64,000 nt of DNA. Origin: Candidatus Hydrogenedentota bacterium (GTDB taxonomy: Bacteria; Hydrogenedentota; Hydrogenedentia; Hydrogenedentales; SLHB01). This document shows, piece by piece, positions 1-64,000 of this stretch. The notes beneath the pieces are model-generated. The model was not told the origin of the DNA. It searched no databases and saw only the letters and a list, made by a program, of their open reading frames with translations. Position 1 is the first letter of the stretch, and every line of letters starts with the position of its first letter. The DNA is taken from positions 1 through 64,000 of the forward strand of contig CAVUWV010000024.1 in assembly GCA_963745075.1 (NCBI GenBank), read 5' to 3'. A program made the translations under genes and the position numbers.

Positions 1-12
1 GGACTACCCCGC

Positions 13-2304
13 GTGGAAGCGCAGCGTATCCTCGAAGGAATAGCGGTCTGCCGAAGGAGCGGCATCCGCTGCGCCGGGTTCGCGTTGGTTATCGTGCTTT
101 GCGCCGGGTGCGGTCCCACGGAATCGCCGGTGCAATCGCCGGAGCGGCGGATAGGGCTCGATATCGCTGCTCCCGTGCAGGCGGGCGGGTCCGACTGGCG
201 ATCCCGGACGTTTCAGCGCGACCACCTGCCGCGGCTCATCGTGTTCGCCGCCGAACAGCTCAACGCCGGCGCCATCGCGCAAAACTTCAACCGCATCAAG
301 CTGGACCCCGCGGAACTGGTGCTCGCGGAACGCAGCCAAGTGCGCGTCTACTTTGTCGGCGAGGCCTCCGGCTACTCCAACAGTCTTTGCATCAACCTCG
401 AGGACGTGGGACCGGACAGCGGCAATCCGCGCATTATTTTTCCCAATGCGACTTGCGCGAAGGATTTGTATCAATGCGCGGGAATCGTGGACCGGGACGC
501 CATGACCCTCGACTTGAGTGAAGTGGGGGAGCGCAGTGAAGACGCCCCGTTGGTGCCGGGAGACTTCGTGGACCTGGGAAAGATCGATGCGGGAACTCAC
601 CTGAACTTCTTCCTGATCAACGGCCAGGAGCAGGTGTTTACCGTTGACCCGACGGTGAACAAGGATCATGTTGAACATATGACGGCCTTCGCCATCGAGG
701 GCACGCCGTATCTCATGCTGAGCTTCGAGGATCTTTTCGGCGGCGGCGACCGGGATTTCAGCGATTGCGTGTTTCTGGTGGAATTGTCGTACAGCAATGT
801 CGAGGCATTGATCGGAAAGCTCGATCCGTGGCGGCGAATCAAACAGCTTGCCGTTCTCGGCATGGTCGTTGCGCTCGTGGTCGGCGTGCCCTTGACGTTC
901 TTGTACCTGCGTAGGCGTGCGCGGCTTGCCCGCAAGCGGCGGTTGACGGAACGGGTTCTCGGTCTTATCAACGACGGCAAACCTCAAGATGCGCTGAAGG
1001 TGATCCGCGCGGAGACCGTAGGCAAGGGCAAGCGCGATATATCGTGGAGAAAACTCGAAGCTCAGGCACTGGATCGAATGACAGCCATCGGTGATTTGGC
1101 CGGATTGGAATCGGAATCCCCCGATACATTCCGTGAAGACGAGCCTCTGTCGCTGAAGGTTGCGCGGGCGCGTGTTGAAACCGAACAGTGGGATGCCTTG
1201 CATCGTGTCCGCGAATCCTGGCGCCAGCGTGAAACCGCTCCGGCGGACTGGCTCGCGCTGGATGCGGACGAACTCGCGCGTCAGGATCAGATTGCCGCGG
1301 CGCGGTCGTTACTGGAGTCGGCGTCCGCCGACGCCGGGACGCACGCGGGTTTACTGGTTCGTTTGGCGGTCCTGATTATGCCGGATTCCCCGGAGCTCGC
1401 CCTGCAATTGGTCGATCGGGCGCAATCGATTGCACCGGATGATCCGGACGTGCTCGTCCACCGCGGGAAAGTGCAGGAATTGGCGGGAAATTCCTCGGCC
1501 GCGCAGGATGCGTACATCAAGGCACTATCCCTCGCGCCACGCGATCCGTTCTATCGCGACCATCTCGCCGAGTTCTGTCAACGTCAAGGGGATATTGTTC
1601 GAGCCTTGCGCGTATGGAGCGAGGGTCTCGCTCCGCCCAGCATCGATTTCCTGTGGTTGAAGGTCGCGTTCTGGCGGAAAGTCGCGTTTCCCATGCAACT
1701 GGAGTGGACGGAAGAACATCCCCCCGGTGCACTCATGCCGCTTGTAGATATGGTGCGAACCCTTCCTGCCGGTCGATTCTGGGATGCCGATCGGTTTGCG
1801 CCGCTCGTGGAGATTCATCCGGCATCAGGCGGATATCAGGAAGTCTTCTGGCTACGGCTGCTCGAAGCCTTGCGCGTAAAACGCGAGGACGAAGCACTGC
1901 GTCTGCTCAACCTGAGCCGCTTCGGCAAGAAGTCCTGGCACCCGGATCTCGAAATCACGTTGTTTCACATCGTCACCTACCGGCGCCTGGGTTTCATCGA
2001 TCCCAAGATCGGCCGACCGGAGATCGCATCGCCCACGCAACATCGACTCTTCGACCACCTGCATGCTTGGGCTGCTGCCGAGGCCGCGCCGTCCGCCGAA
2101 ATCGAACGGTTAATTCGTGGCGAAGAAGCCTTCGCGGCCGCCCTCCTCGCCGCAGGGTGGAACGAGGCCGCGTTGCAACTCCGGCGCGTTCCTTTGTCCC
2201 GGTCGGAGTATCCGGCCTGGTATCTCGAAGAACTGGCCCGCGCGATACGCGCCAATCGCAGCGAAAACGCCGCAAAAGAGTTCGAGGCTGGATTAGGACC
2301 TTAA
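13..2304 (+). CDS. DUF4114-like domain + transmembrane helix + TPR-repeat protein
   Basis: Signal/lipobox-like LVIVLCAGC; VYFVGEASGYSNSL...SFEDLFGGGDRDFSDCVF resembles DUF4114; TM helix LAVLGMVVALVVGVPLTFLYL then RRRAR; TPR-like helices (APDDPDVLVHRG..AQDAYIKALSLAPRDP). Start is at the window edge and uncertain. Confidence 0.7.
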   Translation: MEAQRILEGIAVCRRSGIRCAGFALVIVLCAGCGPTESPVQSPERRIGLDIAAPVQAGGSDWRSRTFQRDHLPRLIVFAAEQLNAGAIAQNFNRIKLDPAELVLAERSQVRVYFVGEASGYSNSLCINLEDVGPDSGNPRIIFPNATCAKDLYQCAGIVDRDAMTLDLSEVGERSEDAPLVPGDFVDLGKIDAGTHLNFFLINGQEQVFTVDPTVNKDHVEHMTAFAIEGTPYLMLSFEDLFGGGDRDFSDCVFLVELSYSNVEALIGKLDPWRRIKQLAVLGMVVALVVGVPLTFLYLRRRARLARKRRLTERVLGLINDGKPQDALKVIRAETVGKGKRDISWRKLEAQALDRMTAIGDLAGLESESPDTFREDEPLSLKVARARVETEQWDALHRVRESWRQRETAPADWLALDADELARQDQIAAARSLLESASADAGTHAGLLVRLAVLIMPDSPELALQLVDRAQSIAPDDPDVLVHRGKVQELAGNSSAAQDAYIKALSLAPRDPFYRDHLAEFCQRQGDIVRALRVWSEGLAPPSIDFLWLKVAFWRKVAFPMQLEWTEEHPPGALMPLVDMVRTLPAGRFWDADRFAPLVEIHPASGGYQEVFWLRLLEALRVKREDEALRLLNLSRFGKKSWHPDLEITLFHIVTYRRLGFIDPKIGRPEIASPTQHRLFDHLHAWAAAEAAPSAEIERLIRGEEAFAAALLAAGWNEAALQLRRVPLSRSEYPAWYLEELARAIRANRSENAAKEFEAGLGP

Positions 2305-2404
2305 GTTTTACACCTCGTTTTGTGCCGCTTCTGTTTACGCACCACTGTGTTGTGTAGAATGCCACCGGACGTCCAATCATCCATCGGAGGGGAATCACAA
2401 TCGC

Positions 2405-3118
2405 ATGCCCGACTATGTCCAAGTCATCTTGTTGACTACGCTGGCCGGGGCCGCCATGCCGGTCGGTGCGACTATCGCGTGTATCGAACGGATTCATCCG
2501 AAATGGCTGGAACGGGAGTTTCGCCATTCCGTCATTGCCTTCGGCGGGGGGATCCTTGTGTCGGCGGTGGCGCTGGTATTGGTCCCGGAAGGAATAGACG
2601 GGATTTCCATCACGCTTTCGTCTGTTTCGTTGCTGGTGGGTGGCGTTGCGTTTTCCCTGCTGGACTGGGTCTTGAGCAAAACGCAAACGTCGGCGGCGCA
2701 GTTGGCGGCGATGTTGTCGGACTTCCTTCCCGAAGCGTTGGCGATGGGGGCCATCTTTGCCTCGGGGAAAAACGTCGGGTTCTTACTTGCCTTCCTCATT
2801 GCCGCGCAGAACCTGCCCGAAGGCTTTAATGCGTATCGTGAATTGCGGGCTTCGGGCGGGTTTAAGCCGCATAACGTGGTGCTTGCGTTTGTCGCGCTGG
2901 TTCCCCTCGGACCTATGGTCGGTCTCATCGGTCTCTACTGGCTTTCCGCGTATCCGACCGCCGTGAGCGTGGTCATGCTCTTTGCCGCGGGCGGAATCTT
3001 GTATCTCACGTTCCAGGACATCGCGCCCCAGGCAAAACTGAAAAAGCATTGGGCGCCCCCCCTCGGCGCCGTCGCGGGATTCGTGTTTGGTGTCATCGGG
3101 CATCAACTGACGACGTGA
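2405..3118 (+). CDS. ZIP family (ZupT-like) divalent metal transporter
   Basis: Highly hydrophobic 237 aa; AFGGGIL, DFLPEALAMG, QNLPEG, FAAGGILY motifs; GGAGG upstream. Confidence 0.85.
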   Translation: MPDYVQVILLTTLAGAAMPVGATIACIERIHPKWLEREFRHSVIAFGGGILVSAVALVLVPEGIDGISITLSSVSLLVGGVAFSLLDWVLSKTQTSAAQLAAMLSDFLPEALAMGAIFASGKNVGFLLAFLIAAQNLPEGFNAYRELRASGGFKPHNVVLAFVALVPLGPMVGLIGLYWLSAYPTAVSVVMLFAAGGILYLTFQDIAPQAKLKKHWAPPLGAVAGFVFGVIGHQLTT

Positions 3119-3327
3119 CCACGCGCCTGGAACCGCGGCACATGATCTGCGCAAACTGCGATTCCTGCGCATTTGCCCTCGACGGCATGATCCCTTAGAA
3201 TAGAACGTTAGAGTTAATTGGTCTTAGCTCGAGGAGTCATGCATGCGCACGCACTATCCCTATCCATCGAATGAACCCCGTCTTTTGACCGGCCGGAACG
3301 TCACGGTACTTCCGTTGGGTCTCCCTG

Positions 3328-6300
3328 TTGGCGCTGGTACTGATCCCGGCTGTCGCCGGAATCGCGGAGGACGCCGTACCCGCTGCCGATGCCGGTGAAC
3401 CGGTTGTCTTTGACCGGGACATCAAGCCCATCTTCGAGGCTTCGTGCTTTCAATGCCATGGACCCGACAAGCAGAAGGCGGAACTGCGGCTCGATTCGCA
3501 GGACGGCATCCAGTCCGGCAGCGAAGATGGTCCTGTCGTCGTGGCGGGCAAGCCGGACGAAAGCATGTTGTATTCCCTGGTTATCCTGCCGCCCGACGAT
3601 CCCGATGTCATGCCCGCCAAAGGCGATCCGTTGACCAAGGAACAGACGGAACTCATTCGCCGGTGGATCCTGCAGGGTGCCGTCGTGTTGGCGGCGGACG
3701 GCGCACCAGCCGAAGCCCCCGAGGAAGCCACCGCCGATTCGGCGGTGAACGAGGCGGCTGCGTCGAAGGTCGAGGAAGGTCCCACGCTGCTGGACAAGCT
3801 CGCGGAAGGCGTACCGGCGCCGTCCGACGAAGCGCTCGACGCACTACGAAATGCCGGTGCCGTGGCCATGCCGCTGGACATGAAGTCGCCGCTGGTGTCG
3901 GTCAACTTGCAGTATCTCGGGGACAAAGCCACCGACGAAACCTTGGCGAATCTCGACCCGCTGGCGCAGCAAATCACCTGGCTCAACCTCGCGGGCACGG
4001 CCGTAACCGATGACGGTCTTGCGAAGGTCGCGCAGTTGCCGAATCTGACCCGGCTTCACCTCGAAAAGACCGGTGTTACCGATGCCGGCCTTGCGCATCT
4101 GAAAGACCTGAAGAATCTCGAATACCTGAATCTTTACAACACCCAGGTGTCGGATGCGGGTCTCACCAACCTGGAATCTTTGCAGAACCTCAAGAAACTC
4201 TATCTCTGGAATTCCCAGGCGACTGCAGACGGTGTGGGCAAACTGAACGCCTGCCTTCCCGACTTGATGGTGAACCTTGGCGTGCAATTGGCGGCGGCGG
4301 TCGAAGAGCAAGCCGCACCGGAGAATCCACCCGCACCGGAACCTGCACCAGCTCCGGAGACGGCACCCGCGACGGAGGAGATTAAGCCGAAGGATCTTCG
4401 CGTTCCTGTTCGACACGGATAGCTGCTGCGCGAAGGCGAAAGCCGAGGGGAAAACCTGCGACCATCCCTGCTGCGTGGAAGCGGCGAAGAAGGGGGAGGT
4501 TTGCCTGAAGTGCAACCCCGGCGCCGAAGCGAAACTGGCATTGGCGAAGCAGTTCGATAAGGACAGTTGTTGTGCCAAGGCCTTTGCCGAAGGCAAGTGG
4601 TGCGACCATCCCTGCTGTGTCGAGGCGAGGGAGAAGGGCGAAGTTATGTTCCGAAGCTGCAAACCCGGCGCCGAGGGGAAACGCGACCAGCTGTGTGGAA
4701 GCGGCGGCGAAAGGGGAGGTTTGCCTGGTGCATCCGGCGCCGAGGCGAAGCTGGCGTGGGCGAAGTTCGATAAAGACAGTTGTTGCGACAAGGCCTTCAA
4801 AGCGGGCAAATGGTGTGACCATCCTTGTTGTGTCGAGGCGCGGGAGAAGGGCGAGGTCTGCACAAAATGTAATCCCGGGGACGGGAAGAAGGATCTTACG
4901 GCGCTCTTTGATCCGGATAGCTGCTGCGCGAAGGCCTGCGCGGCGGGCAAGGCCTGCGAGCATCCCTGCTGCGTGGAAGCGGCCGCGAAGGGCGAAGTCT
5001 GTTTGAAGTGCAATCCGGGCGCGAAAGAAAAACTCGAGAAGGAAGCCGCTCCGGCGGAGGAGTCCCCGCCGGCCGACGGGGCGCCCGCTCCCGAACCGAA
5101 GACCGAGCCCAGCGATAACGCCAAAGTCGCCGCCGTCCCCGCCAAGACCCTCGAGTTTAACCGCAGCATTCGCCCCATCCTCTCCGATAATTGTTTGCAG
5201 TGCCATGGCTTCGACAAGGAAGCGCGCAAGGCCAAACTTCGCCTTGATGTCCGCGACTCTGCGGTCGAGGTCCGTGGAGACCATGCGCCCATTGTCCCCG
5301 GTGATGCCGCGGCCTCGGAACTCGTTCGCCGTATCACGACGAAAGATCCCCTGGACGTGATGCCGCCGCCCGATTCGGGCTTCAAACTCGAAGCCGGAAG
5401 AGATTGAGAAACTCGCGACGTGGATAAACGAGGGCGCGGAGTATCAACGGCATTGGGCGTACATGCCGGTCAAATGTCCCGAGCCGCCGGCGGTTGGCAG
5501 TGACTGGGAAAGCAACCCCATCGATCGGTTTGTCCTCGCCAAGTTGAAAGAGAACGGTTTAGAGCCTTCGCCGGAAGCCGACCGGGCCACCCTGATTCGC
5601 CGCGTGAGCTTCGACCTGACGGGTCTCCCTCCGACACCCGATGAGGTCGACGCTTTCGTGAATGACCCCGATTCCCAAGCCTACGAGAAGCTGGTCGACC
5701 GGTTGCTGGCGTCGCCCCATTACGGCGAGCGCATGGCCATACGCTGGCTTGACCTCGTGCGGTACGCCGACACCAACGGCTATCACGGCGACGAGTACCG
5801 TAGCATCTGGCCGTACCGCGACTATGTGATTAAGTCCTTCAACGACGACAAGCCCTTCGACCAATTCACCATCGAACAGTTCGCGGGCGACCTGTTGCCG
5901 AATCCGACGCGGGAAGATCTCGTGGCGTCCGGCTACAACCGGTTGAATCAGTTGACCGCGGAAGGCGGCGCGCAGGCGAAGGAATACCTCGCCAAGTATG
6001 CCGCCGACCGTATCCGGACCATGTCGTCGGTTTGGCTCGGTACGACGATGGGCTGCACCGAGTGTCACGACCACAAGTTCGATCCCTTCACGACGAAGGA
6101 GTTCTATCAGTTCTCCGCGTTCTTTGCGGACATCGAAGAGAAGGGCGTCTACGGCGCCGGTGAGAAGTGGGATCCGTATCTCCCCTTGCCAACCACGGAA
6201 CAGGCGGCGGAACAGAAGGACCTGGAAACCGCGATCGCCGCGCTGACGCAGACGGTGAATACGACCACCGATGAACTCGCCGCCGCCCAGCGGGAGTGGG

Positions 6301-8148
6301 AGACCCAGACGCGTGCCGCAGTCGGGGACGCGTACAACGACTGGACCACGCTCATGCCGGCTTCCGCCGAATCCTCCGGCGGGGCGACCTTGCAGATTGG
6401 CGGCGACTTGGTCGTCTCGGCAACCGGCACCGATCCCGCCAACGACGATTACACGCTCACGTTTCGCACGAATCAGCAGAACATCACCGGCATTCGGCTG
6501 GATGCGTTGCCGGACCCGGAGAATGGGAAACTCTCCCGCGGCAACGGCAACTTCGTGTTGACTGGATTCGAGGCGCAGGTGGAATGCGGGGATACGTGCA
6601 CGCCGTTGACGTTCTGTAAGGCAGTGGCGGACTACGAACAACCGGATTATCCCATTAGCGCCGCCATCGACGATGACCCGAAATCCGGCTGGGCCGTGTC
6701 GGGGCACGAAAAGAATGGCGAAAGCCGGCAGGCCGTGTTTACCTTCAGCGAACCCGTGGCCGGGGGTCCGGGCACGATGCTGACCGTGCGGATGAAGCAC
6801 GATTCCACCTTTGCGAATCACAACATCGCCCGATTCCGTCTCGCGTTGACGACGGCGCCCGAACCCACGCTGACGACTGCGAGCACCTTGGGTAAGGACA
6901 TCCTTGCCGCCCTGATGGTTGATGAGGCGTCGCGTACGGACGAGCAAAAGCAACTGCTCGCGAAGCACTATCTGAGCATCGCCCCGGCGTTGGCCGGAGC
7001 GCGCACCGAGTTGGCAGCCAAACAGGATCGGTTGGCCAAGCTGACCGACGAGATTCCAACCACGCTGATTACGCACTCGGTCGAACCCCGGACCATTCGT
7101 GTGCTGCCGCGCGGCAACTTCTTAGATGATTCCGGCGAGATTGTCGAGCCGAACACCCCCGCGACCCTGCCGCCGCTGGGCGTGGAAGGCCGTCGTGCCA
7201 CGCGTCTGGATCTCGCCCAGTGGCTTGTTTCGAAGGACAACCCGCTGACCGCCCGGGTGACCGTGAACCGGTTATGGGAACAGTATTTCGGTATGGGGCT
7301 GTCCAAGGATCTCGACGATTTCGGTTCCCGCGGTGAATGGCCGATTCATCCGGATTTACTGGATTGGCTCGCCTCGGAATTCATGAACAGTGGGTGGGAC
7401 GTGAAACATATGGTGCGGATCATGGTCACGTCGTCAACGTACCGCCAGAACGTCTAAAGCGACCCCCGAGTTACTCGAAAAGGATCCCTTCAACCGGTTG
7501 CTGGCCCGGCAGTCGCACATCCGCCTCAAAGCGGAATTCGTGCGGGACAACGCGCTCGCCATCGCCGGAATCTTGTCGGACAAGATCGGCGGCCGGAGCG
7601 TGTACCCCTACCAGCCGGACGGCTATTGGGACAACTGCAACACCTTCCGCGGCCCGCTCATTTACACGACGGACAAGGGCGAGAACCAGTACCGTCGCGG
7701 ATTGTATACCTTCTGGAAGCGGTCGTTCCTGAATCCCAGCTTGTTGGCCTTCGACGCGCCGACGCGTGAAGAGTGCACGGCGGAACGTACGGTATCGAAT
7801 ACGCCGATGCAGGCCCTGGTTCTTCTGAACGATCCGACGTATGTGGAAGCATCACGGGTATTTGCGGAGCATATCCTGGAAAACGGTGGCGACACGCCGG
7901 AAGCAAAAATCGATTACGCCTACCGCCGGGCCCTTGGCCGAAAACCCACCGACGCAGAACGGGACGTGCTGTTGAGTCTATGCCGCAAACACATGGAAGA
8001 ATATGCCAACAATCCGGACGGCGCCGCAGCGCTCATACACACCGGGTTTGCGCCGGTCCCGGACGGTATTGCCGCACCGGAATTGGCCGCGTGGACGTCG
8101 GTTGCGCGGACGATTCTGAATCTGCATGAGACGATCACCCGATCGTGA
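3328..8148 (+). CDS. Large exported planctomycete-type cytochrome c / LRR / Cys-rich repeat / DUF1549 / DUF1553 protein (frameshifts at ~4399, ~5397, ~7449)
   Basis: ORFs 3328-4422, 4277-5407, 5463-7457 and 7498-8148 form one continuous architecture: CFQCH cytochrome domain, LRRs (LxxLxLxxTxVTDAGLxxL), Cys repeats, CLQCH cytochrome domain, DUF1549 (NPIDRF..LIRRVSFDLTGLPP, CTECHDHKFDP), DUF1553 (NPLTARVTVNRLW, SNTPMQALVLLND). Confidence 0.85.
4409..5021 (+). repeat. Intragenic tandem Cys-rich repeat (4 readable copies + 1 garbled copy)
   Basis: FDxDSCCxKAxxxGKxCxHPCCVEAxxKGEVCxKCNPG four times (copy 2 divergent at its end); 4670-4765 is a deletion-ridden DNA copy of unit 1. Confidence 0.9.
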
Positions 8149-8161
8149 GAGGAGTGTTGTT

Positions 8162-9590
8162 GTGAATCCCTTCGAACGTTTCCAACTGCGGGAAACCCGC
8201 AGACAGTTTCTGGGCCGCACGGCGACCGGCATCGGCACGGTGGCCTTGGCTTCGTTATTGAACCCACGGATCTGGGCGGAGACCTTGAACGACGATGTGT
8301 GGCGCGGGATCACCAATCCGCCGCATTTCACGCCGCGCGCGAAACGGGTGATCCATCTCTGCATGGCGGGCGGTCCGTCGCATCTGGAAACCTTCGACTA
8401 CAAGCCCAAGCTGGCCGAACTGAACGGCCAGCCCATGCCGGATTCGTTCACCCAAGGGCAGCCGATCGCCCAATTGCAGGGGCAAAGAATTGAAATGTTT
8501 CGGGCCCCAGCACGCCTTCAACACATGCGGTAAGTCCGGCCAGCAGATCAGTGAGATCTTTCCGCACATTTCCACGATCGCGGACGACATCTGCATCATC
8601 CGCTCGATGCAGACCGAACAGATCAACCATGACCCCGCCCATACCTACATGAACACGGGAACCTCCATTTCGGGACGGCCGAGCATGGGCTCCTGGTCGC
8701 TATACGGACTGGGCTGCGAGACGCAGAATCTGCCGGGTTTCGTCGTGCTCACGTCGGTGGGCGGCGGCCAAGCCCAGCCGATCTCGGCGCGCCAGTGGAG
8801 CAGCGGCTTTCTGCCGAGTAAGTTCCAGGGCGTGCAGTTCCAGTCCAAGGGCGACGCGGTGCTCTACGTGAGCAACCCCGACGGCGTGACCCACGCGCAA
8901 CAGCGGGACATCGTCGATTCTGTCGAGGCGCTCAACCACATGCGCCAGGAATCCGTCGACGATCCGGAAATCGCGACGCGCATCAGCCAATACGAAATGG
9001 CGTTCAAGATGCAGGCCAGCGTGCCCGAATTGGTGGACCTCTCCGACGAGCCGCAGCACATCCTCGACCTGTACGGCACAAAGGGAGCGGACGGCACGTT
9101 CGCGTCGAATTGCCTGCTCGCCCGCCGTCTGGCCGAACGGGGCGTGCGGTTCATTCAGCTCTACCATCGCGGCTGGGACCACCACGGCGGCGTGAAACAG
9201 GGTACTGAAGTCACGGCGAAACTCGTGGACCAGGCCACCGCGGCCCTCGTGATGGACTTGAAACAGCGCGGCATGCTCGAAGACACGCTCATCGTCTGGG
9301 GCGGCGAATTCGGCCGCACGCCCATGGCGCAAGGCGACGGACGCGACCACCACATCCGCGGGTTCTCCATCTGGATGGCCGGCGGCGGTATCCAGGGCGG
9401 CATCACCCACGGCGCCACAGATGAACTCGGCTACAACGCCGTCGAAGACAAGGTCCACGTCCACGACTTCCACGCGACCATGCTCTACTGTCTCGGCATC
9501 GACCACAAGAAACTGACCTACCGCTACCAGGGCCGCGATTTCCGGCTGACCGACGTGGCGGGCAATGTGGTGAAGCCGATCCTGGCGTAG
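8162..9590 (+). CDS. DUF1501 family (sulfatase-like) protein, frameshift at ~8487
   Basis: GAGGAG RBS then GTG; TRRQFL Tat-like motif; AKRVIHLCMAGGPSHLETFDYKP, CLLARRLAERGVRFIQL, GWDHH, WGGEFGRTP, GRDHH; usual partner of DUF1549/DUF1553 genes. Confidence 0.9.
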
Positions 9591-9633
9591 AATTCCACTC
9601 CATAGCTTCGACATGAATTGGATCTTGTGCCTC

Positions 9634-9802
9634 GAAGAACATCCCCCTTGATCCCCCTTCAAAGGGGGAAATGTCCAATCCGAAGTCTTCTACGATGCAC
9701 GAAGGCTATGAGAATGCTTCATGTTCGATCAGCGTCCGAAACGCAACGCAATGCGTTGCGGAGAATTCCCCCTTTGAAGGGGGATCAAGGGGGATGTTCT
9801 TC
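9634..9802. repeat. Inverted REP-like doublet (GAAGAACATCCCCCTTGATCCCCCTTCAAAGGGGGAA)
   Basis: 37-bp arm 9634-9670 and its reverse complement 9766-9802; internal hairpin CGCAACGCA-A-TGCGTTGCG; same arms recur at 57447-57615. Confidence 0.9.
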
Positions 9803-9862
9803 AAAGCGTGCATTGCTGCGCTATACTTTCTTCCTTTGGCTACGTGAACGGAAGGAGTATTC

Positions 9863-10849
9863 GTGGAAACGCTTGTCACCATCCCCGACATTGGTCCGAT
9901 CTCGACGAAGTGCGGGTTCATCCCCTTGGAACGGTGCAGCGACGGGCGTACCGTCGCCGGCAAAGACGGGGTTGTGTCCATCACCGCTACCGGCGACCGG
10001 AAAGTCGAGTTCATCGCGTACGAGGATCGCACCGTCGCCTATGTGAAGTCCGCCCTTGGGTATCCCGCGTATTATCCGGTGCATCCGGTTGCGATCGAGA
10101 AGCCGGTCAAGGCCATCCTCATGGACCTCGACGGCACCAGCGTGCGCAGCGAGGAATTCTGGATATGGATCATTCAATTGTCCACAGCCAGCCTGTTGGG
10201 CGATCCCAACTTCGAGTTGGAGGACGCCGACCTTCCGTATGTTTCCGGGCACAGTGTGTCGGAACACCTGCAGTATTGCGTTTCAAAATACTGCCCGGAC
10301 AAAACGGTTGAGCAGGCGCGCGAATTCTATTTCGAACATACCAACCGCGAGATGCAGGCCATTCTCGAAGGCGAGGGCAGGGAAGGGGCCTTCACGCCAA
10401 CGCCGGGATTGAAGGATTTCCTGCTCGAACTCCGCAATCGCGGGATCAAGATCGGTCTCGTCACCAGCGGCTTGTACCAGAAGGCCTGGCCGGAGATTGT
10501 CTCCGCCTTTCGCTCCATCGGCCTCGGCGACCCGAAAGAGTTCTACGACGCCATCGTCACGGCGGGCTTCGCCATCCGCCCCGGCGAGCCGGGCACGCTC
10601 GGTGAACTCTCGCCCAAACCCCACCCTTGGCTCTATGCCGAATGCGCCCGCGTCGGCCTCGGCATCAATTTCAAGATTCGTCACCGCGTCATCGGCCTCG
10701 AAGACAGCGGCGCCGGGGTTTGCGCCATCCGCCTCGCCGGGTTCGCCCCCATCGGTTTCGCCGGCGGCAACATCGACGAGTCGGGGACAAGGGAATTGTG
10801 TGTGGCGTGGGTGGAGAGGTTTGATGAGGTGCTGAAGATTATCGACTGA
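9863..10849 (+). CDS. HAD superfamily hydrolase/phosphatase (beta-PGM-like)
   Basis: MDLDGT motif I, LVTSG motif II, PKPHP and GLEDS motifs; AAGGAG RBS. Confidence 0.85.
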   Translation: METLVTIPDIGPISTKCGFIPLERCSDGRTVAGKDGVVSITATGDRKVEFIAYEDRTVAYVKSALGYPAYYPVHPVAIEKPVKAILMDLDGTSVRSEEFWIWIIQLSTASLLGDPNFELEDADLPYVSGHSVSEHLQYCVSKYCPDKTVEQAREFYFEHTNREMQAILEGEGREGAFTPTPGLKDFLLELRNRGIKIGLVTSGLYQKAWPEIVSAFRSIGLGDPKEFYDAIVTAGFAIRPGEPGTLGELSPKPHPWLYAECARVGLGINFKIRHRVIGLEDSGAGVCAIRLAGFAPIGFAGGNIDESGTRELCVAWVERFDEVLKIID

Positions 10850-10899
10850 GGAAGAGTAACGCACGAAGGACGCGAAGATCGCGAAGTGAGGAAGGGAGA

Positions 10900-11250
10900 T
10901 CGGTCTGGAATTAATCCGCGCGAGCAAATGCGACGCGATTGGTTGTGCAATCGAAGGGTCCATCGCAACTTTGGCCCGGGCTGTTGGAATCGCATATGAG
11001 CATGCGTGCCTACGAGCGACATAGCGTGGAATTCCGTGGTTTTTCCTACAAGATCCGTTCCCGTACCCTAAAGGGAATTCAACTTACGCGATTCGCGTGC
11101 CGATGTCTGTGAGTGATTCCCTTATCAGGGAATTGAAAAGTGTTGAGAAATACTAGCAACCCGGGGCTCAGTTGCTTATGTACATCGCCTTGCGGCGGTC
11201 CAACCCCGGACTGTCAGTAATTGGCCTTTCAAGGCAACGCGAATGTGTTG
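10900..11250 (+). pseudogene. Degraded GxxExxY (PD-(D/E)xK-like) protein gene
   Basis: Across frames reads IGCAIE-VHRN-GPG-LLES-YE ... KGIQL ... ELKSVEK ... AQLLMY, matching the GxxExxY family pattern; many indels; ends approximate. Confidence 0.65.
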
Positions 11251-11421
11251 CGTGACCGCATAGAACCGATCGCTAAGTGCCTCGTGACGTATCAGAGAAA
11301 CAAGGACAGCAGGACGCCAAGGACGTGGATGAGCCGACTATGGAACACAAGATGGAACGACGCTCCATTTCCTCGTGATCGTCCTGTGTCCTCGTGGTGT
11401 CCTTGCTCTCTCTCTTTTCCC

Positions 11422-14208
11422 TTACACCTCAAACTCCACGGTCACCATCTTCTTCTTGCCTACGGCTAGCGCGAGGGTATCGCCCTTGGGTTGCAATTCT
11501 TCCTGGCGCTCTTCGTTGAGGTTGGTGAGCCAGGCGCGTTTGATGGTTTTGTAAATTTTTAATTTGCCGCTGACGGCTTTGCCGGTCGGGTTGAAGATGC
11601 GAATCACAAACGTGTGTTCGCGATCTTCGTGGCGTTTCAACGCAGTCACCTGCAAATTACCGCCCTGGACTTCGACGAAACTCATGCTCTTGGGCAAGGT
11701 GCCGTCATGCGGTCCGGCCTGCGCGGCTTCGAGGGGCAGATTGAATTCTTCGGCCTCTTCAAAAACGCCGTTGGTCCAATCGCCGGAGTGGGGGTAGATG
11801 CTGTAGCTCCACTCGTGCCGTCCGAGGCACTGCGCGAGCTCCATTTCCGGGTACGTTTCCCACCGGCCGAAGATGGGCGCGTTGCGGAAGGTGACACCGC
11901 GGAATAGGGTGATGGCCACCGGCCGTTCGTCCGTGTCCATCGCTTCGTATTCGCGCGTGCCTGTGTTCAGGATAGCGAGCCCCATCTTCGAATCGCTCAT
12001 GTCGACGAAACGGTACATCGGATATTGCGGATTCGGCTTGCCGTAGTAGGCGTTGTCCTCTTTCACCGTGATGTCGCGCGCGACCACGTCGAAGGCCGCC
12101 TCCGAATGGGACACCTTCGCCTTGAGCCGTGTCGGGAACACGACCCGCATGCGGTGGTTCCGACACGGGTTGTCGAGGGTGGTGGTGACATCGAGCCGTT
12201 TCGCGCCCGCGCGCAGGGTGAACCGGCTGGTCACGACGATCTCCTTGCGCTCGTTCGTGCGCGCCATATGGTTCATGGCTTCTCCGCGGAACCGGTCGTT
12301 GAGGTTCTCGGTCAGGCCGACGGGAATCATCATGCGGTACTCGACCCGCATCCGCGCGAAGAGCGGTCCCGCTTCTTCCACCTCGATGCTGCACGGGAAC
12401 CCGTGGGACGTGATCGTCTCGTTCTGGTCCGGCTCCATGTGGACCCAGGAATGGCCGGTTTCACCGGTGTCCTCGATATAGTGAAGACCTTTGAAGGTGT
12501 GCTTGTTCGCTTTGTGCATGAGATTGAGCGTGCCGTCGGGGTTGAACGTGACGCGCAGGTGCTCGTTCTCCATGACGTAGGCTTCCGGCACGAGCGAGCC
12601 CGGCAGATAGGCGAACTGTTCGGCGGGCGCGACGTGGTAGGTCTTGTACCCGTACGCGGGGATGTCGTCGACTTCGATGTGGCACTGCACGCGTTCGGAA
12701 TTCAGCTCGATGGAAATGTCCTGCAAGTTGCGGATAAGCGACGCCCACGGATACTGGCTGTTGACCTGCACACGCTGGGTTTGTTCGCCGTCCGGCGTGG
12801 TGATGTTAAAAGCCTCGTAATCCATGTTGGCCGGCATGTCGATGAGCGCCGAGATGACGCCGCTGCGCGGGAAGGGGCAGGGGTTGAACACGGTCAACAC
12901 GGATTCCTTCGGCGACACATCCGAGTTGTCGATGGCGATTTGCACGGCCTGCATGCCGCGCCGGGTGAGGCCTTCGCTGATGATGTCAATCTGGTCGAAC
13001 CGGAACAGCGAATCCTTTTCCATCTGGTCGATGCCGCCGCCGGTGATCGTGTCGTGGGGATGATTCTGCAGGAGCAGTTTCCACGCGCGGTCGAGGGCGG
13101 TCTTGATGTACTCGCCGCCGACCATGGACCCGATGGCGCTCCACGGTTCTGCGAGACGTTGCAGGTTGAGTTCCGACCGGTGGTTCGCGCGCTTCAACCG
13201 CGTGCGCGCGCTGATCACGTCGCCGAAAAGGTGCGTCCATTTGCCCGTGGACCCCGGGTCGCGGCTTTCGCCATTGAGCACGGTGAGATCCTTGACCTCC
13301 TTCTTCATGGCGGTCATGTAGTCTTCGAGGTTCGAGAACTTGATCGTGTGTTCGGGCAAGAGTTCCTGGCACAGCTTCATGATCTCCGACTCGCGCGGAT
13401 CGGGATCGGACGAGTCAAAGCCTTGCATGCAGCAGATGTGGCTCGTCGTGAAGTGTTCCGATTCGTCTTTCACCAGTTTCAGCAACTGGTCGCGGATGGG
13501 CTCGTCGTTCCACTGCTTCTTGTCCTTGTCGAGCACGTAATAGTGGCCGCGCGGATTTGTGTCCCGCGCGAGGCGGAACGGCGCCGCGCCGCGGTCCCAG
13601 TCGTACCGTGCGAACACGTCGCTCGACCCGTAGCGCAGCATGCGGTAGACGTAGATGTAATAACTGAACCGGCTCATGCACCCGAACCGCATGCCGAGCA
13701 GCCGCGTGCCGTCGGCGCCTTCCCACGCGAACTCGCTGTGGGGCGAGTTGATGCCGCGGTAAAAGATGATCGTGTCGATGCCGAAGCCCGCGTAGATCTG
13801 CGGCATCTGCGAGGTCTGGCCGTAGCTGAACGGCGTGTAGCCGATCTTCGACACCTTGCCCAAGTCTTCCGCGATGCGGTGTCCCACGACAAGGTTGCGC
13901 ACCAGCGATTCGCCGTTCACGCAATATTCCTCGGGTAGCGAGTACCACGGCCCCACAATGAGCCGGCCCGACTTCACGTGCTTCTCGATGGTCTCGCGCT
14001 TCTCGGGCCGCAGTTCCAGATAGTCCTCGACACACAGCGTCTGCGAATCCATCGTGAACGAGTGGAACTCGGAATCCGTGTCCAGCAGGTCGAGCAGGTT
14101 GTCCATGAAATCCAGGAGCAGCAGACGGGTCTCCTCAAAGGGATACCCCCACTCCCGGTCCCAGTGGGAATTTGATACGACATGAATGGTCTTGCGCTCG
14201 TTGGACAT
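11422..14208 (-). CDS. Glycoside hydrolase family 38 (alpha-mannosidase-like)
   Basis: HVVSNSHWDREW, GRLIVGPWY, GESLVRNL, LLQNHPHDTITG motifs; 928 aa; GGAGG RBS. Confidence 0.92.
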   Translation of the reverse strand: MSNERKTIHVVSNSHWDREWGYPFEETRLLLLDFMDNLLDLLDTDSEFHSFTMDSQTLCVEDYLELRPEKRETIEKHVKSGRLIVGPWYSLPEEYCVNGESLVRNLVVGHRIAEDLGKVSKIGYTPFSYGQTSQMPQIYAGFGIDTIIFYRGINSPHSEFAWEGADGTRLLGMRFGCMSRFSYYIYVYRMLRYGSSDVFARYDWDRGAAPFRLARDTNPRGHYYVLDKDKKQWNDEPIRDQLLKLVKDESEHFTTSHICCMQGFDSSDPDPRESEIMKLCQELLPEHTIKFSNLEDYMTAMKKEVKDLTVLNGESRDPGSTGKWTHLFGDVISARTRLKRANHRSELNLQRLAEPWSAIGSMVGGEYIKTALDRAWKLLLQNHPHDTITGGGIDQMEKDSLFRFDQIDIISEGLTRRGMQAVQIAIDNSDVSPKESVLTVFNPCPFPRSGVISALIDMPANMDYEAFNITTPDGEQTQRVQVNSQYPWASLIRNLQDISIELNSERVQCHIEVDDIPAYGYKTYHVAPAEQFAYLPGSLVPEAYVMENEHLRVTFNPDGTLNLMHKANKHTFKGLHYIEDTGETGHSWVHMEPDQNETITSHGFPCSIEVEEAGPLFARMRVEYRMMIPVGLTENLNDRFRGEAMNHMARTNERKEIVVTSRFTLRAGAKRLDVTTTLDNPCRNHRMRVVFPTRLKAKVSHSEAAFDVVARDITVKEDNAYYGKPNPQYPMYRFVDMSDSKMGLAILNTGTREYEAMDTDERPVAITLFRGVTFRNAPIFGRWETYPEMELAQCLGRHEWSYSIYPHSGDWTNGVFEEAEEFNLPLEAAQAGPHDGTLPKSMSFVEVQGGNLQVTALKRHEDREHTFVIRIFNPTGKAVSGKLKIYKTIKRAWLTNLNEERQEELQPKGDTLALAVGKKKMVTVEFEV

Positions 14209-14289
14209 GGTTCCCTCCGATAAAACGAATTACATGAATGCACCCAGCCCGTAAGCATAGAAAAAGCACCGCCCACGGAGCAAACTGAT

Positions 14290-14527
14290 CCCCACTGGGA
14301 GCGCCAGGCACCAGCCTGGCGAGGAGTCGGAGGGTGCAAGTCGCTCAATACAAGAACGAAGCTGCCTTGGCATTCGTTCCTCCTTCGACACACGCCACGC
14401 TGGAGCATGGCGCTCCCAGTGGGGAAGAGTCGGAGGGGTGACGGTTACGGCGGTAAGGAGCTGTTGCGGGGAGTGACTTGAACGCTTCGAGGCACGCCAC
14501 GCTGGAGCATGGCGCTCCCAGTGGGGA
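14290..14527. repeat. REP cluster 1 (3 REPs) of the RAYT-associated family
   Basis: CACTGGGAGCGCCAGGCaCCAGCCTGGCG at 14290-14322; inverted copies at 14391-14425 and 14493-14527. Confidence 0.9.
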
Positions 14528-14625
14528 GTGACGTTTGTGACGCTATATTCCATTCTTTGCTCTATAACTTCTCTTACGCGATCGATTCTTCAACTAAGCG
14601 TCACTAACGTCACTAATGTCACTCG
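14527..14625. promoter_or_regulatory. Putative iteron-type replication origin next to the D5 helicase 3' end
   Basis: Two + strand 9-mers (AGTGACGTT, TGTGACGCT) and three - strand 9-mers (AGTGACATT, AGTGACGTT, AGTGACGCT) flank an AT-rich ~50 bp core. Confidence 0.55.
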
Positions 14626-16020
14626 AGGACGAGACGGACGCCTATCCAGAAGCGTGTTCCGCCGGGACCGCGGTACTCGTCGAGGCCGTGGGATTGGAGG
14701 ACTTTCGAAAACGCCCGTTGACTGGCAGGGCGCTCGCCGTTGCGTTCGCACCACTGGGTATACGCGGCATACATGACCTTCTTCGCGCATTGGGCGTGGG
14801 GTTGCAGCACGGCGCGGTCGGCCAGGAATTGGCCGACCGTGTCTTCGGAATCGCGGTACGCCTGCGTTGCCGCCAGAACGGGCGGCGGCGGGTCGAGTCC
14901 ATATTTGCAGTACGCGACGCATCCTTCCGACGAGCCAATCGAGGATGCCTTCCGCCTCGCGGAGCAAGGTGTCCTGCAAGGCCGGGTCGCGCCGGTCGCC
15001 GGGGATGGTCACGGTGAACGGCACCAGCATGACGCGCCGCCAGATGGCGTGGTCCGTGCCCCGAATGCGCGGCGGATGGTTGGTCGCCAGCCACAGTTTG
15101 AACTGCGGCACGAACTCGAAGTATTCGCGATAGAGGAAACGCGCCTGCACGGCATCGCCGCCGGTGATGGATTTAATCAGCGACTCGTCGAGACGGTGCC
15201 CGTCGCCCGATTCGACGGCGGTGACGAAGCGCACGCCTTGCAGCCGCGCCAGATCGTTGCGCGTCGTGGGACCGCGGCCCGCCATGAAACATTCCGGGTC
15301 GGCCTGCCGGGCGTAGTCCTCGCCGAGCACGGATTTGATGGTGTTCAGGAATACCGATTTCCCGTTGCACCCGGTGCCGTGGAGGATGAAGAAGCATTGC
15401 TCCCGCGTGTGGCCCAGCAGGGAATAGCCGAGCGCCCGTTGCACGAAGGCCCGCACTTCCGCGTCCGGCAACACATCTTCGAGGAAGTTCTCCCATGCAA
15501 CGCGCCGTGCACCCAGATGCCAGTCGTGGGGAATCAACCGCGTGAGATAGTTGGCGCTTGAATGGTCGCCGTGATGGGGCAGGTCGCCGTCAATCCGGCT
15601 GAAATCCAGCGTGCAGTTGCGGCAATTCACGCGATCCGGTATCCGGTCGAAGACCTCCGCCCGTTCCGCGCACATGGGTTCCGTCTCGCGTAGAAACGCC
15701 GTGATGGCCGAGCTTTTCGCCGTGTATTTGGCGTGTTTCCACAGGGCGTCCGCGACCTGGGGGTTCTCCGCCGCCGCGGCCTCGGCTCGCACGAAGGTGT
15801 GCACATCTTGCGCCATCTTCCGCACGACGCCCAGCGTGTCCCGCGCCCAGCGCCGCCCGTCCCACCGCAGCCAGCCCCATTCCGGGACAAACCGGATGAG
15901 CGAACCGGCCGCCTCCGCAAACCGTCCCGCATTCGCGACATCGGTGCACAACGTCGCCGCCGCCTGCCGCAGATCCACGCCGGGATCAAGGCCTGGTTTG
16001 CGTTCCACTACCGCCGGCAT
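14619..16020 (-). CDS. Phage/plasmid P4-family D5-like SF3 helicase (no primase domain seen), frameshift at ~14930
   Basis: D5_N-like TDVANAGRF..WLRWDGRRW; Walker A GTGCNGKS; LIKSITGGDAVQARFLY, TNHPPRI, DHAIWRR; winged-helix-like C-terminus (YAAYTQWCERNGE..FSKVL..WIGVRL*) in ORF 14619-14810. Confidence 0.88.
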
Positions 16021-16116
16021 GGTGTTGTCCTCGGGGGTATTTCAGGGTAACCCATAGCAAACATCCTCCTGCCCTATAGGTGCCGCGCGTTGCAGTGGAG
16101 GGAGCCCTGTCCATGG

Positions 16117-16249
16117 CCCCACTGGGAGCGCCAGGCTCCAGCCTGGCGAGGAGTCGGAGGAGTGACGGCTGCATCGCCAACGTAGTCTTTGTCCTGAGTG
16201 ACTTGCACGCTCCGAAGCACGCCACGCTGGAGCCTGGCGCTCCCAGTGG
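16117..16249. repeat. REP cluster 2 (inverted doublet, REPIN-like)
   Basis: REP + at 16117-16149, REP - at 16218-16249. Confidence 0.9.
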
Positions 16250-16306
16250 CGTGATATGTTACTATGGCATGGAAAAGTTCGACGGACCCAACGGAGGTCA
16301 TCAGCG

Positions 16307-17047
16307 ATGGGCAAGTCGCGTGAAAGCGGCTGGTGTCAGCCAGGCGAATTCAACGGTAGACCGATCCTGAAACAAGACCGGAGCAGTTCCCCAGAACCGC
16401 ATTGGCACTCGCGCGGCTACATACCGCACTTCGACTCGCCGGGTTCTATCCAGCATGTTACATTTCACCTCGCGGACAGTTTGCCGAAGGCTGTACTCGA
16501 TCGTTTTGAAGACGAGATCCGCGACCTGCCGGAGTCTGAGCAGGAGGTCGAGCGCTATAGGCGCATCGAGGCCTGGATCGACGCGGGGCACGGATGCTGT
16601 CTGCTCCGGGACCCGCGGGCTGCGCAGCTCACGCAAGACGCACTCTTACACTTTGATGGCGTTCGCTATCACCTTCTCGGGTGGGCAGTCATGCCCAACC
16701 ACGTGCACGTTCTCTTTGAGCAGATGAAGGGATGGAAATTGTCGGGCGTTGTAACAGCCTGGAAATCCTACACCGGAAGGCGACTAATGCCGAAGTTGCG
16801 GGCGTTACCCGGAATGGGTTCCGCCCGTCACGTGTGGTATCGCGAATACCGGGACCGCTATGTCCGCGACCAAAGACATTTTCAAGCCGTCATGGCCTAC
16901 ATCCACAACAACCCCGTCGCGGCGAGATTGTGCGACACGCCGGAGGCTTGGCCCTGGAGCAGTGCACGTCTATACCTTCAAGATGACCTCAGTGAGGACA
17001 ACACTGGGAGCGCCAGGCTCCAGCCTGGCGAAGCGTCGGAGGAGTGA
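16307..17047 (+). CDS. REP-associated tyrosine transposase (RAYT, IS200-like Y1 HUH)
   Basis: WHSRGYIPHFD..HVTFHLADSLP, VMPNHVH (HUH), WKSYT, YIHNNPV..WPWSS; GGAGG RBS before ATG 16307; REPs on both sides. Confidence 0.9.
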   Translation: MGKSRESGWCQPGEFNGRPILKQDRSSSPEPHWHSRGYIPHFDSPGSIQHVTFHLADSLPKAVLDRFEDEIRDLPESEQEVERYRRIEAWIDAGHGCCLLRDPRAAQLTQDALLHFDGVRYHLLGWAVMPNHVHVLFEQMKGWKLSGVVTAWKSYTGRRLMPKLRALPGMGSARHVWYREYRDRYVRDQRHFQAVMAYIHNNPVAARLCDTPEAWPWSSARLYLQDDLSEDNTGSARLQPGEASEE

Positions 17048-17234
17048 CGGTCGGGAGCGGCAGGACCGTTGTTGCCCTGAGTGACTTGCACGCTTCGAAA
17101 CACGCCACGCTGGAGCGAGGCGCTCCCAGTGGGGAAGAGCCGGAGGAGTGACGGCTGCATCGCCAGCGTAGTCTTTGTACTGAGGGACTTGTACGCTTCG
17201 AAGCACGCCAGGCTGGAGCCTGGCGCTCCCAGTG
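17002..17234. repeat. REP cluster 3 (3 REPs)
   Basis: REP + at 17002-17031 (overlaps RAYT 3' end); REP - at 17101-17135 and 17204-17234. Confidence 0.9.
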
Positions 17235-17370
17235 ATCAATCGGTGGATGACATCCCCCGTTTGACATCGCTTTCCCTTAGCCGGATACTCTTTTGCCATC
17301 TTGTCCTGGTGGCGGTTTCCGTTGGTCTGCGGGCCGCCTTGCTGCATCTTTACTTGTGAAAGGTCGGGCT

Positions 17371-20300
17371 GTGCATATTTGTATTCGGTGGATTCGTTGG
17401 TTGGGGGTCGCGACGATCGTAGCGGTGCTGTGCGGTCTTGCCGCGGCGCAGGAGTTGGCGGAGCAGTCGCTCGAGGATATGGAGACGGCGGACGGGTTGC
17501 AGGTCACGCTGTTTGCCCATGAACCGGATTTGTACAACCCGACGACCATCGACGTGGACGCGCAGGGCCGGGTGTGGGTGTGCGAGGCGGTGAATTACCG
17601 GCTGTTCAACCAACCGAAGACGCGCGACGCGGGCGACCGTATCCAGGTGTTGGAAGACTACGGACGGCGACGGCGTCTGCGACAAGGCGACGACATTCTA
17701 CCAGGACCCCAGCCTTCAGGCGCCGATGGGCATTGCGGTGCTTGGCAATCGCGCGTACGTGTGCCAGGCGCCGGACCTGTTCTACCTCGAAGACACGGAC
17801 GGCGACGGCGTGGCGGACAAGCGCGAGGTCATCCTGACCGGGTTCAAGCAGATCGACCACGACCATGCGATTCACGGCGTGATGTTCGGCCCGGACGGGC
17901 ATCTTTACATGAGCAACGGCGACCGTGGTCTCGATGTGACCGATAAGGAAGGCCATCGCATCAACGTGGGCCATGAAGGCGACTACCAGGCGGCGACGGT
18001 GTTGCGCACGGACCTCGAAGGCAACCGGCTTGGAAGTGCTCGCGCAAGGCATGCGCAATCCCTACGAGCCGACAGTGGATTGCTACGGCAACGTGTTCAT
18101 TTCCGACAACGACGACGATGGCAACGAATCGGTTCGCATCGATTACGTGATGGAAGGCGGCAACTACGGGTACTGGCCGCGCCGGAAAGGTAACCGCAAA
18201 CTCGATGCGGTCCATTGGAACGAAGACCAGCCGGGCGTGGTGCCGAAGATGGTGCGGACGGGATTCGGGTCGCCGACCGGGTTGATGTTTTACGAGGGCG
18301 ACCTGCTGCCCGAACGCTATCACTTCACGTTGCTTCATGCCGACGCGGGGCCGGGCGTGATTCGGTCGTATCCTTTTCAGCCGGACGGGGCGGGGTACCA
18401 ATCCGAGATCAAGGTGATGCTGTCCTGTCCCAAGGACACGTGGTTCCGCCCGGTCGACGTATGCGCCGCGCCGGACGGTTCCTTGTTCGTCGGCGATTGG
18501 TACGACCCTGGGGTGGGCGGCCACCACATGGGTGATATCGAGAACGGGCGCGTGTACCGTCTCGCTCCGAAAGGTGCGGACTACACCGTGCCGCCGCTTG
18601 ATTTGGATTCCGAAGCGGGCGTGGCGGCGGCCTTCGCGTCGCCCAATCAGGCGCGGCGGTATCTCGGGTACAAGGCGCTGGAACGCGCGGCGGCTTCCGG
18701 CGATACGCATGTGCTGGCGTCCCTGTGGAACAGCGCCAATCCCGCAGCGAAAGCCCGCGCGTTGTGGCTGCTGGGTCCGGCGAAGCGGGACGTGCTACTG
18801 GAGGCGGCGCGGAGCGATTCCAAGGACCTGCGCACCGAAGCCGTGCGCATCTTCGCGATGCTCGACGGCGATGGTCTGCAAGCGGCGGATTGGTTACTGA
18901 AGGACCCAGACCCGCAGGTGCGGCGTCAGTTGCTGTTGACCCTGGGAGACCTGGATAACGCGGATTGGGTAGACGAATGGTTGCTCGATCTGGCGTCGCA
19001 ATACGATGGCGAAGACCGCTTCTACCGCGAGGCCATCGGGATTGCCATTCGTGGGCGCGAATCGTGGGCCTATGCCGCGTTGCGCAAGCGTTTGGGCGAT
19101 ACCTGGGACGCGCGTATGGCGGGATTGACCACGCAACTGCATCCCCCGGAGTCGCTGCCCGTCGCGAAGGCGGCGGTTGCGGATGGCGGTCTCAACGTCG
19201 ATTTGCGCGTGCGTGCGCTGGACGCGGTCGATGCGATCGGCACGCCCGAAGCCGGCGGCATCATCGTTGCGCAGCTTACATCGGACGCGCCACGGGAACT
19301 TCAATTGCATGCGCTGCATCTGCTGTCACGTGATGAGGGCGATGTGTGGCGCGCCGTGGCGGAAGGCAATCGGGTGGATTCCTATCTCAGCAATTGCCTT
19401 GCCAATGACAACATGCGGCAGGTGGCGCGCGACTTCATTCGCGAGACGCGGCGCACGGCTTTCGTACCGGAATTCATCGCCTTCGCGTCGGACGAATCGG
19501 TCGCGAAGGACGTCCGCGTTTCCGCGTTGGATACGGTCCGCTTCTTGCGGCTCAAGACAACGGGTCCGTGAAGGAGGCGGAAATGGAGCGACTCGGCGAT
19601 CTGATTTACGCGAGTGATGATGGGGTTGCCGTGGCCGCGCTCAGCGCCATCAGCGCCGTACGCAACGACGCGGCCATGGAACGGTTCAAGGACGTGTTAC
19701 TCAACACCGAACTTCCCAAGGCGGTACGCCGTGAAGCGGTGCGCATCCTGTCCGGGTCGAAGTCCGGCGCGGTGTTGATGCTCACCCTCGCGGAAAAACA
19801 GGCACTGCCCCAAGACATCACGCTGGACGTGCAGGAGCGCACGCACGCGAGTTCGGACGAGGACGTACGGCTCATGGCCGAACAGATCTTGCCGCGCGAC
19901 ATGACGGTCGAAGGCAAGGAGCTGCCGTCGATGAAAGACTTGCTGGCGATGAAGGGCGATCCGGCCCACGGTCACGACGCGTTCTACAGTGAAGAGAAGG
20001 CCCAGTGTTACCGCTGCCACATGATCAAGGGCGAAGGCCGCGAAGTGGGCCCGGACCTCACAAAGATCGGCGAGAAGCTCAGCCGGGAAAGTATCCTGGA
20101 GTCGATTCTCAATCCGAGTGCCGCGGTGTCGCACGAATACGTGGTTTGGGTGGTGCGCACCTTTGCGGACGGCTACCTCTCCGGCTACATCCGCTCTGAG
20201 AACGACGATGAAATTGAGTTGATGGATTCCGGCGGCAACGCGATCAAGATCGCGCAAGGCGACATCCTCGAACGGCGGAAAACGAATGTGTCGCTCATGC

Positions 20301-20374
20301 CGACGGGCCTTTCGGCAGGGATGACGGCGGCGGACCTGGCGGATATTGTGGCGTTTCTGTCGACGTTGAAGTGA
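17371..20374 (+). CDS. PVC-type heme-binding protein (propeller dehydrogenase-like domain + HEAT repeats + CxxCH cytochrome c), several frameshifts
   Basis: ORFs 17293-17946, 17726-18193, 17973-19571 and 19568-20374 join: DAQGRVWVCEAVNYR, EDTDGDGVADKR, GMRNPY, WFRPVDVCAAPDGSLFVGDWYD, CYRCH..GPDLTKIG..SILNPSA..SLMP. Confidence 0.85.
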
Positions 20375-20427
20375 TGGTTTGGTTTGTGAGCGTGTTTCAA
20401 AAGTGGGATATCGGCAAGGCGTTGCGA

Positions 20428-20504
20428 ATGTAGCGCAGGTGTCCCTGCCTGCATTCTTTGGGGCGCTGTTGCAGGATTTGCAGGCGGGGACGACTGCGCT
20501 ACAT
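20428..20504. repeat. GTAG-type REP-like inverted doublet
   Basis: ATGTAGCGCAGGTGTCCCTGCCTGCA vs TGCAGGCGGGGACGACTGCGCTACAT between convergent genes. Confidence 0.7.
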
Positions 20505-20591
20505 TTTCCGCACTTCTCTTTAGACCGGTAACGATCCCTTTTGAAACACGCTCAGAGTGACGCTGCAATCAGAGACAGCGGGTAGAAACCC

Positions 20592-22010
20592 TCACCCGTC
20601 CGGCGCGGCAGGCAGTTCGATGATGAAGGTGCTGCCCTTGTTGGGTTCGCTGATTACGCGCACGCGGCCCCGGTGCATCTCGACGATCCGCTGCACGATG
20701 GACAGGCCCAGACCGCTGCCGGGGACGTCTCCCGTTTGATCGTGTTTGGGCTTCAGGCGCACGAATTCCTGGAAGAGTTTTTTCTGATCCTCCGGCGCGA
20801 TGCCAATCCCGTTGTCTTCCACTTCAATTCGCACGTAGCCTTCATGTCTGCGCGCGTGGACGACGATTCGCCCGCCCAGCGGCGTGTACTTGATGGCGTT
20901 GGTAATCAGATTCGCCACGGCTTCGTGAATGAGCCGCTCGATTCCCCGCACTGCTAGACCGTCGTCGGTGTCCAACGAAATCTCGTGCATGTTCCTTTGC
21001 GCGAGGTCCTCATTCTCACGAATCACGGTGAGCAACAGATCGCCGACATCGATGGAGCCCGCATGGTTGCCCACTGCGTCCGAATCGAGCGAGGCGAGGA
21101 TTTGGAAATCGCGCAGGAAAGTCGACAAATCGTGCAAGCGGGCCTGGCACCGTTTCACCCAATGGGCCTGCTGTTCGGTAAGTTCGCCGCCGGCGCCCAA
21201 CGTCAGGTTGTTCAGGAGCATGGTCATGGCATCGGCCGGCGCTTTGAGATCGTGCAGCGTCACGTGCAGGAACGCGCGCCGCATTTTCGAGAGCCGGGTC
21301 AGCTCCGCGTTGGCTTCACTGAGCCGCCGTTCGCCCTGCCGAAGCATGCGCGTGAGGCTCGCGACGAGGAAGGTGGCGAATGCCATGAGGATTCCTTGCA
21401 CGACGAGCACGGTTACGACGTATCGTCCATCCAGCAACGCGGCGCTGTTCACGGCGCCAACCGGAGTCAGGGTGGGCAGCCAGCCGAACCATTGGCCGAG
21501 CACCAGACCCGCAAACATGAGATATCCGAGCAATGCGTGAACGAAAGCCGACCGGGGCGACAAGAGCAAGGGCGCAAGAATCACGTGGATGAGGTAGAAC
21601 GCTTTGAACGGGGAGTTCGCCCCGCCTACCAGCCAAAGCAGGACCGTGAGAAACACAAAGTCCAGGAAAATGGTCGTGTGCATCAGGCCTGCCAGCAGCC
21701 GGTGGGGCGGGACCCCGCGCTCGAGCCCGTGGTATCGCCGGGCCACGAGGAATACGGGCAGCGCGTAGAAGGCCAGCAGCAGGGCCAACAGCAGGAAGGG
21801 AGGGGCCTCCAGATCCGTAATACGCACAACGTCGCGGGCAAAGAAGATCCCAAAAACTATCGCGATGACGATGAGAAACCGCGCGATCGAATGGATGTAA
21901 AGACGCGTGCCTAACAGCCGGTCGTGAAACAGCGCCACGAGCCCTTCGCCGCTGTCCACCTCGCCGCCGCCATTGGGCTGGGAGGCTGTGTGTCTACCCC
22001 CGAACGTCAT
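20592..22010 (-). CDS. Membrane sensor histidine kinase (orphan)
   Basis: ~6 TM helices; HisKA HDLKAP; N-box NLITNAIKY; DNGIGI; GSGLGL. Confidence 0.92.
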   Translation of the reverse strand: MTFGGRHTASQPNGGGEVDSGEGLVALFHDRLLGTRLYIHSIARFLIVIAIVFGIFFARDVVRITDLEAPPFLLLALLLAFYALPVFLVARRYHGLERGVPPHRLLAGLMHTTIFLDFVFLTVLLWLVGGANSPFKAFYLIHVILAPLLLSPRSAFVHALLGYLMFAGLVLGQWFGWLPTLTPVGAVNSAALLDGRYVVTVLVVQGILMAFATFLVASLTRMLRQGERRLSEANAELTRLSKMRRAFLHVTLHDLKAPADAMTMLLNNLTLGAGGELTEQQAHWVKRCQARLHDLSTFLRDFQILASLDSDAVGNHAGSIDVGDLLLTVIRENEDLAQRNMHEISLDTDDGLAVRGIERLIHEAVANLITNAIKYTPLGGRIVVHARRHEGYVRIEVEDNGIGIAPEDQKKLFQEFVRLKPKHDQTGDVPGSGLGLSIVQRIVEMHRGRVRVISEPNKGSTFIIELPAAPDG

Positions 22011-22167
22011 ACTTAATGCCCCCCTATCTACTTAGTATGACCGGGAACGCGTGATTCGCGCAACCCGCTTGCGGGGAATAGGGGCGCGGAGCCGGAAATC
22101 CTGTTGCCTTTTTGCGTCCGGCGCGCGATACTGAAGCCGCAGGCAAGCGATCCCGGAGGGGACGTCG

Positions 22168-22497
22168 ATGTTGCTGAAGCAGGTGTACAAGAACGACGAC
22201 TGGCTCTTCAGCATCTACGCGAACACTGACGGAGCCATGGTATTGGTCGCGGTGGTGCCCGCGGTCATTTGGTACGAAGTGGCCATGGTGCTTGATGAAG
22301 ACGAGCGGGCCTTGGTTGGGGCCGGCGACAAGGGAGACCTCATCTTGCTTGCCCGAGACTTCGTGGCCTCGCGCGAGATGCCGATTTATCGAGGCCGCAA
22401 GATTCCCATCCGGGACATCGATACCACAACGATCGAGGTCGACGACGCCTATTTGATACCATCGCCGGTCCGATCCAGACCCATGGACACGCGTTGA
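22168..22497 (+). CDS. Hypothetical protein
   Basis: 109 aa ORF with GGAGGGG RBS filling the intergenic gap. Confidence 0.55.
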   Translation: MLLKQVYKNDDWLFSIYANTDGAMVLVAVVPAVIWYEVAMVLDEDERALVGAGDKGDLILLARDFVASREMPIYRGRKIPIRDIDTTTIEVDDAYLIPSPVRSRPMDTR

Positions 22498-22504
22498 CGC
22501 GCCC

Positions 22505-24862
22505 TCACTTTTCCAGCCGGAAATCGTCGAACACGCCGCCGTCCCGGCCGTTGGGCAGGACTTCCCGCGCTTCAAAGCTCAATTTCTTGCCGTCCACGGC
22601 CACGTGAATGTAGTGATACCGATAGTATTCGCCCTCGTCGGGTTCGTCGGAATCCGCTACCGCCGGGTGGTCGGGAATGTCGATCTGGCCCCATTCGTAA
22701 TATTTGTGGTTGTCCAGGCTGGCGCCGCCGCCGCCCGTGATGATGTACGCCGTATTGTTGCCTTCGTGGGTTTCGGCGTTGAATGGCGGATGGGGGAGAC
22801 CGCGCTCGTAGTCGTGGGTGTGCCCTGCGAACAGGATGTCGACGCCATGCGTTTCGAGGAGTGGGACCAGGCTGGTGCGCAGCGGCGGTTCGCCATCGTA
22901 GTATCCGCCGGACCACCCTTCCGAATACGGGGGTTCGTGGATGAACGCAAAGATCCAGTCGTAACGGCCCTCGGCATTCTTTAAGTCTTCTTGAATCCAT
23001 TTGAACTGTGGATCGTCGGGACTGATTACCCAGTCCTTTTCGGGCAACGTCGGATCCACGATGTCGAACCGATTCCCGTCGATAAACAGGAAATGGGCGT
23101 TGCTGTAGTCAAAGCTGTACCAATACTCATTGCTGCCCGGCACCAGCGTCGGATGGGCTACATACTGTTCAAAGGCCGGTACCGACGGCCCTTCGCTTCC
23201 GCCGTATTCGTGGTTGCCGATCGCCACGTAGCTCGGCCATTTGTACGACCAGTGGCGCACGGGAATGAGGTACTGTTCGGTCCACTGGTTCCACTCGGAA
23301 CCCCGTCCCACCACGTCGCCCACGTTCAACACCAGATCTGCGTCCGCCTTGGTCATTTGGAGACAGACCCGCTCGCACATGCGCGGGTCCGACCGGTTAT
23401 CGCCCCACACCAGGAACGAAAAGGCCCGCTTGCCGTTGGGCGCGGTGTGCAGCTTGAAGATGTCCGTGGCGTAATGTCCCGACACGACGCGATACCGGTA
23501 CGTCGTATCCGGCTTCAGGTCGGTAAGGTCTACTTCGCGAATCGTTTTGGACTGGCTCGAGTCGTCCGTCCGCTTGGTCAGTTCGTGCTCACCGTATTCG
23601 ATGTGCGAGGCCACCGGCGCGCTGGTTTCCCACATGATGGTCGCCCGATCGGTGCGTACATCTTGCAGGTAGGGTGACAGCATGATGATGGGAGACTTCG
23701 CCAGCATGGCGTCGACCCGGTCGAGCACCGTCAACGCTTCGGAGGCCATCTTGGGGAACTGCACTACATCTTTCTGGGCGTTTTCCAGCAAGTCGACCGC
23801 GTGGTTCAACGTGGGCATCCAATCGGCGCCGGGCTTGTCGTGAATTTGCAAGACCCGGTCGATGCCCAGCATGCGCTTATTGAACGTTTCGAGGTCGAGT
23901 TCCGCCGAATCCATGTCGGCGAAGCGCCATTGAAGCCAGCGCAGCCGGCCGTCTCCCCACTTGTTGAGAATGCGCAACGCCACCAGAACCTCATCGCCCG
24001 GTTTGACGTTGGCGGGTATGGCAAAGGCCGTGCCATTGGACGGGGCCGGGGCCTGCTTCAACTCCACGCCGTTGACAAAGACGCGGCCCTCGTCGTCCAT
24101 CGAGCCGCGGAGGTGCAACGCCTTGCCTTCCGTCGGGATGCCGCCCATTTCCGTCGGTACCGTGAGCTTCGCGCGGTACCAGCACTCCGTATGCTGGTCG
24201 GGCCAATGAAAGTCTTTGCCGCCCGTCTCCCACGCGGAGTCGTCAAAATCCGGTTGCGCGACGGTATCCGGCGCCTTCACCTTAACGCGCCATGGAACGT
24301 CTGCCGCGTCGGCCGACGGAATGGGGATAGAACGGACCACCGCGGAACGACGTGCGATGTAATCATTGAATCCGTGCGGCTCGGCTTCCAACCGCGCTGC
24401 TATCAACTGTCCGGGTTGGTCGCCGTGCTGCACTGCGATGGCTACGTCCGTCGCCTTGCCCTGCTGGATCGGCACGCGCAAGGTCCCTTCATCGCCGCCT
24501 TTTCGTTCCGCCACTTGCGTTCCGTTGACGACCACCCGGGTCGGGCCCCGGCTTTCCACGACCAGAACGACTTCGCGCCCGTCGAACCGCTCGGGGACGG
24601 TCACCTTTTGCAACCAGTAGGCCATAGGACGTGGCCGTTCCAATTGCCATGGCAGCTTGACGACCGCGAGGCGTTTCCAGTCCACCGTTGGTACCGGATT
24701 GTCCACGCTATCGACCGCCAGATATCGCCACTCAGGGAGCGCTTGCCTCGCAATGTGGTCGTAGTCCCAGACGGTGAGGGTTTCCTGAGGCATGGCCTTG
24801 GCCGATTCCATCGACGTGACGGCGAATAGCAACAAGGCGAATGTGAACCGACGATACTTCAT
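22505..24862 (-). CDS. Secreted purple acid phosphatase-like metallophosphoesterase with N-terminal sugar-binding-like and FN3 domains
   Basis: Signal peptide MKYRRFTFALLLF; GDNR, GDVV, GNHE, HEPPY, GHTHDYER motifs; FDDSAW..WYR..DDEGRVFVNG jelly-roll motif. Confidence 0.85.
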   Translation of the reverse strand: MKYRRFTFALLLFAVTSMESAKAMPQETLTVWDYDHIARQALPEWRYLAVDSVDNPVPTVDWKRLAVVKLPWQLERPRPMAYWLQKVTVPERFDGREVVLVVESRGPTRVVVNGTQVAERKGGDEGTLRVPIQQGKATDVAIAVQHGDQPGQLIAARLEAEPHGFNDYIARRSAVVRSIPIPSADAADVPWRVKVKAPDTVAQPDFDDSAWETGGKDFHWPDQHTECWYRAKLTVPTEMGGIPTEGKALHLRGSMDDEGRVFVNGVELKQAPAPSNGTAFAIPANVKPGDEVLVALRILNKWGDGRLRWLQWRFADMDSAELDLETFNKRMLGIDRVLQIHDKPGADWMPTLNHAVDLLENAQKDVVQFPKMASEALTVLDRVDAMLAKSPIIMLSPYLQDVRTDRATIMWETSAPVASHIEYGEHELTKRTDDSSQSKTIREVDLTDLKPDTTYRYRVVSGHYATDIFKLHTAPNGKRAFSFLVWGDNRSDPRMCERVCLQMTKADADLVLNVGDVVGRGSEWNQWTEQYLIPVRHWSYKWPSYVAIGNHEYGGSEGPSVPAFEQYVAHPTLVPGSNEYWYSFDYSNAHFLFIDGNRFDIVDPTLPEKDWVISPDDPQFKWIQEDLKNAEGRYDWIFAFIHEPPYSEGWSGGYYDGEPPLRTSLVPLLETHGVDILFAGHTHDYERGLPHPPFNAETHEGNNTAYIITGGGGASLDNHKYYEWGQIDIPDHPAVADSDEPDEGEYYRYHYIHVAVDGKKLSFEAREVLPNGRDGGVFDDFRLEK

Positions 24863-25096
24863 TGCTTCATTACCTTCCATTGCCGGACCTTGCAGATGTC
24901 CGATGCACTGTTTTACAGAACGCATTGCGGAATGCCTAAGCGCCGGGTCATCGCGCCCAGTCAGCATTGTCCGCGATGAACGGCGCCCGGACTTCCCATT
25001 AGGGCGCTTTTGAGTGCAGTTATGGCGCGTCCCGATGTTCAACGTTTCACGATCGCGCCGTCGTCCAATACATGGTTGATTCCGTACCCGTCCCGG

Positions 25097-27368
25097 TCAC
25101 TCGGTAATCAAGCCGTAATACCGCGCCATGTAGTACGGGAGCAGGTAGAACGTGCCCTCGTATTCGCATTTGCCCTCCCCGCCGGCATCGAGATCGAAAT
25201 GGTCGGAGTTGATGCGGATGTGCGAGCGCTCCTCGATGGGCACCGCGTCGCCCGTCAAGAGCCAACCGTAATTCGGGCGTTGCCGCAACGTTGGGTCGAG
25301 ATACACGTCAAGGCGTTGGCTGTTTTTCATGCGCCAGTCAATGAGGAGCTGCGGCGTGCGCACCAGGGTCTTTACCGTGCGATCCAGCGTTCGTTCGCGT
25401 TCGGTTTTGGCCTCTTCCGGTTTTGTTTCGAGTCCGTCTTCCGGATGTAAAGCCAGCCAAACCGTGTTGAAGAACGGATCGTTCTGCCGCGCGAGGAAGA
25501 GCCAGTTGTTGTCGAGCGACAGCTTGTACAGCCGTTTCATATCCGGGTCGTTCTCGTACTCGATCAGCCCATAGTAGCTGAGGAAAGCCAGGTTCGGATC
25601 CCACGGCACGACTGCGGCCGGTGGCCATGTGCTGCGGCCCTTGATGGCGTTGATGTCGTAGTCGTGCTCGTCACGAAGATAGGCCGCGGCCTTCGCAAAT
25701 TTCTTGTCGCCGGTGATGTGGAGCGCCACGTTCAGAAACGAGAGGATTTCGATGGACTGGATGCCTCGGTCCGCCCAGCCGTGTTCGCCGTTGACATATG
25801 CCGGGGACCAGTTCGCCCAGCGCGTGGGCTTGCCGTCGTGATCGACCAAGGTGTATCCGTGATCGACGATATGGTTGGTCAGCGCGCGGACGAGGTCGAC
25901 GACCTCCTGCCGTTCCGTGTCGGTTTCGCACACGTAGTCGTAGTATGTTGCGAAGAAGAAATAGTGCCCGCAAATCTCGTCGCTGCTGGTATCGCATTTC
26001 CACCAGTACTTGCCGTCTTTGCTGAGCGGCCAGCGCGGCACGATGTTTTTCCAGAGCGGGTCTTCCTTCTGCATTGCAAGATTCTGTTTTTCGCCGAAAC
26101 GCAAGTTCGGATCTTCGTTGCCTTCCACGGGAATGATGGAACGTGCGGGGAATCCGGGAATTCCCGTGACGTTAAAGAGGAGCTGTATTGCATCAAAGAT
26201 TCCCTTCGCCCGCTCTTTGACCGCGGGGTCTTTGGTGAGCGCGTAGCGATAGGCCTGGGATGCGCCGTACATCGCCGTGTAAAGACCGTCGTTGTCGGTA
26301 GCCCGCTGGGATGCCGTTTTGAGCGCGCCGGGCTCGTCGAAGTAGCAGCGCAGCACGAACTTGTCGAGCCGGTGGTGGCGCTCGTCAATGATATGCTCGA
26401 ACGCGTCGGCCTTTTCCTCCAGGGTTCGGACGGTGCGCGTGATGCGGCTGATACCGCCAGGCGTGGCGATCCACGCGGTGCCGTCGTCGGTCACGGCGAT
26501 GTCGTTCACGTGGTCGTCCGGGAATCCACCGTTTCCCGGCGCGGTAGAGCCAGTTCTTGCCGTCGTAACGAATCGCGCCCCATTCCGTGCCAAACCATAT
26601 AACGCCGGGTTCGCCGGCGTCCGCGCAGGTGAAGTGGGCGTAGGGGAGGCCTTCCTGGCCGGTAAAGAGCGACCACTGGTTGCGGGCGTATTGTGCGGCG
26701 CCGTCGTGGGCCGCCATCCAAAGCGTTCCGTCGCTCGCGGCAAGCGCGGTCACGTCGGTTGGCGCCCAGTTGTAGCGTTCGTCTTGCGGAAATAGCGCGC
26801 TGGGTTTGGCGCGCCAACCTCGGAGGTCAATGTGAAGCAAGTTGCGATCCGTACCAAAATAGAGGTTGTCGCCAACCTCCGCAATGGAGAGAACCGGGTA
26901 GTCCCCGCGGAACAAGCGGCTCTTGCGATCTTTGCCGAAGATCCAGATGCCTTCCGTGGTCCCGACATAAACGCTGTCGCCGGACGCGGCCAGCGCCGTC
27001 GCGGTGCCCCGGGGGATTCGTTCGGTGTCCGTCGTATCGCCGACGTGAATCACGCGATCGCCGCCGGCAACCCAGAACGTGTTCGAGCCATCCGTCGCCG
27101 CATCGAGTAGGGACGGATCGTGGACGTCGCGCAGCCACTGTGCTTCCCAGTGGCTGCCGTCGAATCGCGCGTATCCCTCCTGCGTGAGAGCGACGGGGGT
27201 GCCGTCGGACAAGAGCGTGATGGCGTGAATGTCCAGGTTCGGCAGGCCGTCTTCGGTGGTGAAAGTCGTAACGTCTTCCTGCGCATAGGTTTCAACGTAC
27301 GGTGCTGGATCGATCGGCGCCTCGGGAACTGCGGCAGTGAGACCCAGAATGAATACAAGAGTTGTCAT
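25097..27368 (-). CDS. Secreted beta-propeller + helical-barrel-like hypothetical protein, frameshift at ~26525
   Basis: ORFs 26385-27368 (FTTEDGLP, GVIWFGTEWG propeller blades) and 25097-26743 (DNDGLYT, WKCDTSSDE) overlap and read through at KRWIP/DDHVNDIAV. Confidence 0.7.
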
Positions 27369-27572
27369 TGGAACCTCCGGTGATTATGCAAAGGGGCAAT
27401 TATGAAGGGTGCGGAAGGATGGTGCAAGTGCACGCGGACTGTGTGGGGCGTCGGAACGATGGATGGTCTAAATGGACTGAGTGGACATCATGGGCGGTTC
27501 ACCCGGACAAGTCTACACAGGGTGTGATTGTGCTCGGACGAAATCATGGGTGCAGGAACGTGCGCGAATGAC

Positions 27573-27800
27573 CTACTCCACTTCCCCAAGAATCACGACG
27601 TAGTTCTTGCCGTATTTCTTGGCGCATTTTGGGCAGGCCGTGTACCACGTGAGGAGTTTCTTGACGGCCAGGCCTTGCGATTTCGCATATTGTTACGAAG
27701 TCCCCGCACCTGTCGCCGGTCTCCTGGAAAGGGCCCTCGTAGACTTTGCTCAGAAACTTTCCGCCGACGGTCACGCCTTCGATGTTCTGGCACACAAATC
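27573..27800 (-). pseudogene. C-terminal fragment of a small conserved 'hydrolase'-annotated protein
   Basis: GKFLSKVYEGPF... then shifted frame WYTACPKCAKKYGKNYVVILGEVE*; family recognised from memory; N-terminal part absent. Confidence 0.5.
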
Positions 27801-28047
27801 AGTCCACGATGCGTTGGCGCTTGAGACCTACCGAATACTATGCAATTTCGTTTCCCGCTGTAAATGACAAAGCCGTTCGGTATTTGGACCAAAATAACCT
27901 GGATTTAGTATGTCGCTTCTAATCGCCGAGGCCGTTACACCGTTTGTTGTTCATACGAAACCTTGGTATCGTAGTGCCGATTGTCTTTCTGCAAGCAGTA
28001 TCGCGCCCTTTCTTGATATGCGGGGCGAACCATCAGGAGGTACCGGC

Positions 28048-30558
28048 ATGAATGCGAAAAACAGCGAAGATCCCGCCGGACAACGCAACTCAACCGCCAC
28101 GTCTGGTGCGGACTCCAAAAAGGGACCATCCCTTGACGAAACCCTAACGCGGCTTTCCTGCACGACGGAAGGTCTTTCTTCCGCCGACATTGACGCCCGG
28201 GTAAAGGAGTACGGCCACAACGAGATCGTCGAGAAGAAAGTCAATCCCTTTCTGAAGTTTCTTACCTACTTCTGGGGTCCCATTCCCTGGATGATTGAAG
28301 TGGCCGCGATTCTTTCCGCGGCCGTGGCCGATTGGACCGACTTTGGCATCATTCTCGTGCTTTTACTCGGGAACGGTGTGGTCGGGTTCTGGGAGGAGTT
28401 TCAGTCTGGAAACGCCATCGCCGCGCTGAAGGAACAGCTCGCCTTGGAAGCGCGCGTCAAGCGCGACGGCAAGTGGACGGGGGTTACGGCACGGGAGTTG
28501 GTCCCCGGCGACGTGATCCGCGTGCGTCTCGGCGACATCGTTCCCGCTGACGCGTTGTTGTTTGACGACGACGTGCTCGAAGTCGATCAATCGGCCTTGA
28601 CCGGCGAGTCGCTGCCGGTCAGCAAATCCGAGGGCGAGGTGCTTTACAGTGGAAGCATCATTGACAAGGGCGAGGCGGACGCGCTTGTCTATGCCACGGG
28701 TGCGAAAACGTATTTCGGGAAAACCGCGGAGTTGGTCGAATCCGGGCGTACGGCCAGCCATTTCCAGAAGGCGGTCTTGAAGATTGGCGACTTTCTGATT
28801 GGGGTGGCACTTGTGCTGGTCGCAACCATTTTTGGGGTGGCCCTGTTTCGGCACGAGTCCATCTCGACCACACTCCAGTTCGCGCTGGTGTTGACCGTGG
28901 CCGCGGTGCCGGTGGCGATGCCGACCGTGCTTTCGGTCACCATGGCGGTGGGCGCGCGTTTGCTGGCCGGCAAGCAGGCCATCGTGAGTCGACTGGCGTC
29001 CATCGAAGAGCTTGCGGGGATGGATATCCTGTGCTCGGACAAGACCGGCACCCTGACGCAGAACAAACTGACTCTCGGGGAATCGTTCCGACTTGGCTCG
29101 GTTTCGGAAGATGAAGTGATCCGTATGGCCGCGCTGGCAAGCCGAGAAGAGGACCAGGATACCATCGACCTCACGATCATCCGCGCGGCGAAAACCGAAG
29201 CGGATCCAACCGCGTATCAGGTTACCGATTTCCTGCCCTTCGACCCGGTGGCTAAACGCACGGAGGCGACGATTCAGGGTTCGGATGGAAACACCTTCAA
29301 GGTTTCCAAGGGCGCGCCGCAAGTTATCCTGGCGCTGGTCGACAACCCTGACGAAATTCGCCCGAAAGTGGATGCGGCGGTGCAAGAGTTTGCCGAGCGC
29401 GGGTTCCGCTCGCTCGGCGTCGCCCGGACGACCGGCCCGGACGGTTCGTGGGAGTTCCTCGGCGTGCTGCCGCTGTTCGATCCGCCCCGCGAGGATTCGA
29501 AGGCAACCATCCAAACGGCCGGCGACATGGGGATCAAGGTCAAGATGGTCACGGGCGACCAGCTCGCGATCGGAAAAGAAATCGCCGGCCAGCTTGGCAT
29601 GAGCAAGAACATCCTCGATGCAGAACTGCTCTCGGACGTGGGGTATCACCAGGCTCGCAACGTGGATGCACAAATCGAGAAAGCGGATGGCTTCGCTCAG
29701 GTTTTTCCCGAGCACAAGTATCACATTGTCGAAGTGCTGCAGAAGGCGGGCCATATCGTCGGCATGACCGGCGATGGCGTGAACGACGCCCCCGCCCTCG
29801 GCAAGGCGGACGCGGGCATTGCCGTTTCCGGAGCGACCGATGCTGCGCGTGCGGCGGCCTCCATCGTACTGTTGACGCCGGGTCTCTCCGTGATTATCGA
29901 TGCCGTCAAAGAGAGCCGGAAGATCTTTCAGCGGATGAACAGCTACGCGACCTATCGCATCGCAGAGACGATTCGTGTGCTCTTGTTCATGACGTTGGCC
30001 ATCTTGATCTTCAATTTCTATCCGGTTACGCCGGTCATGATCGTGCTCTTGGCCTTGCTGAATGATGGCGCGATACTCTCCATCGCGTACGACCGGACCC
30101 ACTATTCGGACGAGCCGGAGCGATGGAACATGCCAGTCGTGCTCGCCATCTCGACGGCCCTCGGCATCGCGGGGTTGTTTGAATCGTTCGGGCTGTTCTA
30201 CCTGGGCGATCGATACTTTCACTTGGATCGCAGTTTCTTGCAGACGCTGATCTACTTGAAACTGTCCGTCGCGGGGCATTTGACGATCTTTGTCACCCGT
30301 ACCCGCGGGCCGTTCTGGTCTGTGCCGCCTGCACGGGTGTTGTTGGGCGCGGTGTTTGGCACGCAAGCTCTCGCAACGCTTATCGCCGTGTACGGTTTGT
30401 TCATGACGCCCATCGGTTGGAAGTGGGCCGCCTTCGTGTGGGCTTTCGCGCTGGTCGGATTCATCGTCGAAGACGTCGTGAAGCTGGCGATGCACCATGT
30501 CCTCGACCCGGAGACACCGAGCATTTTGCACACCAAGAGCGAAAAGACCGCGGCGTGA
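28048..30558 (+). CDS. Plasma-membrane-type proton-efflux P-type ATPase (type IIIA)
   Basis: AGGAGG RBS; FWGPIPWMIE, LTGES, PVAMP, CSDKTGTLT, FLPFDPV, KGAP, DPPR, GDGVNDAPAL, LLNDG motifs. Confidence 0.93.
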   Translation: MNAKNSEDPAGQRNSTATSGADSKKGPSLDETLTRLSCTTEGLSSADIDARVKEYGHNEIVEKKVNPFLKFLTYFWGPIPWMIEVAAILSAAVADWTDFGIILVLLLGNGVVGFWEEFQSGNAIAALKEQLALEARVKRDGKWTGVTARELVPGDVIRVRLGDIVPADALLFDDDVLEVDQSALTGESLPVSKSEGEVLYSGSIIDKGEADALVYATGAKTYFGKTAELVESGRTASHFQKAVLKIGDFLIGVALVLVATIFGVALFRHESISTTLQFALVLTVAAVPVAMPTVLSVTMAVGARLLAGKQAIVSRLASIEELAGMDILCSDKTGTLTQNKLTLGESFRLGSVSEDEVIRMAALASREEDQDTIDLTIIRAAKTEADPTAYQVTDFLPFDPVAKRTEATIQGSDGNTFKVSKGAPQVILALVDNPDEIRPKVDAAVQEFAERGFRSLGVARTTGPDGSWEFLGVLPLFDPPREDSKATIQTAGDMGIKVKMVTGDQLAIGKEIAGQLGMSKNILDAELLSDVGYHQARNVDAQIEKADGFAQVFPEHKYHIVEVLQKAGHIVGMTGDGVNDAPALGKADAGIAVSGATDAARAAASIVLLTPGLSVIIDAVKESRKIFQRMNSYATYRIAETIRVLLFMTLAILIFNFYPVTPVMIVLLALLNDGAILSIAYDRTHYSDEPERWNMPVVLAISTALGIAGLFESFGLFYLGDRYFHLDRSFLQTLIYLKLSVAGHLTIFVTRTRGPFWSVPPARVLLGAVFGTQALATLIAVYGLFMTPIGWKWAAFVWAFALVGFIVEDVVKLAMHHVLDPETPSILHTKSEKTAA

Positions 30559-30615
30559 TGCGGAAGTGAGAATCCGCACCTGTCTTAGGTTTGTGAGTGA
30601 AAGGATTTGGGGATG

Positions 30616-30779
30616 AAGACGACAGGCGAGGGCGCCTGTCCCACACGTTCGACTTGAACGACGAGGCCTTTCGCGAATTCCGTCGCGGTCCTTCGCCTAT
30701 TCAGATGCTTCAAGATGAAAGACCCGTATCGTCGTGCTTGGCAGGCAAGTGTGGGACAGGCGCCCTCGCCTGTCGTCTT
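30616..30779. repeat. GTGG-type REP-like inverted doublet
   Basis: AAGACGACAGGCGAGGGCGCCTGTCCCACAC (30616-30646) and exact reverse complement (30749-30779). Confidence 0.85.
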
Positions 30780-30791
30780 TCGTACGTTGGA

Positions 30792-30834
30792 GAAAAATTG
30801 AAGCCCCGCCGGGTAGGATTCCCAGCGGGGCTTC
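30792..30834 (-). terminator. Rho-independent terminator of the HEAT-repeat gene
   Basis: GC-rich stem GAAGCCCCGC..GCGGGGCTTC followed by AATTTTT on the minus strand. Confidence 0.65.
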
Positions 30835-30857
30835 GTCATGTTCGGGCTTATGTCGCG

Positions 30858-32801
30858 CTACGCTGGAATGGCGTCGAGTGCGCGTTGGGCGCGGTCGCGG
30901 ATGGCTTCGTCCTTAATCTTGGACAGGACAAGGTTCAGCGCATCACGTGCAGCAGCCCGGCCGTTTTCCTGCTTGCCGAGTTCGCCGGCCACGGAAATGA
31001 TGGCCGACGCGGCTTCCTTCTGCACGGACGGATCGTCGAGTTGCGGTGTTAACGCATCCAGTGCGGCCGGCGTGTGCAGCGTACCCCATGCAGCGAGAAC
31101 CTGCCATTTGGCCTCCTGCGTGGTGGCCATATCCATGGCGGTCTTCAGCATCTCGGCCTTCTTGGCGGCGTCGCCTTCCTCGCGGGCCAGGCGCACATAG
31201 CCTTGGAAAGCCTGCGCGGCCCGTGCCGGGTCGTTACCCTTGGCAAGCGCAAGCAGGTGCGGTGCGGCGTCGGTGCTCTGCCAATTTGCCAACACGCGGA
31301 CGGCCTCATCGCTCACGCCCTTGTCGGGACTTGCCACCGCCGCCACAACCGCGTCGAGGGCCTTCGGGCTGCCAATCTTGCCGAGCGTGCGCAGAAGGAT
31401 CGCGCGCGCGTCCGGGTTGGCGCCGTCTACAGCGCCGAGCACCGTCGGCAGGACCTCATCCCCGTACATGCCGGCGATCGCGTTGAGCGCTTCGGCGGCG
31501 GCGTTTCGCTCATCGACGTCCGCGGTGTTCGTGAGGAGAGCGACGATCGCCGGGGCTTCAGCCGGGGTTCCCAGTGTGACCAACGAACGCAGCGCCGCCA
31601 GACGCACGCCGGGGCTTTCGTTTTCGAGCCCCTTGACGGCCATGGGAACTGCTTGTTTTGCGGTGCGGTCCGTAAGCATTAGCAACAGCGCGCTGTGAAC
31701 GTCCGATGATGCTGCCTCCACCGCAGAGGCGATGGCTTCGTCCACTGTTTCTCCCGGCAAGTTGCGCAGGGCGAGGCGCGCCGCTGTTGCAACTTCCGGA
31801 TTATCGGAAACCAGTAACTTGGCCAGCGGAGCAACGTCATTCTCGTCGCCTACTTGCCCCAGCGCTTCGATAGCGGCCAGTTCTACGGCAGTATCGTCGC
31901 TTGCCGTTGCGGCGACGATGGCGTCGTGGGCTGCTTTGTCGCCGCGTCCGCCCAAGGCGCGCAACAGGGCCACCTGCCCTTCGGCAGGCAAGCCGGGCAG
32001 AGCCGCGACGTACTTCCTGGTGTCGGTCTTTCCAGAGGTCTCGGCCACGAGTTGCGCGGCAAGCCCGCGCAGCATGGGATCGTCGCCGGCCAGCGCGTCG
32101 ATGTTGCGCTTTGCGGCGGCACGTGGCTTGGCGTATGCGAGCCCGTGGAACGCGCCGAGGCGCGCATGCAACGTCCAGTTCGATTTCAGCAGCGCGGTGT
32201 CGATTTTTGCTGCGGCGTTGCCATTGCCCGATTCCGTAAGCTTCGTGGCCGCGGCGAGCAGTCCGTCCACAATCGCATTTTGGAGAACAGTGTCTGCGTT
32301 CTTTCCGGATTTGAATAGCGCCATCACCGCGTCGTCCGTACCGATGCGTCCCAGCGCACCGGCCGCGGCTTGAGCCGTTGCGGCGTCCGCGTCTTTGAGC
32401 AGTGGAATCAACAGCGGGACGGCCTGATCATCCTCGCGCTCGCCCAAGCTGATCACGATCCCCGTCCGGGCGCCTCCTGAAGTCTTGGGCAGCGCATCGC
32501 GCAGGGCCTGATCAACTTCGGGAAACGGCATCGGTTCCAGTGCGTTGCGCGCGATATGCGAAAGCGTCTCATCGGTCAGCAACGCCGCGAGCGCCGGAAT
32601 CGACTGCTGCGTACCAACGTGGCGCAGTTCACGGCATGCTTCCTGTTTCGCCATCCAATCGGCATTACTTTGGAGAATACCGATCAATTCCGCCTCGGGG
32701 CGCGGGTTATCTTCGTTTGCGAATACCGCTAACGAGCCCAGCGTCATCGTCGCTAAGAGGGCTGCCGCGAAGAGGCGCGTCAATTTCATTCTATCGTTCA
32801 T
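30858..32801 (-). CDS. Secreted HEAT-repeat protein
   Basis: Signal peptide; repeated AVPxLIxLL..AAAxALGxIG helices; follows a Gfo oxidoreductase. Confidence 0.85.
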   Translation of the reverse strand: MNDRMKLTRLFAAALLATMTLGSLAVFANEDNPRPEAELIGILQSNADWMAKQEACRELRHVGTQQSIPALAALLTDETLSHIARNALEPMPFPEVDQALRDALPKTSGGARTGIVISLGEREDDQAVPLLIPLLKDADAATAQAAAGALGRIGTDDAVMALFKSGKNADTVLQNAIVDGLLAAATKLTESGNGNAAAKIDTALLKSNWTLHARLGAFHGLAYAKPRAAAKRNIDALAGDDPMLRGLAAQLVAETSGKTDTRKYVAALPGLPAEGQVALLRALGGRGDKAAHDAIVAATASDDTAVELAAIEALGQVGDENDVAPLAKLLVSDNPEVATAARLALRNLPGETVDEAIASAVEAASSDVHSALLLMLTDRTAKQAVPMAVKGLENESPGVRLAALRSLVTLGTPAEAPAIVALLTNTADVDERNAAAEALNAIAGMYGDEVLPTVLGAVDGANPDARAILLRTLGKIGSPKALDAVVAAVASPDKGVSDEAVRVLANWQSTDAAPHLLALAKGNDPARAAQAFQGYVRLAREEGDAAKKAEMLKTAMDMATTQEAKWQVLAAWGTLHTPAALDALTPQLDDPSVQKEAASAIISVAGELGKQENGRAAARDALNLVLSKIKDEAIRDRAQRALDAIPA

Positions 32802-32862
32802 GGCTTTTTGCCTTTCTCAACTAGTCACCGTTCGATGTCATGCCAAATCGAGTTCACTAAAG

Positions 32863-34164
32863 CTACCGGTACCACGGATCGCGGTATGCGCGGTCCCGAA
32901 GCCGGTTCGCCTCCTCGTCGCCGATGCATTCCTCCTTGACGGGATCCCACTTGATGGGGCGTCCCAACCGCTTGACGAAATTCGCCAAGTGGCACGTGGA
33001 GATTGACCGGTGTGCCGTTTCCGCATTCGAGATCGTTTGCTTGCGCGACTTGACGCAATCGAGAAAAGCCCGGACGTGGTTGTCCGGTGGGTAACCGCCC
33101 TCAAAGCCCCGGTTACCAAGCAGCGATTTCGGATAAGTTTCAATTTGACCCGAGTCGCCGACCTCGACCCAGCCTTCCGTCCCTTCGAAGCGGACCGGGC
33201 AGGTGCCGAATCGCAGGCCCCGGCGAATGACGATCTTCGTGCCGCTGGGATACTGGCAGATGTAGCGATCGCCTTCCTTCCAGTATTCCGTGGGGCTGGT
33301 GTCATCCATGCCAGCGGCCCACTGGCACAGGTCCACGGTATGACTGCCCCATTCCGTAATGGCGGCGCCGCTGAAGTCGATGTGGTTGCTCCAGAACCCG
33401 CGCGTCGCGTATTTGGCATTGTACGGGCGCCAGGCCGCCGGTCCGAGCCACAAGTTGAAATCGAATTCTTCGCGCGGCGGCAGGGGTTCTTCCGGCAGGG
33501 TCTCGTAGTTGAAATCTTCCATGCCGGGCGCTTCTTCGGCTTGGAGTTCTTTCAGTTCACCGAGCTTGCCGCTTTGGGCGAGTTCCGCTGCCACCTTGAA
33601 ATGGGCGATGCTGCGGCGTTGCGTGCCGCATTGGAAGATGGTGCCCAAACGCTTCATCGTGTCCGACACCGCGCGCGATTCCTTGATCACCACGCTCATG
33701 GGCTTTTCGCAATACATATCTTTGCCCGCACGCGCCGCCAGCATGGAGACCATCGAGTGGTTGTTGTCACCCGTGGCGATGAGCACCGCGTCGATGTCAT
33801 CCCGCGCGAGAATGTCGCGGAAGTCCATATAGGTTTTGCAATCGGTGTTGCCGTAGTCCGCGTCCACTTCGCCCTTGCCAACCTCGCGCTTGTCCTTGTA
33901 GGCGTCGCACACGGCCACGACGTGCGCATCCGGCTGGGCCCGGAACGCGCGCATCACCGTGCGTCCGCGGCCGCCAAGACCGATCACGCCGACCGTAATG
34001 CGTTCGCTCGCGGCGACGTTCCCTTCAGCGCCCAGCGCGGCGGACGTGATGATGTTCGGCATGGCGACAAGCCCGCCCGCGGCCAGCGACGCTCGTTTCA
34101 TGAATTGCCGTCGGCTCCAGCGCCTTTTCGTTTCAGATTTATCCACGATATGCTCCCTCATCAT
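32863..34164 (-). CDS. Tat-exported Gfo/Idh/MocA oxidoreductase
   Basis: SRRQFMK Tat motif; VGVIGLGGRG; YCEKP; WLGPA; EWGSH. Confidence 0.9.
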   Translation of the reverse strand: MMREHIVDKSETKRRWSRRQFMKRASLAAGGLVAMPNIITSAALGAEGNVAASERITVGVIGLGGRGRTVMRAFRAQPDAHVVAVCDAYKDKREVGKGEVDADYGNTDCKTYMDFRDILARDDIDAVLIATGDNNHSMVSMLAARAGKDMYCEKPMSVVIKESRAVSDTMKRLGTIFQCGTQRRSIAHFKVAAELAQSGKLGELKELQAEEAPGMEDFNYETLPEEPLPPREEFDFNLWLGPAAWRPYNAKYATRGFWSNHIDFSGAAITEWGSHTVDLCQWAAGMDDTSPTEYWKEGDRYICQYPSGTKIVIRRGLRFGTCPVRFEGTEGWVEVGDSGQIETYPKSLLGNRGFEGGYPPDNHVRAFLDCVKSRKQTISNAETAHRSISTCHLANFVKRLGRPIKWDPVKEECIGDEEANRLRDRAYRDPWYR

Positions 34165-34409
34165 GTATCGGCGGAGATTCAGCGAGCGTTCGACTCGTTC
34201 GCCCACGGCCGCCACGTTCTTGGATCTACCCATTGGGTGTGTGAAAACAGCCGGCCCTTCGCACCAAGGGTCTTGAGAGTTTTACTCCCCGAGGGCTGGT
34301 TCGATCAAGAAGACGCCGAATCCGATCGGACGGATCCGTCCGATCCGACCGATCGGATGGCGGGCGACACAAAGTCTCGCGCGAAGTAGTTTCGGCTTTC
34401 AAACAGGGG

Positions 34410-34429
34410 TTGTGCTACACTCCCGCCTC
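34410..34429 (+). promoter_or_regulatory. Extended -10-like promoter motif TTGTGCTACACT (also at 35567 and 37481)
   Basis: Same motif 46-49 bp upstream of each of three paralogous ATGs; TGnTACACT fits an extended -10. Confidence 0.6.
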
Positions 34430-34455
34430 GAACGTTCTTGTCGGGGGTACACCGT

Positions 34456-35532
34456 ATGGACTCTTCCACGGAGACCAAATCACTGCACGAACGCTACGAC
34501 TGGCTGGACCAAGCGCGTGGCTTGATCGTGCTGCTATTGCTGGTCTCCATGCCGACGTCGCAGTATGCCGGCAATCTTCTAAAAGGCGACCCGCCACTCG
34601 GACCACCGATGTTGAACCACGGGTACGAGTATTTCTATGGGTATCCCACGATCATCACCTTCATCGATGTGGGGCAATGTTTGTTCATGTTCGTGCTCGG
34701 ATTCGTCGGGTACATGGCATTTACCAGCCGCCGGCGGAAGCGGGGTGGGCGTAGCGCGTTTTGGTACGCCGTCCGCCGGGTCGGCATTCTGTATGCCCTC
34801 TCGTTTACTGATGCTATCCTGCTGAATTACCTGGCCTCTGGCAAGCCAAAGTGGGACGATTTTTTCTACAACGGGGTCTTCGCGCTCATAGCCATAGGCT
34901 CGTTGGCGGCGTTTTTGAGTATGGCCTTTTGCCGCGATGCGGACCGGCGCTTTGGCATAGCCGTCGCGCTGACCATGCTGCACACGCTCCTTTATGCATT
35001 TCCCCTTTTCAATGAGCACACGCGGTTCGACGACGTGCTCGCATTGCCCCGATTCCCCTATGGCGCCTTGGGGCTCGCGAGCATGACGATTGCGGGAACG
35101 TGCTTCGGTCAGTGGTACAAAATGGTGCCGGATGATCCCCTGGTGGGGTTCCGAAAGCGTATCGTGCCCGTTTCGACGGCGGCCTTTGTCGCCGCATACT
35201 GCGTGGACTGGGTGCAACCCGCTCATCATCAAGACACCAATGCCGCGCTGCAATTGATCGCGTTGTACATGGGCGGATTCATGCTGATGATTTTCTTTGC
35301 TTTTGGACGCGCCGGATTCCGGTTTCCGCTGCTCAGCAGTCTTGGAAAGAACTTGCTCTTGATCTTTTTGGTGGGCGGGTTGTTCAACAGCATCTACCTG
35401 AATCTCATGCCCAAATCCTTTCTACTGCAGTCGCCCTATCTCGCGCTGCTCTTTGGCGGGGTCGTGCCGGTCGCGTTGTTCGCGTGGCTTGCCGTGGTTC
35501 TGGACAAGCGCGGCATCATGGTGCGCGCATGA
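34456..35532 (+). CDS. HGSNAT-like multi-pass membrane acyltransferase, paralog 1
   Basis: RYDWLDQARG and ITFIDVGQCLFMFVLG resemble HGSNAT/DUF1624-type N-termini; ~10 TM helices; LGKNLL. Confidence 0.65.
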   Translation: MDSSTETKSLHERYDWLDQARGLIVLLLLVSMPTSQYAGNLLKGDPPLGPPMLNHGYEYFYGYPTIITFIDVGQCLFMFVLGFVGYMAFTSRRRKRGGRSAFWYAVRRVGILYALSFTDAILLNYLASGKPKWDDFFYNGVFALIAIGSLAAFLSMAFCRDADRRFGIAVALTMLHTLLYAFPLFNEHTRFDDVLALPRFPYGALGLASMTIAGTCFGQWYKMVPDDPLVGFRKRIVPVSTAAFVAAYCVDWVQPAHHQDTNAALQLIALYMGGFMLMIFFAFGRAGFRFPLLSSLGKNLLLIFLVGGLFNSIYLNLMPKSFLLQSPYLALLFGGVVPVALFAWLAVVLDKRGIMVRA

Positions 35533-35615
35533 CGGAGGAGCGGAGACTTCAAATGGCGGGTACTGCTTGTGCTACACTACCGCCTCAGGCGAAGTGATGA
35601 GTATGGGGGTAGCGT

Positions 35616-36692
35616 ATGGATTCTTCCACGGAAAAGAAGCCATTACACAAACGGTACGACTGGCTGGACCAGGCGCGCGGATTGATCGTACTGCTGTTGC
35701 TGGCCTCGATGCCCACCTCGCAGTATGAGGGTTCTCTGCTGAAAGGCGATCGGCCGCTCGGGCCACCCATGCTGAACCATGGGTTCTCCTATTACGACGG
35801 CTACCCGTCAATCATCACCTTCATTGATGTGGGACAATCCATCTTTCTGTTCGTGCTCGGTTTCGTCGGTTACATCGCGTTTACCAGCCGTTGGCGAAAG
35901 CGGGGCGGTTGGAGCGCATTCGGATACGCTGCGCGGCGTGTTGGCATTCTGTACGTGCTGTCGTTTATCGATGCCATTTTCCTCAGCTACGTCTTTTCGG
36001 GCGTGAGCCATTGGGACGACTGCATCTACGACGGCACCTTCGCGCTCATCGCGATCGGCTCTTTCGCAGCGTTTTTGAGCATCGCCCTGTGCGCGGATGC
36101 GGACCGGCGCTTCGGCATTGCTGTCGGCTTGCTGATGCTGCACGCACTGCTCTATGCCTTTCCCGTTTTTGATGAATACACCTGGTCCGACAACGTGCTC
36201 GGGTTACCCCAATTTCCCTTTGCGGCTCTGGGACTGTCGACCATGGCGATTGCGGGTACCTGTTTCGGTCAGTGGCTCATGATGGATCCCGATGATCCCC
36301 TGGTGGGGTTTCGCAAACGGATCGTTCCCATATCGACGGCGGCCTTTGTTGCGGCCTACTGTGTGGACTGGATTCAACCGGCCGAACATCACCGGACCAA
36401 TGCCGCACTGCAATTGATTTCGTTGTACATGGCCGGGTTCATGCTGATGATCTTTTTCTCATTCGGCCGCGTCGGGTTCCGGTTTCCGCTGCTCAGCAGT
36501 ATGGGAAAGAACTTGTTGCTCCTCTTCGCGGTGGGCGGGCTTTTCAACAACATCTACTTGGGCCTTGTCCCCAAATCCTTGCTGCTCCAGTCGCCCTATC
36601 TCGCGCTGGTCCTCGGGGCGATCGCACCGGTCGCGATATGCGCCTGGGCTGCCGTGATCCTATACAAACGCGGCATCATGGTGCGCGCATGA
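35616..36692 (+). CDS. HGSNAT-like membrane protein, paralog 2
   Basis: Colinear with and closely similar to paralog 1. Confidence 0.65.
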   Translation: MDSSTEKKPLHKRYDWLDQARGLIVLLLLASMPTSQYEGSLLKGDRPLGPPMLNHGFSYYDGYPSIITFIDVGQSIFLFVLGFVGYIAFTSRWRKRGGWSAFGYAARRVGILYVLSFIDAIFLSYVFSGVSHWDDCIYDGTFALIAIGSFAAFLSIALCADADRRFGIAVGLLMLHALLYAFPVFDEYTWSDNVLGLPQFPFAALGLSTMAIAGTCFGQWLMMDPDDPLVGFRKRIVPISTAAFVAAYCVDWIQPAEHHRTNAALQLISLYMAGFMLMIFFSFGRVGFRFPLLSSMGKNLLLLFAVGGLFNNIYLGLVPKSLLLQSPYLALVLGAIAPVAICAWAAVILYKRGIMVRA

Positions 36693-37402
36693 GCAAGGAG
36701 CGCAAATCGGTACGCAAGCGCACGGTCGCGCTGGCCATCGGTGCGGCGCTGTATCTCTTTGTTCTTCACATCGGATTGGAGCAGCGCAAAGCCGCCACGG
36801 AGCGCGCCGCGGACGGGAACCGGACCATCGCCGTTTCCCGCATCGCTGGAGCCTACGCCCACAATAACGAGGGCGAATTTCCACCCCTCGATCCGGCACG
36901 CCGTTTTTCCTATGCCCCAAGCGAAGTTTCGCTGGCCTATGAGATAGCCAAGGATCCGGAAGACGAGAACGCGTTCGTGCCGGTCTATTCCATGATCGTC
37001 GGCGACTTGGGGCATGACAGCGTATTCGGATTAGAGCCCGTTTGGGATCCCGCGAAATTCTGGTACCTTGGCTTCGCCACGACCAACGAACGGGAAGGCC
37101 TCGCGCTCGCCAACGCGGTGCACGGTAGTGCGCCGCTTACGGACGACATTCAGGTCCCGAAGGGGGAGGGTACCTTGGGGACCGCGAAACTCTACCGGCT
37201 TCACATGTATCTGCTCAAAACACTCGTGGGCGACGGCGTCCTCACTGAGGAGGACCCCGCAGTCCGTTACCGAATTCCCATTCTCATTCAACGGCCTGTA
37301 GATGGCCATGCCTGGGTTGTCTACCTCGACTTCCACACCGAATACCTGCCCTATCCCGGCCCGTATCCGCTTACCGAAAAATTTATCCAAGCGCTCGACT
37401 AG
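36689..37402 (+). CDS. Membrane-anchored hypothetical protein, copy 1
   Basis: ATGA overlap with upstream stop; basic N-terminus plus one TM; paralog at 38600. Confidence 0.75.
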   Translation: MSKERKSVRKRTVALAIGAALYLFVLHIGLEQRKAATERAADGNRTIAVSRIAGAYAHNNEGEFPPLDPARRFSYAPSEVSLAYEIAKDPEDENAFVPVYSMIVGDLGHDSVFGLEPVWDPAKFWYLGFATTNEREGLALANAVHGSAPLTDDIQVPKGEGTLGTAKLYRLHMYLLKTLVGDGVLTEEDPAVRYRIPILIQRPVDGHAWVVYLDFHTEYLPYPGPYPLTEKFIQALD

Positions 37403-37526
37403 CCGTGGTTACGAATCCTATTGGACGACTGGAATCAACGCCCTTTCGGGCGGCGTGGTGCTTCGGATTTCGCGCTCAGATTGTGCTACACTCCCGCCCC
37501 GGAAGTATCGGCCCGGGGTGTACTGC

Positions 37527-38603
37527 ATGAAATCTTCCACCGAGATCAAACCACTGCACGAACGCTACGACTGGCTGGATCAGGCCCGAGGTTTGATCGC
37601 GCTGCTGTTGCTGGTTTCCATGCCGACATCGGAATACTCCGGCGATTTTCTAAAGGGGGATCCGCCGGTCGGACCGCCGATGCTCAATCACGGATTCGAG
37701 TTCCTCCGCGAGTACCCGCCGATGATCACCTTCATTGACGTCGGGCAGGCCCTGTTCTTGTTCGTGCTCGGTTTCGTCGGGTACACGGCGTTCACGAGCC
37801 GGTGGAGGAAGCGGGGTGGGCGGAGTGCGTTCTGGTACGCCGCGCGTCGGGTCGGCATTTTGTATGCCCTTTCGTTCTTTTTTTCCGTCGCGCTCCGCTA
37901 TCTGCGTGGCGGTCGAGCGGATTGGGACAATTTCTTCTACAACAGCCCCTTCGCATTGATTGCGATCGGCTCCTTTGCGGCGTTTTTAAGCATTGCTCTT
38001 TGCGCTGACGCGGACCGGCGGTTTGGGATTGCGGTTGGACTGACAATGCTCCATGGGCTGCTCTGCGCGTTCCCCGTTCTTGACGGGTACACCTGGTTGG
38101 ACGACGTGTTCCGGTTTCCCGAGTTCCCGTTTGGCGCCTTGGGGCTGTCGAGCATGGCGATTGCCGGGACCTGCTTCGGTCAGTGGTACAAAATGGACCC
38201 CGATGACCCCATGGTGGGGATTCGAACACGAATGGTACCCGTTTCAACCGCAGCCTTTGTCGCGGCCTACTGCGTGGATTGGATTCAACCCGCCGAACAT
38301 CATGAGGTTAACGCCGCGCTGCAGTTGATCGCATTGTACATGGGCGGATTCATGCTGCTGATCTTCTTTGCCTTCGGCCGGGTCGGAATCCGGTTTCCCC
38401 TGCTCAGCAGTCTTGGGAAAAACCTGCTCCTTATTTTCGCACTGGGCGGATTGTTCAACAGTTTCTATCTGCCGCTGATCCCCAAGGCGTTCCTGTTGGA
38501 ATGGCCGTATCTTGGGCTGGTTCTGGGTGGGATCGTCCCGGTCGCCTTGTTTGTGTGGTTTGCGGTGATCCTCGATAAGCGCGGCATCATGGTGCGCGCA
38601 TGA
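37527..38603 (+). CDS. HGSNAT-like membrane protein, paralog 3
   Basis: Colinear with paralogs 1 and 2. Confidence 0.65.
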   Translation: MKSSTEIKPLHERYDWLDQARGLIALLLLVSMPTSEYSGDFLKGDPPVGPPMLNHGFEFLREYPPMITFIDVGQALFLFVLGFVGYTAFTSRWRKRGGRSAFWYAARRVGILYALSFFFSVALRYLRGGRADWDNFFYNSPFALIAIGSFAAFLSIALCADADRRFGIAVGLTMLHGLLCAFPVLDGYTWLDDVFRFPEFPFGALGLSSMAIAGTCFGQWYKMDPDDPMVGIRTRMVPVSTAAFVAAYCVDWIQPAEHHEVNAALQLIALYMGGFMLLIFFAFGRVGIRFPLLSSLGKNLLLIFALGGLFNSFYLPLIPKAFLLEWPYLGLVLGGIVPVALFVWFAVILDKRGIMVRA

Positions 38604-39301
38604 GTACGAAACGCAAACGCAAGCTGCTCCTGGTGATCGTGGCGGGGTTGTATCTCCTGGTGTTCCGCGTCGGATTGGAACGGCGCCAAACGATGGAACA
38701 ACGTGCCGTTGATGGCAACCACGCCATTTCCGTCTCCCGAATCGCCGGGGTTTACGCGTACAACCACGAGGGCGTTTGGCCGCCACTCGATCCGGCGCGC
38801 CGTTTCGCCTATGCGCCAAGCGCGGTTTCCCTGGCGTACGAGATAGCCAAGCCATCCGAAAACAACGACGAATTCGTGCCGGTTGAAGCGATTATCGACG
38901 GCCGCTTGGGCCGTCACAATTCGTTGAACCTGACACGGGTCTGGAAGCCCGGAGAGTACTACTACCTCGGCTACGCCACCACCTGCGAGCAGGAAGGACT
39001 AGCTCTCGCCGCAGTCGTGCACGGCGACGTTGCACTTACCGAGAACATCCCCGTACGGCAGAAAGAGGGTACCCTCGGTACCGCAAAACTGTACGGGCTT
39101 CACAACGATTTGCTTAAAACGCTTGTGGATGACGGCGTGCTTACCGAAGAAGATCCCGCAGTCCGCCACCGGATTCCCATCCTCATTCAACGGCCCGTAA
39201 ACGGTCACGCCTGGGTCGTCTACCTCGACTTCCAGACTGAATACCTGCCCTATCCCGGTCCGTATCCCCTGACCGAAAACTTCATCCAAGCCCTCGACTA
39301 A
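38600..39301 (+). CDS. Membrane-anchored hypothetical protein, copy 2
   Basis: ATGA overlap; shares RIPILIQRP..GHAWVVYLDF.TEYLPYPGPYPLT with copy 1. Confidence 0.75.
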   Translation: MSTKRKRKLLLVIVAGLYLLVFRVGLERRQTMEQRAVDGNHAISVSRIAGVYAYNHEGVWPPLDPARRFAYAPSAVSLAYEIAKPSENNDEFVPVEAIIDGRLGRHNSLNLTRVWKPGEYYYLGYATTCEQEGLALAAVVHGDVALTENIPVRQKEGTLGTAKLYGLHNDLLKTLVDDGVLTEEDPAVRHRIPILIQRPVNGHAWVVYLDFQTEYLPYPGPYPLTENFIQALD

Positions 39302-39544
39302 TCCTCTTCCGGAGAACGGTTTTTCAACTCGCCGATGCCAATCGCCGTCCTTCGAAGAGTAGACGGCATGGACGCGATGGACGGTGCGCTAACGATCGTG
39401 GACATTCCAGTATCGTCAGCGGTGTGGCGGTGCCCCAATATATTGATCGAATACGCGGACTTGAAAGCGTATTGCGGCGGGGGTCAATACGAAGGGACAT
39501 GAAACCCCACAGGGCTGCACGTCCCTTCGTCGTAGCTTGAAGTT

Positions 39545-40942
<1,398 letters not shown>

Positions 40943-41204
40943 GATGCTGACATCCTTTCCACGTTGGAACGTGATTCACTCTCGACAGTATTACCTCAGT
41001 CTAACGGACGCAGAGGAAAACATACAAGGAGAGGTGACAGGAGAGGTGAGAGGCTGGAGTCCGAAGGCGGGAGGGAAGGAATTTCGTATTTTGATCAGCA
41101 CAGTTCACCGCGCCGACGCAGATTACAGTGGACACGGCAGTGCCCCCAGGTGTAGCCTTAACCCAGAACGTGTGAATCAATCCTTCGGGGGAAGGGATGT
41201 AGTT

Positions 41205-42770
41205 ATGGATACGACACGGAAGCTTTCGGGGTGTATGGGGTGCCAAATCGACCGCCGGCGTTTTCTCGCCACGGGATGCGCAGCATGCATGGGGGCGGCG
41301 GGAGCGCTGTTTGCGCCTCGGCGAGTCCACGCGGCGCAGGGGGCGGAAAAGGCGCGTATCAAGATCGTCTATTCGCTTCATGCGGAAGTTCAACCCGGGC
41401 CGGACTGGCCGAACGTGGGATTCGATTTCCGTCCCGTGATGGAACGGATCACCAACGGGTTGACCCAGGCCTGCCCGGAATACGAAATCAGTTCCGCCAT
41501 GGCCACGGGACAGGAAGAGGCGGAGAAGATTCTCGCAGGGGATGCCTCCGCCGGCATCGACGGGTACATCGTCTATCAGATGAACTGCTGGAACAAGGTC
41601 GTGCAGTCCTTAGCCACGTCCGGAAAGCCGGTGCTCTACGCCGATTTCCAATTTGCGGGGAGCGGCGGGTTCCTCGTCTACACGGCGGGATTCCTTCGTA
41701 ACCAGACGCCGAACGTCGCTTTCGTCGCTTCGTCGGACTTCGATGATCTCGTTGCAGCAGCGAAATGCTTCGCGGTCGTCAAGGGCGGCGGCTCGCCGGT
41801 GGAGTTTGTCACGGCGGTCGCACGATCGCGGATCGAAAGTACCCCCAAGCCCGGCGATTTGACGTGTCTGCCGGATAAGTTAGAAGTGCTTTCTACGGAA
41901 GACTGTCTACGCCGAATCAGCGAATCCAAGATTCTTGCGATACGCGATCAGGAATCCGGCGAACAGCCGCCCATGTTCGGCATTGCGGTGCAGAAAGTGC
42001 CGTTCGCCGAATTGAACGATGCCTGGGCGGCGGCCGACAAGGATGAAGCCTCGGCAATCGCCGATAGTTGGCAACTGAACGCGCGGTCGGTGATCGATAT
42101 CCCTCGCGACGTTTTGGAAACGTCGGCGGCCATGTACCTCGGCGAGAAGGCGGTCTTGAAGAAGTACGACGCCAACGCGATCACCATCAACTGTCTCGGC
42201 GGATTCTATGGTGGGCACATTCACGCCTATCCATGCCTTGGCTTCCATCAGTTGAACAACGAAGGCCTCGTCGGCGGTTGTGAATGCGACGTTCGGTCTG
42301 CAGCCACGATGACGGCGTTTGGCGCGCTGACGCAAGGTCGTCCGGGCTACATTTCCGATCCGGTGATGGACACGGCGAAGCGGCAGATCATTTACGCGCA
42401 CTGCGTCGCGTCAAACCGCGCATTCGGGCCGGACGGCGAGGCGAATCCCTTCGACATCATGACCCACTCTGAGGATCGGCAAGGGGCGTCGGTCCGGTCG
42501 ATCCTTCCGGTGGGGTACATGACGACGACGCTCGAAGTCGACACGGACAAGAAGGAAATTCTTTTCCACCAGGGCAAAGCAGTCGCGAACGATCCCAACG
42601 ATCGGGCGTGCCGCACGAAACTGTGCGCGGAACCCGTGGGCGATTTCGAAAAGCTCTTCTCGGAATGGGACCGCTGGGGCTGGCACCGGGTCACGTTCTA
42701 CGGCGACATCAAGGAACCGGTCTTCGCGCTGGCGGATGCGACGGGATACAAGGTCGTAGAGGAGGCGTAG
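41205..42770 (+). CDS. Tat-signal protein with L-fucose/L-arabinose isomerase-like C-terminal region
   Basis: DRRRFL Tat motif; AITINCL..YPCLG..GCECD..SDP..YAHC..CRTK..WHRVTFYGD. Confidence 0.7.
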   Translation: MDTTRKLSGCMGCQIDRRRFLATGCAACMGAAGALFAPRRVHAAQGAEKARIKIVYSLHAEVQPGPDWPNVGFDFRPVMERITNGLTQACPEYEISSAMATGQEEAEKILAGDASAGIDGYIVYQMNCWNKVVQSLATSGKPVLYADFQFAGSGGFLVYTAGFLRNQTPNVAFVASSDFDDLVAAAKCFAVVKGGGSPVEFVTAVARSRIESTPKPGDLTCLPDKLEVLSTEDCLRRISESKILAIRDQESGEQPPMFGIAVQKVPFAELNDAWAAADKDEASAIADSWQLNARSVIDIPRDVLETSAAMYLGEKAVLKKYDANAITINCLGGFYGGHIHAYPCLGFHQLNNEGLVGGCECDVRSAATMTAFGALTQGRPGYISDPVMDTAKRQIIYAHCVASNRAFGPDGEANPFDIMTHSEDRQGASVRSILPVGYMTTTLEVDTDKKEILFHQGKAVANDPNDRACRTKLCAEPVGDFEKLFSEWDRWGWHRVTFYGDIKEPVFALADATGYKVVEEA

Positions 42771-42950
42771 ACGGTAAGTCTTTGCGGCGATGGATCCCGG
42801 CTTTCGAGTCCGACCCGGACAAGGGCAAACCACGGCCATTGGTACAACTCGATTTGCGGGCCTTGTTCTTAGCAGCTTGCGAAGGATCTCTGAACGGTCA
42901 AGCGTTGGCGTGATGAGATCCTTCGCAAGTTCAGGATGACGCGGTGGTGC

Positions 42951-45259
42951 CTAATCCTCAGTGTATGGCTTCGGCATATCGAGTCGGAGCCAATCGTCGG
43001 TAAGTGCGAGGAGGGGACCGGGAATCGGCCCTGTCCAGCCCTGAATCGCGCCGTGCGTTTTCCCATTCTCGTCGTGCCAGTAGGCGACGTCGACAGGTTT
43101 GTCCAATCACAATGGCCACACCGCCGCCCCTGGAAGCTGCGCAATCCACCGGCCACAAGCGCATCCAACGCACCGTCGGGCGCGAATCTTACGGCGAGGA
43201 CCCCTTGCACGTCTGCGGAAACCGGCTGTCCCGCGAATTGGAATACACCCGAAATTGGATCGCCCGCGGCGATTTCCTTCCCGGACAGGAGAACTTCCGT
43301 CCCGTCGAGCAACCGAATGCGCCCCATTTGCGCGGGACACGCCGTGCCATTTCTGAGTTCGTCCGTGGCGGGAGTATTTGCGACGATGCCGCGCCAGTGA
43401 AGGTCATCGATGATTCGGGTTGCGGCATCGGCTGCATCCTCGCATGCGCTCATCACAGCGGGCAACGCGGTAATCCCATCGTAATCCTTGGCCAGAAAGT
43501 CCCTGGTCCACGTGCCAACGCGATAGAGCGAAGTCTGATGCGGGTCTACGCGCTGGAAAAATGACACAGTTGCCGGTGTCTCGAACTCGGGGTGATACAG
43601 GACGACGGCCGCGTAGCGTTGCGCGCCGTAATGGACGGTGCCCGTATCATCGACAGTAAGTGAATCCGATTCGATCTCGCTGGTGGGGATGAGGTCCGCG
43701 TAGTAGCCCGACTTCCACAAGGCATTCGTTACATCAAGTCCCACATCTTCATAGGTGGGACCGGCCCAGTTCATGGCGCACGCTTGGCCGAACACGACGG
43801 CCACGGGGCAATTCACGGGTGCATTCGTAACGAGGGGAATCAGCCGCAGGCGACACTCGCCGCGCATCAGGCCGTCTTTCAACAGTTCCCCGTAACGATC
43901 GAGCGGCGACAGGTTGTCCGGATTCGGATAGATGGGATGAAAATTGATGCGGCCGCCGCCGAGCGCATGCGTCCAGAGGCTTTGTTCATAGTCGGCGAGC
44001 TTGGTCGAATAGAACTGGTTGTACCAGACCGGACTGCCCCATTTCTTGGCGAGCGCGGTTCGCGCCGGGAACGGCGTCGTCTCATCGGTCTGACCCCAGT
44101 CACGGGTTGCCGCCCACCAATCCAGGCCGTTCTTCTTAAATTCCGGCGCACCCGGAAACGGCATCCACGTCGCATGGGTGACCACGGCGGCTTCCGGCCC
44201 GAAGAATTCCTTGGCCAAATGATAGTAATGGTCCTCGATGGCCGCGTTCCGTTGACGGGAAGTCCTGAGCAGCACGTTGATCGCGGCTTGGCGTTCGCGA
44301 TCCCGGCCGCGTTCACCTGCGTACATCAGCAGGCAGTCGCGAACGAGATCGCGACCACCCGTTGCCGCGGCGTACGCATCAGCGCGGAAGGTGGAGAACC
44401 AGTAGTCGTTCTTCGCGGGGCAGCCGTCGTAGCAGGGCGGGAACCCCCATTCGTCTTTCGCAATGCCGGCCAGGGCAATGTCTGCGTACTGCTCGATAAT
44501 TCCTCGCTGGAATTCGAGGAGGTGTGGCGCGTAGACCGCGGGCGTCAGCAGCGTGAACGCGGCGATAACGCAGGCCGTGCGGCCGCTCGTGGACACATCG
44601 CTGGGTATTCCGACGCGAACCTCCTTGCCGGAGGCGACTTTGACGGTGCATTGGCGCGTAATGTCTTTAACGGTGTCCGGCTCGATACCATTATCCGAAT
44701 TCACAAAGGAGTAGACACGTACCAATCGACCGGACAGCGGTTCGTAGGGAGTGGTGTTTCCCGTCATGTGATCCCGGAGCACCTCGGACTCAATGGCGAA
44801 CTCCACCTCGTTTTCATCGAACAGTTGCACCGTTCGCAGCCGTAGCATCTCCTGCTGTTCGTCGGGATACTGCTTACGGAACGCTTCTCGCGCCAAGCGA
44901 ACGTCCAGGTCAAGGGCGACATCGAGACCCCGTTCCTTGGCGTACGCCACCGCTTTCTTCACCTGATCGTGCAGTGCCGGGTTCGTGACTTCGTACTTGC
45001 TGATGCGAAAACTCGTGGTGAGCAGGTCGTAGGGCGAGTGCTCGGCGAAGAGATCGAGGTAAGGCTTGTACCCGTCCGGTTCCAGCACGTCGTCCCACCA
45101 GAACCATGCGCCGATCGAGGGTTGGGTCCCTTCGGGCAGACGAATGGCTGAGGAATCTTGTGCGTGAGTGATCGATGCGATGATTGCAACACACACGAAG
45201 CCGATCGCTTTGATGCTAGCCAGCACGAATTTAGTTACTGTGGTTTGCGATGTATGCAC
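42951..45259 (-). CDS. Secreted hypothetical (possibly glycoside-hydrolase-like) protein, frameshifts near the C-terminus
   Basis: Signal peptide; long ORF; plausible C-terminus (VDVAYWHDENG..DDWLRLDMPKPYTED*) in a shifted frame ending at 42951. Confidence 0.65.
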
Positions 45260-45359
45260 GTGAACCCCCTTGGACCTTCTGCACCTGTCCCGGAGGGAAT
45301 TCTAGAACCTGACCCGATTCCACGCAACTCGATACGCCGTCAAGCTGCGTGAGACCTGT

Positions 45360-45388
45360 TTGACCTTCCCGCCAACACAGGGTAGATT
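45360..45388 (+). promoter_or_regulatory. Sigma70-like promoter upstream of the PfpI gene
   Basis: TTGACC-17 bp-TAGATT. Confidence 0.5.
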
Positions 45389-45571
45389 CTCTTTCAACAT
45401 CCAGGTAGGGAGCTGTATGGAGGTGCCTGTGTCACTACGTGTGTTAAGGGACGGCCTGTTCTCACGCCGGGATTCTTCGAGCGTCGCGGTTGCCGGTGCG
45501 GTTGCAGCCGCGGGCGCGCAGCGCAGGCCGGGGAACCGTAAGTTCCGCGCCACGCTGAAGAGGAGCGAACC

Positions 45572-46147
45572 ATGGACAAAGTCTTGATCGTCATCGGCGA
45601 CGCGTCAGAGACGCTGGATACGATGTATCCCTATTACCGCCTGCAGGAGGCCGGGTTCACCCCCGTGGTGGCGGCGCCGGAAAAGCGCCGGTATCAGATG
45701 GTGTTGCACGAGGTAAAGCCCGGGTGGACCATCACGAAAGAGTGGGAGGGCTACACCCTCGAAGCGGATATCGCCTTTGCCGATGTCAATCCCGAGAAGT
45801 ACGCGGGCATCATGTTCTCCGGCGGTCGCGCACCCGAGTACATCCGCGACGATCCCGATCTTATTCGCATGACCCGCCACTTCTTCGACGCCGGCAAACC
45901 CATCGCCAGCGTGTGCCACGGCGTGGAAATTCCCGCGCGGGCCGGCTGCGTTGACGGACGGCGCATGGCCACGGTGGCCAAATGCCAATTCGATCTCGAA
46001 GTGTGCGGCGGCGTCTACGTGAATGAACCCTGCGTGATCGACGGGAATCTCGTAAGCGGCCGCACGTTCCACGACAACGGTTACTACGTTGGGCCGTGGA
46101 TCAAGATGCTTGAAGAGGCACGGGCGACCGCTTCGGCTGGTGCGTGA
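45572..46147 (+). CDS. DJ-1/PfpI family protein
   Basis: SGGRAPEYIR, ASVCHG nucleophile motif, IDGNLVSGR. Confidence 0.9.
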   Translation: MDKVLIVIGDASETLDTMYPYYRLQEAGFTPVVAAPEKRRYQMVLHEVKPGWTITKEWEGYTLEADIAFADVNPEKYAGIMFSGGRAPEYIRDDPDLIRMTRHFFDAGKPIASVCHGVEIPARAGCVDGRRMATVAKCQFDLEVCGGVYVNEPCVIDGNLVSGRTFHDNGYYVGPWIKMLEEARATASAGA

Positions 46148-46348
46148 CGTTTGATGGCCGCGGGAGAACCCCTTCACTCGATTAAAGGTACGCGATCGCT
46201 ATGGAAAGCGCTTGGAGCAGGCTAGCGGCTCCTTGTGGCGGACGCCGTGAGTGAGGATTATCGTTCCGCTGCACCGCACTCGACTTGGCAGACCACACGC
46301 CCGCGGTGTATAGTGATGTTCAGCGTGCAAGGGTGTCAGGTGAGCGCC

Positions 46349-47314
46349 ATGAGCAACATACTGACAGACGAACAGATTGTGTCGTTCTTCGGCCAAGGGT
46401 ACCTTGTTGCCGAAGACGTGTTCCGGGACGCGGATTTCCAACTGGTAATCAGCGACATTTCGAACGAGGTCAATCGCCGTGCCACCGCCCTCGTCGAACA
46501 GGGTAAGTTGGGCAGCACGTACAGTGACGCCGGTTTCGAGCGGCAATTGGCCCTCATCAGTCAGGAAACGGATGAACTCGCGGTGTCCATCTGGAATGGC
46601 GCTCTGAGCGGCCCCGGCATCTTCCAAATGCTGAGTCATCCCCGGCTTCTGGATATCGCTGAAGCGTTTTGCGGCCCCGAAATTATTGCGAGCAGCGTGT
46701 ATCGCCTCCGCCCAAAGATTCCCAATTACGGATACGGCGCCGTGCCATGGCATCAGGACTCAGGATATCTGGAACCTTACTGCGACGGAGAGCTGGTGAT
46801 TACCGTGTGGCTGCCGCTCGTCGATGCGAACGAAGCAAACGGCTGCTTGTGGGTGATTCCCGGCTCGCACCGGTCACCGGTAGTGACCCATCGACTGCAC
46901 GAAAGCGGCAAGTATCTCGAAATCCCGAAGGACGACTTGCCGCCGGGCGAGCCGGTTATCTGCCCCGTGAAGAAAGGCGGCGTTCTGCTACTGACCAACC
47001 GCACCGTCCATGGCAGTTATGAGAACACATCGGACATCGTGCGTTGGAGCATGGACTTGCGCTATCAGAGCGCGGTCCTTCCTACCAATGCCCCTATTAC
47101 GCGGTTCCAGCACGAAGACACACCTTCCGTGTCTACGGGCGTGCCGGCGGCATGTTATCCGCCGGAAGCGGATTTCCTGGTGCGGAGCCGGCATCGGCCC
47201 GACGAAGTGATCCGCACGGCTGACGCTTTCAACGCTCTGCGTCGCAATCACCCGCCTGCCGAAGTAACCAACCGCTGGGGGGTGAACTGGGCCGCACCGA
47301 AGGTGGACGGCTAG
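46349..47314 (+). CDS. Phytanoyl-CoA dioxygenase family (2OG-Fe(II)) protein
   Basis: PWHQD, TVWLPLVDA..NGCL.VIPGSH, VHGS..N..R motifs. Confidence 0.88.
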   Translation: MSNILTDEQIVSFFGQGYLVAEDVFRDADFQLVISDISNEVNRRATALVEQGKLGSTYSDAGFERQLALISQETDELAVSIWNGALSGPGIFQMLSHPRLLDIAEAFCGPEIIASSVYRLRPKIPNYGYGAVPWHQDSGYLEPYCDGELVITVWLPLVDANEANGCLWVIPGSHRSPVVTHRLHESGKYLEIPKDDLPPGEPVICPVKKGGVLLLTNRTVHGSYENTSDIVRWSMDLRYQSAVLPTNAPITRFQHEDTPSVSTGVPAACYPPEADFLVRSRHRPDEVIRTADAFNALRRNHPPAEVTNRWGVNWAAPKVDG

Positions 47315-47740
47315 TCACGGACAGTGGAAGACCTCTTCCATGGACGCCCACCACTCGCCTTCTTTGCGGTGCTTTACGGCGAACTGGCAGGGGTCGGTTT
47401 CCTTCCACCACTTCTGTGTCACGGGGTCGGCGGCCATTTTCGCCATGTCGGCGTCGATATCCTTGCCCGTGTATTCAAAGTAACTAAAGAGGTAGAACTT
47501 GTCGTCATCGAGCTGATGAAGATAGATCGAATAGTTGCGGATGTTGCATTCCTCGATCTTCTTCAGGACTTCCGGCCACGCGTTCGCGTGCAGCTTTTTG
47601 TAGTACTCGATTTTGTCGGCCTTTAGACCGATCACGCTGCCGAAGCGCTGCACCTCGGGTGCTGCCTCCACGCTGTGGTACAGACAAGCCACAGCAAAGA
47701 ATGCGACCGGAATAGAAACTCCAATGGCGATTTTACGCAT
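47315..47740 (-). CDS. L-rhamnose mutarotase family protein with N-terminal signal peptide
   Basis: YKKLHANAWPEV..IRNYSIY..LFSYFEY..TQKWW..EEVFH. Confidence 0.85.
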   Translation of the reverse strand: MRKIAIGVSIPVAFFAVACLYHSVEAAPEVQRFGSVIGLKADKIEYYKKLHANAWPEVLKKIEECNIRNYSIYLHQLDDDKFYLFSYFEYTGKDIDADMAKMAADPVTQKWWKETDPCQFAVKHRKEGEWWASMEEVFHCP

Positions 47741-47795
47741 AGTTCCGGCTCCCTCTTTATCGGCCCAACAAAGAATCCAGCTTTATGCGAGAACT

Positions 47796-48027
47796 CTTTG
47801 GAGTGCGGCCGCTTGCGGCTGCTTTTCTTTAACCGATCATGTCTCACCCAACTTTAGCCGCGCCACTCCATACGCAGCAACATATGAGACTCTACACAAA
47901 TCCAAAGGCAAGCGCGCGATCCGGAGCAAGCGCGACTCGTGCTTCGCCCGGAGTTACGTGTCACGCAAGTCTTCGGGCCACCGCGATGTACTTAAGAAAA
48001 GCAGCCGCAAGCGGCCGCACTCCAAAG
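47796..48027. repeat. REP-like inverted doublet (CTTTGGAGTGCGGCCGCTTGCGGCTGCTTTTCTT)
   Basis: 34-bp arm 47796-47829 and reverse complement 47994-48027. Confidence 0.85.
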
Positions 48028-48082
48028 CGTCACCGCCAGAAGGCGTACCCCGAATCGCGTTGCGGTGTATATCGCACAGCGG

Positions 48083-49693
48083 TCAACGGAATATCACGTA
48101 TAACCCCACCATCACGAGACACAATACGGCTGCGACGACATGATAACTTTCAAAATCCCGGCCCGCCTCGCGCCGGAACGGGGCCAAGGGGCTCGACCAC
48201 GTCAAGGCCGCCCGCTGCTCCGAAGGCGCGTCCGGCGACAGGATCGAAACCGGAATCATGATGGCGCTGCACAACACCGCCAGGTAAAACCCCGCCATCA
48301 TGAACGGCACGCTCCATCCGGTCGTTTCCTTGAACCAATCGAGGAGAAAGACGGTAAACCCGAGCGCGGATCCGGCGATGAGTGTAACTATCGCGCCTTT
48401 TGCCGAAGCGCCGCGCCAGAAGACGCCCAGCACGAACACCACGGTGATGGGCGGCGCGATGTAGCAGATCGCGGCGTTGATACCCTGGAACACGGAGGGG
48501 TAACGCCCGAGCCATGGTGACCACAAAACCGCCAGGATCAATCCGACGAGGGTGGCCCATCGTCCGACCCGCACTAGGGCTTCATCGTTTGCGTCCGGAT
48601 AGAAGCGGCGATAGATATCGTGGGAGAATAGCGTTGCCGCCGAATTTAGCGCACCGGATACGGTGCTCATCAATGCCGCCAACAGAGCCGCGGCCACCAG
48701 GCCCCGCAAGCCGGCCGGCAACAAGTGGCTGATCATGAAGGCGTACACCTGTTCCGAATTCTCGAGCGTGTCCGGCAGATTCCCCTGCTTGATCAGCGCC
48801 GCACAGATTAGGCCGGGCAGGACGAAGATGAAAACGGGCAGGATCTTGATGAACCCGGCGAACAAGGGTCCCAGCCGCGCCTGCCGTTCGTCCTTCGCGC
48901 CGAGTACCCGCTGCACGATGGTCTGATCCGTGCACCAGTACCAGATGCCGATGACGGGATACCCGAGAAAGACCGAGTACCACGGCAGCCCCGACGCATC
49001 GCCGGCCGGCCGCAGCATGGTCAATTGGTGCGGATCGATGGTCTCGGTAATGCCAGCCCAGCCGCCCGCGCGGTAATAGGCCGTCGCGGTCAGGATGATT
49101 GCCCCGAGTACCAGGATGACCGTTTGGACCGATTCGGTGATTACCACGGCCATCAGGCCGCCGACGATTGTATACGTTCCCGTCACGATGGCGACAAGAA
49201 TGATGCTGGTCATTTTGCCGATGCCGAACAGGCCTTCCAGCACAACGGCCCCGGCATAGAAGGTGAATCCAATGTGGATGAAGATCGCGGATACGATGGA
49301 CATCAGCGTCAGCCAGTCCCGGCTCGCGCGGCTGTAGCGGCGTTCGAGGAACTCCGGGAGCGTCGACACGCGCGTGCGAATGTAGAACGGCGCGAAGAAG
49401 AGGGCCAAAATGATGAGGGTGAACCCGGCCATCCACTCGAAGTTGCCGTAGGCCAGCCCGTTCGTATATCCCTCCTGGGCTAGGCTGACGAGGTGGACCG
49501 TCGAGATGTTGGTGGCGAATAGGGCCAACCCAATGACCGGCCAACGCAAGCTGCGACCCGCCAGAAAGAAGCCCGTATCCCGGTCATCGCCGCGACGGCG
49601 GAGTCCCGCCCACAGGCCCAAACCTACGATACCGATCAGATATGTGGCGAGGACCGTGAGGTCCAGCATTCCGAGACTGCCCGGAGTATCCAT
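48083..49693 (-). CDS. Sodium:solute symporter (SSS, sugar-type)
   Basis: FFLAGRSL, LFATNIS, WYWCTDQTIVQRVLGAK, AALMST motifs. Confidence 0.92.
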   Translation of the reverse strand: MDTPGSLGMLDLTVLATYLIGIVGLGLWAGLRRRGDDRDTGFFLAGRSLRWPVIGLALFATNISTVHLVSLAQEGYTNGLAYGNFEWMAGFTLIILALFFAPFYIRTRVSTLPEFLERRYSRASRDWLTLMSIVSAIFIHIGFTFYAGAVVLEGLFGIGKMTSIILVAIVTGTYTIVGGLMAVVITESVQTVILVLGAIILTATAYYRAGGWAGITETIDPHQLTMLRPAGDASGLPWYSVFLGYPVIGIWYWCTDQTIVQRVLGAKDERQARLGPLFAGFIKILPVFIFVLPGLICAALIKQGNLPDTLENSEQVYAFMISHLLPAGLRGLVAAALLAALMSTVSGALNSAATLFSHDIYRRFYPDANDEALVRVGRWATLVGLILAVLWSPWLGRYPSVFQGINAAICYIAPPITVVFVLGVFWRGASAKGAIVTLIAGSALGFTVFLLDWFKETTGWSVPFMMAGFYLAVLCSAIMIPVSILSPDAPSEQRAALTWSSPLAPFRREAGRDFESYHVVAAVLCLVMVGLYVIFR

Positions 49694-49879
49694 GGAACAA
49701 CCCCCTCCCGCCCAACAAATCCGGCCCACACGATACCACAATCGGCCTTTGATCCGGATAGTTTTGCGCCGTGTGAAATCCCGTGTGTGCTACGATGGGC
49801 CAAGGTGCGCGGAGCATGTTTGCGCGAGACATAGGTGGTCAATCTTGCACGGCTGATACAACCTGTTGGGAGTTTTGCG

Positions 49880-52800
49880 ATGAGACTTTTCCCAATTCTG
49901 CTTGTCTCTGCTTGTATTTGCGCATATGCGCAAACTCCCATTCCGAATTCGGATACCGTAAACTGCTATACGCCGGTTGACGGCGGATGGCACCTGCGCG
50001 TATCGGGCACGAACCAAGTTCCCGCGCTCTCGCCGGAGTCGGCAATCGGTGTCGTCCAGGACAATCCGCGGCTGCATCGGCGTCCTCTGTTTCCACCGGC
50101 CGACCGGTCGCTCATCTGGAACGAAGACCAACGTGAGAAGCTTCAGCGGTACGGATTCCGTCCTCTGGTTTTGGCCTACGTCGAGCCGCGGTTTTTGTTC
50201 GACTTTCATTCCGCGGGCGGGTTGTTGGGACATCTGCGGCTGGGATTGATCAAAGACAATACGTCGAAATGGCTGGACGAATGGTCTGAGATCGACGTGC
50301 AGTACGTCGACGGCAGTATGGACTACGTCATTCACGATCCGGAGTTCCCGGACATTTCTGTTGCGTTGTCTGCGGTGCCCTTGGCCAACAGTGCGGGCTT
50401 AATCCTCCGCATCACCGTTACAGGCGGCGAAGGGTGCGAACTCGTGTGGACCTATGGCGGCGCATCGGCCTTCTCTACAAACTACGCGATGACGGCCCCG
50501 GAGTTCTCATTCACGCCGAAACAATGTGCGAAGGACGAGTGGACCCTGGACGGTCACGTCTTCACGCTGCGCCGTGCGTTCGACAAGGATGACGTTTACA
50601 TGAACGAAGTCTTCGCGGCCGCGCGGTATCTGGACGATTGGGTCGCGACAATTCAGGCCGGCAGCGATTGGCGCGGGCAGACTGGTTTGGGCGATCCCGC
50701 AGCATTCGTCAAATCGCCGACGGACTTGGTGAAGGCTACGGAATGGCACGAGAATACCGCCTCGGGGAAGAATCGAGTGGCCGTCGAGCGGGTCAAACTC
50801 ACCAAGGACGAAACTCGCGTGCACGTGGTCGCCGGCATGGGCGGAAACGTTGCCGAAGCGATCGAACATCCAAAAAGGGCCATGGACGCGGCGCTGAAGC
50901 GTAATGCGAATATCGCCGATCGAGTTCGAATTCAGACTCCTGACCCTTACCTTAATGCTGCGATGACCATGATGGCGTTCTCGACCGAGGGGACGTGGGG
51001 CGACACGGCGATACTTCATGGCGCGTGGTCCTGGCGTTTCGCCTACCTCGGTTGGCGGGGCTGGTACGGCCCAATGTGCTACGGCTGGACGGATCGCATT
51101 CGCGAGTCTATCGAAAACCACACCACGCTCGGCCTCGTCAAGGAAGGCCCCGATATGGGCGCGCTGGGTTCCTTGCTCGAATACGAGCCCGGCGTCTTCT
51201 ACAACATGAACGAGGTGTTTCTTGACCAAACACGGAAGTACTACGAGTACACCGGCGACGTAGAGTTGATGCGCCGGATCCTTCCCATCCTGCAAGGAAT
51301 CCTCGCGTGGGAGGATCGGCGATTGCAGCCGAAGGGCGAGTCGCTTTACGAAAACAGCCTCAACACGTGGATCAGTGATTCGCACTGGTACATCGGCGGT
51401 CAGTGCACGCAGGCCTCCGCGTACATGCTGAACGCCAATCGGTTCGTCGGCGATTTGGCGGAGCGGCTGGGTGAAGACCCCACGCCGTATCGGCAACGTG
51501 CCGACCAGATTCGTGCCGCAATGCAGGAGAAACTCTGGATGCCCGATCGCGGTGTGTTTGCGGAGTATCTCGATACGCGTGGCCATCAGATGCTGCACAC
51601 GGAGCCGGAGCTGCCGACCATCTATCACTCCGCGGAATTCGGGGCCGCCGATCCTCGGCAGATCGTTCATATGCTGCAATGGGTGGATGCGAATCTGAAG
51701 GTGGAAACGACTCCCGGTGGGGGCAAGCTGGTGTGGAGTTCCAACTGGTATCCCAACCACGCCCGTAGCTACACGCACAGCACCCACGAACTCGCATATG
51801 CCGAAGATCTGAATCTTGCGCTGACGAATTACCTTGCCGGGCGGGCCGATGACGCGTACGCCATTCTTCGTGGCGTTCTGTGCGGCATCTACAATGGCCC
51901 AACGCCCGGTGGTCTGGCTTGCCACACCTATGTCGATGGCCGCCAGCGCGCAAATGACGAGTTCGCCGACGCCATCAGCATGTGGGGCCGTGCCGTCGTG
52001 GAAGGGCTGTTCGGCATCGTTCCAAATCGCCCCAAGGGATATGTCACGCTCAGTCCCCAGTTCCCCTCGGATTGGTCCGATGCGTCGATTACATCGCCAG
52101 CGCTTTCGTACACGTGGCATCGGGGCGGGGGAGTGGCGACCATCGAATGGTCGTCGCCGGTTGAAACGTCGATACATCTCCGTTTGCCACTTTCGTCGGA
52201 ATCCGTAGATGAAGCATCGATCGACGGCAAACCGATACAGGTTTCTGTCGAGCCCGGCTATGCGGGTGTTAATTGGGCGTGTTTAATTACTCCCGTCGGC
52301 AAGTCCGGGACAATTCGCGTGACGTATACGCCGGAAACGATCGCTACCATTCCTCCTGCGCCGCAGTGCGAGGAAAGGTATCCTGTACGCGACACGTGGT
52401 CGCCGCCGGGGGAAGCGGGCAAGGACCTCGCCCATTGGACCATCATCGATCTCGCAGACACTTTCAATGCGCGTGTGACAGAAGTGCTTCCCCGCGTGAC
52501 CGAGAAGGCCGTGGCGCCCGAAATGCCCGCGAGTCAAGTGGGGTTCGGTTATTGGAAACAGCATCTGCTCCAGTACCACGGCAGCCGCAACCAGGAAATC
52601 AGCGACGCGGCCTGGCGCAATAAGGTTGGCGAGGACGGAATAGCCTGGGTCACGGACGGCATCCCGTTCAAAACCTCCAAAGACGGCCCGAACATCGGTG
52701 TTGTCTCCCGGGCCGGTGGGTTCCCCGAAACGTTGACCATCCCCGTCGCCGCGAAGGGTCAGGCGCTTTACCTCATGCTCAGCGGCATGACGTTTCCCGT

Positions 52801-53134
52801 GCAAAGTCACGTCGTCAACTTGCGCATTACGCTCGATTACGCGGACGGTGAGTCCGTCGTGCGCGATCTCGTCAACCCCTTTGATATCGGCGATTGCTGG
52901 AGCACCTGGTGCGGCCGCTATCACGACTGCACCGCAAACGGCTTCGAAAACATCGGCGGCCGGACTGGTACCGCCGGTTCCATCGAAGTCGACGACCTGA
53001 CCCAACCCATCGCGCTCGACACCGAGGCCCAACTGCTTCGCTTTGACCTCCGGCCGGAAGTCGAATTGAAATCGTTTACCATCGAAGCCTACGCCAACGA
53101 CATCATCTTCGGCATCATGGGGGCGAGTGTTTAA
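49880..53134 (+). CDS. Secreted DUF4450-like six-hairpin glycosidase-like protein
   Basis: Signal peptide; TPDPYLN..HGAWSWR..LGWRGWYG, YNMNEVF, WISDSHWY; family assignment from memory. Confidence 0.7.
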   Translation: MRLFPILLVSACICAYAQTPIPNSDTVNCYTPVDGGWHLRVSGTNQVPALSPESAIGVVQDNPRLHRRPLFPPADRSLIWNEDQREKLQRYGFRPLVLAYVEPRFLFDFHSAGGLLGHLRLGLIKDNTSKWLDEWSEIDVQYVDGSMDYVIHDPEFPDISVALSAVPLANSAGLILRITVTGGEGCELVWTYGGASAFSTNYAMTAPEFSFTPKQCAKDEWTLDGHVFTLRRAFDKDDVYMNEVFAAARYLDDWVATIQAGSDWRGQTGLGDPAAFVKSPTDLVKATEWHENTASGKNRVAVERVKLTKDETRVHVVAGMGGNVAEAIEHPKRAMDAALKRNANIADRVRIQTPDPYLNAAMTMMAFSTEGTWGDTAILHGAWSWRFAYLGWRGWYGPMCYGWTDRIRESIENHTTLGLVKEGPDMGALGSLLEYEPGVFYNMNEVFLDQTRKYYEYTGDVELMRRILPILQGILAWEDRRLQPKGESLYENSLNTWISDSHWYIGGQCTQASAYMLNANRFVGDLAERLGEDPTPYRQRADQIRAAMQEKLWMPDRGVFAEYLDTRGHQMLHTEPELPTIYHSAEFGAADPRQIVHMLQWVDANLKVETTPGGGKLVWSSNWYPNHARSYTHSTHELAYAEDLNLALTNYLAGRADDAYAILRGVLCGIYNGPTPGGLACHTYVDGRQRANDEFADAISMWGRAVVEGLFGIVPNRPKGYVTLSPQFPSDWSDASITSPALSYTWHRGGGVATIEWSSPVETSIHLRLPLSSESVDEASIDGKPIQVSVEPGYAGVNWACLITPVGKSGTIRVTYTPETIATIPPAPQCEERYPVRDTWSPPGEAGKDLAHWTIIDLADTFNARVTEVLPRVTEKAVAPEMPASQVGFGYWKQHLLQYHGSRNQEISDAAWRNKVGEDGIAWVTDGIPFKTSKDGPNIGVVSRAGGFPETLTIPVAAKGQALYLMLSGMTFPVQSHVVNLRITLDYADGESVVRDLVNPFDIGDCWSTWCGRYHDCTANGFENIGGRTGTAGSIEVDDLTQPIALDTEAQLLRFDLRPEVELKSFTIEAYANDIIFGIMGASV

Positions 53135-53176
53135 AATTAGTGGGTTGTCGCGGCTTTTGAAGACGGAGAATCGCGT

Positions 53177-55297
53177 ATGAATCTCTTGCTTGTTCTTCTG
53201 GCTTCCGTCAGTGCGGCTGGCGGTACCGCGGCGAGTGGTACCGTGACTGACTTCGGCCCGGTCCGTGCGGAGTTCGATTTGCGCACGATGTTGACCGACT
53301 ACGTGGTGCGCAAAAGTTGCGACGCGCTCAAAAGTACTGCCACTCGGCGGCGGGATGCCTTTCGCAGCGGCGAATGGGAAGCATGGCGGGATAATGTCCG
53401 CGGGGCCGTTCGGCAAGGGTTGGGGCCGATGCCCTTTGGCGCTGACGGTGGGCCCCTCAACGTCCGTGTCGTCTCCAAGCAGGAGCGGCCGGGATATGTG
53501 TTGGAGAACGTGCTGTTCGAGTCGTTGCCGGGACTCGACGTGAACGGGTCCGTCTACCTGCCTTTGGCAAAGGACTTCCCGCCGCCTTGGCCGGCCATCG
53601 TGGTGCCGGTCGGGCACAGCGCCAAGACCACGCCGAACTACCAATTGCCGGCGCAGGTCTTCGCGCGGCGCGGGTATGTCGCTATTACGTTCGACCCACC
53701 CGACATGGCCGGGGAGAAACCCGTCGGCAACGACCATTTTCGCGACGGTGTACGTTGCTACCTGACGGGCCAATCGTCGAATCGGTACTTCGTCATCGAC
53801 GCGTTGCGCTGTATCGACTATCTCGCTTCACGCGATGACATCGACATGAGCCACGGCGTGGGCATGACCGGCGTCAGCGGCGGCGGAATGACCACCATGT
53901 TCGCGACCCTGCTCGACGATCGCATCGCCGCGTCGGGTCCCGCGTGTTGCGCGGTACCGTTGGCGATGCATCCTGTACTCGATGGATACGCACCATGTCC
54001 CGAGACCCTGGCCTTCGACCGTTTCAATTCCTACGACGACACGGATGTCCTGGCCGCCGCCGTGCCCAAGCCCCTCCTGCTGATGGCCGGTGCGGCCGAC
54101 GAAGTGTTCACGGCGGATATGAGCCGTAGCATCGCCGATGACGTGACCGAGTCTTTCAATGCGGCGGATTTGCCGGACCGGTTTTCCTTCTTTCTCGATC
54201 CGGGCGGACATGCCTATACCGTGGCCATGGCGGAGCATTTTGCCGATTGGATGGACCAGTGGGTTCGGGGGTCAAAAAGTCGTCCCACTGCACCGTTCAC
54301 CGAAGCCGATCTCGAAGTGCTCCCGGCGGACACGCTGGCGTGTCATCCCCGGCAAGACGTGAACATGTTTGTTGCGAACCGGCTCGAAGCGGAGAAGCTT
54401 CGCGAATCGCGCGACGGCGATCCCGTTGCCGTCGCGCGGACCCTGGCAGGACTTGACGGCGAAATCCGGGTTCCGAATGCGAAAGCAAACGAGCCTGCGC
54501 TGGTGTGGTTTCACTACGTGCAGGAACTATTGCTCGAACCGGAACCCGGAATCGCACTGCCCTCCACATTTCTGTATCCATCGGATGAGGCATGGCGAGG
54601 CGGTACCGTATTGTACTTCGACGACCGCGGTCGTTGGGCCGACCTGCGGTCGCAGGGCCTTTTGACCAAGCTGGCCCGGTTCATCGACCACGACCACGAG
54701 CGCTTCGCAGTCATGACCGTCGATCTGCGCGGCTGGGGTGATACGAAGCCCGCGGATCAGCGCTACGACATGGCCGGGTGGGGCAGCCGTGAACGGTGGC
54801 TGGCCTACGTTTCCGCCGCGCTCGGCGACCCCGTTATGGCCATGCGCATCCGCGACGGTGTCGCGTCGCTCGCCTACCTCCGCAGCCGCGCCGAAGTCGA
54901 CCCCGAACGCATCGTCATCGGCGGACGCGGTCTCGGCGCGGTTGTTGCACTCCACGTCGCCGCCGTCGATGGAAACGTCGCGGGTGTGTTCGCCTTGGAC
55001 GGTCTGGCGACCTTTGAATCCCTGGCCGCGTCCGAGTCGTACACCTGGTCTCCGGAAGCGTTCTACCCGAACGTACTCAAGTATTATGATCTGCCGGAGT
55101 TAGCGCGCGCGCTGAAGATGCCGGTGGTTATTGCGAATCCGTTGGACGAGGCGAAGAGCTCGTGGAATCCGGAGGACGCAAGACGCTTGTATGGCAGAGA
55201 TGACGACGATACCCGCGCCAGGGTAATTGTAGTGAGTGACGTCAGCGACTGTGTCGAGTTTGTCCATGGTCTGTTGGCCACGACGGGATCGCAATAA
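53177..55297 (+). CDS. Tandem alpha/beta-hydrolase (acetylxylan esterase-like)
   Basis: ENVLFESLPG, GH, IDYL.SR.DID, TGVSGGG nucleophile elbow; second domain VDLRGWG..GRGLGA lacks the Ser. Confidence 0.8.
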   Translation: MNLLLVLLASVSAAGGTAASGTVTDFGPVRAEFDLRTMLTDYVVRKSCDALKSTATRRRDAFRSGEWEAWRDNVRGAVRQGLGPMPFGADGGPLNVRVVSKQERPGYVLENVLFESLPGLDVNGSVYLPLAKDFPPPWPAIVVPVGHSAKTTPNYQLPAQVFARRGYVAITFDPPDMAGEKPVGNDHFRDGVRCYLTGQSSNRYFVIDALRCIDYLASRDDIDMSHGVGMTGVSGGGMTTMFATLLDDRIAASGPACCAVPLAMHPVLDGYAPCPETLAFDRFNSYDDTDVLAAAVPKPLLLMAGAADEVFTADMSRSIADDVTESFNAADLPDRFSFFLDPGGHAYTVAMAEHFADWMDQWVRGSKSRPTAPFTEADLEVLPADTLACHPRQDVNMFVANRLEAEKLRESRDGDPVAVARTLAGLDGEIRVPNAKANEPALVWFHYVQELLLEPEPGIALPSTFLYPSDEAWRGGTVLYFDDRGRWADLRSQGLLTKLARFIDHDHERFAVMTVDLRGWGDTKPADQRYDMAGWGSRERWLAYVSAALGDPVMAMRIRDGVASLAYLRSRAEVDPERIVIGGRGLGAVVALHVAAVDGNVAGVFALDGLATFESLAASESYTWSPEAFYPNVLKYYDLPELARALKMPVVIANPLDEAKSSWNPEDARRLYGRDDDDTRARVIVVSDVSDCVEFVHGLLATTGSQ

Positions 55298-55316
55298 TGC
55301 GGCCTCGCATCCACAC

Positions 55317-55342
55317 CGTCATTCCCGCGAACGCGGGAATCC
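55317..55342. repeat. Single REP-like palindrome CGTCATTCCCGCGAACGCGGGAATCC
   Basis: ATTCCCGCG/CGCGGGAAT hairpin between convergent genes. Confidence 0.7.
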
Positions 55343-55379
55343 ATCTTCTGCGTCCACCCGAAATCGAAAGTGCGTAAAC

Positions 55380-57315
55380 CTATCTCGGTTCCGCTTTCGT
55401 CGTCAGCTGCAACCCCGCTTCCGGCTGCTCGGTCCGCACCACGATGCACGTATGATGATTCTTCGGGTCGTCGCTCCCGTCGTGGCCTTTTAACGTATTG
55501 TCCGGAAGCTTCACCTGCGTAACGGTCAACGGTGCATTCCCGGTCAGCGAGATGGTGGCGTTGGGCCACGTGACGGTATAGCGCTCTCCTTCTCCCGCGA
55601 TTTTGACCTCGTCTTCTGTGCCGAGGTGCCAGCGGAAGAGGATGACCTGTTCCGCCCCTTCTGAGAGGGCGACGTTCATCAGAAACGGTCAGGGAGTTTG
55701 CGTCCCACGCGACGTGGCGCGTCCAGCGTGTGAGGCCGTCGTAGCAGGCCGTGGCATCGACGGACACCTCCCCGCCGTTAGCGTCGAGGCGCGTCACGGT
55801 GATGGGCGCGACGCCACCGCGTTTCTGCCAGCCGGGGTGCGAGACGGTTTTGCCGGTGTCGCTCGCGGACTCGGGCTCGACGGCGCCGAGTTGGAGCACG
55901 TTGTGGCCCACGCCGGAGCTGTAGTGCGTCATGATCTGGGGATGGCTGTACGAGGGTGTGCCCGCTTCGATCAGGATCGGCCGGCCGTGCGCAACGAAAT
56001 TCACGTGACCGCGATCCTGGTGATCGTGCTGATCGAGGGGATGCCCGCCGCGCACCCATACGCCCGTGCCGTTCCGTTCCCAACTGTCGCGCCAGTTCAC
56101 ACGCGCCGCCCGTTCGTATGCGGCGAAGAGTGGGGGAGCCGCATCCGGTCCGACGGGCGGCAACGCCCGCGCGGCGAGTCCGGCGAGGTCGTCCGAGGGA
56201 CCGTCCAAATAATATTGCAGCGCCCAGCGTGCGACCGGATCGCCGGTACACATGGCCGCCAGGGACAGGAGCGGCCGGGTATGGTCCGCCGCGCCGTACG
56301 CGCCGCCCGCGTCGAAACAGTTGATTACCATGTCGCCGGGTTGAAAGTGATGCACGAGCCACGTGGGGAAGTGCTTGAGAAAAGGATGATCGATGGCCCG
56401 GCGATCGCCGGTCACGGCCATGGCGTGGGCCGCATGCAACATGGACGTGACCGTGAACTGGGCGTAGCCGAACCCTTCCTCGAATTCGCCATGGTCGCCA
56501 TGTGCATCGAACGCGCGCATGAGGTTGGTCACGCCAAGCGAATAGGCATCGGGATGCGTATCTTTGCCGAGGATCAGGCAGGCGCGCACGAGTCCTTCCG
56601 TGGGAAGCACCCATTGGTTCGTGTTGGGATTGTCTCCCCGGATGAACCAACTGCGTTTCGTGTTCCAATCGTCCACCACGCCCGCGATCTCGCCTTCGAG
56701 CAGTTGGTGCAGACGGTTTACAAGCTCGGGACTCAAACTGCCTTCGGGCAACAAGTCCAAGGTGTCGCCAATTGCGCGCACTCCACATCCCGTGGCCAGC
56801 CAGTTGCCGTCTTTTCCATCGGCGGGCAAACGATTGCCCGGCGTGTAGAGCGTCCATCCCGGCCGTTGCAACGGCGACCACGACGCCATCTCATCGAGTT
56901 GCGCCACGACTCGATCCAGGAGCTTTGGGTCCTTGGTGAGCCGGTATCCCGCCGCCAGGAGCGGCAATTCGCCCGCGAGCGTGTTGCACGCGGCAAAGTC
57001 CGACATGGCCAAGGCGAACTGTTCTTTGATCTCCGGCTCGAGTTGTTCGCTACGCCCGTCGAGCCACGTGCGGTTCTGCCCGACTTCGCCGAGCGCATGG
57101 GCCCGGCGAATGATGGGGGACTCCGCGGCCTCTCGCGCGGATGTGACGATCGTTTCACGCGCCGTGTTGAGTGCGGGATTTCCTTCCGCCTCGTCAAGCA
57201 ATGCACCCCAACTCAGCACCGGCGGCATCGCATCGCCGGATTCCTGAGCGTTTACGCCACTCGCGGCGCCGATTCCGGCCACTACCAAAATGAATATAAC
57301 TGCTAATGTCCTCAT
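55380..57315 (-). CDS. Heparinase II/III-like protein, frameshift at ~55680
   Basis: Signal peptide; TNQW, GEFEEGFGY, HDHQDRGHV, IEAGTPSY, GHNVL; C-terminus in ORF 55380-55679. Confidence 0.8.
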
Positions 57316-57446
57316 GACCGACTCCCATCGATGAACATGTATCCTTCGTTAAGCTCTCATGCCGTGTTGTGTCGACGATTCGTGCGACGATGACGTTACC
57401 GCGTGTTCAGCGAAGTGTAGCATCCGCTGAGTGTTGATAGTTACGC

Positions 57447-57615
57447 AAGAACATCCCCCTTGATCCCCCTTCAAAGGGGGAAGTTTGCGTACCCTCGGTT
57501 GTGGTGATATCAGTCGTGACCGGTTCGGAAACTGGACTTTAACTATCCTTAAAACACGACGCAAAGTGTCGTGACTAATTCCCCCTTTGAAGGGGGATCA
57601 AGGGGGATGTTCTTC
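57447..57615. repeat. Second copy of the CCCCCTT/AAGGGGG inverted doublet
   Basis: Arms 57447-57482 and 57579-57615 match those at 9634-9802; internal segment differs. Confidence 0.9.
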
Positions 57616-57891
57616 GTTTCCTGTCCAATCCGTGACGGGTATCGAATGCCCAGTCAAGCTGTGGTGCCAGCCACAATTAGCGATTCTGCAACCACAATTC
57701 ACAGTGGAGGCACCCATTCCCGGACCCAATACCGTGCCTGGTTGCCCTGCGAAGCATTGAACGGACTCCGCAATCGCACCTATAGTACCTTATCGCGGCC
57801 TGGAAACCGGGTGATAAGACGGCCGCATTACGAGGGTGCACCTGAGAACGCGTCATCGAGAACGTTCCTGGTAAATTTGGGGGCCTTATTC

Positions 57892-60800
57892 GTGCGTACG
57901 ATTCGAGCATTACCGACGTTGATCGCGATTGCGGCGCTTGCCAGCGTTTCGAGCTGGGCTGAGGTGCGCATCTGGGAAGAAGCGGTTACCATCCCCACCT
58001 ACCCCGTGCAACCGGCGGATCCCAACCCGCGGTTCTACGAAGGACGGGTGTATCAGGGCGCCCAGGGACCCGTGTATCCCTACGCCATGCTGGATGGCTT
58101 GTCGGACGACAAGGAGGACCGCACATACCAGGCGGTGTACCTGGAGAATGAGTACGTCCGTATTTGCGTCTTGCCGGAGATCGGCGGGCGCATCTTTGAA
58201 GCCCTCGACAAGACCGACGGCTACGACTTCTTTTACCGGCAACACGTGATCAAGCCGGACCTCATCGGCATGCTCGGCGCCTGGATCTCCGGCGGCGTCG
58301 AATGGTGTGTCTTCCATCACCACCGCAACACGACCTTCATGCCGGTCGATCACGTTCTTGTGGACAACCCGGACGGCAGCAAGACGGTCTGGGTCGGCGA
58401 GACGGAGCGGCGGCACCGAATGCGCTGGATCATCGGCATGACCCTGTCGCCGGGCAGTTCGCGTCTCGACGTGACCGTGAAACTGTTCAATCGCACGCCG
58501 TATGCGAACACGATGTTGTACTGGGCCAACGTGGCCATTCATTCCACGGATGGCTACCAGGTTATCTTTCCGCCCTCCGTGCAGTATGCGACCTTCCATG
58601 GCAAGCACGAATTCACCCACTGGCCCATTTCGGCCGAGGTGTACTACGGGCAGGACTACACGAAAGGGGTCGACGTGAGTTGGTGGAAGAGCCACCCGAA
58701 CCCCTCGTCTTTCTTCGCGTGGAATCCACAAGACGATTTCTTCGCGGGGTACGATCACGACAAGCAGGCGGGCGTGGCGCACGTGGCGGACCACCATGTC
58801 GTGCCGGGCATGAAACTGTGGACCTGGGGGACGAACTCGACCTGGGACCGCGTGAAACTGACCGACGACGACGGTCCCTACGCAGAGATTATGGCTGGCG
58901 CCTATTCCGACAACCAGCCCGATTACAGTTGGATCCAGCCTCACGAGGTCAAGGTTTTCACGCAGAGTTGGTATCCCTTGCGCGAAATGGACGGCGTGCG
59001 CAACGCGAACCGGGATGCCGCGGTCAACATTACCGTAACGCCTGAAGGGAAGATCCACTTCGCCGCGAACTCGACGGCCCGGCATGACAAGGCGTCGATT
59101 GTGGTCAAGGCGGGCGATAACCTCGTCTACCAGGAGGATATCACCATCGATCCGGCGAATCCCTATTTCAACGAAGTGAAGAAGCCCGACGATGTTACTG
59201 ATGACGACCTGAGCATCGCGCTTCTGGACGGCGACGGACAGGAATTGGTCTCGTATCACCCGGTGAAACGCGAGGCCGAACCCATGCCGGATCCGGTCAC
59301 GCCGCCGCCTGCGCCGGAAGAAATCAAAACCGTCGAAGAACTCTACCTCACCGGGCTGCGTCTTGAACAATTCTACAACCCGTCCGTGGACCCGCGTCCA
59401 TACTACGAGGAAGCCCTGAAACGCGACCCCGGCGACTCGCGCGTCAATACCGTCATGGCGGTGAACGCCTGCAAGCGCGGGGAGTTCGCCGAGGCCGAGG
59501 ATCACCTTCGTCTCGCCCTGGATCGAATCACGAAGAACTATACGCGCCCGAAAGACGGCGAACCCTACTACTATCTCGGCGTCGCGTTGTCCGCCCAGGG
59601 TAAGCAGGATGAGGCGTACGACGCGTACAGCCGCGCGGCGTGGAGTATCGCCTGGTACGCGCCCAGCATGTTCGCGCTCGCGCAACTGGATTGTGTCAAT
59701 GGCGATTATGAGCGCGCCTTGGAACACGTGGACAATGCGTTGGCAGGGGATGCGCGTGATACTAAGGCGATAGATCTGCGCGCTGCGATTTTGCGGCATT
59801 TGGACCGTGTTGAAGAGGCGACGAAGCAGACCGACGCGTCGCTGACTATCGATCCCCTGGATTTCTATGGTGCGAACGAGCGGTATCTTGCAGATGTCGC
59901 TCGCGGCAAGAAGGGCAAAGCCGACAACGTACTTGATGAACTCAACGTGCGGATGCGGGGCGACGTTCATTCCCATATGGAGTTGGCGTCGGACTATATG
60001 GAAGCCGCCATGTGGGACGAAGCCGTCGACGTGCTCAAGCGGCTGGAACGTCACCGGCGGTGCAAGCGGTAGCACGTATCCCATGCTCTATTACTACCTC
60101 GCTTACTGCCTGGAACAAAAAGGTGACGGCGCGGAAGCGGAGAAGTACTACGAAGTGGCGCCCACCATGCCCGGTACGTATTGTTTCCCGTACCGCCTGG
60201 AGTCGATTCACATTCTCAGACATGCCATGGAACGGGACCCTGGGGACGGACGGGCGCCCTATTACCTGGGTAATCTGCTCTACGACCGTCAGCCCGACGC
60301 GGCAGTGGAGTCTTGGGAAACGGCCCGCGCCATCGACCCCAATCAGGCGACCCTTCAGCGGAATCTTGGATTTGCCTACTCGAAGAAGAATGAAATCGAC
60401 AAGGCCATCGCGAGTTACGAAGCCTCCGTGCAATGTAATTCCGATGACCCTCGCGTGTTCTACGAGGCCGAATTGATTTACGAAAAAGCCGGCGTGGACC
60501 CGAAGGTGCGCTTGGCGCTGCTGGACAAGAATCCTGACACGGTGTTCAAGCGGGACGATTTGATCGCGCGAAGGATCGAGTTGCAGGTCCAGGCGGGTCG
60601 ATACGACGACGCGATAGACACACTAAGCAACCGCACCTTCGACACCTGGGAGGGTGGCGGCGGCATTCACGACGTATATGTCAACGCCCGCATCTTGCGG
60701 GGTCTTGCCGCCTTGCACCGGAACAACGTCGATGCGGGGTTGGCCGATTTAGTTGCCGCACTCGACTATCCCGCCAACTTGGGAGTGGATCGTCCCGGTA

Positions 60801-61246
60801 CGGATCCCAAGGCTGCGCGGACCGAGTACCTCATCGGCTTGGCCTGCGAATCGAAAGGCGATGCTGGACAAGCACAGACCCACTTTGAAACTGCGGCCGG
60901 AACGGATGTCCAGACGACTGACTACCGCTATTACAAAGGTCAAGCCTTGCGTAAACTGGGGAAGGATGCGGACGCGCAGGCACTTTTCGACGCGCTAATC
61001 GCCGACGGTACCAAGGAACTTGAAGAAGGCGGCAACGTCGACTTCTTCGCGGCATTCGGCGAGAAGGTCTCTCATGACAAACGCATGGCGAATGCCCATT
61101 ATACGATCGGACTCGGCCTTCTCGGGAAAGAACAGACGGACGAGGCGGGCGACCATTTCGCAGAAACGTTGAAGCTGGACCCCAACCATCTCTGGGTACG
61201 GGAACTGATGTCCGGTATTGCCGCGCCCGCGACAAATCGAAATTAA
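57892..61246 (+). CDS. DUF5107 domain + TPR protein, frameshift at ~60050
   Basis: YQGAQGPVYPY, LENEYV..LPEIGGRI, GAWISGGVEW, HVADHHVVPG.K.WTWG; TPRs continue in ORF 59867-61246. Confidence 0.85.
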
Positions 61247-61755
61247 AAGACTTCGACGCGGTATTCGCGCCGCGCCGCCACCGTCTCACGTTTGTCGCGG
61301 ACTTCGGTTACGTCGTGAAACGTCCAAACGCGGCCGCAGAGGCCGTCATCGATCACGAGCGGGAGTGAGTGGCGTTCAAAGACTCTTCCATCCTTGAAAT
61401 GCAGCGTATCCGACGACTCGCTGAAGGACGCGTACAATTCCATTACTCGGGCGAGAAACTCGTCCGGGTCCAGGAGTTGGTCGAGGACAAACTCGAGGAG
61501 TTCGTTGTCATCCCCCGCTTCGATGAGGTCCGGGGGAATATGCCACATGTGCGCGAATTGCCGGTTCGCGAAGACCACGTGGCCTTCTTCATTGACCGCC
61601 AGGATTCCGTCCGCCGCCGAGTCCAGCGTTGCGTATAAGACGCGTTCCTTCTGGCGCATCAAGCGTTCGCGCTCTTCCAGTTCGGCGATTCGTCCCTTCA
61701 ACTCGCGGACTTCGCCGGCATGTGTGAGTTTGGACTTTTCATATTCCGTCGACAT
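61243..61755 (-). CDS. Stand-alone coiled-coil + PAS domain protein
   Basis: LDSAADGILAVNEEGHVVFANRQF..FKDGRVFER..GRVWTFHDVTE; no output domain. Confidence 0.8.
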   Translation of the reverse strand: MSTEYEKSKLTHAGEVRELKGRIAELEERERLMRQKERVLYATLDSAADGILAVNEEGHVVFANRQFAHMWHIPPDLIEAGDDNELLEFVLDQLLDPDEFLARVMELYASFSESSDTLHFKDGRVFERHSLPLVIDDGLCGRVWTFHDVTEVRDKRETVAARREYRVEVF

Positions 61756-62154
61756 TGTTCTGTCCCCCGAACGTTCACGACGTAGCCGACCCCCGTCACG
61801 TCCGAAACTTCTAACCACTTCTAACAAGAACCCAAATCGATTCCGACCGTTGTGGTGCGGACATCCCTGCCTGCAGACGCCATCGGTCCAAAAGCAGCCA
61901 AGATGGCCGCACCACAATCGGACGACTTGGTTTTTGCTAGAAATTCTAACTACATAATAGCACGCTTTCTGGTCCGCTGGAGATTTTTCTGAGCCGACGC
62001 ATGCATCATTCCAGCGTGTGTGGCCGTCGCGCGCCGCGAAAGGTCAGGCAACTGTCCGTAACTCCCGTGGATATCTGGCAATGGCGGGGTATCCGGAGTA
62101 AGATGGGAAGGGTCGTTTCGCGACCGGGGTTGAAGCGAATTGGGGGGCAAGACG

Positions 62155-63465
62155 ATGACTGCAAAGCTGGATCGGAGAGCGTTTCTTGAAGTTGGAGCCG
62201 GCGTCGCGTTGGGTACCGCAGTGGGAATCCTGCCGAGTACAGCGGCGGCGGTGGAGCCGGTAAGAGTCGGCGTTATCGGGACTGGCAATCGCGGGCGAAG
62301 TTTGCTGTCTACCATGGCGAGCCTGCCCGGCGTGGAAGTCCCTGCCATCTGCGATATCGACCCCGACGCAGTCACCAAGGCGAAGGCCCTGTTGGCAGAA
62401 GCGGGACGAGCGGAGCCGGAGACGTATGTCGGGGATGAGCTGTACTACAAGAAACTCCTGGAACGGGACGACCTCGATGCGGTCGTGATCGCCACGTACT
62501 GGCAATGGCACACCCCGATGGCCGTGGATGTAATGAAGGCGGGCAAGTATGTGGCGGTGGAGGTGCCCGCCGCGCTTTCGATCGACGAATGCTGGGACCT
62601 CGTGAAAACCCACGAAGAGACCGGCGTACCTTGCATGATGCTCGAGAACTGGAGTTTTCGCCGCGACAACCTTGCGGTCTTAAACATGATCCGCGCGGGT
62701 TTACTCGGCGAGATGGTTCATTGCCACTGCGCCCACTCCCACGACTGCATCGACCACTGGTTTTTCGACCCCGAAGGCAACATGCGGTGGAGCGCCGAGT
62801 TTCTGGTCAACTACAACCGCGATCAGTATCCCACGCATAGCCTCGGCCCCGTACTGAGCTGGCTCGATATCAACTGTGGCGACGCCTATGCGACATTGAC
62901 GTCCACCGCAACGGATTCTCGCGGGATCAACGCCTACTTCGCACGCCGGTTTGGCCCGGACCATCCCAACGCGAAGCGGGTGTACAAGCAGGGCGACATC
63001 GTAACGTCGGTCGTGCGCACGCGTCAGGGGAAGACGATCGTTATCAATTACGACATGCAACTGCCCCGTCCATACGACAACCGCTGGACCGTGCAAGGGA
63101 CGCTGGGCATCTACAATGAACAGCGGAATTCCGTATATCTCGAAGGGCGAACCGCCGCCTACCATCAGTGGGAAAGTTTCGATCCCTATCAGACCGAATA
63201 TGACCACCCCTGGTGGCGGCAATACGGTCCCGAAGCGGAAAAGGCCGGCCACGCGGGAACCGACTATCTCGAACTGAAACTGTTTCTCGATGCCGTGCGC
63301 ACCAAATCACAGACGCCAATCGATGTCTATGACTCCGTGACCATGAGCTGCATCGTTCCGTTGTCGGGACAATCCATCGAGAATGGCAGCGCGCCGGTCG
63401 AATGTCCGGATTTCACAAAAGGCGCGTGGAAAACCGCCAAGCCGAAGTTCGCCGCGATCCCGTGA
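62155..63465 (+). CDS. Tat-exported Gfo/Idh/MocA protein, GH109-like NAD-dependent glycosidase
   Basis: DRRAFL; GTGNRG; WHTPMAV..GKYVAVEVPAA; CMMLEN; YPTHSLGPV; GHAGTDY. Confidence 0.85.
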   Translation: MTAKLDRRAFLEVGAGVALGTAVGILPSTAAAVEPVRVGVIGTGNRGRSLLSTMASLPGVEVPAICDIDPDAVTKAKALLAEAGRAEPETYVGDELYYKKLLERDDLDAVVIATYWQWHTPMAVDVMKAGKYVAVEVPAALSIDECWDLVKTHEETGVPCMMLENWSFRRDNLAVLNMIRAGLLGEMVHCHCAHSHDCIDHWFFDPEGNMRWSAEFLVNYNRDQYPTHSLGPVLSWLDINCGDAYATLTSTATDSRGINAYFARRFGPDHPNAKRVYKQGDIVTSVVRTRQGKTIVINYDMQLPRPYDNRWTVQGTLGIYNEQRNSVYLEGRTAAYHQWESFDPYQTEYDHPWWRQYGPEAEKAGHAGTDYLELKLFLDAVRTKSQTPIDVYDSVTMSCIVPLSGQSIENGSAPVECPDFTKGAWKTAKPKFAAIP

Positions 63466-63516
63466 GTCGGTGTTTTGCTGGACCGTGAATCCGGATGAAA
63501 TCGGAGGAGAAACCCG

Positions 63517-64000
63517 ATGAGCAAGGGTAAACTGGTCACGATTCTGCTTGCCTGTACCACGTGCGCCATCCTCGCGATGGCGCAACCTCCCGGAGCCAAA
63601 AAGTCCGCGCGCGTAGGGGACATTCTCTGGGTGTGGGGTAACCCGGAAATGGCGAGCCCCGGACCGCACACCGCGTTTACATTTGCAGAAGCATCGCCTT
63701 TGGAGCGCGCGCGTCTGTTAGGCGTTCCAAACGTCATTATGGCGGGCCTCGGCCTGCCCGATGACGACGAAGCAGCCGCCAGGCTGGCGCAGGAAGTTTC
63801 CCGGGCACCGAGGCTCGTGTGGGAGATCGCGCCCGATGCGAACGAAGGCGCCGCCGCGTTTACGTTCGACCAGACCGTTGCACGCGTGAAGCGGTTGGTG
63901 GCGCAGCAACCGCAGATCGAAGGTGTCTTGCTTGATGACATGACCAGTGTGTCCATCGACAAGGGCTTCGAGCCGGCGCACATTCTACGTCTACGGGAAC
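63517..64000 (+). CDS. Secreted hypothetical protein (runs off the window end)
   Basis: GGAGGAG RBS; MSKGKLVTILLACTTCAILAMAQ signal peptide; no stop seen before the window end. Confidence 0.6.
   Translation, partial: MSKGKLVTILLACTTCAILAMAQPPGAKKSARVGDILWVWGNPEMASPGPHTAFTFAEASPLERARLLGVPNVIMAGLGLPDDDEAAARLAQEVSRAPRLVWEIAPDANEGAAAFTFDQTVARVKRLVAQQPQIEGVLLDDMTSVSIDKGFEPAHILRLRE

Follow-up and report, generated by a model that had tools for sequence, protein, structure and literature searches.

The same 1.6-kb cassette, a primase-less D5 helicase with a predicted iteron origin lying between two REPINs, occurs at two RAYT loci of one genome. On balance, we favour the reading that it is an integrase-less, satellite-derived cassette that became REPIN-bracketed cargo at both loci and was probably exchanged between them as a circle. 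Two copies of the module, genes of discordant ages, swapped spacers and RAYT-free cassettes in congeners were all observed. The cassette is likely a minimal selfish element moving through REP repeats, and not half of a fixed nicking–unwinding machine, because it is REP-bracketed next to a RAYT at two places and RAYT-free elsewhere in relatives.

Organization of the Module

The module occupies positions 14290 to 17234 of the window, the 64-kb stretch of DNA that was analysed, in a genome that is 90% complete with 0.8% contamination. Its anatomy was confirmed as the first-pass annotation had described it: eight REPs of one family, located here as 29-nt copies in three clusters (3+2+3), bracket two divergent genes, a primase-less D5/SF3 helicase and a RAYT, together with an iteron origin. 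The features and flanking genes are as follows.

11422–14208, minus strand: left flank, GH38 alpha-mannosidase host gene, conserved in all five congeners
14293–14421, unstranded: REPIN doublet (REP+ 14293–14321, spacer S3, REP− 14393–14421)
14422–14523, minus strand: extra REPIN unit (spacer S2 14422–14494 and REP− 14495–14523)
14527–14622, unstranded: predicted replication origin (three iterons at the helicase stop, 65% A+T spacer, two inverted iterons)
14619–14930, minus strand: helicase C-terminal part, Pox_D5/RFX winged helix match, predicted to bind the iterons; in this assembly not in frame with the remainder of the gene
14930–16020, minus strand: helicase N-terminal and SF3 ATPase part, D5_N and DUF5906 matches, Walker A GTGCNGKS; primase-less D5/P4-type
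16021–16098, minus strand: conserved 5′ region of the cassette (CCACTG-starting motif, ribosome-binding site, short upstream ORF overlapping the helicase start)
16120–16248, unstranded: RAYT-proximal REPIN doublet (spacer S1 16149–16219)
16307–17047, plus strand: class 2 RAYT/TnpA-REP, NHVH and YIHNNP motifs in a Y1_Tnp core
17002–17234, unstranded: right REP cluster (REP+ 17002, spacer S4, REP− 17103, spacer S1′, REP− 17206)
17293–20374, plus strand: right flank, PVC-type heme-binding dehydrogenase-like gene with several frameshifts

The REPs start at 14293 (+), 14393 (−) and 14495 (−) on the left, at 16120 (+) and 16220 (−) in the centre, and at 17002 (+), 17103 (−) and 17206 (−) on the right, with REP 17002–17030 falling within the 3′ end of the RAYT gene. 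Genome-wide, the family comprises 81 copies at up to four mismatches and 97 at up to six, arranged in 60 clusters, 27 of which are +− doublets. The foot of the hairpin is GGAG preceded by CACTG, the T of the conserved CACTG being present in 81 of 85 copies, and the tetranucleotide GT[AG]G is absent from the foot of the module's REP hairpin. The conserved CT of this foot is a candidate C|T cleavage position.

The flanks had been described as ordinary host genes, which holds for GH38. The PVC-heme gene is itself accessory, since it is missing in G003 and G004, where GH38 directly adjoins the kinase gene found here at 20592–22010. No tRNA lies in the 64-kb window, and a promoter scan found no promoter within the module. 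The REP-bounded interval contains the helicase and the RAYT only, with no packaging or helper-interference genes. Indels also occur in other genes of the assembly.

A Second Copy with Swapped Spacers

The complete module recurs, intact, at C20:221807–224545, with gene order and orientation unchanged. The C20 copy and that of the window (C24) occupy unlinked sites with different flanks, each syntenic with congeners, and their sequence differences are mostly synonymous. The ages of the two genes are discordant: the two helicases separated recently (dS about 0.13), the two RAYTs long ago (dS about 1).

The spacers between the REPs link the two copies further. Among the 36 spacers compared, all eight module spacers have their best match within the two modules. 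The C24 ori-side spacer S2 is the reciprocal best match of the C20 RAYT-proximal spacer at 88% identity (genome 95th percentile, 70%), a value close to the fourfold-site identity of the helicases (188/203). The C24 RAYT-proximal spacer S1 and the C20 ori-side spacer are 75% identical, with a common core, and S1 is 86% identical to the spacer at 17132–17205 (S1′). The REPIN spacers flanking the helicase are swapped between the copies, a pattern that a circular intermediate would leave.

The similarity between the two cassettes stops exactly at 16098, with a CACTG at 16093–16098 marking this edge, and the stretches from the cassette edge to the next REP, of 21 and 25 nt, are non-homologous. This is unlike a simple one-step circle move, so that a two-step route must be assumed. 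Furthermore, a 268-nt contig of a near-identical strain is without the S2 unit, which may therefore have been gained, or lost, at a later stage. Two DNA contig sets of low depth (2–4) bridged nothing across the module, covered neither the frameshift nor the helicase–RAYT join, and contained no circle or junction read.

We propose that the cassette was probably cut down from a phage-satellite island and that, once excised as a circle, it probably passed from one cognate RAYT locus to the other. The helicase would act as a self-loading initiator like SaPI Rep: its C-terminal winged helix would bind the cassette's iterons, and the host would provide priming. The integrase-less cassette would excise and reintegrate via flanking direct repeats, here the REPs, either by C|T strand transfer of the RAYT or by host recombination, and each move would bring the donor's RAYT-proximal REPIN to the recipient's origin side. 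The RAYT would supply and reshuffle repeats and may catalyse moves, but the helicase would not depend on it. PMC3333891 describes strand transfer at C|T, a BIME-circle model and the sequestering of flanking genes. REP-mediated capture of replication cargo, one of the options raised by the first-pass annotation, gains support from two unlinked integrase-free copies, purifying selection and permuted REPIN spacers.

The Helicase and Its Predicted Origin

The helicase is intact at C20:222920–224320 (466 aa), whereas the C24 gene carries an additional base near 14930 that is absent from the C20 and G002 copies and shifts its reading frame, a point missed in the earlier description. The best five PHROG primase–helicase profiles match only from profile position about 320–400 onwards, in their helicase part; the primase domain is thus absent, as had been noted. 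Moreover, PF09250 (Prim-Pol) was not found in the 90%-complete genome, so neither these profiles nor the genome search revealed a satellite-type primase gene or domain. The only D5_N genes of the genome are the C24 and C20 copies.

Purifying selection acts on the gene. The C24/C20 comparison gives a dS of 0.12–0.17 and a dN/dS of 0.03–0.13, the dN/dS of C20 and G002 is 0.115, and the C24 branch carries 18 synonymous versus 3 nonsynonymous changes, with purifying selection on all branches tested. Between G000 and G002, the helicases have diverged about as far as a host gene (dS 0.91 against 1.0), giving no sign of recent horizontal spread. The lineage forms one clade (SH-aLRT 100) nested among island helicases; the helicase and RAYT trees are quick trees, which do not separate the two RAYTs. 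A sequence search of the PDB matched the helicase to 7ola, which we take to be PriRep5. Scans of viral contigs returned no close helicase, no member of the RAYT subfamily and no 5′ motif, and plasmid matches were all below 60% identity.

The ori-like site reported earlier was recovered at 14527–14622, with iterons in a 3+2 inverted arrangement of 9-nt period, by a strict detector positive in 5 of 3000 random genome windows. The same detector found an origin behind 18 of 25 helicase homologs. The C20 and G002 origins, with degenerate iterons, fail it, and neither copy in the assembly is perfect since the C24 helicase is frameshifted. At C24, a gap of 3–4 nt separates the outer iteron from a REP foot; in C20 and one outside contig, too, the foot adjoins the origin. 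The iteron letters are shared with G014:C6, a D5 satellite locus of Hydrogenedentota. According to PMC9371898, the SaPI Rep origin is located directly downstream of the gene, with oppositely oriented iterons flanking an A+T-rich centre; by this analogy, the origin is predicted to be of the SaPI type, read by the helicase itself.

RAYT-Free Cassettes in Relatives

Members of the helicase lineage occur without a RAYT in G002, G001, G005 and L040. In G002, the cassette is intact and is flanked by direct repeats belonging to a nested REP-like block (85% identity over about 250 nt, 95% over about 130 nt). G001 retains a 5′ remnant of the cassette at the C20-orthologous site, with host-like divergence, and L040 has a broken copy in yet another context. 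G005 carries an internally deleted mini-copy, made up of the 5′ motif, the last helicase codons and the origin, at a site that is empty in G003 and G000, and an orphan origin lies at C15:139409–139503, at a site empty in G003. The origin is thus kept even where the helicase gene is lost. No REP-like hairpin was found around the mini-copy, the orphan origin or the G001 remnant, so REPs cannot account for all sites. An intact helicase was not found in four of five congeners, including G003 (99% complete).

A burst of mini-elements was rejected, as the 135-genome scan yielded a single mini-copy and a single orphan origin. Two further origin matches (G039, G013) have no helicase-profile match within 1.5 kb, and pairs of REPs 1.6 kb apart in G018 have no helicase between them. 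MITE-forming transposons have defined ends with a target-site signature and numerous internally deleted copies; here, comparison with the empty sites yielded no sharp ends. A search of relatives for an empty GH38/PVC-heme junction had been suggested; no clean empty site for C24 or C20 exists among the congeners, because the cargo there differs in each of them. Neighbouring cargo at the module sites includes hicAB and a weak PADLOC match.

Five to six unlinked sites hold the cassette, and neither an integrase nor a tRNA accompanies it at any of them. PF00589 is absent from C24 and C20, in agreement with the lack of a nearby integrase noted before; tyrosine recombinases are encoded only on C31, C19, C14 and C4, no resolvase (PF00239) was found in the genome, and 16 kb at C20 contain no tRNA. 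Neither a satellite-type integrase nor an att site is present at C24 or C20. In contrast, a tyrosine integrase domain occurs in 11 of 18 distant D5 loci, several of which also have terminase, portal or Prim-Pol domains. The satellite hallmark that is retained is an SF3 helicase-initiator with a winged helix and an adjacent inverted-iteron origin (intact at C20, frameshifted at C24).

The refuting alternative named at the outset was a one-off decayed satellite into which a RAYT/REP locus inserted. As stated, this does not apply, because the close helicase lineage is without integrase at every site seen. A rival reading, which we regard as rather unlikely, is that a satellite decayed long ago to helicase and origin, RAYT loci later came to lie alongside, old paralogous modules were homogenised in the helicase by recombination, and the RAYT shuffled spacers locally, with no circle or autonomous replication. 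The non-homologous 21/25-nt junctions and the RAYT dS of about 1 fit such an old duplication with later conversion, as do the G001 remnant with its host-like divergence, the cargo differing in each congener and the decay seen in remnant, mini and orphan forms; local copying of a spacer–REP unit is observed from S1 to S1′. However, purifying selection on all branches and the five to six integrase- and tRNA-free sites are difficult to reconcile with a relic, and under conversion the spacers would stay on the same side, whereas they are swapped.

The RAYT and Its Pairing with the Helicase

The RAYT call of the first-pass annotation stands, with scores of 3e-9 for PF01797 and 81 bits for NF047646 (cut-off 80). 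The HUH and Y---NP motifs in a Y1_Tnp core, a class signature of RAYTs given in PMC6006769, and the flanking genome-dispersed REP family place it in class 2. It shares 78% amino acid identity with its C20 paralog (dS about 1.0, 0.96–1.06; dN/dS 0.06–0.13) and had no match in the PDB sequence search. The genome has 16 Y1_Tnp loci, and both of its D5 genes adjoin the two cognate RAYTs. A search of G001–G005 (completeness 72–99%) gave no RAYT with more than 41% identity.

Helicase–RAYT linkage is seen in 2/2 copies in this genome, in 0/109 other helicase loci and in 0/29 other RAYT loci. The RAYT profile was run on 110 helicase loci (80 of 593 viral matches and 30 phylum or metagenome loci, several below 4 kb), where the only match was the genome's own C20 copy, and the helicase profile, run on 30 RAYT loci with flanks of about 1.5 kb, matched only the locus itself. 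Seven other genomes have both genes, on different contigs or megabases apart, and the HUH and helicase genes were found neither fused, among forms of up to 431 aa, nor always linked. The pairing is not obligatory.

Two readings give the RAYT a larger role. One, quite unlikely in our judgement, is a minimal replicon built from two unrelated parts: a satellite helicase that lost its primase and integrase would have recruited the RAYT, whose C|T nick at the origin-adjacent REP foot would prime replication and whose strand transfer would excise and reinsert the circle at REPs. The other, a little more doubtful still, is a split rolling-circle replicon, in which a RAYT nick at the REP foot would give a 3′-OH replacing the primase while the origin-loaded helicase unwinds. 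RAYT cleavage at C|T leaving a 3′-OH is described in PMC8266576, and the split replicon would agree with the association of both D5 genes with the two cognate RAYTs among 16 Y1_Tnp loci, with the conserved-CACTG foot abutting the origin in C24, C20 and the outside contig, and with the lack of a detectable Prim-Pol in the genome. However, the G002 helicase is intact and conserved without a nearby RAYT, no RAYT above 41% identity occurs in the congeners, the pairing is absent from the other 109 helicase and 29 RAYT loci, and the gene ages are discordant. Furthermore, the origin has iterons on both sides, an arrangement that SaPI Rep is described to melt with no nickase involved (PMC9371898). These RAYT-free members, the pairing counts, the discordant ages and the self-read origin type all argue against the dedicated element, with RAYT nicking and helicase unwinding, that had been proposed initially.

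It is similarly doubtful that the helicase has been domesticated for a host or defence role (e.g., interference with iteron-sharing satellites or phages) and is moved passively by repeats. Its host-like divergence, purifying selection and the neighbouring cargo, including hicAB and the weak PADLOC match, would suit this role; the absence of an intact gene from four of five congeners, including G003 at 99% completeness, an origin that outlasts gene loss and the lack of a PADLOC match for the helicase itself would not. An assembly artefact, with two copies arising from merged strains or a mis-joined repeat, is very improbable despite the indels in other genes, given the different, syntenic flanks, the mostly synonymous differences, 0.8% contamination and the match of each allele to contigs of a separate public run (X1 closer to C20, X2 closer to C24).

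Relation to Known Systems

The cassette preferred here resembles the SaPI/PICI rep-ori (Rep1/PriRep5 type), in which, as PMC9371898 describes, an SF3 helicase with a C-terminal winged helix is followed by opposed iterons with an A+T-rich centre. It differs in having no primase, integrase, regulators, packaging genes or tRNA/att site, and in being 1.6 kb long, REP-bracketed and present at several unlinked sites. Its nearest helicase relatives by tree are P4-like and other D5 satellites of Hydrogenedentota, with the origin likewise downstream; the integrase domain present in 11/18 of these, and the terminase, portal or Prim-Pol domains of several, are missing from the studied lineage at the sites seen.

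With REPtrons, the locus shares a class 2 HUH-Y1 protein with Y---NP, REP doublets and tandem units, and about 90 cognate REPs genome-wide. Unlike REPtrons, it carries a replication initiator and origin as cargo, two cognate RAYT loci share that cargo with swapped spacers, and the REP foot is CACTG-GGAG and not GTAG. REPtrons reportedly do not transpose as units. For both codA-cynR and tnpAREP itself, PMC3333891 describes how BIMEs captured flanking genes.

Rolling-circle Rep proteins and IS91/ISCR/Helitron elements combine an HUH nuclease with a helicase, and neighbouring genes are captured. The module is alike in having both activities in one small unit and in the capture of neighbouring genes. 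In contrast, it encodes the two on separate, divergently oriented genes that differ in age; its HUH protein is a Y1 RAYT and not an RCR Rep, and its helicase comes with an iteron origin of its own and is also found where no HUH gene is present. No element with a RAYT and a D5 helicase was found in the literature searched, a coverage from which subscription journals were largely missing.

Significance

All of the evidence derives from a single uncultured genus, and the RAYT pairing was seen in a single genome. For the questions of how REPINs move and whether RAYTs ever carry true cargo, the presence of a 1.6-kb gene cassette at two RAYT loci whose REPIN spacers are swapped offers a natural footprint that makes the circle model testable. 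A RAYT-primed replicon, if true, would be the first case of a RAYT serving as both initiator and integrase of a replicating element. More broadly, the data suggest a very small class of selfish elements made up of a helicase and an origin, without integrase, which may use host repeats as attachment sites and show host-like divergence.

Module anatomy

The eight REPs, two divergent genes and origin-like site were all found where the first-pass annotation had placed them:

14290..17234, REP-bounded module
14619-16020, minus strand, D5/SF3 helicase gene
16307-17047, plus strand, RAYT gene

Each REP is a 20-nt hairpin preceded by the foot CACTG-GGAG; the genome contains 81 copies with ≤4 mismatches, or 97 with ≤6. 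Elsewhere on the same contig (C24 of the genome, G000), five REP units form an array, all on one strand and separated by nearly identical spacers of 101-103 nt (G000:C24:453368-453920). Class 2 motifs are present in the RAYT by comparison with the signature in passages of PMC6006769.

The helicase contains D5_N, DUF5906 and a Pox_D5/winged-helix C-terminus and, as had been remarked, has no primase part; its predicted structure (pLDDT 80) matches D5-type SF3 primase-helicase structures (TM 0.59-0.68). The C24 gene carries one extra base near 14930. Because other genes in the G000 assembly are frameshifted too, and 18 synonymous vs 3 nonsynonymous changes are assigned to the C24 helicase branch, this break either arose recently or reflects an error of assembly. 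Frameshifted ordinary genes (window 8126-9590 and 17293-20374; G000:C20 at about 221300) suggest indel errors in the assembly.

Upstream of the helicase, and overlapping its start, is a short ORF whose ribosome-binding site is strong (window 16021-16060, minus strand). In the congener G002 and the metagenome contig L040 this ORF has 12 codons, with a stop overlapping the helicase ATG, and an upstream gene likewise overlaps the helicase start in the G014 island. Relative to the congener G003, where GH38 and the kinase gene are adjacent, the module and the PVC-heme gene together (window 14290-20590) are a 6.3-kb insertion; G004 has a REP doublet alone at that site.

A second copy and discordant gene ages

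The entire arrangement is repeated on another contig (C20:221807-224545) with an intact helicase of 466 aa. These two copies hold the only D5_N genes in G000, which has 16 Y1_Tnp loci. Both gene pairs are under selection, with discordant ages: dS is 0.12-0.17 for the helicases (dN/dS 0.03-0.13) and about 1.0 for the RAYTs (dN/dS 0.06-0.13), so the copies did not arise by simple duplication as one block. RAYT duplication is described as rare in passages of PMC5581495.

High identity between the copies spans from the ori-side REP to 16098, ending at CCACTG, the letters of the REP foot, which occur once per about 6100 positions. The match is a lead only, since CCACTG also lies within a motif conserved among RAYT-free cassette copies.

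The pairing is not a fixed one. In profile searches, RAYTs were detected at 1 of 110 helicase loci, and helicases at 1 of 30 RAYT loci; in both cases this was a locus of G000 itself. The pairing may extend to close strains, because some loci had short flanks and the counts do not take in the surroundings of the closest database proteins.

Cassette forms without a RAYT

The helicase and its origin also occur apart from any RAYT. G002 has an intact helicase (84% aa identity, dN/dS 0.115) with an origin and no RAYT within 16 kb. Its cassette is flanked by direct repeats of a nested block with other REP-like families; among the 40 of 439 candidates scored, the flanking repeat is the block's best match in G002. 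The G000/G002 dS is 0.91 for the helicase, close to that of GH38 (1.0).

Reduced forms are found at further sites: a 5' remnant beside hicAB in G001, at the C20-orthologous site; a mini-copy in G005 (5' motif, last helicase codons and origin), its site empty in G003 and G000; an orphan origin on contig C15 of G000, where G003 has an empty site; and a broken copy with a different upstream gene on L040. The G005, C15 and G001 sites showed no REP-like hairpin; no cassette match was found in G003 (99% complete) or G004 (72%), and no RAYT above 41% identity in G001-G005.

At the site of the C20 module, G001 has a HicA match and an upstream small ORF (L024:6462-6925; G001:C562), and L108 (G004:C425) has sequence similar to this HicA region. 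Replacement of the E. coli REPtron by hicAB is described in passages of PMC3333891.

Helicase family and origins

In a quick tree (48 rows), the cassette helicases form a single clade (SH-aLRT 100) nested among island helicases. A tyrosine integrase domain occurs at 11 of 18 more distant helicase loci, and terminase, portal or Prim-Pol domains at several, in a scan of 104 of the 144 picked ORFs.

A strict inverted-iteron origin lies downstream of 18 of 25 scorable helicases; among random windows it turns up in 5 of 3000. The C24 origin passes this test, and those of C20 and G002, with degenerate iterons, fail it. The arrangement matches the SaPI rep-ori layout described in passages of PMC9371898: iterons flank an A+T-rich centre on either side and are bound by the helicase winged helix, and SaPI-type Reps self-load at such origins. 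Across the helicase loci L007-L081 the layout is constant and the iteron letters vary (GTGAC, GTGAA, AGCAG, TGCAG, GTGTA, CCGCA), providing a ready set for work on winged-helix/iteron specificity.

A tRNA-Pro island (L023:2543-14984; G014:C6) has a primase-less helicase and the origin letters of the cassette. It also encodes a helix-turn-helix regulator, a partner ORF downstream of that regulator, and a very large ORF; none of the ORFs scanned gave an integrase. In L075 (4769-7353; G051:C1), L073 and L076, Prim-Pol-D5 helicases from a different family have two to three origins in tandem behind them, and no integrase was detected nearby. At L075 the origin is present in six copies and a Prim-Pol fragment is duplicated. 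These loci may represent a second instance of helicase-origin units that stand alone.

Spacers and the proposed mode of movement

The spacers between REPs are swapped between the copies. All eight module spacers find their best match inside the two modules (36 genome spacers compared). The C24 ori-side spacer matches the C20 RAYT-proximal spacer at 88% (95th percentile 70%), near the helicase fourfold-site identity (188/203); the C24 RAYT-proximal and C20 ori-side spacers match at 75% with a shared core, and same-side pairs agree mainly at their ends. Excision between direct-repeat REPs around the helicase, then reintegration at the other locus, would produce such a swap. A circular intermediate is likely, although the 21- and 25-nt junctions beside the cassette edge are non-homologous between copies, a contig from public run X2 has no S2 spacer unit, and spacer-REP units are copied locally (S1 to S1', 86%).

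According to passages of PMC8266576 and PMC3333891, TnpA-REP performs C|T cleavage and strand transfer, excision and insertion of BIME circles have been proposed for it, and flanking genes can be sequestered by it; REPtrons as whole units, by contrast, are said not to move. On balance, we favour a satellite-derived cassette that would have lost its integrase and primase and would persist through repeat-mediated excision and reinsertion; in the G000 lineage it would have come to lie between REPINs, upstream of each of the two cognate RAYTs. A relic homogenized by gene conversion is a less likely account. A split replicon primed by the RAYT seems improbable, as does a domesticated helicase. An artefact is very hard to credit, since each allele is matched by separate low-depth contigs from two public runs: three X1 contigs show 6 differences from C20 vs 18 from C24, and X2 shows 3 from C24 vs 21 from C20 (196 nt, including the origin-REP junction).

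Each part is known by itself, and REP clusters have captured genes in earlier descriptions. The literature searched contained no case of REPIN cargo made up of a replication initiator and its origin at two RAYT loci, and none of a helicase-origin cassette lacking an integrase at five to six sites within a single genus.
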